Below, piece by piece: positions 1 to 41,454 of a DNA stretch of 41,454 nucleotides. Source of the DNA: Desulfosporosinus sp. (GTDB lineage Bacteria > Bacillota > Desulfitobacteriia > Desulfitobacteriales > Desulfitobacteriaceae); assembly GCA_027353165.1 (NCBI GenBank), contig DAIEHY010000002.1, forward strand, positions 1 through 41,454. The letters run 5' to 3'. The position numbers and the translations under genes were made by a program. Within the stretch, counting starts at the first letter, position 1. Each line of letters starts with the position of its first letter. A model generated the notes under the pieces. It was not told where the DNA came from, did not search any database, and saw only the letters and a list, made by a program, of their open reading frames with translations.

Positions 1-929
1 TCCGTTTGAGCCGGATTCAAGGCCGCTTGCAGGGAGGCATGTCCAGGATTGGCAATAGGTCCCGGCGTTAATCCTGTATGGAGATAAGTATTGTACGGAG
101 AGGGAATCTGAAGATCCTTATTATAAAGTTTTGGTTTTGGAGTTTCGAGCAAAAACTGAATTGTGGCATCAATTTGAAGTGGTTGGTTAATCCTTAATCG
201 ATTTATGATAACTGAAGCAATTAAGGGGCGATCTGATTCTTTCACCGCCTCTTTTTCGACCAAAGATGCCAAAGTAACCCACTGGGAAACGGAAAATTTC
301 ATTTTGTCAAGTTGAGTCTGTACACCTGATGTGAGTTCTTTCTCAAATTGTGTAAGCAACATATCAATCACTGCATGGGGAGTAGAATTCTTACTAATTT
401 CATAAGTATCGGGAAATAGATACCCCTCTAAACGATGGATCCCCTTGGGTGCATCCTTTAAAAACGAATAAGGAAAAGTATCTTCCATAATCACCTTTGT
501 CAAATCCTGTTTGCTCGAAATACCCTTCTGTACTAATAAGTCAATAATTTGTTCCGTGGTATATCCTTCTGGAATGGTTACACGCTGGGTATCCATCATC
601 GCTGCCCCTTTTATTAGGCGATTGATCATTTCATCGGGGGACATCATCGGGGCTAATTGGTAGTCTCCAACATATAGCCTAAATTCATCGTTCCGTAAAC
701 GTGCCAATAACTTAAACATCCACGCACTACGTATAAGCTGATGCTGTTCCAATTCTTCCGCCAGTTGGGTAGCCGTTGTCCCGGGAGCAATCGTAATTTT
801 CATACTATTGCCGGCGTTCGAGTACGGTTTAATCGCCCAAGACCACCAAGACACTAAACCAAATCCTCCAACCAAGGAAAGAAGAATAATCCACTTTAGT
901 ATGCCCACGGTATTTTTCTTCCTGGACAT
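1..929 (-). CDS. mltG: Endolytic transglycosylase MltG (3' end runs off the window)
   Basis: Not in the ORF track. Hand translation from ATG 929 (RBS GGGAGTGA) gives MSRKKNTVGILKWIILLSLVGG..., with an N-terminal TM and the motifs VTIPEGYT, LEGYLFPDTY, LASLVEKEA, LQIDATIQ, SPYNTY and GPIANPG. Usual position after ruvX-DUF1292. Confidence 0.93.
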   Translation of the reverse strand, partial: MSRKKNTVGILKWIILLSLVGGFGLVSWWSWAIKPYSNAGNSMKITIAPGTTATQLAEELEQHQLIRSAWMFKLLARLRNDEFRLYVGDYQLAPMMSPDEMINRLIKGAAMMDTQRVTIPEGYTTEQIIDLLVQKGISSKQDLTKVIMEDTFPYSFLKDAPKGIHRLEGYLFPDTYEISKNSTPHAVIDMLLTQFEKELTSGVQTQLDKMKFSVSQWVTLASLVEKEAVKESDRPLIASVIINRLRINQPLQIDATIQFLLETPKPKLYNKDLQIPSPYNTYLHTGLTPGPIANPGHASLQAALNPAQT

Positions 930-949
930 TTCTCACTCCCTCTTTCCAT

Positions 950-2320
950 CTATGTTTTTGAAAGACCCCGAGTCCCTATTCGTAAAATCCGATTTGTGGG
1001 AGCATACCAGTCACGCCCTAGAAACTGCTTGTTCTCATTGCCATTGACGTCTCGAATGATCTGCCAAGTGTTAACAACGATTCCCTTGGTACCCTTTTGT
1101 TCTTGGACAATTCGACCTCCAGACAGCTTAGGGTCAAGTCTATTTTCCACCTTAAAGTTAATCTCTTTCTCCACTTGTCGTTCAATACGGACGGATTTCC
1201 CTGTCTTTTTACCCCATATCCGAATAGTAAGAACTCCTTGTTTAACGTCTGTTCGCAAATAAACTAAACTCGTAGAATTATTTTTAAATTTAAAATCAAG
1301 ATTAGGATAATTGACAGTAGCATCTTGACCGGGTGGCACATAACCAACGACCATCGCGTGGGGTTTTCGTTCCACAATTTCTAAATTGCTTAATAACACA
1401 GCATTATATAAAGTTGAGGAGACTTGGCATATGCCCCCTCCAGTTCCTTGGACATATTCTCCATTGATAATCACATAGGCCTCTTTATACCCTGTCCCTG
1501 GTTCTCGGGGACCTACTGTCTCGTTAAATGAAAAAATTTCCCCTGGAAGAAGGACTTTAGCATCCAAAGCCTTAGCTGCAGCGGTCAAATTGGCAGAACG
1601 GTTTTCTTCTTTAACTGAAAACTTAGTCGTAAATTCCCCAACGACTGAATCAAAGGCCATCGATTGTAGAGTTTCAGTCGTTAAGGTGGCAGGAACCTCT
1701 TCCATCGGAAGTTCTATCAATGTCGGAACTTCACTGAGAGTAAATTTTTGAAAATAGTTTATTAGCTTATCAGTGGCTACTGTCCGACCGTTTTCAGCTG
1801 GTTGAATAATAACTTTATCATTTTCAATCTTGTATGAAGCATCTTTTGCGGGTCGAATAAATTTTCGTAATTTTTCTTCAAGAACCTGACTTGCAGTTAA
1901 AGGATCCACTTTGAGCACACTGGACACTTTCAGTCCAGGAAAACGTTGGGTCTCTTCGATAATCTTCTGCTTATCTATTTCGATACCGATGTCTTTTAGC
2001 GAAATCGGAATCTCTTTTTCATTGTACAACAGGACACGCGTTTCTTCCAGCTTGTCCTTAGCCCAACCATCGACCTTCGCAGGTAGTTCGGACGCTAGAG
2101 TGCCACTTAGATCTAAATCATCAACTTTTGTCCCTTCTGAGACGACCATAGTTTTTTCACCATCGTTACTCTCTACTTTTTTAATGGAATTATTTTCGGC
2201 CTCTATGGTGTGACTTGAAGGGATACATCCTCCTAATAAAGCTATGCTTAAAAAAAGGGCTAAGGCTGAGTAGGAAGTCCGTATCCATAGTCGTCTACAT
2301 TTTTTCATAATTATAACCAT
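950..2320 (-). CDS. VanW-family lipoprotein with PG-binding and C-terminal G5-like region (start may be 2308)
   Basis: Lipobox LLGGC; VanW motifs FSFNETVGPR, GGGICQVSSTLYNA and ER.PH...GYVPPGQDATV; G5-like C-terminus. Confidence 0.88.
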   Translation of the reverse strand: MVIIMKKCRRLWIRTSYSALALFLSIALLGGCIPSSHTIEAENNSIKKVESNDGEKTMVVSEGTKVDDLDLSGTLASELPAKVDGWAKDKLEETRVLLYNEKEIPISLKDIGIEIDKQKIIEETQRFPGLKVSSVLKVDPLTASQVLEEKLRKFIRPAKDASYKIENDKVIIQPAENGRTVATDKLINYFQKFTLSEVPTLIELPMEEVPATLTTETLQSMAFDSVVGEFTTKFSVKEENRSANLTAAAKALDAKVLLPGEIFSFNETVGPREPGTGYKEAYVIINGEYVQGTGGGICQVSSTLYNAVLLSNLEIVERKPHAMVVGYVPPGQDATVNYPNLDFKFKNNSTSLVYLRTDVKQGVLTIRIWGKKTGKSVRIERQVEKEINFKVENRLDPKLSGGRIVQEQKGTKGIVVNTWQIIRDVNGNENKQFLGRDWYAPTNRILRIGTRGLSKT

Positions 2321-2442
2321 TCCTTTCGCTTTCGCTCAGGTACAAAAACTCCTACTTTCATTAACCTTAGTATTTACGTTGAGTTAAAGGTTTATCTCAG
2401 GGTTGATTGCTTTTTAAAAATAAGTTCACGATAATTGCGATG

Positions 2443-2486
2443 AAAACAAAAGAACTCGCTGAGAGTAATCTCTGCGAGTTCTTTGT
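2443..2486 (-). terminator. Intrinsic terminator after the DUF1292 gene
   Basis: Inverted repeat AAAGAACTCGC...GCGAGTTCTTT with a U-rich tail on the minus strand. Confidence 0.75.
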
Positions 2487-2523
2487 ATTAACTATGAGCT
2501 AAGGCTATAAGAGTATATTCTTT

Positions 2524-2844
2524 TTATTCCTTTTCGTCTTCTTCGGATTCAACTAAATTCTCCCAAGCGTCAGCCACTTTTTCCCACTCTTCATCGTCTT
2601 CGATGTCTTGGAGCATTTCGTTCCCCTCAGCATCTTTGCCCAATTTAAGAATAATGGCCTCATCGGCATCCTCGTCTTCGGATTCCTCTTCAGAAACAGG
2701 CATTAAGACAAAGTATGTCGAGCCTTCAAGTTCCAAGGTATCCAGATGCAGAAACTCATGGTCTTTTCCCTCGTCATCTGTGAGAACGACTGTGTCAAAC
2801 TCTTCAGCGTCATGCTCATCATGGTCATGTGGTTGATCGGACAT
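2524..2844 (-). CDS. DUF1292 domain acidic protein (YrzB-like)
   Basis: VLTDDEGKDHEF...YFVLMP...IEDDEEWEKV; RBS GAGGTG 6 nt before ATG 2844; downstream of ruvX. Confidence 0.88.
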   Translation of the reverse strand: MSDQPHDHDEHDAEEFDTVVLTDDEGKDHEFLHLDTLELEGSTYFVLMPVSEEESEDEDADEAIILKLGKDAEGNEMLQDIEDDEEWEKVADAWENLVESEEDEKE

Positions 2845-2874
2845 GTAATTCACCTCTTATCAAAGAATATGGTC

Positions 2875-2903
2875 ATTGTACTATTGTAGGTAATGATTGT
2901 CAA
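2875..2903 (-). promoter_or_regulatory. Sigma-A promoter of the DUF1292 gene
   Basis: TTGACA-17-TACAAT on the minus strand. Confidence 0.65.
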
Positions 2904-2912
2904 ATATCATAG

Positions 2913-3329
2913 TTAAATATTTCTTGAACCTCGTCGATCCAGATAACCCTGAAGAATAAAAACAGCTGCCATCTTATCAATGACGAGCTTTCGTTTCGCA
3001 CGAGACACATCCGCTTCCAGAAGAGTCCGCTGTGCAGCCATCGTGCTTAAACGCTCATCCCATAATTCCACTGGCAATCCAAATTCAGACCGTATAAGCT
3101 CTGCAAACTCGTCGGTCGCTTCACACCGGGGCCCCAAGGTTCCGTTCATATTCTTTGGGTAACCGATCACAATTTCCATTACCTCATACTCACGAATGAG
3201 TTCTCGCAATTCATCGAGCTCCTTCTTGGAACGCCTAATCGTCTTAATTCCTTGGGCAGTCCAAAAAAAGGCATCACTCATCGCCACTCCAATCGTTTTC
3301 GTTCCAAAATCCAAGCCCATAATGCGCAC
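2913..3329 (-). CDS. ruvX: YqgF/RuvX pre-16S rRNA nuclease (putative resolvase)
   Basis: [51 protein letters not shown]; GTG start at 3329 with GGAGG RBS. Confidence 0.95.
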
Positions 3330-3367
3330 ACAATTCCCTCCAAACCGACCTTTTGTATACCCCATCC

Positions 3368-4309
3368 TTAAACAATTTTAAGACAAAAATGTGGACAAGC
3401 TCTTCCGCAGTACCCACAAAGCACACATTCTTCATCCTTTACAACCGCTATCTCTTCAAGCTGCAATGCGCCCTGCGGGCAGGCATCAATGCATAACCCA
3501 CACCCTTGGCACCAATCAGCCACATAAAGTTTTCGCTTTCTGTGCTTTACCTTTTCCCGCAACTTTTCCGAGATTTTCTGCCCCGAAACTAAGCGCAAAT
3601 TATAATCGACTTCTTCCCGACTAGACATTCCCAAAGCCATTGCTTGGATACCCGGAACCCTTTGGACAAACTCTACAGCCTTTTCCGGATCACTTGTCAA
3701 ATGTCCGCCCCCGAAAACCTTCATTGCGTAAATCCCTATGCCCAATTCAGCGGCAAATGCTATGGCTTTAAGCATATCGGATAGATTCCCATCAATTATT
3801 CCTAGACCTTGATAATTTATAATAGGATGGATCACATCTAGTCCAGGTTGAAGCGCCCCAGCCCGGACTCCTGCCACAGCATGGGTTGAAATACCAATCC
3901 AGCGCACAATCCCCTTCTGCTTAGCTCTTAGAAGTTCTTCCCAAGCTTCAGAGTGTCCCTTAAGAGTTAATGCGCTTTCCTGTTCATGGAGCAGAAAGAA
4001 GTCGAGAGTATCTCGATTAAGGGCAGTCCGTGCCTTTTCAAGGCTCACATACATTTCCCTTGCTGAGACTGCATACGTTTTGCTGACAATTCGAACGTCT
4101 GGATATGCTTTGATAACCGAAGCAATTTGCCCATAGTTGTCATAAATCTCAGCAGTATCAATCCAGTTCACGCCTTGTTCAAGGGCGTATTTTAGAACTA
4201 ACATCCCCTCTTCTTCTGTTACGCGCCCTTGTAAAGGGGATATCGCCAGACTCCCGAAGCAAACTTCCGAGATTTCCGGCCCCCATAAGCCAAGCTTGAC
4301 CTGACGCAT
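3368..4309 (-). CDS. Aldo/keto reductase with C-terminal 2x[4Fe-4S] ferredoxin domain
   Basis: [17 protein letters not shown] and AMKVFGGG; C-terminal [12 protein letters not shown] and [12 protein letters not shown]. Confidence 0.88.
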
Positions 4310-4365
4310 CTTTTATTCTCCTTTCGAGTAAAAGCACAAAGTACGGCGCGCTTCGCTAACGTTGA

Positions 4366-4391
4366 AACCCTCACCACAATGAGTGAGGGTT
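4366..4391 (-). terminator. Hairpin/terminator after ireB
   Basis: AACCCTCAC-N8-GTGAGGGTT with a short U-run on the minus strand. Confidence 0.55.
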
Positions 4392-4403
4392 CTATCTTTA
4401 GCC

Positions 4404-4658
4404 TTACTTGTCTTGTAAATAATTTCTGACTAGCTCTTCGATTAGCTCAAAGCGTTCCAGTTTACGAATCATAGCTCGTGCCTGGTTGTGGCTCGTAATA
4501 TATACGGGGTCGCCCGACAAGAGATAGCCAACCATTTGATTTATGGGGTCATAACCTTTTTCTTGCAATGCGGCGTATACCTTCTGCAATATAATTCGGG
4601 CAGATACGTCCTCTTCTCCCACTGCTTTAAACATCATGGTTTCTTCCATTCGATCCAT
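4404..4658 (-). CDS. ireB: IreB/ReoM-family regulatory phosphoprotein (UPF0297)
   Basis: ETMMF...[43 protein letters not shown]; follows alaS; start MDRMEE at 4658. Confidence 0.93.
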
Positions 4659-4697
4659 TTTCCTGTCCCCCTTTCGCCTTTCATTGAGCACTGGGAT

Positions 4698-7325
4698 TTA
4701 TTTTTTCAGTAATCCTCGTACTATTGCTGGAACACGATCAATCGCTTCTCCCAGCTTACTAGGATCTTTACCACCGGCTTGCGCCATGTCTGGTCGACCG
4801 CCACCACTTCCGCCCGTAATCTTTGCTACTTCTTTTATAATCTGTCCGGCATGTAACCCACTTAAACCTGTAGGGCTTACAACCGTTACAAAATTCACTT
4901 TACCTTCGCTAGTCGCACCTAGGACGATCACCCCAGCCTTGAGTTTAGCTCGCAAAAGATCCGCCATTTGACGAAGTCCTTCCATATCAGACACATGAAC
5001 AGCAGCTGCAATTACTTGGATTCCATCGATCTCTGCAACACGCTTTAGCAATCCTTCTACTTCGTTCTTAGCAAGTTTGGCTTGCAGTTGACTAATTTCT
5101 CGTTCGAGGTCTTTCACTTGGGTCATCAGCCCATGAACACGTTTTCCTACTTCTAAAGGTTGCGCTTTGAGGTTCTGGGCCACTTCCATCACTTGGTCAT
5201 CAAGGGCACGGAAATACGTTAAAGCCTCTATTCCAGCAATTGCTTCAATCCGACGTAGCCCGGATCCAATACCACCCTCGCTAAGAATTTTGACCAGTCC
5301 GATCTCTCCGGTATTCTTTACATGTGTCCCGCCACACAGTTCTTTACTGAACAACCCCATATTAACCACTCGAACAGTCTCTCCGTATTTCTCTCCAAAA
5401 AGTGCCGTAGCTCCACTAAGTTTAGCCTCTTTTAACGGCATTTCTGTCGCAGCCACCGGCATATTTTTTAAGACTGCTTCATTGATAATACCTTCTACCG
5501 CTCTTAGTCCTTCCGTGGACAGCGCAGAAAAATGAGTAAAGTCAAAACGCAATCGTTCCGGACTTACTAACGATCCTGCTTGCTGAACATGCTCCCCTAG
5601 AACAGAGCGCAGGGCGACCTGAAGAAGATGAGTCGCACTATGATGGCGAGTCGTAGCTTGGCGTTCAACAAGATCAATTTCTGCATCCACCGTTTCTCCG
5701 ATGTGTAAAACCCCTGTCGTCACCTGAGCACGGTGATACAACGTCCCTGTAACACCTTTTTTCACTTCAAGTACTCGAGCCTCGGCGCGAGGAGTTCGGA
5801 TTACACCTCTATCCGACACCTGACCGCCGCTTTCTGCATAAAACGGAGTCTCAGTAAGGAAGATCATGACCTCTTCCCCTTCTCCAACATCTTGTTTCTC
5901 CTCGCCTCCCACAAACAACCCTTCGATTCGAGTGGTTGCCGAAAGACTCTCATATCCCACAAAAGGAGTACGACCTAAGAGTTTTGCCTTTTCCATAAGT
6001 TCTGGGCTTTCAACCACAGCACGCATTTGCTGAGACTGTTCTTTTGCCCTAACGCGATGCTCCTCAGCAGCGGTTTGGAACGACACCATATCAACCGTTA
6101 ATCCTTGCTCTTCAAGCATCTCCTCCGTTAACTCGACAGGAAAACCATAGGTTTCATAAAGATAAAAAGCGTCAGATCCGGCTAGGACTGTCTCCCCTTG
6201 TTTCATGAGTTCCTTGACCTTGTCTTGCAACAACTGCGTGCCTTGCTCTAAAGTTGCTTGGAAATTCTTTTCTTCTAAGTTTAAGTGATTTAGAATGAAA
6301 TTCTCATTCTCTTTCAGCTCTGGATAGGCATGAGAATAGTCTTTTTGGATAACTTGGAAGGCGGATTCCAGAAACGGTTTGTCAATTCCTAATAGTTTGG
6401 CAAACCGAACTGCGCGCCTTAAAATTCGACGAAGAACATACCCTCTACCTTCATTGTTCGGACGTATCCCATCAGCTAACATGAACGATACCGCCCGCAC
6501 GTGGTCAGACACTACTTTTAAGGCTAGATCATTTTTAGGGTTATTCTTATATTTGATTCCAGCTAAATTAGCCACATGGTCAATAATGGGGCGAAATAGG
6601 TCCGTATCGAAGTTAGTCTCAACCCCTTGCATCACCGACGCGATCCGCTCTAACCCCATACCAGTATCAATGTTTTGTTTCGGAAGGGGAGTCAAGACAC
6701 CTGCTTCATCTCGGTTATACTGCATGAAGACTAAATTCCAGATCTCTAAAAAGCGATCGCAATCACAACCCATGGCACAACCGGGTTTGTTACACCCTCT
6801 TGCTTCTCCAAGATCAACATATATTTCCGAACAAGGTCCACAAGGGCCTGTAGGTCCAGCAGCCCAAAAATTCTCAGGGTCTCCAACGATTCGCTCGGAT
6901 TTGACGCCCGCTTTCTCCCATATTTTTTTTGCGTCATCATCTTCCGGATAGATAGTTACCCAAAGCTTTTCAACAGGAATTTTTAATACCTCTGTAATAT
7001 ATTCCCAGGCCCAGGGTATTGCCTCATTTTTAAAGTAATCTCCAAACGAAAAATTGCCCAACATTTCAAAATATGTATGGTGACGAGCAGTTTTCCCTAC
7101 CTCTTCTAGATCTGGAGTGCGAACACATTTTTGAGCCGTTGTGGCTCGTGGAAAAGGAGGTTCTACCCTACGTTGAAAATAAGGTTTAAATGGAACCATG
7201 CCTGCGACCGTTAATAACAAGGTTGGATCATCTTTGGGAATAAGGGAGGCACTGGGCAAAATTTTGTGCCCTTTTGCCTCAAAATACTTTAAAAACATGT
7301 CCCTTAATTGATTACCAGAATACAT
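4698..7325 (-). CDS. alaS: Alanine--tRNA ligase
   Basis: DPTLLLTVAGMVPFK, RHHTYFEMLGNFSFGDYFK, editing-site HSATHL and ELCGGTH, C-terminal GGGRPDMAQAGG. Confidence 0.99.
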   Translation of the reverse strand: MYSGNQLRDMFLKYFEAKGHKILPSASLIPKDDPTLLLTVAGMVPFKPYFQRRVEPPFPRATTAQKCVRTPDLEEVGKTARHHTYFEMLGNFSFGDYFKNEAIPWAWEYITEVLKIPVEKLWVTIYPEDDDAKKIWEKAGVKSERIVGDPENFWAAGPTGPCGPCSEIYVDLGEARGCNKPGCAMGCDCDRFLEIWNLVFMQYNRDEAGVLTPLPKQNIDTGMGLERIASVMQGVETNFDTDLFRPIIDHVANLAGIKYKNNPKNDLALKVVSDHVRAVSFMLADGIRPNNEGRGYVLRRILRRAVRFAKLLGIDKPFLESAFQVIQKDYSHAYPELKENENFILNHLNLEEKNFQATLEQGTQLLQDKVKELMKQGETVLAGSDAFYLYETYGFPVELTEEMLEEQGLTVDMVSFQTAAEEHRVRAKEQSQQMRAVVESPELMEKAKLLGRTPFVGYESLSATTRIEGLFVGGEEKQDVGEGEEVMIFLTETPFYAESGGQVSDRGVIRTPRAEARVLEVKKGVTGTLYHRAQVTTGVLHIGETVDAEIDLVERQATTRHHSATHLLQVALRSVLGEHVQQAGSLVSPERLRFDFTHFSALSTEGLRAVEGIINEAVLKNMPVAATEMPLKEAKLSGATALFGEKYGETVRVVNMGLFSKELCGGTHVKNTGEIGLVKILSEGGIGSGLRRIEAIAGIEALTYFRALDDQVMEVAQNLKAQPLEVGKRVHGLMTQVKDLEREISQLQAKLAKNEVEGLLKRVAEIDGIQVIAAAVHVSDMEGLRQMADLLRAKLKAGVIVLGATSEGKVNFVTVVSPTGLSGLHAGQIIKEVAKITGGSGGGRPDMAQAGGKDPSKLGEAIDRVPAIVRGLLKK

Positions 7326-7485
7326 GCGAACACCCCTTTAGAAATTAAACTTAATAAGATAGCATGTCCAATAAAAAATAACCTCACCCTATTATATCAG
7401 GGACGAGATTTTTTGGGGATCACACTGCATATCTACAGCTCAAAAAATCTTTCATCTAAAACCTACAATTTCCCATTGTTTATAA

Positions 7486-7515
7486 AGTATATACAGGGAA
7501 TGTCTTATTTGTCAA
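7486..7515 (-). promoter_or_regulatory. Sigma-A promoter of alaS
   Basis: TTGACA-18-TATACT on the minus strand. Confidence 0.6.
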
Positions 7516-7520
7516 CCAAA

Positions 7521-8552
7521 TTAGACCTTTGTTGAAACTAACCTGAAATAAACATGATTTAATATAACTCGAATAACAGCGGCCATAGGGACTGCAAGAA
7601 ACATACCCCAAAAGCCTGCTATTTCTCCACAAGCCAAAAGGGCAAAAACAACCCACAGGGGATGTAGCCCTACACTTTCTCCCATGAGTTTAGGTGAGAT
7701 AACGTTCCCCTCGAGCTGCTGTACGATAAAAATGACGAGAATCACTTTCAAGGCCATCCCCGGTGATTGCGTTAAGGCCAATAAAACGACCGGCACTGCC
7801 CCTATCACGGGTCCAAAGTAGGGAATAAGATCAAAAACTCCGCATATCAAGCCAATCAACAAAGCATACTCCATCCCTACTAATTTCACACCAACTCCGA
7901 TTAATATCCCTACAATTACCGCGACAACTAAATCTCCTCGTATGAATTGACGGATTACATGGTTAATATCTTGCCACAACCGTCTCCATTCCATCCTCCA
8001 GCGCTGCGGAATAATTCTGAAAAAGGCATTCCCAAGTCCTTTCCAGTCTGCCAAAAGGTATATGGCTATAACTGGAGATAATATGTAGAGTGTAAAGGTG
8101 GACAGCATATTAGGCAGACTGGTTAAAAAAAGATTAAGTCGATCGGCAATGATAAGTTCGCCCTGAGCTAAATGTTGATCCAACACGAGCGCCACACGGC
8201 TGGGCAAACCAGTTGCCTTAAATTGTTCACGAAATCCATCCATCATTTCTGTGATCGACTGAATCGTTTTAGGTAGCACCACGACCAACTTACTAAGTTC
8301 ATTATAAATAATTGGAAGGATAAGAAAAATTGCAGTAGCTAAAATTCCTATAATTACTGTGAAAACAATCGCAATTGATTTGTTCCTGCTAATCCTTTGT
8401 CGTTCTAAGCATTCAACAAAGGGGTTAAGAAGAAAGGCTAAAACAAACGCAAGAAAAAAGGGACCTAAAATTGCTCTCACCCTAAAAAGAATCAAAATTG
8501 CGATGAGTAAGCAAGTACCCATGAAAATCCATTTCCAATACTTATGTTTCAT
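7521..8552 (-). CDS. AI-2E family transporter (YrrI-like)
   Basis: Multi-TM; AFLLNPFV, LIPYFGPVIG, QQLEGNVISPKLMGESVGLHP, GMFLAVPMAA. Confidence 0.92.
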   Translation of the reverse strand: MKHKYWKWIFMGTCLLIAILILFRVRAILGPFFLAFVLAFLLNPFVECLERQRISRNKSIAIVFTVIIGILATAIFLILPIIYNELSKLVVVLPKTIQSITEMMDGFREQFKATGLPSRVALVLDQHLAQGELIIADRLNLFLTSLPNMLSTFTLYILSPVIAIYLLADWKGLGNAFFRIIPQRWRMEWRRLWQDINHVIRQFIRGDLVVAVIVGILIGVGVKLVGMEYALLIGLICGVFDLIPYFGPVIGAVPVVLLALTQSPGMALKVILVIFIVQQLEGNVISPKLMGESVGLHPLWVVFALLACGEIAGFWGMFLAVPMAAVIRVILNHVYFRLVSTKV

Positions 8553-8603
8553 CTAATTTCCTTCCTCTTAAAATTGAAGAGATTTTTGCTTTAAGTTCAG
8601 CCA

Positions 8604-8637
8604 TGGCAAAAGCGCGCAAAGCGCGCTTTTATTGCCA
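8604..8637. terminator. Probable bidirectional terminator hairpin
   Basis: AAAAGCGCGC-AAA-GCGCGCTTTT, with outer TGGC/GCCA. Confidence 0.7.
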
Positions 8638-8666
8638 AATTTTATTACTTAAGTTTGGTAGTTGAA

Positions 8667-8861
8667 TTACTCCATTGTAGCGCAGGAAACACCGGATTCA
8701 AGGGCAGGGTCATCCCAAGCAACGAGAGAACCATCTTCCGCTAAATCATAAATAACTACTTTGTCAGTTTGAGTCGCGAATTCAACGCAGCAATCCCAGC
8801 AATAAAACTGTTCTACTCCTACTTTACCTATGGCCCGTCCATCGCAAACCGGACAATTCAT
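8667..8861 (-). CDS. Small Cys-rich (zinc-ribbon-like) protein, YrzR-like
   Basis: MNCPVC...IGKVGVEQFYCWDC; ATGA overlap with the PRC-barrel gene; same synteny as B. subtilis yrrD-yrz region. Confidence 0.8.
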   Translation of the reverse strand: MNCPVCDGRAIGKVGVEQFYCWDCCVEFATQTDKVVIYDLAEDGSLVAWDDPALESGVSCATME

Positions 8862-9352
8862 GATAGTATACCCCCTTCATTTGCTTGATCCAAGGGGGAT
8901 ACTTGGTTATCAACGATCAAAATGTCTTTTCCATCGATCATGACACGGGGCCTAAGAATAGTTCCCCTGCCATGAAGTAGATCCGCGAAAAGCCCGTCAG
9001 AAACTTCAAATCCAACCAATTTTTCTACGGAATCATCGAGAAAAACATCTTCGATCGTCCCTCTAGCTTCTCCACCTTGGGTGTAGACTTCATTCCCCAC
9101 TTTGTCAGACCATCGTGTCCCCTTAAGTTCTTCCACCGATTTTCGCTTAACTGTGAGTGCATCCTTCCCAAACGTTATGATGTCCTTTCGCGGAATGCCT
9201 TTTGCAGATTGAAAGAAGTGCCCGCCCTCTAAAAGAATTCCTACAACCTCATCTTTGTCATTGTCCAGGACCAAATCTTGTACCCATCCAATCGAGTCCC
9301 CGCTTCTCAGATCTAAAACAGGTAGTCCGACTATCTCTCGAGTGCGCCGCAT
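8858..9352 (-). CDS. PRC-barrel domain protein (YrrD-like)
   Basis: Two PRC repeats (IVGLPVLD..GDSIGWVQDL; VGNEVYT..GEARGTIEDV); EVSDGLFADL. Confidence 0.87.
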   Translation of the reverse strand: MRRTREIVGLPVLDLRSGDSIGWVQDLVLDNDKDEVVGILLEGGHFFQSAKGIPRKDIITFGKDALTVKRKSVEELKGTRWSDKVGNEVYTQGGEARGTIEDVFLDDSVEKLVGFEVSDGLFADLLHGRGTILRPRVMIDGKDILIVDNQVSPLDQANEGGILS

Positions 9353-9383
9353 AGTCTTTCACCTCGCAATTAAGTATTATCTA

Positions 9384-9413
9384 TACTCTGTCCGACTATC
9401 TTAAACTTTATGC
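9384..9413 (-). promoter_or_regulatory. Forespore sigma-F/G type promoter of the PRC-barrel gene
   Basis: GCATA-15-GGACAGAGTA, close to the GYATA-N15-GGNNANAHTR consensus. Confidence 0.5.
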
Positions 9414-9429
9414 ATGCCTGTCGGCATAT

Positions 9430-10557
9430 TTAATCCTTAACCTCACCTTTGCGGCGTCCTCTTGGATCGGAGATAATCTTTCCCCCTCCAACCACTAAGT
9501 CTCCTTGATAAAAGACAACAGCCTGTCCCGGAGTTACTGCACGTTGTGGTTCATCAAAACAAACCATTACATCATAGTCTGCCCCTATTCCAGCAGGATA
9601 AATTGTTGCCTCTGCGCCTATAGAATTATAACGAATTTTTGCTTTGACTTTTAAAGGTTCTTTAAGATCCGAAATTGATATCCAGTTTGGCTCGATTGCC
9701 CATAGAGTATCTGTATAAACATCCGGATCCTCCCCCAAAACAACCTCATTGCTTTCAGGATTCAACCCTACTACAAACATTGGTTTGCCAAACGTAACCC
9801 CTAGCCCTTTCCGCTGACCTACCGTAAAGTGAATAATCCCCTCGTGCCGACCAAGCTTATTCCCAGCGAGGTCCACAAAATTGCCTGGCTTGATGGGAAC
9901 TTTGATACGCTCCCGAACAAACGAAGCATAATCGTCATTGGCAACAAAACAGATTTCTTGGCTTTCGGGTTTATTGGCCACGCTTAAACCCCGTTCTCTT
10001 GCCATTTCCCGAACCTGTTCTTTGTTGTGAGTTGCTAAAGGAAAAAGCGTGTGCTCAAGTTGTTCTTGGGTCAACATATAAAGCGCGTAAGTTTGATCTT
10101 TACGCTGATCAGCACTCTTACTTAGGAGAAAGCGTTCACTTCCCGGATCTCTTAATACTTGCGCATAATGTCCGGTCGCTATAAATTCAGCCCCCAACCC
10201 GCGCGCCTTGCGGAGCAGTTCCCCAAATTTCACATATTTATTACAGGCTAGACATGGGTTTGGAGTTTCTCCATACAAATAAGACTGTGTGAAATAATCC
10301 ACCACAGTCTCCTCAAAATACGAACGAAAGTTCATGACATAATGGGGAATTCCCAGTACAAAGGCAACCCGCCTGGCGTCATCAATGGCTGAGTTGGAGC
10401 AACAACCCCACTCCGTCTCTGGTCCCGCAGATTCCCATATTTGCAAAGTTACCCCAATTACATCGTATCCTTCTTCTTTGAGTAAAGCGGCGGCCATGGA
10501 ACTATCCACGCCACCGCTCATACCCACAACTACTTTTGGTTTGGTTGATAGAGCCAT
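9430..10557 (-). CDS. mnmA: tRNA 2-thiouridine(34) synthase MnmA
   Basis: PP-loop GMSGGVDSS, TPNPCLACN, ATGHYA, KDQTY, ESQEICF, GQRKGLG, AVTPGQ; likely start MALST at 10557. Confidence 0.97.
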   Translation of the reverse strand: MALSTKPKVVVGMSGGVDSSMAAALLKEEGYDVIGVTLQIWESAGPETEWGCCSNSAIDDARRVAFVLGIPHYVMNFRSYFEETVVDYFTQSYLYGETPNPCLACNKYVKFGELLRKARGLGAEFIATGHYAQVLRDPGSERFLLSKSADQRKDQTYALYMLTQEQLEHTLFPLATHNKEQVREMARERGLSVANKPESQEICFVANDDYASFVRERIKVPIKPGNFVDLAGNKLGRHEGIIHFTVGQRKGLGVTFGKPMFVVGLNPESNEVVLGEDPDVYTDTLWAIEPNWISISDLKEPLKVKAKIRYNSIGAEATIYPAGIGADYDVMVCFDEPQRAVTPGQAVVFYQGDLVVGGGKIISDPRGRRKGEVKD

Positions 10558-10564
10558 AAAATAT

Positions 10565-10942
10565 CTATTCCTTCTTTTGTTGTTTATTATGGTAATCCTC
10601 AATCGCTTTATGGAGTGCATCAGCTGCCAAGTTAGAACAGTGCATTTTCGTTTCAGGCAATCCCCCTAAAGCTTCTGCGACAGCGGCATTAGAAATCACC
10701 AATGCTTCGTCAATCGTTTTTCCCTTAACCATTTCCGTCACCATACTACTTGTAGCAACAGCAGCACCACAGCCAAAGGTTTTAAATTTGACATCCTTAA
10801 TAATGTCTCCCTCAATATCTAAATAAATACGCATAATATCTCCACATTTAGCGTTTCCGACTTCACCAACCCCATTGGCATTTTCCAATTCGCCAACATT
10901 ACGAGGATTAGTAAAATGATCCATTACTTTTTCTGTATACAT
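10565..10942 (-). CDS. iscU: Fe-S cluster scaffold IscU/NifU-N
   Basis: MYTEKVMDHFTNPRNVG, CGDIM, FKTFGCGAAVA, KMHCSNLA; AAGGAG RBS. Confidence 0.95.
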   Translation of the reverse strand: MYTEKVMDHFTNPRNVGELENANGVGEVGNAKCGDIMRIYLDIEGDIIKDVKFKTFGCGAAVATSSMVTEMVKGKTIDEALVISNAAVAEALGGLPETKMHCSNLAADALHKAIEDYHNKQQKKE

Positions 10943-10957
10943 TATCGTCACTCCTTT

Positions 10958-12139
10958 TTATGCTTGTTTTTTATGAATAACCTGATCATAGAGCGGGGAC
11001 ATCATGCGCAAACGTTCTACAATCTTTGGTAATTGTTCGAGAAGATAATCGATTTCCTCTTCCGTGTTCTGACGTCCTAAGGAAAAGCGCAGCGAACCGT
11101 GGGCGATTTCATGGATAAGGCCCATGGCCAGTAGCACGTGAGAAGGATCTAAGGAACCTGAAGTACAAGCTGAGCCGCTTGAGGCTGCGATCCCCAACAT
11201 ATCCAGGGATAACAATAAAGATTCACCCTCGACATAACGAATACTGACATTCACATTATTAGGTAAGCGCTTTTCCCCAAGGGGTCCATTAACTTTAACG
11301 TATTCAATCCGTTCTAAAATTCCGTTCATGAGTTTGTCGCGCAGTTGCGTTTGATGCTTAGCATCATCCGCCATCCGTTGTCCAGCCAGCACGCAAGCTT
11401 TACCAAACCCAATAATTCCTGGCGTATTCTCAGTTCCAGAGCGACGTCTCTTTTCTTGCCCACCCCCATGAACTAATGGTACAATCCGTACCCCTTTTCG
11501 AATATATAGGGCCCCAACTCCTTTGGGACCATAGATCTTGTGACTGGATATAGTCAATAAGTCTACATTCATCTCAACCACATTAATAGGTAACTTTCCG
11601 AGCGATTGAACGGCATCAACGTGAAACGTTATCCCATGTTCTTTGGCCAATTTTCCAATCTCGGCAATTGGTTGAATTGAGCCCACCTCATTATTGGCAT
11701 GCATCACACTGATTAAAATCGTATCTGGCCGAATTGCCTTTTTAACGTCCTCAACTAAAAGAATTCCCTCTTCATTTACAGGGATAACCGTCAAATCAAA
11801 CCCATTCTTACCCAAGTACTCACAAGTTTCTAATACAGCGTGGTGTTCGATACAAGAAGTAATAATATGTTTACCTTTTTTGCGGAATGCTTCAGCAGTC
11901 CCTAAAATTGCAAGGTTGTCCGCTTCCGTCCCGCCACTGGTAAAGGTAACCTCTTGAGGTGTAGCCCCAATGAGCTCAGCTACTTGACTTCTCGCTTGTT
12001 CTAAAGCCTGTTTAGCCTCCCTACCAAAACTATGAACACTTGACGGATTGCCATATTTTTCAGTGTAATATGTCATCATCAAGGCAGCTACTTCCGGATC
12101 CACCGGAGTTGTTGCACTATGGTCTAAATAAACTCGCAT
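10958..12139 (-). CDS. iscS: Cysteine desulfurase IscS/NifS
   Basis: YLDHSATTP, YGNPSS, FTSGGTEADN, PLP lysine SSHKIYGPKG, group I SSGSACTS. Confidence 0.97.
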   Translation of the reverse strand: MRVYLDHSATTPVDPEVAALMMTYYTEKYGNPSSVHSFGREAKQALEQARSQVAELIGATPQEVTFTSGGTEADNLAILGTAEAFRKKGKHIITSCIEHHAVLETCEYLGKNGFDLTVIPVNEEGILLVEDVKKAIRPDTILISVMHANNEVGSIQPIAEIGKLAKEHGITFHVDAVQSLGKLPINVVEMNVDLLTISSHKIYGPKGVGALYIRKGVRIVPLVHGGGQEKRRRSGTENTPGIIGFGKACVLAGQRMADDAKHQTQLRDKLMNGILERIEYVKVNGPLGEKRLPNNVNVSIRYVEGESLLLSLDMLGIAASSGSACTSGSLDPSHVLLAMGLIHEIAHGSLRFSLGRQNTEEEIDYLLEQLPKIVERLRMMSPLYDQVIHKKQA

Positions 12140-12181
12140 AATGGTCTCACTCCTTATAGTCATATGTGTCTTGAAATACGT

Positions 12182-12634
12182 CTAAATATAGTACATATAC
12201 AAGCTCCGCTCCGATTCGATCTTTCTGGCATCTTCGAGCATAGTCTCAAGAGTAATCGAATCAAGTACATCCGCGATAGAGTCTCTAACCTTCTCCCAGA
12301 TGGTTCGTGTGACACAAAATTCGGCTTTGGAACAGATTTCCGGAGCCTCTTCAGATACACAATCTGTTGGAGCGATGGGCCCTTCTAAGACGCGTATAAT
12401 GTCCCCAATTCTTATTTTATCTGGTTCTCGTCCTAGTAAGTAACCGCCTTGTGCACCACGTATACTCTTGACGAGTCCTGCTTTACGCAAACCCGAAATC
12501 AATTGTTCCAAATAATGCTCTGAAATACCTTGCCTCTCAGCAATACTTTTCAAAGAAGTCGGGCCCTCACCCACATGTTGAGCTAGATCAAACATCGCTT
12601 TTACGCCATAACGTCCCTTGGTCGAGAGCTTCAC
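12182..12634 (-). CDS. Rrf2 family regulator (IscR/CymR-like) with three Cys ligands
   Basis: KLSTKGRYG, YLEQL...LRKAGLVKSIRGAQGGY, LEGPIAP, DCVSEEAPEICSKAEFC; GTG start with GAGGTG RBS. Confidence 0.93.
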   Translation of the reverse strand: MKLSTKGRYGVKAMFDLAQHVGEGPTSLKSIAERQGISEHYLEQLISGLRKAGLVKSIRGAQGGYLLGREPDKIRIGDIIRVLEGPIAPTDCVSEEAPEICSKAEFCVTRTIWEKVRDSIADVLDSITLETMLEDARKIESERSLYMYYI

Positions 12635-12696
12635 CACCCTCACCTCTTTTCCACTAGTTAAGACCTTCAAACTCCACATTTCTACATTTCTTATTT

Positions 12697-12727
12697 ATAT
12701 CTTATAAAAATACTCGGGATTTGTCAA
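12697..12727 (-). promoter_or_regulatory. Sigma-A promoter of the Rrf2-iscS-iscU-mnmA operon with overlapping Rrf2 operator
   Basis: TTGACA-17-TAAGAT; the 25-bp AATCCCGAGTATTTTTATAAGATAT covers the spacer and -10. Confidence 0.62.
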
Positions 12728-12750
12728 GTATACTACATAAACTTAACTAC

Positions 12751-12780
12751 CTGACAGAGCTTTATCTGGCATGGTATAAT
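12751..12780 (+). promoter_or_regulatory. Sigma-A promoter of rarA
   Basis: CTGACA-18-TATAAT with extended -10 (TGnTATAAT). Confidence 0.6.
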
Positions 12781-12866
12781 TATGCCACTTAACCTAAAAA
12801 AACGGCAAGCCCCAGCTTAGTGGGGAATAGGCTAAGATACTATTTCCTATGAAAGGAACATTAAAA

Positions 12867-14156
12867 ATGGATCTATTCTCCGCCTCATTTAATCAACATG
12901 AAGTGGCTCCCCTTGCAGAGCGTATGCGACCACGATCGCTTGAAGAGTACATCGGGCAAAGTCACATCCTCGGCCATGGGAAACTTCTAAGGCGAGCAAT
13001 TGAAGCTGACCGTGTATCCTCACTCATCCTCTATGGCCCGCCCGGAACAGGCAAAACCTCCTTGGCACAAGTTATTGCAGCCAAAGCAGCAGCACACTTT
13101 ATCCGGATCAATGCTGTTACCTCAGGCGTTAAAGAGATCCGCGAAATTATTTTACAGGCTACAAATAATCTTCACCTTTATGGTAAACGCACTTTGGTTT
13201 TCTGTGATGAAGTTCACCGCTTTAATAAAGGACAACAAGATGCTTTACTCCCCGCTGTAGAGAACGGAACCATTACTTTTATTGGGGCTACAACAGAAAA
13301 CCCCTTTTTCGAACTGAATTCTGCCCTCCTAAGCCGTTCCACTCTTTTTCACCTAGAACTACTTCTTCCTGTAGAAATCCGACTAGGCTTAGAACGTGCC
13401 TTGCAAGATGCAGAACGTGGATTGGGTAGATATCAGGTAGAAATAGCACCTGACGCCTGGGAACATTGGCTTAATTACGCTAATGGAGATTTGCGCCGCG
13501 CCCTTAATGCCATGGAACTGGCAGTTCTCACCACAGCACCTGAGAATGGGATTCGACGAATTACGCTGGCCATAGCAGAAGAATCAATACAACAAAGGTC
13601 CATCCGCTTTGATAAAGCTGGAGATAATCATTATGACATCATTTCTGCCTTCATTAAAAGTATGCGTGGCTCCGACCCCGATGCGGCACTCTACTGGTTA
13701 GCGGTCTTACTTGAAGCGGGGGAAGACCCAAAATTCATCATGCGCAGGATTATTGTCCATGCCTCTGAAGACGTTGGACTTGCAGATCCAATGGTCATGC
13801 TCCAGGCTCAGGCTGCCGCCAATGCTCTCGAATGGCTCGGTCTTCCCGAAGCACGGATCCCTATGGCTCAAGCAGTACTAGCCATCTGCACTGCTCCCAA
13901 AAGCAATAGCGCAGTCGCAAGCATCGACCGTGCCCTCAATTATGTACGAAAACACCCTACCGGGGAAGTTCCCGCCCACCTTAAAGATGCGCACTACCCT
14001 GGTGCAGACAAGTTGGGACATGGGCAAGGATACTTATACCCGCATAACTATCCGAACCACTGGATCGAACAATCCTACCTCCCCCCAAGCATCCAAGAAC
14101 AAACTTTTTACGTCCCATCGGAAATGGGGAAAGAATTAACAAAAGCGATGCCCTAG
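12867..14156 (+). CDS. rarA: Replication-associated recombination protein A (RarA/MgsA AAA+ ATPase)
   Basis: [11 protein letters not shown], Walker [56 protein letters not shown]; start MDLF at 12867. Confidence 0.97.
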
Positions 14157-14177
14157 TCTATTAAGGGCATCGCTTTT
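14141..14177. terminator. Bidirectional terminator between convergent rarA and trxA
   Basis: AAAAGCGATGCCCT-N9-AGGGCATCGCTTTT perfect inverted repeat. Confidence 0.85.
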
Positions 14178-14189
14178 GTCGATGTATGA

Positions 14190-14519
14190 TTAGACCTGAG
14201 CGTCAAGCATTTTGACCAGATCTGGTTTTCCACGGAACCCTACGATTTTGTCAACCAACTTGCCCCCTTTGAAAATCCCGAGCGTGGGAATACTCATGAC
14301 CCCATACTGACTTGCTATCGGACCGTTTTCATCAACATTAAGCTTTCCAATAGCTATTCGTCCAACATATTCATCAGCAAGTTCCTCGACAATAGGAGCT
14401 ACCATGCGACATGGACTACACCACGGAGCCCAAAAATCCACTAAAACAACTTGCTCAGACTTTAAAACGTCCGACTCAAAGTTTTCCGTAGTAAAGGTTT
14501 TAACATTTGCACCAGCCAT
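14190..14519 (-). CDS. trxA: Thioredoxin
   Basis: VLVDFWAPWCSPCRMVAP, KLNVDEN, GVMSIPTL. Confidence 0.93.
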   Translation of the reverse strand: MAGANVKTFTTENFESDVLKSEQVVLVDFWAPWCSPCRMVAPIVEELADEYVGRIAIGKLNVDENGPIASQYGVMSIPTLGIFKGGKLVDKIVGFRGKPDLVKMLDAQV

Positions 14520-14544
14520 TTAAAATTCCTCCCGTTAATTAAAT

Positions 14545-14826
14545 TTACTTTATGAACTTAGTGAGCACCCCAATAAGCTCTTCAATCGAAGCTTCCTGAT
14601 CATTGTCTTCAACGGCATTACGCATACACTCGCGTGAATGGTGTTCAAAGACAATGGTGCCCACTCGATTGATTGCGGCACGCACGGCCGCCACTTGAAT
14701 TAAAACATCCACACAATATTTATCACTTTCAACCATGCGTTGGATCCCTTTGACTTGGCCTTCGATTTTTTTCAGCCTGCGGACAAGGTCATCTTTAGAT
14801 TCCGAATAAGTCGTTGAATTCTTCAT
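14545..14826 (-). CDS. csoR: CsoR-family metal-sensing repressor
   Basis: RRLKKIEGQVKGIQRM, YCVDVLIQVAAV, HHSREC (Cys-His-Cys ligands); GGAGG RBS before ATG 14826. Confidence 0.9.
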   Translation of the reverse strand: MKNSTTYSESKDDLVRRLKKIEGQVKGIQRMVESDKYCVDVLIQVAAVRAAINRVGTIVFEHHSRECMRNAVEDNDQEASIEELIGVLTKFIK

Positions 14827-14841
14827 CTTATGCTTCCTCCG

Positions 14842-14858
14842 ATACCCTAAGGGGGTAG
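14842..14858. promoter_or_regulatory. CsoR-type operator
   Basis: ATACCCTAAGGGGGTAG, a TAC/GTA inverted repeat around C/G tracts, lying between promoter and RBS of csoR. Confidence 0.8.
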
Positions 14859-14868
14859 CTTCAATAAT

Positions 14869-14898
14869 ATTATAGCTAAAAACCCCCTCCCCTGTCAA
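14869..14898 (-). promoter_or_regulatory. Sigma-A promoter of csoR-trxA
   Basis: TTGACA-18-TATAAT. Confidence 0.72.
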
Positions 14899-15022
14899 CT
14901 CTTAAACGCATACTTAGTTTATCGGAAAAAATCGATATGTTTTGCCTCCAAAAATCCCAATAGAATTGGGTTTCGTGATCGACCCCACTGAAGTTTCGAT
15001 GTTTAGTTTTCGCTATACCAGT

Positions 15023-16807
15023 TTACTTTATACCAGCAGCCTCAATCTTAGTCACAATGTGCAAATCCTTTAACTGTTTATCCGCCACTGGCGAAGGTGC
15101 ATGGGCCATTAAATCAGAGGCACTTTGGGTTTTGGGAAAAGCAATCACGTCTCGAATGTTATCTTTACCCGTTAGGAGCATAATCAAACGATCCAGTCCA
15201 AAAGCTACTCCACCATGAGGAGGGGTACCATACTCAAAGGCCTCTAAAAGATACCCGAACTTATCCACCGATTCTTCTGGGGATAAACCTAGAGCACTAA
15301 ATATCTGCTCTTGAATCCCACGGCGATGAATACGAATACTTCCGCCCCCCAGTTCTATCCCATTGAGGACCATGTCATACGCTTTGGCCCGTACTTTAAG
15401 TGGTTCCGTCTCTAATAGGAGTAGATCTTCATCCATAGGTGCGGTAAACGGATGATGTATCGCAATATAGCGTTGTTGCTCCTCATCATATTCCAGAAGA
15501 GGAAATTCTGTAACCCATAAGAAGTTGAGCGTATCCTCTGGAATCAGACTCAATCGTTTGGCTAATTCTAGACGTAGATGACCCAGTGCTTCCGAAACGA
15601 CCAAGTAAGTGTCTGCCACAAAGAATATAATATCTCCAGTCTCAGCACCTACACGTTCGATTAAGGCGTTCATTTCTTCTTCCGTAAAGAATTTGGCAAT
15701 CGGAGATTTAATTCCTTCCTCAGCCATGACAATCCAAGCTAAGCCTTTGGCACGATAAGTACTGACGTATTTCGCTAAATCATCAATCTCTCGGCGGGGC
15801 ATTCCTGAACAACCCTTGGCACAGATGCATTTCACACTTCCGCCATTAGCCACAGCATTGGCAAAAACCTTAAAGCCCGTCTTAGCTACAAGATCCCCCA
15901 CATCAGTAAGTTCCATACCGAAGCGCATATCCGGTTTATCCGAACCAAAACGGTCCATAGCTTCCTTATATGTTAAGCGAGGAAAAGGCGTCACCACCGA
16001 TTTCCCCATCGTCTCCGAGAAAATTCGTACCATTAATTGTTCCATCATAGGTAGAATATCCTCAACCTCGACGAAAGACATTTCAATATCAAGCTGAGTG
16101 AACTCAGGCTGTCGATCCGCCCTAAGGTCTTCATCCCGGAAACAACGGGCAATCTGAAAATACTTCTCCATGCCGCCCACCATCAAAAGTTGCTTATATA
16201 TCTGCGGAGACTGAGGTAAAGCATAAAATTCGCCAGGATGGACACGACTTGGAACCAGATAATCCCGAGCTCCTTCCGGGGATGACTTAATCAGCATCGG
16301 AGTTTCGATTTCGTAGAATCCCTGTTTATCAAAAAAATTACGCATGATTTGGGTAACTTGATGGCGAGTTTTGAACACAGCCTGCATCTCAGGGCGACGT
16401 AAGTCCAAATAACGGTGTTTGAGGCGAACCGTTTCATCGACCTCGACTTGATCGACTAAATAATAAGGAGGGGTCTTTGCTCCATTCAGTATTTCTAAAG
16501 CTCCAGCAACGATCTCAATGGTTCCAGTTGCTAAGTTCGGATTAATCATCCCTTCAGGTCGCGCAATCACTTGTCCTTGAATAGAAACCACAAATTCCGA
16601 GCGGAGGCTTTCGGCATTTGAAAAACCCTCACCCATCTTTTCCGGACCAAAGACCACCTGCACAATACCCGATCGATCCCGTAGGTCGACAAAGATTAAT
16701 CCACCATGGTCACGGCGCCGTTGAACCCATCCCAATAAACGGACGACCTGACCAACCTTATCTAGCCCTAACTGATTATTCATGATACGTTCTGAAAACA
16801 TCGTCAT
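15023..16807 (-). CDS. aspS: Aspartate--tRNA ligase (probably non-discriminating Asp/Asn type)
   Basis: [72 protein letters not shown]. His in DHGG and Gly in RPEG are typical of non-discriminating enzymes. Confidence 0.98.
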
Positions 16808-16808
16808 G

Positions 16809-18080
16809 TTATACACCCCTCTGATACTTTTTGTTTATTTCTTGGAGTGACTTATCCAAGGAAACTTCAGTTTGTTCCCCGATTGTTAAATCCCGAATAA
16901 GGAGCACATTTTTCTCCAGTTCAGCTTCACCAAGGATCAGGGCAAAGCGGGCATTTTGGCGATCTGCGGCTTTCAGTTGGGCTTTCAAACTTCGGCCAAG
17001 TAAATCTATGCCCACGGGGATCCCTTGATCCCTTAACTCACATAAGAGAGAAAAAGCCTTATTCTGGGCTTTTTCGCCCAGAGCAATGAGCATGGCAAAG
17101 AGCTTGGGTTTTTGTTCAGGTAATTTATTTTGAACTTGTAGAGCTGCCAGAACACGCTCGATCCCCATGGCAAATCCGATGCCTGGGGCAGGGGACCCAC
17201 CAATTTCTTCAACCAAACCATCATAACGTCCACCGCCACAGATGGCACTTTGAGCTCCAATTTCCTCAACCATTACTTCAAACGCTGTTTTTGTATAATA
17301 ATCGAGCCCACGAACTAAGCGTGGATTGACCCGGTAAACCACTCCCGCTGCTCCCAATAAGGCAAGAACTCCTTCAAAGTGAGTACTGCATTCCTCGCAT
17401 AAGGTATCCTTTGTCGTTGGAGCCCCTGCCGTGAGGGTTTGACAAGACGGATTCTTGCAATCAAGGATACGCAAAGGGTTACGTTCAAATCTCTCTTGAC
17501 AATCGCTACAGAGTTCGCTTTGACGTTCATCTAAAAACTCCTGAAGTCGTTTACGGTGTTCAGCCCGACAAGTCGGACAACCTACTGAATTAACGTGGAC
17601 TTCAAGGCCCACTAAACCCAGACGCTTATATAAATTCCAGACTAAGCTAATGACTTCTGCGTCAACCAGCGGTTGATCCGCCCCCAACACCTCAACCCCA
17701 AATTGATGGAATTGGCGATAACGCCCACTTTGTGGTCGTTCATAGCGAAACATGGGACCAATGTAGTATAACTTTACCGGCTGGGGCTGCCCATATAGCT
17801 TGTCCTCTACATAAGCACGACAAACCGAAGCCGTCATCTCAGGACGAAGGGTCATCGAACGGTCCCCTTTGTCTAAGAAAGTATACATTTCTTTCTTTAC
17901 AATATCCGTGGTTTGACCTACCCCGCGTTGGAAAAGTTCAGTTGCTTCAAACATAGGGGTACGTATCTCTTCATACCCAAATTCTCGGCAAACGTTTCGG
18001 ATAGTATCTTCAAGATACTGCCATTGTTCCACTGTGCCTGGCAAAAGATCTTGAGTCCCTTTCGGACGCTGTATCGCCAT
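16809..18080 (-). CDS. hisS: Histidine--tRNA ligase
   Basis: [52 protein letters not shown]; true start MAIQRP at 18080 with GGAGG RBS. Confidence 0.98.
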
Positions 18081-18129
18081 AGTAATTACCTCCTTGGATA
18101 AGAATTTGTCTTCCAAATACTGTGGGCAG

Positions 18130-18345
18130 TATAAAAAAAGTTCTCGTTCCTTGCTTTGCGCAAGGGACGAGAACTTCTCGTGGTGCCACCCTAATTGACG
18201 GAGTCTTCCGCCCACTTTATAGTCGTTAACGAGACTACCCGATGTAAAACTATTCCCTTACGGAGCGTCTAACCGTGTGTCTTTCAGGCTAGTTCCAGTC
18301 TTGCTAGCCCTCCCTGAAGAAAGAATAACGCGGATTTTTCCAAAG
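18130..18345 (-). ncRNA. T-box riboswitch leader of hisS-aspS
   Basis: Stem I with AGGGAG and CUGGAA boxes, specifier loop GAAAGACACACGG, T-box AAUUAGGGUGGCACCACG, antiterminator 3' arm CUCGUCCCU, terminator ending GAACGAGAAC-U7. Confidence 0.93.
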
Positions 18346-18386
18346 GTTTTAATGAATATTTTACAAGTATTTAATGATTAACCATC

Positions 18387-18416
18387 ATTCTATCAAATAA
18401 GACAGCTGCTTGTCAA
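18387..18416 (-). promoter_or_regulatory. Sigma-A promoter of the hisS T-box leader
   Basis: TTGACA-18-TAGAAT with TG extension. Confidence 0.65.
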
Positions 18417-18437
18417 ATCCTCTTGACCCAATTTACT

Positions 18438-19061
18438 TTATCCCAAAAAGGGATTGTCCCGCTTTTCTTCGCCAATACTGGTTTCTTCACCATGCCCTGG
18501 AAAAACACGAGTTTCCTCCGGAAGTACTAACAGCTTTTGTTTAACTCCAGCAAGAAGTTGGTCCAAGGAGCCGCCCGGAAAATCGGTTCTGCCGATCGAC
18601 CCCGCAAACAACGTATCCCCGCTAAACAATCCTTCAGTACATAAAAAACATACTCCTCCAGGCGAATGCCCTGGGGTCGAGATAACCTTGAGTCGTTGGT
18701 TACCAATCATAAGTTCTTGCCCATCCTGAAGCAGAATATCCGCTTTCTTTTGGACGAGACCTGGACCAAAATAACTAGAGAGGTTCTTCTTGCCATCGGT
18801 CAGCATGCCTGCATCTCCTGTATGAATCCCCACTAAGACATTTCCTAAAAGCTCCCTTAGTTCATCCACAGCACCAATGTGATCGACATGTCCATGAGTG
18901 ATAAGAATATAGTCAACCTTTACACCCTTCTCTAATACCCAGCGATAAATCTGCTTGCCATCCGCTCCCGGGTCAATGATTACCGCTTTCTTGGTTTCCG
19001 GACATGCATAGAGGTAGCAATTTGCCCCCATAGCACCCATAGCCCGCCCTTCAATCATCAA
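18438..19061 (-). CDS. MBL-fold metallo-hydrolase (glyoxalase II-like, YqgX-type)
   Basis: THGHVDHIG, TPGHSPG, FSGDTLF...IGRTD, VFPGHG. Confidence 0.92.
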   Translation of the reverse strand: MMIEGRAMGAMGANCYLYACPETKKAVIIDPGADGKQIYRWVLEKGVKVDYILITHGHVDHIGAVDELRELLGNVLVGIHTGDAGMLTDGKKNLSSYFGPGLVQKKADILLQDGQELMIGNQRLKVISTPGHSPGGVCFLCTEGLFSGDTLFAGSIGRTDFPGGSLDQLLAGVKQKLLVLPEETRVFPGHGEETSIGEEKRDNPFLG

Positions 19062-19070
19062 CGTTCCCTC

Positions 19071-19520
19071 CTAAAATTTCTTTTCACTATCCAACAAAAT
19101 CGTTACGGGTCCATCGTTGATCAGTTCAACATCCATCTCTGCTTGAAAGATCCCAGTTTCAACTTTAAGACCGTAGCTACGAATCGCTTCCACACTTTTC
19201 TCAAACATATCCTTGGCCTGCTCTGGAGGTGCGGCTGAAGAAAAGCTGGGACGTTTTCCCTTGCGGCAATCCCCATAGAGAGTAAATTGAGAAACCACTA
19301 GAAGCTCTCCACCCATATCCAGTATAGAACGATTCATTTTCCCTTCTTCATCTTCAAAAATCCGAAGACCTACCAGTTTATCCACCATCCAGGTCAAATC
19401 GTTTACACTGTCACCCTGCCCGACTGCCAGCAGTACTAAAAGCCCGGCATTTATCTGCCCTACGGTTTGATCATTCACGGTCACGGATGCCCGTTTAACA
19501 CGCTGAACAACACTGCGCAA
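19071..19520 (-). CDS. dtd: D-aminoacyl-tRNA deacylase
   Basis: [34 protein letters not shown]; follows rel. Confidence 0.97.
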
Positions 19521-19522
19521 TA

Positions 19523-21733
19523 TTATCTTCCTCCCGAATGAATCCGCTTAACCTCCGTAATGTCTTTAACCTTACGGATTTTATGCATGACTGTTTTTAG
19601 TTGTTCAAGATTACGGATTTCAATACGCAACTGAATATGTGCTATATTATCCTTCCCAACTCGGGCGTTAATCCCAAGAATATGCGTGCGAGTATCTAAA
19701 ACTGTATTCATGACCTCGGTAACCAAACGCGGCTTATCCATTCCGTAGATTTGAATATCGACAGGATAGGTGGAATCAACTTGTTCTGCCCATACGACTT
19801 CCACAACCCGCTCACTTTCTTCTTGAGAATGACTGAGGACATTACTACAATCTCCACGATGAATAGATACCCCTCGGCCACGGGTAATGTACCCAATTAT
19901 AGTATCCCCTGGAAGTGGATTACAGCACTGTGCAAAACGAATCAACACATTGTCAATGCCCTTAACCCTTACACCGTGAGAGGCTTTGCCGTAGGAAGTC
20001 TGGGCAAGTGTTTTTCCCTCACTCTGCTGAAGTGACGCAAGCTGCAACTTTTCACGTTCTTCTTTGGAGAGATCCTCACGCAAGCGCATTAATACTTTGT
20101 TGGTGGTTAGGACACCATCCCCGATAGCGGCATAGATATCATCTAAACCCATAAGATTTTGACTCTTACCGATTGCAAGTAGGCTTTCTGGCCTGAGAAT
20201 AATCGGATCAAGTCCAAGTTTACGGACCTCCCGTTCCAAATTTTCACGTCCGCGGACAATATTATCCTCTCTTTGCTCTTTCTTAAACCATTGACGAATC
20301 CTATTCTTAGCCTGAGACGTTTTAACAAAAGCTAACCAATCTCGACTTGGAGCACCTCCTTGCTTCGAAGTAAGAATCTCAAGAATATCGCCATTACTGA
20401 GTTTAGTTTCCAGAGGAACAATTCGTCCATTAATCTTGGCACCGATACACCGATGTCCTACATCCGTATGAACCCGGTAAGCAAAATCGACCGGACACGA
20501 ATCCGCAGGGAGCTCAACCACATCCCCTTTAGGGGTAAAAACGAAAACCGTGTCTGTAAATAGGTCAATTTTCAAAGATTCCATAAATTCGCCGGCATCC
20601 CGGGAATCATGTTGCCACTCGAGCAATTGCCGCAACCAAGAAAGCTTTTGCTCAAAGTTCACACTCGCGGTCTTATTACTTCCATCTTTGTTATTTTCCT
20701 TATTGCCTTCCTTGTACTTCCAATGTGCGGCAATCCCATATTCTGAAGTACGATGCATTTCGCAAGTCCGAATCTGAATTTCAAAAGGCTCTCCATGAAC
20801 TCCGATTAACGTAGTATGCAGTGACTGATACATGTTTGGTTTGGGCATCGCTATATAGTCTTTAAATCGACCCGGTATAGGCTTCCATAAGGTATGGATG
20901 ATACCCAGTGCCCCATAACAATCATTGACCGATTCTACAACCACACGAATCGCCATTAAATCGTAAATCTCACTCAGTTCTTTATGTTGGGTCGTCATTT
21001 TACGATAGATACTGTAAAAATGCTTTGGACGTCCAGCAATATCCGCATAAATGTCGACTTCTCTTAACCGTTCACGCATTATTATTATAACTTCGTTAAT
21101 ATAGGCTTCCCGTTCCCGTCGTTTAAGAGCAATTCCTTCCACTAAATCATAGTATTCTTGAGGTTTCAAATATCGAAAGGATAGATCTTCTAACTCCCAT
21201 TTAATCCGAAAAATCCCTAGGCGGTTAGCCAAAGGTGCAAAGATTTCCAGTGTTTCTTGAGCAATCTCTTTTTGTTTCTCAATAGAATGATATTTTAATG
21301 TACGCATGTTATGGAGCCGATCAGCTAGCTTAATAAGAATTACACGAATATCCTTGGCCATTGCCAAAAACATTTTGCGAAGGTTCTCGACTTGTTGCTC
21401 CACTTTACTCTTGTACTCAATTCGTCCAAGCTTGGTTACTCCATCAACAAGCAATGCAATTTCCGCACCAAATTCCTTCTCAATATCTCCAAGAGTTAAT
21501 GAAGTATCTTCTACGACGTCATGCAGCAGGGCAGCCGCAATGGTTGCCTCATCCATTTCCAGTTCGACCAAAATCTGCGCGACTTCCAAAGGGTGCTGAA
21601 TATAATCTTCCCCAGAATTGCGAAGTTGCCCACGATGTGCTTTCTCAGCAAATTGATAGGCTTTCTCCACAATAGCTAAACGGGCCTGTGGGGATTTCTT
21701 GTGCAAAATTGCCATTAGCTCCGCGAAGGACAT
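19523..21733 (-). CDS. relA: Bifunctional (p)ppGpp synthetase/hydrolase Rel
   Basis: HD domain [39 protein letters not shown] region [19 protein letters not shown] domain. Confidence 0.98.
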
Positions 21734-21790
21734 TGGCGAACTCCTCTCATCCGATATTGATTAGGCATGATTATCCTATTCCCGTTTTAA

Positions 21791-22303
21791 TTAATATTCA
21801 ACCAACGAGAAAACAGGATACTCTATAAGCTTATCCCGGCCCTTTAAGAACCCTAATTCAATCAAAAATCCCATACCCAGAACGTCTGCTCCAATTTTCT
21901 TCATTAAATTTGCAGTGGCCAGCATTGTTCCACCCGTTGCTAAGAGATCGTCAACGATTACGACCCGTTCTTTAGGATGAATAGCATCAGCGTGGACTTC
22001 TAAGGTATCAAATCCATATTCTAGAGCATAGGTTTCAGCAATAGTTTTTGCCGGTAACTTGCCAGGTTTGCGAACAGGTACAAAACCGATTCCCAAAGCA
22101 TAAGCAACCGGAGCTCCAAATAAAAAGCCACGTGCCTCTGGTCCAACGATTATGTCAGGCTGCCACGGTTTAATTTGTTCGACAAGGGCGTCTATTGCTA
22201 AACGGTAGATCTCACCGTTTTTAAGCAAGGTAGTAACATCCTTATAGGATATCCCTTCCTTAGGGAAGTCAGCAATTACGCGAATATGATCTCTAAAGTC
22301 CAT
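21791..22303 (-). CDS. apt: Adenine phosphoribosyltransferase
   Basis: [39 protein letters not shown]. Confidence 0.98.
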
Positions 22304-22318
22304 GAGTTACTCCGCCTT

Positions 22319-24739
22319 TCAATTATAACTATTCCAATCAACACTTTCTAATAAATTGTGCTGGAACTTTAAAGCCCTTGCAACGTGCTCCTTGGCAAAC
22401 CGATAACGCAAAGAAGTGTCAAGATCCAACTTACTCTGTGCGGGAATCCACTCTAAGGCGATCTTGTCAGTCCCCCCTAGACAGCGGAGTAAACCCAGCT
22501 CTTCAAAAATCTTAAGGGCAAGTTTTCCATTTTGTAAGACTTGAGCATCAAATTCCCAATGGAAGGGGTTCCCTAGCTTCGATTTGGCAAGGAGAGCCCG
22601 ATAGAGCCTAATCAGTTCTTCACGCTCTAGGCAATTACATCGCTGACGAACCCTTTCCTCATCAGGACTTTGAAATCCTGCAAGTGCAATCCGAAAGATG
22701 CCTAATTTTCGAAGTTTTTCGACCCCTTCTTTAAAATCCTCTTCAGTAAGTGGGAGGCCAAGAATCACGCCCAGACTCTCCCCCTGAATTTTTCTCTCTT
22801 CTTGATCCACTTCCGAGACTGCCACTTCTTCCAGCGGGCGTTTGCTCTTCCCTTTTCTAAGAGTCGGCGCGCTCCCGTTCGTATCCCAAATCCATAAGGT
22901 GTTAATATCAGGCATAGGCCACTCTTCGGGATGTAAGTTACGCCAGTCCAACCATTCCACCATCGGTTGATCATAAGCAACAGCAATTTCCTGAAAGGGG
23001 TTTTGGGCATCATAGTCTAGCACTGTGGAACTGTCACTCCACTCCGCTTCGGTTTGGATATCCTTGATCATTAATTGGACCTCTTCCCGTCCCCGAAAGG
23101 TATTCCAATCTAAGCTAAACGCGGCATCTAAATTTAGTTTACCACTGAGTTCTCCAATACGCTCACCCAATCGGAAGGCAATCCCTTCTTGCTTTCCCTG
23201 ATATCCAAAACGAAATTTTATATGACTCCCTTCTTTGCCAACAGGGCTGACGGAATGCACAGGAATTCCTTTACTGGCTAGAGTCGGCCCAGGATTTCCA
23301 AAGCCGAAGGGAGCCATCTGGTCAAGTTGACGGAGTAAATCCGCTGAAACTTCCTCGAGAGAAACTTGTCGGTCAATTTTCAAGACTTCTTGAAAGAGAG
23401 AATCCTCAAAAGCCAAGGCCTGTTCATTTAAACCCGCTCTGAAACATTCGATATCTTCTGTATGAAGAGAAAAACCTGCAGCCTGTCTATGCCCACCGAA
23501 TTTTATTAACAGATGGGCTTGAGTACCCAGTTGTTCTAAGACCGGATAACCCGCTATCCCACGGGCAGAGCCCTTGGCTTCATCACCTTCTTCCGCTATC
23601 ATAAAAACCGGACGATAGTAGCGTTCCACCAAGCGAGATGCCACAATCCCAATTACCCCATGGTGCCAATGGCTTGCTGATAAAACAATGACCCTGGGGA
23701 GGGGTTCACACTCTAATAGAGCAATTGCCTCAGCCAAAATCTCTTTCTCAACCTCTTGACGGGTTTGGTTTTCCAGAGTTAATTGATGAGCAAGCTCACT
23801 CGCTCGTTCCTGATCCCCGGTTAAGAGCAGTTCCAGTCCTGCTCGTGCACTGTCCATTCGTCCGGCGGCATTAATCCTTGGGGCAACCATAAAACCAATT
23901 TGACCTGCTTTAAGAGGTTTATCCCTCAGTCCACACTCGTCGAGCAGAGCTAATAATCCCAAGTGATGGGATTCTTCCATCTGACGAAGGCCAAACTGGA
24001 CAAAAATTCGGTTTTCCTCAACGAGTGGTACTAAATCCGCAATCGTCCCTAAAGCCACTAAATCTAAGAGTTGGATTTCAGTATGTATGCCCACTTCCTG
24101 ATTTCCGAACGAAGACAGCAATGCTTGGGCTAACTTGAACGCCACTCCTACTCCGGCTAAATCTCGAAATCCGTACCCTGAATTCTCCACTTTAGGATTT
24201 AAAATCGCATAGGCTTCCGGTAAACGTTCAAGTGGTTCATGATGATCAGTAAGGATAACATCGATATTCAAGGTTTCGGCAAGTTTTACTTCCGAAATTG
24301 CTGTGATTCCGCAATCGACCGTTATTAAAACACTTACCCCTGCCTCTGCAGCCCGTTGAATAGCTTCAGAATGTAATCCATATCCCTCGTCTTGCCGATG
24401 GGGAATATAGGCTACTGCTTGAAAACCTAAATCAGTTAGGACTTTATATAATAACGTAGTACTTGTTACTCCATCAACATCGTAATCTCCATAAATAAGA
24501 ATTTTTTCTTTTTTTTCAAGGGCTAATGACAAACGATGAATAGTAGGCTTCATATCCTTAAAACAAAATGGGGAAAAAAGATTCAAGAGTGTCGGTCGCA
24601 AAAATTCGATGGTTTCTTTTGGTTCTTGAAAACCCCTAAGGGCTAAAATATCCATGACTACAGGAGAAAGGCCTAAGGAATCGCCAAGAATTTCTGACAT
24701 TCGTCCGGAAGATTGTTGCATGGACCATATTCGTTTCAT
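22319..24739 (-). CDS. recJ: ssDNA-specific exonuclease RecJ
   Basis: YGDYDVDG, EGYGL, ITVDCG, TDHH, LGTIAD, PRINAAGR, GSAR, GGH..AAG, PFGFGNP. Confidence 0.97.
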   Translation of the reverse strand: MKRIWSMQQSSGRMSEILGDSLGLSPVVMDILALRGFQEPKETIEFLRPTLLNLFSPFCFKDMKPTIHRLSLALEKKEKILIYGDYDVDGVTSTTLLYKVLTDLGFQAVAYIPHRQDEGYGLHSEAIQRAAEAGVSVLITVDCGITAISEVKLAETLNIDVILTDHHEPLERLPEAYAILNPKVENSGYGFRDLAGVGVAFKLAQALLSSFGNQEVGIHTEIQLLDLVALGTIADLVPLVEENRIFVQFGLRQMEESHHLGLLALLDECGLRDKPLKAGQIGFMVAPRINAAGRMDSARAGLELLLTGDQERASELAHQLTLENQTRQEVEKEILAEAIALLECEPLPRVIVLSASHWHHGVIGIVASRLVERYYRPVFMIAEEGDEAKGSARGIAGYPVLEQLGTQAHLLIKFGGHRQAAGFSLHTEDIECFRAGLNEQALAFEDSLFQEVLKIDRQVSLEEVSADLLRQLDQMAPFGFGNPGPTLASKGIPVHSVSPVGKEGSHIKFRFGYQGKQEGIAFRLGERIGELSGKLNLDAAFSLDWNTFRGREEVQLMIKDIQTEAEWSDSSTVLDYDAQNPFQEIAVAYDQPMVEWLDWRNLHPEEWPMPDINTLWIWDTNGSAPTLRKGKSKRPLEEVAVSEVDQEERKIQGESLGVILGLPLTEEDFKEGVEKLRKLGIFRIALAGFQSPDEERVRQRCNCLEREELIRLYRALLAKSKLGNPFHWEFDAQVLQNGKLALKIFEELGLLRCLGGTDKIALEWIPAQSKLDLDTSLRYRFAKEHVARALKFQHNLLESVDWNSYN

Positions 24740-24822
24740 TTATATTCCCCCAGACCCTCATTATAAAACACTGTCCAAACAGCAGCAACTATACTAGTAG
24801 TTGGATGTTAGATGTCGAAAGA

Positions 24823-25800
24823 TTATAGTTTTCTGACTACTGGACCGGCCTCTGACCCTTCTGTTTGACAGCGTTGGCAGGATGATGTTACGCCTTGCTC
24901 GACAGGACATTCGACCTCTCTGCTACTACATGGTTCTGCATGTATCAGGACAAATGTTTGATGTAACCTCTCATTAATTTCCTGCTCTATCCTGTCACAA
25001 AGTTCATGGGCATCAACGACTGAGGTGTATTTAGGAACCACCAAATGCAAATCAACATGTCTTTCCGCTCCAGCCCTCCTTGTACGAAGTTTGTGAAATT
25101 CCACAAATTCATCCGCATGAAATAAAAGGACTTCGGCGATAATCTCACGTTCTTCATCTGGTAAACTGACGTCAACCAGAGGTGAAAATGCTTTCTTCGT
25201 CAAGTCAAAGGATGCTCTGATAATCATCATAGCAACCCCCAGCGCTATGATCGGGTCTAGGATTGTCCACCCCGTAAATTTAATCAAGAGTATCCCTATA
25301 AAAACTCCGACTGAGGTATAAACATCCGTCCTTAAATGCATAGCATCCGCTTCGAGTGCTACTGAATCCGTCTGCTTGGCTACCTTCATAAGTCGTGTTG
25401 AGACGATCAAATTAATAAGTGCAGAAACACCCATAACCAGTAAACCTAAACTAAGACCAAAATCCGAGACGTGTCCTCCTTCTCCATAAATAATATCCAT
25501 AACTTTCTGAAACGCTTCCACGATAATCATCAGAGCAGCCACAAATATTAAAGCAGCTTCAATTGTACCCGAAACATTCTCAATTTTTCCATGTCCATAG
25601 GCATGACCTGAGTCTGCAGGTTTCCCCGATTCCCTGACTGCAAAAAGCGCAATAAAAGCCGCCACTAGGTCAATGCCAGAATGGATTCCCTCTGACAGTA
25701 TACTTACCGAGCCGCTACTTAACCCGATCACAATTTTACTAAACGTTAAGAAACTATTTGATGCGACAGATAATGAAGCCACCTGTGTCTTCTCATCCAC
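24823..25800 (-). CDS. Cation diffusion facilitator (CzcD/FieF-type metal exporter)
   Basis: SEGIHSGID, PADSGHAYGHGKIE, ADAMHLRTD, C-terminal domain HVDLH...IHAEP, Cys-rich tail. True start is GTG 25800 with AAGGAG RBS; the ORF-track extension runs through the leader RNA. Confidence 0.93.
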   Translation of the reverse strand: MDEKTQVASLSVASNSFLTFSKIVIGLSSGSVSILSEGIHSGIDLVAAFIALFAVRESGKPADSGHAYGHGKIENVSGTIEAALIFVAALMIIVEAFQKVMDIIYGEGGHVSDFGLSLGLLVMGVSALINLIVSTRLMKVAKQTDSVALEADAMHLRTDVYTSVGVFIGILLIKFTGWTILDPIIALGVAMMIIRASFDLTKKAFSPLVDVSLPDEEREIIAEVLLFHADEFVEFHKLRTRRAGAERHVDLHLVVPKYTSVVDAHELCDRIEQEINERLHQTFVLIHAEPCSSREVECPVEQGVTSSCQRCQTEGSEAGPVVRKL

Positions 25801-25850
25801 GTCAATACTCTCCTTCGCTAAAATACTACTGATTAGATTATGGCAACACA

Positions 25851-25882
25851 TAAAAATAGGACTCCTTATATCAAGGAAGTCC
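25851..25882 (-). terminator. Riboswitch expression-platform terminator upstream of the CDF gene
   Basis: GGACUUCCUU-GAUAU-AAGGAGUCC followed by UAUUUUUAU; its 5' arm overlaps the aptamer's 3' GGGAC. Confidence 0.75.
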
Positions 25883-25932
25883 CGCGGATCCTCCGCTGCC
25901 TCAAAACATGAAGCCCAGCTATTGCCTGACAT
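25877..25932 (-). ncRNA. NiCo (czcD)-like metal-sensing riboswitch
   Basis: GUCAGGC-AAUA-GCUGGGC-UUCAUGUUUUGA-GGCAGCGG-AGGAU-CCGCGGGAC has the czcD junction motifs CAGGC / GCYGGGC / GGCARC / GYGGGAC in order, upstream of a CDF exporter and overlapping a terminator. Confidence 0.78.
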
Positions 25933-25965
25933 AGATAGTCTATGTATAAGATATCAAAAATGCAA
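25929..25965 (-). promoter_or_regulatory. Sigma-A promoter of the CDF gene with overlapping palindromic operator
   Basis: TTGCAT-17-TAGACT; the perfect inverted repeat ACATAGA-N3-TCTATGT (25929-25945) covers the -10 and start site. Confidence 0.55.
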
Positions 25966-25989
25966 CTCTAAAGCAAGACTAATTCTGGA

Positions 25990-26436
25990 TTATATTGTTA
26001 AGAAGTTTCCGTAGAAGATAAATACTGCTCCGAGAAACAAGCGCATAATCGTAATAGAAAAACTTCTTATAACCTGACTCTTCTTATCTTTAGGGATAAA
26101 CCCTGTCCCAACCACTAGGACCCAAGTAATTATAGCCGCAAGTGGAGTAAGAAAAGCACCAAAGAAGACTAAACTGACCACACCTCCGACCAGTCCGTTC
26201 ACTGTCTTACCTTCGTTGGCTATTCTTCCAAGGATGAGTAGAGATATTATTCCAACCGTTCCTCCAATGAGCAGGGGTATTTGCCATTGCCAAAACTGTG
26301 CCCCTTCATTAAAACGATAATTGAATCCACTTAAGACTATTGTGGCTAAAACTGTTCCCCATATCCCGCCAAAGAAAATGATTCCTGCGAAAAAAATAAG
26401 TACCCCTTCAAATAATATTAGTTCAATAAATCCCAC
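25990..26436 (-). CDS. Hypothetical multi-pass membrane protein
   Basis: About five Gly-rich hydrophobic segments; GTG start at 26436 preceded by GGAGG. Confidence 0.72.
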   Translation of the reverse strand: MGFIELILFEGVLIFFAGIIFFGGIWGTVLATIVLSGFNYRFNEGAQFWQWQIPLLIGGTVGIISLLILGRIANEGKTVNGLVGGVVSLVFFGAFLTPLAAIITWVLVVGTGFIPKDKKSQVIRSFSITIMRLFLGAVFIFYGNFLTI

Positions 26437-26534
26437 AAACCTCCCTCCCCCTCTTCGCTTGTGGTAGTATAACCTAATCACCAGCAACCTAATCACGCTC
26501 TTACATCACACATTTTATCAACGTAATACTTGGA

Positions 26535-26561
26535 ACTTTTTTCCAATTAATTTCATATTCT
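26535..26561 (+). promoter_or_regulatory. Sigma-K-like promoter for the Trp-rich peptide
   Basis: ACt-N16-CATATTCT, against the consensus ACm-N16-CATAnnnT. Confidence 0.45.
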
Positions 26562-26615
26562 GTATTAGCAATAGCTACTAATAAACCAAATTGTGAATAG
26601 AAGGAGGTTTTCTCT

Positions 26616-26705
26616 ATGTGGTGGGGTCGCTGGGGCTGGGGTGGTTTCCCTTGGTGGGGCTTTGGATTTGGTCCATGGTGGGGCTTTCGTCGTTGGTGGT
26701 GGTAA
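26616..26705 (+). CDS. 29-aa Trp/Gly-rich peptide MWWGRWGWGGFPWWGFGFGPWWGFRRWWW
   Basis: Perfect AAGGAGG RBS 8 nt upstream of ATG 26616; TAA at 26703-26705; 11 Trp and 8 Gly; below the ORF-track size cutoff. Confidence 0.8.
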   Translation: MWWGRWGWGGFPWWGFGFGPWWGFRRWWW

Positions 26706-26797
26706 GTGTCACTAGACCGTAAAAACCAAATTCGTTGGATGTCATAGTATAATCTCTATTCTTATAACTTGTAATAATTTTAGAATCGGTAATTAGA

Positions 26798-26832
26798 GGA
26801 TCGCTGTTCAACGTGTCAGTGATCCTTAGTTT
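26798..26832 (+). terminator. Hairpin, candidate terminator of the Trp-rich peptide gene
   Basis: GGATCGCTG-N10-CAGTGATCC followed by TTAGTTTT. Confidence 0.45.
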
Positions 26833-26899
26833 TATAAGACTCATGAAAATAGGATAATTATCCGCTAAGGGGCTCAAACCCATGAAATTTCAATACCAA

Positions 26900-26926
26900 T
26901 AGAGGACCCTAAATAAGGGTCCTCTA
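26900..26926. terminator. Terminator hairpin ending the microprotein array
   Basis: Perfect 11-bp stem TAGAGGACCCT-AAATA-AGGGTCCTCTA, 20 nt past the last array stop codon. Confidence 0.7.
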
Positions 26927-26946
26927 CAAATTCGATTAGAGATGGT

Positions 26947-27042
26947 TTAAAAGATAACCCCTAAGGCGATCAGAATTAAGATTGCAATTGCAATGATCCC
27001 AGCTCCTGCAAATCCACCAACGCCAGCTCCATACCCGTACAT
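26947..27042 (-). CDS. Microprotein B' (31 aa) MYGYGAGVGGFAGAGIIAIAILILIALGVIF, YjcZ/SscA-like
   Basis: GGAGGTG RBS; Gly-rich head and single C-terminal TM helix; paralogous to 27199-27345. Confidence 0.85.
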   Translation of the reverse strand: MYGYGAGVGGFAGAGIIAIAILILIALGVIF

Positions 27043-27081
27043 AAACTCACCTCCGCGTGTATTCACTTCACTTATTAGTTT

Positions 27082-27171
27082 TTAGAATACGATTCCCATG
27101 GCAATAAGCAAAAGAATAATCACGACAACGATTGCGATTCCAGCGCCAATTCCAGCTCCACCTGCAAACAT
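27082..27171 (-). CDS. Microprotein A' (29 aa) MFAGGAGIGAGIAIVVVIILLLIAMGIVF, YjcZ/SscA-like
   Basis: GAGGAGG RBS; paralogous to 27388-27519, with synonymous codon differences. Confidence 0.85.
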   Translation of the reverse strand: MFAGGAGIGAGIAIVVVIILLLIAMGIVF

Positions 27172-27198
27172 AGTTTTAACCTCCTCAAAATTTATTGT

Positions 27199-27345
27199 TT
27201 AGAAAATTACTCCTAAAGCAATTAAGATCAAAATAGCAATAGCAATGATCCCAACACCTACGCCAACTCCGACGGGTGCAACGACAGGTGCAGGTGCGCA
27301 ACAACCCACGCCGTATCCTGGACGAGAAGCTCCATATCCGTACAT
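27199..27345 (-). CDS. Microprotein B (48 aa) MYGYGASRPGYGVGCCAPAPVVAPVGVGVGVGIIAIAILILIALGVIF
   Basis: AAGGAGG RBS; same MYGYGA start and identical 17-aa C-terminus as B'. Confidence 0.85.
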   Translation of the reverse strand: MYGYGASRPGYGVGCCAPAPVVAPVGVGVGVGIIAIAILILIALGVIF

Positions 27346-27387
27346 GATTTACCCTCCTTTATTTTCCTATTGCTTAGATTAATAGAC

Positions 27388-27519
27388 TTAAAATACAATG
27401 CCCATGGCAATTAATAAGAGAATTATCACTACAACAACTGCAATTCCTGGTAAAAAGTTCGGTCCACATCCACATGCAGCACCATCTACACCATCAACGA
27501 CGCCTGCCCCGAAAGCCAT
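27388..27519 (-). CDS. Microprotein A (43 aa) MAFGAGVVDGVDGAACGCGPNFLPGIAVVVVIILLLIAMGIVF
   Basis: GAGGAGG RBS before ATG 27519 (the ORF track over-extends it to 27585); single TM at the C-terminus. Confidence 0.85.
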   Translation of the reverse strand: MAFGAGVVDGVDGAACGCGPNFLPGIAVVVVIILLLIAMGIVF

Positions 27520-27568
27520 ATCGAACAACCTCCTCTTTCCATAATCTGGGTTTTTATTGGGCTCACAG

Positions 27569-27596
27569 TAAGATATGTCAATCAAAGTTCAAGTGT
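27569..27596 (-). promoter_or_regulatory. Sigma-K-type promoter of the microprotein array
   Basis: ACA-N16-CATATCTTA matches ACm-N16-CATAnnnTA. Confidence 0.62.
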
Positions 27597-27630
27597 TAAC
27601 ATTTTCCAGTTTCTCTTCATGTCCTATCAG

Positions 27631-27661
27631 AAAAAAAATACCGTCCGAGAACGGTATTTTT
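27631..27661 (-). terminator. Terminator after the polysaccharide deacetylase gene
   Basis: AAAAATACCGT-CCGAGA-ACGGTATTTTT with a long U tail on the minus strand. Confidence 0.8.
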
Positions 27662-27665
27662 AATA

Positions 27666-28598
27666 TTAATAGTTCCAGTTTTGTAGGCGCCGAGAAAATT
27701 CATTTTGACCCATATTAGCATAGCAGTAAATACGTTGAATTTGCCATGCATCTGAATTGGGGTTTGCCCAACCCCGTTCGGTAGTAAAAGCCATCAAATA
27801 TCCAGTATCCTTGACTGCTTGTAAAACAGTCGAGTCAAAGTCTCCATTGGGATAGGCTAAAAAATCCACTGTCTTTCCAAGTCGATGTTCTAAAAGTTCC
27901 TTAGAACTTTTTAGTTCGTGCAACAAGGATATTCCATCTATTTTTGATAAATATGGATGGGTATCGGTATGTCCCTCAATCTCCCATCCATTAGCAACGA
28001 GTTCTTTTAGCTGTGGCCACGATAGAAAATTTTCTCCTCCTATATAACTAGAGACCATAAAGACTGTTGCCGTGAACCCATCCCTTCTCAAAATCGGGAA
28101 AGCAGTCGTATAATTATCGAGATAACCATCATCAAAGGTGATCACAAAAGGTTTGGGAGGTAAGCTAGCACCTTGATAAAAGGCTCGGTATAACTGATTT
28201 AAGGTGATACTTTGATAACCATTATCACGCAAAAAGTTCATCTGAGCCTCAAACTGGTCTGGTGGCATTCTCACTTCGTTTTCCGCCTCCAGCATAACCG
28301 AATGGTAATACAAGATGGGGATTGGTTGTCGCATATGTAAATCCGGAAGATCTGGTAAATCACTTAAGTTTTGCGAGTTTGAAAATTTATTCCATGGTTC
28401 CCTATATTCCTTTAATACCGAGTCAATAGCAGGCTTAGGTTCTTGATCAGAACCTGTCTGATTGATTAATCCCTGTCTTGTGGCAGTAGAGGTCAAGGCT
28501 TCAACAGACGATTGCGAGGAAGTTTCCAAGCCTTTACAACCATCAATTCCCATTACAAGAAAAATAACAATCAGTATTCTTACTATCTTGTTTACCAT
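27666..28598 (-). CDS. Secreted/lipoprotein polysaccharide deacetylase (CE4/NodB)
   Basis: IPILYYH, ITFDDGY, EGHTDTHP, LAYPNG; signal peptide ending IDGC. Confidence 0.9.
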   Translation of the reverse strand: MVNKIVRILIVIFLVMGIDGCKGLETSSQSSVEALTSTATRQGLINQTGSDQEPKPAIDSVLKEYREPWNKFSNSQNLSDLPDLPDLHMRQPIPILYYHSVMLEAENEVRMPPDQFEAQMNFLRDNGYQSITLNQLYRAFYQGASLPPKPFVITFDDGYLDNYTTAFPILRRDGFTATVFMVSSYIGGENFLSWPQLKELVANGWEIEGHTDTHPYLSKIDGISLLHELKSSKELLEHRLGKTVDFLAYPNGDFDSTVLQAVKDTGYLMAFTTERGWANPNSDAWQIQRIYCYANMGQNEFSRRLQNWNY

Positions 28599-28709
28599 CG
28601 TCTAGTTGCTTACCCCTTTGCACCATTAATCTAAAACACTACAAGACTATTTTAACATATTAATCCATTTCCTCAATCTATTTCTGCAGAGGTTATCCTT
28701 AATCGTTAC

Positions 28710-28746
28710 TAAAAAGAGACCTCAAGAAAATTCTCGAGATCTCTTT
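28710..28746 (-). terminator. Terminator after secF
   Basis: AAAGAGACCTCAAGAA-AA-TTCTCGAGATCTCTTT imperfect inverted repeat with U tail on the minus strand. Confidence 0.65.
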
Positions 28747-28766
28747 AATCATCAGGCTGTTCGTGA

Positions 28767-29714
28767 TTAACTAGCGCGAACCGCTTTACCACCTTTACGT
28801 GACTTCTTGGTCCGTATCTTAATTTCCAATAGGATTTGGCTGGCGATAAAAATCGAGGAGTAAGCACCACTAAATACCCCGATTAACATAGCTAAGGAGA
28901 ACAATCTGGTAGATTCTCCGCCCAAGATAAAGATCGAAAATAGGGCAATCAGAACCGTTATAACCGTGTTGATCGAACGGCGCATAGTCTGCCATACAGA
29001 TTTATCCACCATATCTTCATAACTGTCTAACCGTTTTAGCTTACCCTCATTCTCTCGAATCCGGTCAAAGATAATCACGGTATCGTTGATTGAGTATCCA
29101 AAAACGGTTAAGATAGCCGCTACAAATGTAGAATCGACCTCCCATTGAAACAAGGAGAAAAGCCCGACAACCACTAAGACATCGTGTAGTAAAGCGATAA
29201 TCCCAGAGATTGCAAAACTAAACTGAAACCTAATCGTAATATAGCCAATCATCAAACCCATGGCAATGAGTAAAGCCCAAAAGGCATTTCTAGTCAGCTC
29301 TTGTCCCATCGCCGGGCCAACTTTGTCCTCTTTCAGAGAGGCTTTATTGTACTCCCCAACCTTAGATTGTAAGGCACCCAGTAGTTCATTGCGCTTCGCT
29401 TCTTCAAGCGCCTCTGTTCGAATGAGCACTGAGGTCCCCCCATTAGACAATTGCACAGGCCCCTCAAGTCCTACTGATTTCATCGTATCTGTAATGGCAG
29501 CTTGTGAAACCTGCTTATTGAACGTCATATCGAGCATTGTCCCGCCCTTGAAGTCAATCCCTAAATTAAGTCCCTGCATAAAAAGGGAGATGATCCCGGG
29601 AATTACTACGATTAACGAGATGACAAACCACCAATACCGTTTCTTGACAATATTAAAGTAAAGTGGATGTATTTTCTTCACTTCATCGTAAGTCGCCGGA
29701 TGTCCAGTTTTCAT
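28767..29714 (-). CDS. secF: Protein translocase subunit SecF
   Basis: LGIDFKGGT, VGPAMG, ALLHDV, GYSINDTVIIFDRIREN, GAYSSIFIA. Confidence 0.97.
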   Translation of the reverse strand: MKTGHPATYDEVKKIHPLYFNIVKKRYWWFVISLIVVIPGIISLFMQGLNLGIDFKGGTMLDMTFNKQVSQAAITDTMKSVGLEGPVQLSNGGTSVLIRTEALEEAKRNELLGALQSKVGEYNKASLKEDKVGPAMGQELTRNAFWALLIAMGLMIGYITIRFQFSFAISGIIALLHDVLVVVGLFSLFQWEVDSTFVAAILTVFGYSINDTVIIFDRIRENEGKLKRLDSYEDMVDKSVWQTMRRSINTVITVLIALFSIFILGGESTRLFSLAMLIGVFSGAYSSIFIASQILLEIKIRTKKSRKGGKAVRAS

Positions 29715-30949
29715 TATACATCATCCCTCCTAACGCCAAACCATGTTGTGTTCATTTTTGGGCTAATTCCGACGGTCCAACGCAATACAAGTCGAGTAAA
29801 GGTAATTGCCGTAAACAAGCTGGCTAAAATCCCAACCCCTAACGTTAAGGCAAATCCTTTGATAGAGCCAGTCCCAAAATAATAAAGAGTAACTGCTGCA
29901 ATGAGGGTTGTGACATGAGCATCAATAACCGTGATAAATGCGCGGCTAAACCCTGATTCCACGCCAGCTCGCAAAGATTTCCCAGCTCGTATTTCCTCTT
30001 TGACACGCTCATAAATAATAATATTAAAGTCCACGGCCATCCCAATTGAAAGAATAAAACCTGCGATACCCGGAAGTGTCAATACTACTCGAAACATCCA
30101 GAAGACCCAGAGAACAATCAGGGAGTAGACAATCAATGAGAAATCCGCGACAACCCCTGGCAACCGATAGAAAACTAACATAAAACCGAAGATAAAGATC
30201 AGACCGTAGGCCCCTGCATAAATACTTTTGTTTAGAGAGTCAACCCCTAATGAAGCTCCCACCTGACGCTTTTCAGCAATCGTCATACTCACGGGCAATG
30301 AACCAGAACGCATGAGAACAGCGTGGTTTGCTGCTTCCTCTAAGGTTCCATACCCTGTGATCTCCGCTTGACCATTAAGAATTGGAGTATTGACTGTTGG
30401 ATTGGTTAAGAGTTTATCATCAAGATAAACCCCAAGCCTTTGACCAATAAGCTTAGTCGTTAAATCTGCAAACTTTTGGGCACCTGTCGTTGAGAAGGAT
30501 AAATTAACGACGTAGCCACCATTTTGACCTTGTCCTCCCTTAGCATCCTTAAGATCATCCCCTTGGATCACAACATTCCCTTGAGGATCTCTAAACGTTA
30601 ACTTAGCCGTCGTTTTCAAGATATCGACTGCTTTGTCTGGGTCGGTAACTCCAGCCAAATCGATGACGATTCGCTTCTTATCATAATCCGATTGGACTAT
30701 AGGCTCAGATACCCCCAAATCATTGACCCTTTTTTCAATGATCGCTTTCGCTTTGTCGATATCATCTCTTGTAATTGCAGCGCCATTTTTATTTGGCTCA
30801 GCTTGTAATACTAAGTGCACTCCACCGCGAAGGTCAAGTCCCAACGGGATGCCCTTTCCGGGATCCACTAGGGGTTTAATTGATAGTGCTACAGCTGCTG
30901 CCACTAATAGCACCAATGCAACTAATTTAATGATGTTTCCCCGTCTCAT
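29714..30949 (-). CDS. secD: Protein translocase subunit SecD
   Basis: LGLDLRGG, RVNDLGVSEP, SGSLP, LTLPGIAG, GMAVDFNIIIYERVKEE; TAATG coupling to secF. Confidence 0.97.
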   Translation of the reverse strand: MRRGNIIKLVALVLLVAAAVALSIKPLVDPGKGIPLGLDLRGGVHLVLQAEPNKNGAAITRDDIDKAKAIIEKRVNDLGVSEPIVQSDYDKKRIVIDLAGVTDPDKAVDILKTTAKLTFRDPQGNVVIQGDDLKDAKGGQGQNGGYVVNLSFSTTGAQKFADLTTKLIGQRLGVYLDDKLLTNPTVNTPILNGQAEITGYGTLEEAANHAVLMRSGSLPVSMTIAEKRQVGASLGVDSLNKSIYAGAYGLIFIFGFMLVFYRLPGVVADFSLIVYSLIVLWVFWMFRVVLTLPGIAGFILSIGMAVDFNIIIYERVKEEIRAGKSLRAGVESGFSRAFITVIDAHVTTLIAAVTLYYFGTGSIKGFALTLGVGILASLFTAITFTRLVLRWTVGISPKMNTTWFGVRRDDV

Positions 30950-30999
30950 CTACGTTCCTCCCTTTTAATATGATGGACTTGCCCATACCACCATTCCCC

Positions 31000-31029
31000 A
31001 TTATAAAACTTACTGGAATGCTATGTCAA
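31000..31029 (-). promoter_or_regulatory. Sigma-A promoter of secDF
   Basis: TTGACA-18-TATAAT. Confidence 0.65.
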
Positions 31030-31048
31030 TCATAGGAAACTAATGGCA

Positions 31049-31711
31049 TTAGAGTAATTTTACTTCGTTAATCTTTAGTTCAAATTTAGTAAGCAGAAAT
31101 TCTGCTGCTCTGCGTGACAAAAGCATCCGAGCAAGAAAAATCTCAAAGTACTCCATTACTGGGCAAATCTCGGTATCAATCGTAAGTTCTAAGGCAACAC
31201 GTTCTTTAGGATAGACGCGCAGAAATGAACGTTCAACCGCATAATTGACCCGATCATGAATATCGAACTTGGCTAGGTCAGGGTTACGAACTCGCGAACG
31301 GTGAACGTCCGATTTATCGGCTAGAATTAAGGCAGCTGAAATAACATTGACTGGGTTCCCATCCTGCTCATCATGATTCCCTATCGCACCAATGATAATG
31401 GCAATTTCCTCCGGCGGCATTTCATGTCGTTCAAGGATCCCTGCTGCAAGAATTGCCCCTGAATGAGCATGGGCCACACGATTCACAGCATTCCCAATAT
31501 CATGTAAGTATCCTGCAATCGCTGCCATTTCGCACTCCCTTTCAGGATGCTCCATTTTTATCAGTAGATTTGCAGCAATATGAGAAACAAGCCCAGAATG
31601 CCTTAATCCGTGTTCTGTATAGCCGATAGCTGCCAAATGACGGTTTCCAGCCTCAATTAAGGCGTGAACATAAGGATCTGCTTTAATTTCTTGTAGAGTA
31701 ACCTTTGTCAA
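31049..31711 (-). CDS. HD-domain phosphohydrolase
   Basis: GYTEHGLRH, AGYLHDIGN, IGNHDE, LILADKSD. Confidence 0.88.
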   Translation of the reverse strand: MTKVTLQEIKADPYVHALIEAGNRHLAAIGYTEHGLRHSGLVSHIAANLLIKMEHPERECEMAAIAGYLHDIGNAVNRVAHAHSGAILAAGILERHEMPPEEIAIIIGAIGNHDEQDGNPVNVISAALILADKSDVHRSRVRNPDLAKFDIHDRVNYAVERSFLRVYPKERVALELTIDTEICPVMEYFEIFLARMLLSRRAAEFLLTKFELKINEVKLL

Positions 31712-32480
31712 GCGTTATTCCTCCAATAATTCGCAATCGATAGCAATTCATTCCGATTATACCCAGATCATCAACTAGCCCATAGTTTGCCCAGGCGCCC
31801 ACCACAGCACCTAAACCGGGTATAAGCTGAAGCGTTTTTCGGAAATCTATCGCATCACGGTACTCCCGCTGAAACTGTTCCCAATCGATCTGCTGTAAAT
31901 CTCTTGCTTCAGCTGGCCAACTTCCTAAGTTCTCCTCCCAATCGAGAATAACCTGGAATAGTTCAGGGCGTTTGGCCTGACTGGAAAAGGCCAATTGAAA
32001 AATATATAACAAAAATAAGCGTTCCCGATAATCCTTGGTTGAAAATCCATAAATATGAGCTAACTCAAAGAGAAACTTCATTTTAATCACAATTAAGGCG
32101 GGAAAATCAGCAACTGCCAGAGTAAAACCACCTGCGCCAGCGCCAGCCCCTTCCGCGGCTGCAATCTTTCGATATTTTGCAAGAAGTTTCTGAGCCTTTT
32201 GGTCACGTTCCTGTAACCTCACCCCATAAAAGGTAGAGCTTTTAGGAATATACTCAAGCCCAAGTACGACTGATTTCACCAGTCCTTTAACCGTAGCAGT
32301 AATAACAGTATGAACCTTTTCCGGAATAATTTTATCATTCACCCTCGTTTGAAGCACCTTTGAGGCGCGTTCTAATAAGCCTGGCCTTTGTAATAATTTT
32401 GTTCTCCATAAATTTAGTTCTTGTCTTATATACTCTTCGTAGATTTGGTCCTCATTATTCTGATCACCGTCCAAAGTCAC
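31683..32480 (-). CDS. EcsC family protein
   Basis: YRKIAAAEGAGAGAGG, ADFPAL, IYGF, WEQFQREYRDAID, QLIPGLGAVVGAWAN. Confidence 0.87.
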   Translation of the reverse strand: MTLDGDQNNEDQIYEEYIRQELNLWRTKLLQRPGLLERASKVLQTRVNDKIIPEKVHTVITATVKGLVKSVVLGLEYIPKSSTFYGVRLQERDQKAQKLLAKYRKIAAAEGAGAGAGGFTLAVADFPALIVIKMKFLFELAHIYGFSTKDYRERLFLLYIFQLAFSSQAKRPELFQVILDWEENLGSWPAEARDLQQIDWEQFQREYRDAIDFRKTLQLIPGLGAVVGAWANYGLVDDLGIIGMNCYRLRIIGGITLDKGYSTRN

Positions 32481-32514
32481 CAGGACATCCTCCTATAGTA
32501 AGCAAAATATACTT

Positions 32515-32545
32515 AAAAGCAAGTGGTCTAGTGCCACTTGCTTTT
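32515..32545. terminator. Terminator after yajC
   Basis: AAAAGCAAGTGG-N7-CCACTTGCTTTT perfect inverted repeat. Confidence 0.8.
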
Positions 32546-32621
32546 AATTAAAAACAGTCCCTCTCTGAACCTCGAATTTCAACGTTAGCTGATCCAGTTC
32601 GCTCCGCTACCTTTTTGGTTT

Positions 32622-32912
32622 CTATTTATCCTTTTCCAAGCTGATATCACGATTTTCGACGCTCACTATCCCACTTTTAGCGATTTCAACTTCTACTTTA
32701 TCAGCGATTTGCAAAATAATGGAGTCATCCTTCACTTTGATGATTTTGCCATAGATTCCTCCGGTTGTAATTACCTGGTCTCTTACACGCAAACTGCTCA
32801 TCATTGCTTGACGTTTTTTGGCCTGTTTTTGTTGGGGCCGAATCATGAGAAAATACATAATCCCAAAAAAGACCGCAAAATATAGAACTAAGGTTAATGT
32901 CGATTGATTCAT
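32622..32912 (-). CDS. yajC: Preprotein translocase subunit YajC
   Basis: YFLMIRPQQKQAK, DQVITTGGIYGKI; follows tgt. Confidence 0.96.
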   Translation of the reverse strand: MNQSTLTLVLYFAVFFGIMYFLMIRPQQKQAKKRQAMMSSLRVRDQVITTGGIYGKIIKVKDDSIILQIADKVEVEIAKSGIVSVENRDISLEKDK

Positions 32913-32941
32913 TAAAATTCCTCCTTTATTTATCTCCTAAA

Positions 32942-32971
32942 CTATTCACCATATCAAGGTAAAAATCCTTC
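32942..32971 (-). promoter_or_regulatory. Sigma-H-type promoter upstream of yajC
   Basis: GAAGGATTT-N12-GGTGAATAG fits RNAGGAWWW-N11/12-RNNGAAT. Confidence 0.5.
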
Positions 32972-32999
32972 TGTTATTATAGAAAACTTGGCGTAGCCT

Positions 33000-34202
<1,203 letters not shown>

Positions 34203-34248
34203 TCATGATTAGGATGGCTTAATTTCGTGTTTCATGCTTTGTGCCTCT

Positions 34249-35271
34249 TTAAAGTATAAGCATTGCATCTCCAAAACTATAGAACCGATATTTTTCCTGA
34301 ACAGCTAACTCATATGCTTTTAATATAAATTCACGCCCCGCCAAGGCACTGACTAACATCACTAGCGTCGACTTGGGAAAGTGGAAATTTGTTAAGAGTG
34401 CATCAACTATTTGAAATTGATAGCCCGGATAGATAAAAATATCCGTCCACCCTTCTCCTGCTTCTATTTTTCCATTATTTCCCACAGATTCTAGTGTACG
34501 TGCCACCGTCGTACCCACCGCAATCACACGTCGTTCTTCTTGTTTGGCAAGATTAATTCTCTCTGCCGAGTCTAAATCAACTCGGTAATATTCCGAATGC
34601 ATCTCATGTTCACGGATATCGTCCACTTTAACCGGACGAAACGTACCTAACCCGACATGGAGAAGAATCTCTACGATTTCCACACCTTTTTCCCGAAGTC
34701 GATCCAAAAGTTCAGGCGTAAAATGCAACCCTGCAGTTGGAGCAGCAACCGAACCCCGTTCCTTAGCGTAAACAGTTTGATAACGTTCTCGGTTTTCCAA
34801 CTGGGCAGTAATATAAGGGGGTAGAGGCATCTCACCAAGCAAATCCAAGATTGTTTCGAAAACCCCTGAGTATGTGAACCGGATTTGCCGGTTTCCATTT
34901 GCCAAGACTTCTTGAAGTTCGCCTACTAAGATACTATTGCCGAAATGAACCTTCTGGCCCACTTTAAGACGTTTTCCAGGCTTCACCAAGGCCTCCCAAA
35001 CATCCAATTCTAGTCTTTTTAAAAGGAGAACTTCGATCTTCGCCTCAGTTCCCTCTTTCTCTCCAACTAAACGCGCTGGAATCACGCGAGTATTATTGAG
35101 TACAAGTACATCACCCGATTTTAATAAGGACATTAGATCTCTATACGTATGATGTTCAATCGTTCCTTGGTCTCGATTAAGCACCATTAATCGAGACCGA
35201 TCTCTCGGTTCCACCGGATGTTGAGCGATTAACGCTTCTGGTAAATTAAAATCAAACTCCGCAACATTCAA
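34249..35271 (-). CDS. queA: S-adenosylmethionine:tRNA ribosyltransferase-isomerase
   Basis: [63 protein letters not shown]. Confidence 0.98.
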
Positions 35272-35312
35272 AGACGAATTCTCCTTTTTTAGTCAACACA
35301 CTTTAAGCAGAT

Positions 35313-36659
35313 TCATGACCCCTCAGAAATAAGCGTGTTGTTATAATAGAAATCTATGATGTCTTGATAATTATACCCCAATTGAGCCATATGATAAGCA
35401 CCCCATTGGGACATTCCTACACCATGCCCCCACCCACGCCCATTAAATATAAATACCCCAAACGGCTGGGGATCCACCGTCGTTCCTAGCGAGGTACTGA
35501 GAATTTTAGATAGTAAGGGGCCTTGCCCCTCATGATTTCCCTTGGTTGATCCCTGATCTCCCGATGATTCGAGAAAAACTGTTAATCCAGTTCGCCCAAG
35601 CAAATCTCGTCTTGGAGCAATAACCTGAGCCTCAAAAAAGTTTCCCAAAAATGCTTCCATTCGAATAGGCTGCCCAAAAGGATAAAATGCTTTGACAAAC
35701 GCTCGGCCTTTGACTTCCTTCGTCAATCCAAATCCATCTCTCATCCTTACACTTTTTACCCTACCAGAGGGGAACTTGTCAAGCTCAACACTTTGCACAG
35801 GGCCTAATCCAAAGACTGAACCGAGGAATGGAGCAGAGACAATAAACCGCCAATGATCCACCGGACCCCCGACTCCTTGGGAAAAGGGATCAGCTTGGGA
35901 TATATTATGGGTATCTGGATTCCCCCAGACATTGTTGGCATCCTCAGTATATCCCCCGCTATGTGAAGAATAAAGAGCATCGATTGGTTGTCTAGTTTGC
36001 GCGTCGACTAAAACTTCGCCCCGAGTAGCTTCAACAGCTGCGCTAGCTTCCCCTTCCACGTTCTTACCCGCATAGGCCTGATCAATATCAGGAGAGTCAG
36101 TAATCATTTTCTGTCCATTCTCTGAATGTTTGATAAGATAGGTCCGAGCAGCGACTGCTTGTGCCTTAAGAGCTTCTTTCCCACTCTTTGCCCATTCGTT
36201 GCTCATTTCTATAGGTACAACTCCTTTAAGGTAGTCCTCGCTATCGAGCTGATTAATTAATCGCCAATGTCCCTCTTGCCAATTAAGCTGAAGGCCTCCG
36301 CGATAAACTACCTCTTTATCCTCCGGGGTTTTTACACGCAGATTGCCGGGCTCAAGCTCAGAAATCTTTAATTCAGGCCCACTAAATACTTGAAAATTCT
36401 CATGGTTAACCCGTACCACCGGAGTCCATCCCCCCCAGCCTACCTGAAGAGTCGAGCCCGCCGAAAATTTAACCGTTGTATTATTTATGACAAGTTGATA
36501 ATCCCCATTTAGAACATCTATCTGTACCCATCCGGCCTGACCTAATTTCCATACTAGCTCGACCGAAACCGTTTTAGCCTGACACGGTGTTGCTTGGATT
36601 AGCCCGAGTACTAACAAAGCAATCCACAAAAAGGGTAACCGACACACAATCCGAAGCAT
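35313..36659 (-). CDS. SpoIID/LytB domain protein
   Basis: YRG, EDYLKGVVPIEM, EALKAQAVAARTY, GWGHGVGMSQWGA; signal peptide from ATG 36659; usual position between ruvB and queA. Confidence 0.9.
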   Translation of the reverse strand: MLRIVCRLPFLWIALLVLGLIQATPCQAKTVSVELVWKLGQAGWVQIDVLNGDYQLVINNTTVKFSAGSTLQVGWGGWTPVVRVNHENFQVFSGPELKISELEPGNLRVKTPEDKEVVYRGGLQLNWQEGHWRLINQLDSEDYLKGVVPIEMSNEWAKSGKEALKAQAVAARTYLIKHSENGQKMITDSPDIDQAYAGKNVEGEASAAVEATRGEVLVDAQTRQPIDALYSSHSGGYTEDANNVWGNPDTHNISQADPFSQGVGGPVDHWRFIVSAPFLGSVFGLGPVQSVELDKFPSGRVKSVRMRDGFGLTKEVKGRAFVKAFYPFGQPIRMEAFLGNFFEAQVIAPRRDLLGRTGLTVFLESSGDQGSTKGNHEGQGPLLSKILSTSLGTTVDPQPFGVFIFNGRGWGHGVGMSQWGAYHMAQLGYNYQDIIDFYYNNTLISEGS

Positions 36660-36777
36660 GCTCTTCACACCCTTTCTTATACTAACTAGAAAGTTTATGT
36701 AATGGTGGAAGCCAAGTTTTCTTATGCTCAGATTACCCTTTTTTTTCTGCAACCATACTCATAACTTTTTTAATCCC

Positions 36778-37788
36778 TTAGTCCCCAAGACCCTTTTGAG
36801 GTAGGGGATACCCTAAATGCTGATAGGCTCTCGCTGTTGCCACCCGTCCTCGGGGTGTGCGTTGCAGGAATCCCATCTGTAACAGAAACGGCTCGACAAC
36901 ATCCTCTAAAGTTTCTGATTCCTCACCAATCGTTGCCGCCAGCGTTTCTAGGCCCACCGGTCCGCCTGCAAAGGTTTGGATGATGGTCTTCAACGTCTTT
37001 TGGTCAATATTATCCAGTCCGACCGGATCGACTTCCAACCTATTTAAAGCCTCTCGGGCAATCGTTTGGTTGACAATGCCATCTTCCCAAACCAAAGCAA
37101 AATCCCTAACTCGCTTCAACAAGCGGTTCCCAACTCTCGGTGTTCCGCGGGAACGACGCGCAATCTCGTCTGCTCCATCGTCGGTTATTTCGACTTTCAA
37201 AATACTGGCTGTGCGCAGGACGATTTCTTTTAAATCTTCAACTTCATAAAATTCCAGACGACTGATAACCCCAAAGCGATCCCGCAAAGGAGAGGTTAAT
37301 TGTCCCGCCCGAGTAGTCGCCCCTACAAGCGTAAACGGTGGTAAGGACAAACGGATCGAACGCGCACTTGGCCCTTTTCCGATCACAATATCCAAGCACC
37401 CATCTTCCATGGCCGAATAAAGAATCTCCTCAGTCGTACTACTCAAACGATGGATTTCATCGATAAAAAGCACGTCCCGCGGTTCTAAGGCCGTAAGAAT
37501 CGCAGCTAAATCCCCAGGACGTTCAACTGCTGGACCGGACGTTGTGCGAATACTGACACCCATTTCTGCAGCAATAATGTTGGAGAGAGTGGTTTTCCCC
37601 AAACCTGGCGGCCCATATAATAAAACGTGATCCAACGCCTCACCACGAGTAGCAGCGGCTTGAATAAAAATACTTAGATTATCTTTAACTTTTTTCTGCC
37701 CAATATAATCAATCAAGCGCTGAGGGCGAATTCCTTCCCCTTCATGATCTGTCAGTTGCTTTTGTGGAGCAACCAGACGCTCTTCCAT
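36778..37788 (-). CDS. ruvB: Holliday junction branch migration helicase RuvB
   Basis: [40 protein letters not shown]. Confidence 0.99.
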
Positions 37789-37894
37789 TCTTTGTCCCCC
37801 TCACGTCTCCATCAAAATTCAATATTATTACAAAGCGTGTTTATTCGCAATGATTTCACCCATCTCTACTAGGGACTCCCCTTTAACCTAATTC

Positions 37895-38503
37895 TTATCC
37901 TTTCTGACTTGGTACAAGCAAACGCAGTGCCTTTTTGACCTGCTCCTCGGTTGTTAATTCTAAACTATCCTTCAATACCTGACCAAGGGCTTGCCTCGCT
38001 TCCTCCAAACCAAACCCAAGCGCCAACAAAGTCTGCACTGCCTCCGAATGCGTTAGCGAAGATGGTTCCGAGAGTGAGCCCCCTCCGGTTGGAAACGAAC
38101 TATGTCCTTTAAATTTTTCCTTAAGTTCTAAAATAAGTCGCTGGGCGGTTTTCTTGCCTATGCCAGGAACTTTTGTCAATAAATTAAGATTTTCACTTAC
38201 AATAGCACTCTGAATCTGAACTGCCCCAAAGGTTGAAAGAAGTGAAATGGCGGCTTTTGGCCCAATTCCTGAAACACTTAACATCTCAAGAAAGAGTTGC
38301 TTTTCTTCATAGGAAGAGAACCCATAAAGGGACAAATCGTCTTCTCTTACAACCACATGGGTGTACACGACTAGTTCCTGTTCAGGATATGCTTTCGACA
38401 AGAGACCATAAGGCACAGTTAACAAGTATCCAGTTCCGTGAACGTCAATCACTAAGCGTTCCGACTGAATTTCCCATACTTTACCTCGCAACATTCCAAT
38501 CAT
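37895..38503 (-). CDS. ruvA: Holliday junction branch migration protein RuvA
   Basis: [39 protein letters not shown]. Confidence 0.98.
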
Positions 38504-38997
38504 CGGAACTCCTCCATTCTCCTGTTAAGAACGTAACTATGGGCATGACAAATTGCAATGGCTAAGGCATCCGCCGTATCGTCAGGCTTAGGGATTTCAT
38601 CCAGTCTTAACAAACCCTTGACCATCAGCTGAACTTGCTTTTTATCAGCCCTACCATAGCCTACAACAGCCTGTTTAACCTGTAATGGGGTATATTCAAA
38701 AATTGGAATGCCCTGCTGGGCACCCGCTAATAAAATAACTCCCCGAGCGTGACCCACAGTGAGCGCGGTTGTGGTATTACGATTAAAGAACAGCTCTTCA
38801 ACCGCGATATGATCGGGTGTGTGTCCACTAAGATAAGGAGCAATCTGTTCATATAGCATTAACAATCGCTCTGCCAAGGGTGTGTGAGCGGGCGTCCGCC
38901 AACAAGCGTAATCCAGAGCGCTTAAATGATTTCCCTTTTGTTCAATTAAACCATAGCCCATAATCGCCGTTCCTGGGTCAATCCCTAAAATTATCAT
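38500..38997 (-). CDS. ruvC: Crossover junction endodeoxyribonuclease RuvC
   Basis: [46 protein letters not shown]. Confidence 0.98.
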
Positions 38998-39023
38998 CTT
39001 ATGACTTCCCTTCTAAGGAAGAC

Positions 39024-39053
39024 TAATTCGACAGATGACGGACGATTCCCTTT
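39024..39053 (-). promoter_or_regulatory. Possible sigma-H-type promoter upstream of ruvCAB
   Basis: AAAGGGAAT-N12-GTCGAATTA, one mismatch to the -35 consensus. Confidence 0.35.
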
Positions 39054-39074
39054 CTTCTACTTACACTAAAACCT

Positions 39075-39446
39075 CTACTCTTGCCACAGCTGAGGTTCGC
39101 TAGCTGTATCAATAAATGATTGCACCTCATCTAAGGAATAAAACTCAACCTTGGGAGCCATTTGCAAAATCTCATTTGGCCAAGCTTCAACATTTAAACC
39201 TGTGACAATAACTTTGCCACTTGTCCCCAATTCTCCTTTGATCACAGAAAGAATTCCTTGTTCCAGATTAAAATGATAGATGTCCTTTACCGGAGCTTCC
39301 TTGATTAATTTAGATTCGCCGTCCAAATCTTTTAAGGTAGATTCTGTGTAGTTTTTATCATACCACCAAGCAGTCACTGTAGGTACGATACATCCGATTC
39401 CTAAGCCGAGACAAAGTACTATACTCACAACTTTCCAGCGTGACAT
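39075..39446 (-). CDS. Exported protein with a BofC C-terminal-like domain
   Basis: Signal/TM N-terminus; YHFNLEQGILSVIKG resembles BofC_C; lies upstream of the ruv genes, like Bacillus bofC. Confidence 0.6.
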   Translation of the reverse strand: MSRWKVVSIVLCLGLGIGCIVPTVTAWWYDKNYTESTLKDLDGESKLIKEAPVKDIYHFNLEQGILSVIKGELGTSGKVIVTGLNVEAWPNEILQMAPKVEFYSLDEVQSFIDTASEPQLWQE

Positions 39447-39574
39447 GCGAAATAAACCCTCCTGACATTACTTGTTAGTACTAGTCTTGCCAGAAGGGCT
39501 TACTTTAATCGTTTTTGCGTTTTTACACTAATCTCAGCTAAAAAACTTTAGCTGGCGCCGAACTTCAGCGATAC

Positions 39575-40327
39575 CTACAAGTCTTCCCCTGCCAAAGCTT
39601 CGGCTAATTCAAAGTTAGAATACACACCTTGGGAATCGTCATGCTCCTCCAGTTTATCCATCAATCGCACAATTTTGCGCGCCTGCTCGACATCCGAAAT
39701 TTCAATAGTATTTTGGGCAATTGGGCTAAGTTCAGATTCTACAACAGCGATCTTTTGATCTAAAAGAGCCTGTCGCACTTCCTCCATTGTCTCAGGAGTC
39801 GTTAATACAACAAAACCATCTTCATCGATTTCGATATCGTCAGCACCAGCTTCTAAGGCCAACATCATAAAATCATCGTCACTTAGTTTTATCCCTTCAC
39901 GAAGAACCCTTAATTGACCTTTCTCCTCAAACATCCAGCCGACGCATCCGGTCTCACCCATGTTGCCACCATTTTTAGAGAAAATATAGCGGACTTCCCC
40001 CGCCGTTCGATTTCGGTTATCGGTTAGTATATCAACCATGACAGCAACCCCGCCCGGTCCATATCCTTCATAACGCAATTCTTCATAAACGGTTCCATCA
40101 GTACCGCCAGAACCTTTGAGAATTGCCCGTTGAATATTTTCATTAGGTACATTGGCAGCTTTAGCATTTTCTATGGCAATTTTTAACCGAAAATCATTAA
40201 CGTCTCCTCCACTGGCTCGGGAGGCAACTACCAATTCCCGACCTAGTTTAGTAAACATTTTTCCTTTTTGGGCATCTGCCTTACCTTTTTTATGCTTAAT
40301 GTTTGCCCACTTTGAATGTCCTGACAT
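39575..40327 (-). CDS. yebC: YebC/PmpR family protein
   Basis: [40 protein letters not shown]. Confidence 0.97.
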
Positions 40328-40445
40328 GACAAACTCCTCCTTATGCTAGTCACTATCGAATAGTTTAGCATACGGCAATTTCCCTTGTAAAGCAAATATC
40401 GAATTTAACCGCTGTATCTAATCCTCTAAAAACTTAGTAAGCTGG

Positions 40446-41369
40446 TTAACTTCGTTGGGTGAACAGCTCTGTACTTAAATAACGTTCCCCTGTATCCGGG
40501 GCTAAGACGACAACATTTTTGCCCTCGCCTAAAGTTTCCGCTACCTGCAATGCTGCACAAACCGCTGCTCCGGAAGAAATACCTACTAAGATTCCTTCTT
40601 CTCTTGCCAAACGCCTTGCGGTCTCTAAAGCATCGTCATTGCTCAATTGAATAAGTTGATCCAAAATAGTTTTGTTGAAAATTGCAGGAATAAACCCTGC
40701 ACCAATTCCTTGAATTTTATGAGGACCGGGTTTTCCGCCAGAAATAACCGGAGATGATGCCGGTTCCACTCCGATAATCTTCACCTCTGGAAGGCGAGCC
40801 TTTAGAATTTCGCCTACTCCAGTAATTGTTCCCCCAGTACCGATCCCTGCCACAAAAGCATCCAACCCTGGCATCTGATCAAGCAGTTCTAAGGCAGTAC
40901 TCAGTCGATGAGCCTCAGGATTGGCAGGATTTTCAAATTGTTGAGGCATAAAGTAACTTGGATTCTCGCTCAGTAACCGTTTGGCCTCTTCAATCGCCCC
41001 ATTCATTCCCTCTGCCCCAGGCGTCAGTACGAATTCGGCACCATAGGCGGCCATAAGCATCCGCCGTTCAATACTTAAGGAATCTGGCATAACCACAATT
41101 AACCGATAACCGCGAGCAGCAGCAATCATGGCCAGACCGATTCCCGTATTTCCACTTGTCGGTTCAATAATCGTCCCTCCAGGACGAAGTATTCCACGCT
41201 TTTCTGCATCCTGAATCATCCCCCAGGCAATTCGGTCTTTAACGCTCCCGCCCGGGTTAAAATATTCGACTTTCACATAAACATTTGCCATTCCTGGCTT
41301 AACTATCCGTTGTAAACGGATCAAAGGAGTCTGCCCTATTAAATCCGTAATTGAATTAACGACTTGCAT
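40446..41369 (-). CDS. cysK: Cysteine synthase A
   Basis: IGQTPL, NPGGSVKDR, EPTSGNTG, QQFENPAN, GIGTGGT, PHKIQGIG, GISSGA, DTGERYLS; start MQVV at 41369. Confidence 0.97.
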   Translation of the reverse strand: MQVVNSITDLIGQTPLIRLQRIVKPGMANVYVKVEYFNPGGSVKDRIAWGMIQDAEKRGILRPGGTIIEPTSGNTGIGLAMIAAARGYRLIVVMPDSLSIERRMLMAAYGAEFVLTPGAEGMNGAIEEAKRLLSENPSYFMPQQFENPANPEAHRLSTALELLDQMPGLDAFVAGIGTGGTITGVGEILKARLPEVKIIGVEPASSPVISGGKPGPHKIQGIGAGFIPAIFNKTILDQLIQLSNDDALETARRLAREEGILVGISSGAAVCAALQVAETLGEGKNVVVLAPDTGERYLSTELFTQRS

Positions 41370-41382
41370 TATTAAATACCCC

Positions 41383-41437
41383 ATTTCATATCAGTTTACT
41401 ATGCTTTAATAATAACAATTCATTGTCCCTTTGTCAA
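41383..41437 (-). promoter_or_regulatory. cysK sigma-A promoter with downstream Rrf2/CymR-type box
   Basis: TTGACA-17-TATTAT with TG extension (41437-41409); box AAAGCATAGTAAACTGATATGAAAT at 41407-41383. Confidence 0.62.
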
Positions 41438-41454
41438 ACAATCTACCCTTTGAC

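Follow-up and report, generated by a model that had tools for sequence, protein, structure and literature searches.

A tryptophan-rich microprotein gene with a predicted sigma-K–type promoter in Desulfosporosinus and its relatives, a candidate spore coat component

The Bacillus subtilis spore coat proteins CotT and YmaG are rich in Tyr, Pro, and Gly. Together with YeeK, which is annotated as Gly/His-rich (PMC3533761, supplement), they are reported to be sigma-K–dependent inner-coat proteins (PMC13553755 and PMC12311139), and the inner coat also contains SscA, described as a hydrophobic protein of only 28 aa (PMC13417171). Another very small mother-cell product is SpoVM, a 26-aa peptide that the account in PMC10730256 places at the forespore membrane. 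The sigma-E and sigma-K promoters of Clostridioides difficile and B. subtilis have the -10 box in common and differ in the -35 region, given as ATA vs. AC in PMC3789822, and mapped sigma-K promoters often read GTAACA–~16 nt–CATA (PMC7438776, Table S6). For clostridia, PMC3533761 reports finding neither of the Bacillus scaffolds, SafA and CotE, and predicts low-complexity coat proteins that are as yet unidentified. Which proteins build the coat in clostridial lineages without Bacillus scaffolds is an open question, for which we describe here a concrete candidate, a Trp-rich peptide of unusual chemistry that is cheap to synthesize.

The gene lies in a 41,454-nt stretch of forward-strand DNA (the window, Table 1) from Desulfosporosinus sp. 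(assembly GCA_027353165.1, contig DAIEHY010000002.1), the genome of which comprises 2.24 Mb and is 67% complete. The elements listed in the original prediction are all present in the sequence: an ORF preceded by an RBS and encoding 29 aa, with 11 Trp and, after the initiator Met, solely Trp, Gly, Phe, Pro, and Arg (W11 G8 F4 R3 P2 M1). A predicted internal repeat is an exact 12-mer, with identical copies at 26652 and 26676. Genome-wide, this gene ranks top in Trp fraction among 83,187 start-to-stop frames of 15 to 100 codons, and when the 2,725 frames with an RBS-like motif are considered, its fraction is 0.38 vs. 0.22 for the runner-up. In keeping with its description as unannotated, an exact look-up found 0/8 peptides in a collection of 15 billion proteins.

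Table 1. Features of the Trp-rich peptide locus, numbered from the first nucleotide of the window
Feature	Position	Strand	Basis or remark
Divergent gene for a 148-aa membrane protein, DUF456-like	25990-26436	-	Lead only: ESM Atlas match (0.92) to a cluster named DUF456
Predicted sigma-K–type promoter of the peptide gene	-35 (GGAAC) 26532-26536; 17 nt; -10 (CATATTCT) 26554-26561	+	Conserved in orthologues; consensus as given in PMC3789822
RBS (AAGGAGG)	26601-26607	+	8 nt 5' of the ATG; AGGAGG kept in 19/19 aligned loci
Gene for the 29-aa Trp/Gly/Phe/Arg/Pro microprotein	ATG 26616 to TAA 26705	+	Sequence and conservation in homologues
Hairpin with a short U-rich tail behind it, probably terminating the peptide mRNA	26796-26827	+	-16.3 kcal/mol; z -3.9
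Another hairpin, probably terminating the convergent array	26900-26926	-	z -5.1 (minus strand) and -6.6 (plus strand)
Convergent array of four Gly/Tyr/Cys-rich microprotein genes, hydrophobic C-terminal segment	26947-27519	-	Sequence
Array genes of 43, 48, 29, and 31 aa	27388-27519; 27199-27345; 27082-27171; 26947-27042	-	
Predicted sigma-K–type promoter of the array (TTAACA-N16-CATATCTT)	27570-27599	-	Tied top of 1318 upstream regions (matrix 2)

As far as sequence can tell, the Trp-rich ORF is a real protein-coding gene. A 451-nt query from the locus gave a DNA match in 18/24 genus relatives, and in 16 of these 18 the similarity is restricted to approximately the RBS and the ORF. Conservation of frame and RBS, which had been set as a check, was seen in 19/19 aligned loci (window included). 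The ATG-to-stop frame is open in all of them, with 25 to 36 codons and in-frame indels, the stop codon is TAA in 11 and TAG in 8, and Gly, Pro, Arg, and Phe are encoded by mixed codons. In these 19 loci, which were chosen by DNA match, Trp, Gly, Phe, Arg, and Pro account for 542/553 residues (98%). Synonymous differences were seen in 4401 of 9256 aligned codon pairs for the same Gly, Pro, Arg, or Phe residue across 38 members (pairs that are non-independent). A conserved but untranslated element, either an RNA or an overlapping frame, would agree with the gene being called so rarely by gene-finding programs. The open frame, the in-frame length changes, the TAA/TAG swap, and the synonymous differences make the probability of this very small. 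The overlapping +2 frame is poorly kept, with 16 to 95 codons across members. An antisense ORF was rejected as the conserved element, its 89 aa in the window shrinking to 16 to 58 codons in 36 other members, and a structured RNA was rejected as well, the peptide mRNA having no stable fold (z +1.45) and the window locus no match in Rfam.

We searched for homologues with a profile and with a pattern consisting of RBS, start, WW, and stop. The union of the two yields homologues in 41/68 other genomes of the family, 28/41 within the genus and 13/27 in other genera. The profile found members in 26/41 genus genomes and 2/27 other family genomes, while the pattern matched in 38/68 family genomes (0 for a reversed control). 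Both have blind spots: members without an MW start or a WW end escape pattern searches, and the hidden Markov model (HMM) is of limited sensitivity, the HMM-negative genome G045 carrying a member and G050 having been likewise missed. In sister families, 0/34 genomes had a homologue. A phylum-wide profile draw was positive in 3/401 genomes, host genome included, which is a weak negative because the HMM misses true members; the lone outside match (G330) was rejected since it is antisense within a long gene. Run against 185,579 GTDB genomes, the pattern matched 41 times, and 26 of these matches are in-frame Trp/Phe/Gly/Pro/Arg peptides, found in records named Desulfosporosinus, Desulfitobacterium, or Paradesulfitobacterium and in three vaguely named metagenome-assembled genomes, the peptides of which are identical to those of family genomes. 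Members made up 21 of 66 metagenome matches plus one viral match, none of the 21 being viral; the single match in viral contigs is off-frame. A profile search of 1.84 billion cluster representatives added three unnamed singleton clusters. The peptide has no match in Pfam, NCBIfam, or PHROGs, nothing at ≥0.9 in the ESM Atlas, and one chance match in the PDB (E 1.6), and its AlphaFold model is uninformative (pLDDT 58, pTM 0.15). No paper on this Trp-rich family was found in the open-access literature.

In three genomes, G012 (99% complete), G020 (100%), and G065 (94%), the locus is present but lacks the peptide gene; they are negative in both searches, and all three carry dpaA. Since near-complete genomes of spore-formers thus have no detectable copy, the gene looks accessory. 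In G071, it is found at a second array. Two Trp-rich ORFs of 25 to 28 aa with an RBS and sigma-K–like sites occur in unrelated gene contexts (L283:1201-1278 and L248:1201-1287, both on the - strand), the former at 64% GC and Cys-rich, and are possible analogues in other lineages.

When is the gene expressed? The plain pattern that we tested, AC-N17/18-CATA-N3-T, is a consensus from C. difficile and B. subtilis sigma-K promoters. It is found upstream of 31/55 member rows, compared with a shuffle mean of 1.5 (maximum 6) and a background of 29/1333 genes in the genome, which agrees with the sigma-K–like promoter originally proposed for the window. The other 24 rows have a TC/GC-type -35 (nine), a CATA box only (12), or neither (three). 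The same pattern precedes dpaA in 5/5 relatives and 11/23 array first genes, and in five relatives it is missing from spoIIID (0/5), spoIVA (0/5), and SASP genes (0/10, leaving out SASP locus L225); locus L219 was dropped from this comparison for its truncated flank. Counting against it, yabG, which is sigma-K–dependent in B. subtilis and C. difficile, shows the pattern in 0/5 genomes. We also scored upstream regions with two matrices. Matrix 1, which was overfitted, gave the array promoter a score of -6.7. Its top 20 genes, compared with 20 random ones (20 of 40 chosen genes covered in each group), included no sporulation-named family; FeoA and a cation-efflux gene were among them, both gene types being listed as sigma-K targets in C. 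difficile (PMC7438776, Table S6). Matrix 2, re-tuned after matrix 1 and trained on members only, placed the array tied first and the host dpaA fourth of 1318 upstream regions.

A CATA-type site also lies upstream of the cation-efflux gene of the window (24823-25932, - strand), and a cation-efflux gene is sigma-K–dependent in C. difficile (PMC7438776, Table S6). A search for CotJA returned nothing in five genomes. The host encodes sigma-K itself (TIGR02846, above the curated cut-off), and dpaA is present in 67/69 family genomes; G001, G013, and G016 have two or three dpaA matches each, reflecting duplication or assembly contamination. By eye, several Desulfitobacterium members have a TTGTCA-type -35 like the site before spoIIID, so some of them may be driven by sigma-E, which is, like sigma-K, a mother-cell factor. 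Judging from its promoter, the peptide gene is very probably expressed in the mother cell during late sporulation. A second unannotated microprotein family, unrelated to the Trp-rich peptide (29 to 35 aa, Arg/Trp/His-rich, with a short hydrophobic core; G000:C11:998-1093, - strand, and L108, L112-L122), has a DNA match in 19/41 genus genomes and a sigma-K–type pattern in 10/11. Its genes mostly run divergently from what may be an efflux operon, and at about half of the loci they converge with a membrane gene that may be SdpI-like. The like promoter of this family suggests a wider hidden set of microproteins.

The usual gene order is a cation-efflux gene, the divergent DUF456-like gene, the peptide gene, and a convergent Gly/Tyr-rich array. 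In our neighborhood count, which relied on a crude motif test over 55 member rows (including one duplicate start and some short flanks), the array is convergent within 1.5 kb at 42/55, in agreement with the synteny that was to be checked next to the microprotein array, and the DUF456-like gene is divergent at 46/55. The divergent 148-aa protein has no Pfam match; its gene is retained at 4/4 loci without the peptide gene, and some peptide genes occur without it. The downstream hairpin of the original prediction was found as well: 0/200 shuffles were as good, and a simple terminator scan did not include it in its calls. Elsewhere, the peptide gene may directly follow a same-strand array gene, without a promoter of its own (L091/L298 and L110) or with one (L262). 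The L262 member (148-249, - strand) has a Gly-Tyr insert resembling array N termini, which may point to a shared origin of the two families or to recombination between them. The second peptide copy of G043 precedes a Gln/Pro/Tyr-rich low-complexity gene (L299:3646-4053, - strand), and a Gln/Pro-rich low-complexity gene at G000:C100:2827-3345 (+ strand) has the promoter that matrix 1 scores highest genome-wide; neither matches Pfam or NCBIfam, and both are coat candidates. No exporter, immunity, or modifying gene recurs in the 1.2- to 1.5-kb flanks of the inspected loci.

Array homologues are found in 65/68 family genomes and in 18/29 of one sister family. The arrays, which vary in copy number, alternate between two types of Gly/Tyr/Cys-rich membrane microproteins, and a further array lies at G000:C177:13849-14136 (+ strand). 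They have no match in Pfam or NCBIfam. Their layout, with a Gly/Tyr-rich start and a hydrophobic end, is presumably like that of YjcZ/SscA, which we treat as a lead only because the YjcZ model fails and the names of array homologues are uninformative. Identity with the YjcZ/SscA family was rejected: PF09680 gave no match even at E 10 and matched the B. subtilis control. One array operon ends with a 41-aa Tyr/Pro/Gly-rich gene annotated as hypothetical (L058:351-476, - strand), presumably reminiscent of YmaG-type coat proteins, and in a sister family (G039) a 72-aa Gly/Trp/Tyr-rich ORF with a hydrophobic core (L020:1351-1569, + strand) combines features of the array and of the Trp-rich peptide. 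Like yjcZ, which PMC3533761 (Table S3) lists for Bacilli as a sigma-K gene of 49 aa in several copies, the array genes are multicopy, similar in size, and preceded by a sigma-K–type promoter.

We compiled 50 distinct member peptides by filtering at >75% Trp/Phe/Gly/Pro/Arg, the resulting content being 97%. They have 24 to 36 aa, a net charge of +1 to +5 (only +1 in 2/50), and 6 to 14 Trp codons per gene; Asp, Glu, Lys, Cys, Gln, and Thr are all absent from their 1422 residues. Trp clusters at both ends with Arg adjoining: 49/50 have WW at the C-terminal end, and 44/50 end in at least two Arg followed by aromatics. Between the ends lies an uncharged core of 15 to 26 residues in 48/50 members, mostly 17 to 24, with a full range of 10 to 26. 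Aromatic runs of two to three residues are interrupted by Gly and Pro (one to three Pro per member), which make up about one-third of residues, Gly alone ∼25%. The window peptide has a net charge of +3, a GRAVY of -0.58, a predicted A280 of ∼15.5 per mg/ml, and a predicted interface partitioning energy of -21.7 kcal/mol. Its helical moment is unremarkable, 78% of shuffles scoring as high, which indicates no amphipathic helix. Members differ in length by repeat units at constant composition, which would suit a material better than a lock-and-key binder.

Of the four functions originally proposed, which were spore coat or exosporium component, membrane-active peptide, Trp store, and modified precursor, a role in the coat or outer layer seems to fit best. 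We consider it reasonably probable that the Trp-rich peptide is a mother-cell, late-sporulation microprotein that is added to the forespore and contributes a hydrophobic, aromatic constituent to these layers. This proposal is based on the promoter pattern (31/55, and dpaA 5/5), the convergent array (42/55), the lack of an amphipathic helix, and length variation by repeat units. The sigma-K polymerase would make a short single-gene mRNA. Since the coat is assembled from the mother-cell side, the peptide would require no export and would be deposited on the forespore from there. Gly/Pro breaks between the short aromatic runs would prevent a helix and favor aromatic stacking and Arg–Trp contacts, with packing beginning at the interface of the forespore membrane and continuing among copies of the peptide or with array peptides. 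The spore would likely benefit through a more hydrophobic or adhesive surface, a barrier to permeation, or the screening of UV light and oxidants. A sigma-K promoter tells the time and place of expression, not the structural role of the product, and described coat families gave no sequence match (Pfam 0, NCBIfam 0, PDB chance E 1.6).

The predicted interface partitioning and the uncharged core would suit membrane insertion equally well. A peptide inserting late into the mother-cell or outer forespore membrane of the sporangium, where it would perturb or anchor and so aid lysis, passage of small molecules, or anchoring of outer layers, could account for the Trp clusters and Arg at both ends, and it would have a precedent in SpoVM, the 26-aa mother-cell peptide at the forespore membrane (PMC10730256). 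We regard this reading, the main rival of the coat role, as unlikely. Because a third of the residues are Gly or Pro, there is no transmembrane or amphipathic helix; core length varies from 10 to 26, the charge is +1 in two members, and no lysin gene adjoins the peptide gene in inspected loci. Quite improbable is an indolicidin-like antimicrobial without a leader, set free when the mother cell lyses or borne by the spore against competitors or grazers. Size, charge, GRAVY, and Trp richness are near those of the leaderless bacteriocins in PMC6131525 and of the Trp-rich antimicrobial peptides in PMC6017362, and like the former the peptide has no leader, is cationic, and falls within the 26 to 51 aa of the table rows in PMC6131525; a missing leader alone thus does not speak against a bacteriocin (PMC6131525). 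However, the gene is mostly a single chromosomal syntenic copy in several genera, and the inspected 1.2- to 1.5-kb flanks contain neither an ABC exporter nor a dedicated immunity gene. The DUF456-like gene persists at 4/4 peptide-less loci and is absent from some peptide loci, there is no family match, and viral contigs contain no member.

The Trp store and the modified precursor found no support in the loci inspected. A Trp reserve, or a Trp-sensing leader controlling a neighbor, would explain the 6 to 14 Trp codons per gene, and in G061 (L037) the peptide gene lies ∼480 nt upstream of a same-strand trpB-like gene; this locus (L037/L146, 1014-1590, - strand) has a T-box at 1094-1342 between the two. 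Even so, both are very improbable. The trpB-like gene has that T-box (RF00230, 109 bits) as its own, a hairpin and a TTGACA-type promoter are seen by eye between it and the peptide gene, and G061 is the sole such case among inspected loci, a hairpin followed by convergent genes being usual elsewhere. The rejection of a classical cis Trp attenuator in the original prediction, on the grounds that no + strand gene follows, holds: the convergent array comes next in the window, and the lone trpB-adjacent case has its own T-box. Storage does not need a fixed Gly/Phe/Pro spacing. Gamma-SASP is a spore-core protein. It is the amino-acid reservoir described in PMC10730256, and the promoter of the Trp-rich peptide is instead of the mother-cell type. 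Likewise highly improbable is the precursor of a posttranslationally modified peptide, for instance a Trp-cross-linked one, with enzymes encoded elsewhere. Many regularly spaced Trp would suit it, and coat proteins are described as cross-linked in B. subtilis (PMC3533761). Nevertheless, there is no division into leader and core and no recurring modifying enzyme in the inspected 1.2- to 1.5-kb flanks, on which grounds we also rejected membership in RiPP precursors, and cross-linking inside the coat would belong to the coat role that we favor.

A bolder version of the coat role, which we consider decidedly unlikely, is that in these strict anaerobes the peptide self-assembles into an aromatic film on the spore that absorbs UV light and takes up oxidants through stacked Trp, within a hidden set of sigma-K microproteins (Trp-rich, array, and Arg/Trp/His) replacing a Bacillus-type coat, or else that it forms a gramicidin-like membrane beta-helix with Gly in place of D-residues. 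The hosts are sulfate- and halogen-respiring anaerobes of soil and sediment, the dispersal of which depends on spores. The Trp-rich gene escapes gene calling, and its peptide would probably escape routine tryptic proteomics; two further microprotein families, the array and the Arg/Trp/His family, have the same promoter type. If the peptide is self-assembling or membrane-permeabilizing, nature would offer in it a template on which Trp-rich materials or antimicrobials could be modeled.

How does the Trp-rich peptide compare with known systems? With indolicidin, tritrpticin, and leaderless bacteriocins it shares a Trp/Arg/Pro-rich, cationic, and extended character, the bacteriocins having 26 to 51 aa in the table rows of PMC6131525. 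Indolicidin and tritrpticin, in contrast, are 13-residue mammalian peptides, and the Trp-rich peptide differs from all of these in having ∼25% Gly, a lower charge density, a sporulation-type promoter, and no exporter/immunity cluster. SpoVM is alike in size and in the predicted site of synthesis but is an amphipathic helix, depends on sigma-E, and is required for normal spores, whereas the Trp-rich peptide shows no helical moment, has a sigma-K–type promoter in most members, and was not found in some spore-formers. Membership in SpoVM was rejected, the helical moment being no better than that of shuffles and Pfam giving no match. Alike, too, are SscA, YeeK, CotT, and YmaG, the small late inner-coat proteins of B. 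subtilis, which are also small or of low complexity and lineage-restricted, although there is no match in sequence family and Trp and Phe are used instead. Taken together, these comparisons suggest that the Trp-rich peptide, while outside every family tested, likely resembles in its action a small late coat protein, one with an unusual chemistry.

Follow-up and report, generated by a model that had tools for sequence, protein, structure and literature searches.

The window (the whole stretch of DNA that we analysed, 41,454 nt) belongs to a Desulfosporosinus genome, G000, which is a 67% complete draft assembly. It carries an array of four small genes on the minus strand, with a polysaccharide deacetylase gene on one side and a convergent microgene, W, on the other. 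The features of the locus are:

27666..28598, minus strand: polysaccharide deacetylase gene (PF01522, E 7.8e-28), flanking and outside the module
27634..27661, minus strand: intrinsic-terminator-like stem with a T run (fold z -2.5)
27570..27596, minus strand: predicted sigma-K-type promoter (ACA at 27596-27594, 16 nt, CATATCTT at 27577-27570)
27388..27519, minus strand: ORF A, 43 aa, type A, ATG start, TAA stop, GGAGG just upstream
27199..27345, minus strand: ORF B, 48 aa, type B, ATG start, TAA stop, GGAGG just upstream
27082..27171, minus strand: ORF A', 29 aa, short type A, ATG start, TAA stop, GGAGG just upstream
26947..27042, minus strand: ORF B', 31 aa, short type B, ATG start, TAA stop, GGAGG just upstream
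26900..26926, minus strand: 11-bp perfect hairpin directly 3' of B' (-26.2 kcal/mol, z -5.1, 0/200 shuffles)
26616..26705, plus strand: microgene W, 29 aa, Trp/Gly/Arg-rich, convergent with the array, with a GGAGG site
26535..26561, plus strand: predicted sigma-K-type promoter of W (AC, 17 nt, CATATTCT)
25993-26436, minus strand: 148-aa membrane protein beyond the array, without a Pfam match, found in most orthologous loci

The four small ORFs with strong GGAGG sites that the preliminary description had proposed are all present on the minus strand, at 43, 48, 29 and 31 aa, and are separated by gaps of 42 (A-B), 27 (B-A') and 39 nt (A'-B'). ORF A consists of a Gly/Ala/Cys head and a 19-residue hydrophobic tail ending in AMGIVF, and ORF B of a Gly/Tyr/Cys-Cys/Pro head and a hydrophobic tail ending in ALGVIF; A' shares the tail of A and B' that of B, as had been described. 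The terminator and the hairpin that had been placed at the two ends of the array were also recovered, the first as a terminator-like stem with a T run at 27661-27634 and the second at 26926-26900. The stem is predicted to end the deacetylase gene, which lies 5' of the array in most orthologous loci and is missing from two (L006 and L007), and to insulate the four-gene module from upstream. The hairpin has no U tract and was not flagged by terminator calling; we infer that it is a 3'-end stabiliser or a weak terminator. A second A-B pair of G000, on contig C177 (13849-14136, locus L097), has a hairpin after it and lies downstream of ammonium-transporter-like and P-II-like genes, these neighbours being judged by eye.

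The differences between the paired tails had been read as mostly synonymous and as a sign of selection on the protein, and the codon comparison agreed on both counts. The last 19 codons of A and A' show nine synonymous differences and one non-synonymous difference, and the last 17 codons of B and B' encode an identical peptide with 12 synonymous and no non-synonymous differences, which supports purifying selection on coding ORFs. Across the members collected from other loci, 242 distinct A-tail DNAs encode 40 peptides and 186 B-tail DNAs encode 25. Since the same ORFs recur in the loci of relatives and many tail DNAs yield few peptides, chance ORFs are excluded. Random pairs of members have about ten synonymous codon differences and 1.9 (A) or 1.1 (B) non-synonymous ones, and the synonymous sites of the tails are near saturation. 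Among the four ORFs, only ORF A had a letter-for-letter match in a collection of 15 billion proteins; the ESM Atlas contains ORFs A and B.

The array had been presented as a hidden operon. It is not a one-off: it represents a multicopy family that extends across the order and has the single A-B pair as its basic unit. In the host's taxonomic family, 57 of the 60 genomes contained matches to a strict tail pattern, with 2-35 copies in each and zero matches for the reversed control, and orthologous loci hold two or three A-B units, which bears out the duplicated two-gene module. Of 86 genomes in the order, which we take to be the Desulfitobacteriales and which is represented by three families, 81 were positive with the type A profile, as were none of nine genomes of f4, another family in the same class and presumably the heliobacteria (GTDB names). 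The type B profile was positive in 79 of the 86; the two extra negatives both belong to family f2, in which divergent B genes adjoin A (hhalign to B 96.5%). A draw of 401 genomes from Bacillota gave 13 positives for type A, all inside the order, and none among the 388 genomes outside it, where a looser A-profile search returned weak partial matches (best E 4e-4), mostly inside long reading frames. Named carriers, from a scan that covered 16 of 64 database parts and also returned some unrelated chance matches, are Desulfosporosinus, Desulfitobacterium, Paradesulfitobacterium, Acididesulfobacillus, Dehalobacter and Gracilibacter. The idea that most chromosomal copies derive from prophages found no support: the neighbours in 14 regions of G057 are mixed, several of them transposase-like, on an assessment made mainly by eye and with Pfam scans of three proteins. 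Database entries call the members 'hypothetical', except for one UniRef cluster named 'Sporulation protein YjcZ' without a Pfam domain, and literature searches outside subscription journals found the family described nowhere. We conclude that A/B is a real, undescribed and unnamed family, a two-component version of the YjcZ/SscA kind.

An excerpt of PMC3789822 describes sigma-E and sigma-K promoters as having a common -10 box and differing at -35 (ATA versus AC). From 126 first genes of A/B clusters we removed seven that were not truly first and reduced the remainder to 83 below 60% identity. The pattern AC[AC]-N16-CATAnnnT was found upstream of 31 of these 83 genes and a relaxed sigma-K-type motif upstream of 43, the patterns having been picked after viewing the upstream sequences; the strict motif is absent from 52 of the 83 and the relaxed one from 40. 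The strict pattern occurred 0.4 times on average and at most three times in shuffled controls (30 rounds), and upstream of 9 of 560 ordinary G000 genes. Sigma-E and sigma-G patterns matched none of the 83 first genes. TTAACA and CATA..TA do not vary in any of the 14 upstream regions aligned from orthologous loci, and G000 encodes sigK with a score above the cut-off. Neither the promoter of the array nor microgene W figured in the preliminary description. Just 3' of the -10 box, at 27545-27569 on the minus strand, TGTGAGCCC is near-invariant in the 14 orthologous regions and may serve as a binding site for a regulator or as part of the 5' leader. Many non-syntenic loci (for example L036, L041, L073 and L334) have upstream of them a second class of promoter, marked by a conserved CCATATTGT(TC/GG)CA element, which phage copies have too; the element resembles either two sigma-K-type promoters in tandem or an additional site for a regulator.

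The family also tracks the sporulation gene spoIVA. Within the order, spoIVA and type A occur in the same 81 of 86 genomes and are both missing from the same five (G076, G078, G089, G090 and G040), which are drafts, 86-95% complete, from two genera and amount to about two independent events. Equally small drafts (G009, G036 and G071) keep both genes. The five genomes without spoIVA suggest that sporulation was lost at least twice in the order. Restriction to spore formers is a trait of YjcZ/SscA, and here all 81 carriers in the order have spoIVA and none of the five genomes without spoIVA carries the family. In f4, spoIVA is present in nine of nine genomes and type A in none, so the A/B family is not needed for sporulation in general. 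The sporulation role that had been proposed for the array is thus backed by a sigma-K-type promoter motif and by co-loss with spoIVA, and from these genomic patterns, together with an architecture that matches YjcZ/SscA, a late-sporulation role of A/B is very likely. In PMC6372793 supplement 8, SBF1_2240002 and SBF1_5650001, equated with type A only by contig number, strand and 126-nt length, show near-zero FPKM in non-sporulating populations, although one of them reached rank 56 in one of the control columns; these values are too sparse and uncertain to carry weight. In PMC11451228 supplement 3, no gene shorter than 276 nt appears in rows 31-45 of 45 for the pair-carrying contig.

Microgene W probably belongs to the same programme as the A-B array. 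It occupies the same place in most orthologous loci and has no Pfam or NCBIfam match, and the relaxed sigma-K-type motif was found upstream of 22 of the 30 W-type genes, many of which are orthologous and two of which have truncated or masked upstream DNA. Trp/Gly/Arg-rich genes also lie inside A-B arrays, on the same strand, at L113 and L296; the gene order of L113, an f2-type locus, is A-B-W-A-B-W, its W genes being putative counterparts, alike in composition, of the W in the window. A W profile search, which was insensitive and missed known copies, was positive in 20 of 95 genomes. One genome of family f3 encodes, between A-B genes, a 71-aa peptide that is rich in Gly and Trp and contains a hydrophobic stretch in its interior (L154:1784-1999, L220:53-268).

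The A-B alternation seen in the window was examined in 60 complete clusters drawn from 80 genome-scan loci with 600-nt flanks. These comprised AB (35), A (9), ABAB (6), ABABAB (3), B (2) and BA (2), with one each of BAB, ABAABAB and BAAB. Unlike types were joined at 79 of 81 junctions, and an A neighbour was missing for 2 of 67 B genes and a B neighbour for 9 of 74 A genes. In a non-random sample of 160 clusters from all chromosomal loci, the other type was missing for 2 of 184 B and 21 of 205 A, and a larger, also non-random locus set held five AA and three BB junctions among 229. The alternation is kept in family f2 although both tails have changed there. Alternation therefore stands as the rule, but not as a strict one, since AA, BB, BA and BAAB arrangements and solitary A occur. 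The gene linkage suggests that A and B may pair physically; the same linkage would arise if an ancestral bicistron had been duplicated and its two products made no contact. Profile comparison indicates that the two types are related to each other (hhalign 93.6%).

The reading that we favour as probable is that the locus is a late mother-cell sigma-K array whose products, A and B, would co-assemble via their tails into a structural layer of the spore envelope. It is unlikely, in our judgement, that A and B instead act separately as sporulation microproteins, each self-assembling or binding a third coat protein, with linkage reflecting duplication history and shared timing and no A-B complex being formed. 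Separate action would fit all of the sporulation evidence equally well, and the mutual relatedness of A and B, the solitary A in 9 of 60 clusters and the single member at most YjcZ loci inspected speak for it. However, B is almost never alone (2/67), tandem expansions repeat the pair and not one gene, the phage copies come as pairs, and two distinct tails stay fixed across the order.

Protein anatomy was compared over 485 unique ORFs from the loci, which include a few false-positive B calls. Heads vary in length and contain about 32% Gly; tails are almost fixed. Tyr, Pro and Cys-Cys are typical of B heads, with Cys in 193 and Cys-Cys in 104 of 219 B. A charged residue occurs in the tail of 1 of 252 A and 1 of 219 B, and the tail ends in an invariant C-terminal Phe. 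Mean pairwise tail identity is 0.90 for A (n=252) and 0.93 for B (n=214), compared to 0.61 (n=24) for the YajC helix in the same order, the tail values being inflated relative to YajC because members were found by tail similarity and one genus dominates the sample. Such constancy of the tails, next to their near-saturated synonymous sites, would fit tight packing. AlphaFold predicted a helix at 22-39 in ORF A and at 25-47 in ORF B, each with a low-confidence head. A C-terminal sorting signal of the CTERM type was rejected: of the profile matches among 1.84 billion proteins, the best 150 of 205 are all <=100 aa, and no basic residues follow the tail.

A helix and a C-terminal Phe that do not vary would be consistent with a single constant partner, as expected if A and B were small one-helix proteins that modulate a membrane protein of the forespore or mother cell (for example a channel, a protease or a germinant receptor). 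Regulators, however, rarely call for as many as 35 copies or for long heads of Gly/Tyr/Cys, and no partner gene is linked across the loci; we regard this as the least probable of the explanations considered. A different structure for the tails would leave the joint envelope role of A and B intact: they could form cross-beta hetero-fibres, rodlet- or amyloid-like, rather than helices. The tails are rich in beta-branched residues (a fraction of 0.53 in A, reached by 55 of 902 TM segments of the genome), have no flanking charges, and in B alternate Ile with Ala/Leu. Against this, 148 of the 902 segments reach the beta-branched fraction of B and 77 its period-2 score, so that beta-strand periodicity of the tails was not significant relative to this set, and AlphaFold gives helices for both tails, which is weak evidence for such peptides. 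Cross-beta tails are, in our estimate, very improbable.

A-B pairs are also present on six IMG/VR viral contigs, the A of L333 being cut by the contig end; other IMG/VR contigs that matched were unrelated. On two contigs the pair lies just before terminase-portal-head genes, on two it lies among accessory genes after an endolysin, and on the remaining two, which are less clearly phage, it lies near an FtsK-like module. The phage contig regions with an A-B pair in accessory positions are:

L393:9198-11905
L388:5572-8450
L389:4512-10334
L392:8400-13815

All five viral contigs with intact upstream DNA have a host-type CATAnnnT promoter region. A tblastn search of B against 50,697 GenBank phages gave no match. 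An unnamed gene of 79-82 aa adjoins the pair at L332:503-751, L334:1207-1452, L336:2073-2312 and L339:969-1214, without a match in PHROGs (three tested) or Pfam (one tested). A 121-aa protein near the pair at L332:2347-2712 has no Pfam or PHROGs match and looked like a candidate spore-surface protein.

Small, hydrophobic, paired and multicopy peptides in variable regions, with phage accessory slots near lysis and packaging genes, could also be a membrane-damaging pair: a sigma-K-timed, holin-like system for mother-cell lysis, a two-peptide bacteriocin or a type I toxin. We rank this as very improbable too, after the cross-beta tails. There is no leader peptide, tails with a charged residue number 1 of 252 in A and 1 of 219 in B, and the chromosomal loci have no conserved transporter, immunity or endolysin neighbour. 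In L389, L392 and L393 the lysis genes or the terminase are encoded on one strand and the pair on the other, and up to 35 conserved copies are unlike a toxin. Compared on leader, tail charge and neighbouring genes, the bacteriocin and type I toxin variants were rejected, since there is no leader, the tails are uncharged and no partner genes are conserved.

If A and B co-assemble in the envelope as we favour, sigma-K would transcribe one short A-B-A'-B' message ending at the hairpin, and the separate strong ribosome sites would give similar amounts of A and B. Uncharged and leaderless, the peptides would not leave the mother cell and would settle on the surface of the forespore in the manner of SscA. 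Their tails would pack together on all faces, A being able to assemble by itself and B depending on A, and the variable Gly/Tyr/Cys heads, joined by disulfide and possibly dityrosine cross-links, would set the properties of the layer. Extra copies, phage-borne ones included, may provide higher dosage or varied exposed heads. By analogy with SscA, the layer is probably the inner coat and not the outer forespore membrane or the exosporium. A further-reaching version, possible but doubtful, has A and B as obligate subunits of a hetero-polymer with W as a third, forming a major, order-specific envelope layer with combinatorial heads and a phage-modified spore. If this were true, the invariant tails would allow any A to mix with any B, the loci, up to ~17 per genome, would be a combinatorial head library, and temperate phages would add a compatible A-B pair and so modify the spore in which they persist; the order concerned consists of sulfate-reducing and organohalide-respiring anaerobes.

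Spore envelopes beyond Bacillus and a few clostridia are poorly known. Coat genes that are short and low in complexity are often missed, according to an extract of PMC3533761. The family offers a candidate structural envelope component for Desulfosporosinus, Desulfitobacterium and Dehalobacter, genera of importance in the sulfur cycle, in mine drainage and in the clean-up of chlorinated solvents, and type A is a marker that tracks spoIVA without exception in 86 genomes. A two-subunit YjcZ/SscA design, together with phage carriage, would bear on SscA-type assembly and on phage effects on dormancy. SscA already serves as a spore-display anchor (excerpt of PMC13417171), and A/B peptides could likewise act as such anchors in anaerobes.

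The closest known system is YjcZ/SscA. Like its members, A and B are shorter than ~80 aa, with a variable Gly/Tyr/Cys-rich head and one conserved hydrophobic segment closed by Gly, and both groups are multicopy, with 11-12 YjcZ matches in two genomes. A mother-cell promoter is predicted for A/B from the sigma-K-type motif; yjcZ belongs to the sigma-K regulon according to a passage of PMC517825, and a CATAnnnT box was found at 15 of 16 YjcZ genes. SscA is described in part of PMC13417171 as a 28-aa, SafA-dependent inner-coat protein. By profile, however, the four ORFs lie outside YjcZ, as the loose resemblance first noted had implied: they had no match to PF09680 (YjcZ_2) or TIGR01732, models that matched 16 of 16 positive controls. 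Genome-wide, the YjcZ models gave one unrelated spot below the cut-off and nothing else, and at E<=1 none of 59 A members matched in Pfam and none of 60 B members in NCBIfam. The V-L-F-I-L-L-x-I core is invariant in 16 fetched YjcZ members; at the position of its Phe, 98% of A have Ile and B has Ile or Val, and A/B lacks the LFILL core. YjcZ/SscA has one type, whereas A/B has two fixed types in linked pairs; the A/B tail, unlike that of YjcZ/SscA, stops at an invariant Phe; and the ranges of YjcZ (Bacillales) and A/B did not overlap in the genomes searched.

The A tail aligns with the YjcZ core without gaps (hhalign 79-81%) and does so better than 902 of 902 G000 TM segments (margin 33.1 vs 32.8; shuffle P 0.003). 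The B tail is indistinguishable from background (34/902 TM segments, P 0.10); B matched YjcZ at 53% in hhalign, in the head only, and f2-type B at 1.7%. In the ESM Atlas the best named neighbour of B was YjcZ_2 (0.81; a lead only), and A had no usable match to named clusters. On these comparisons, remote common ancestry of the A tail with YjcZ stands at roughly even odds. A/B is a family that probably works like YjcZ/SscA yet is not a member as that family is defined.

Other comparisons are more distant. CotY/ExsY, CdeC/CdeM and YeeK are Cys-rich or Gly/Tyr-rich proteins of the spore coat or exosporium, and they resemble A/B in late mother-cell expression, which for A/B is a prediction, and in low-complexity, cross-linkable sequence. 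They are not known to have a conserved hydrophobic C-terminal tail or a paired gene unit, and A/B had no sequence match to these families in Pfam or NCBIfam. Temperate-type phages of spore formers reportedly carry host sporulation functions; the known phage case is a sigma factor, whereas the phages here carry a pair of putative structural proteins of the envelope, with a promoter of the host type. By analogy, A/B also recalls the silkmoth chorion A/B proteins, two related kinds of structural protein that are encoded in multicopy pairs, form a protective shell and have a conserved core with variable Gly/Tyr/Cys arms. The chorion genes differ in being eukaryotic and divergently paired and in encoding secreted proteins, and we claim no homology between the two systems.
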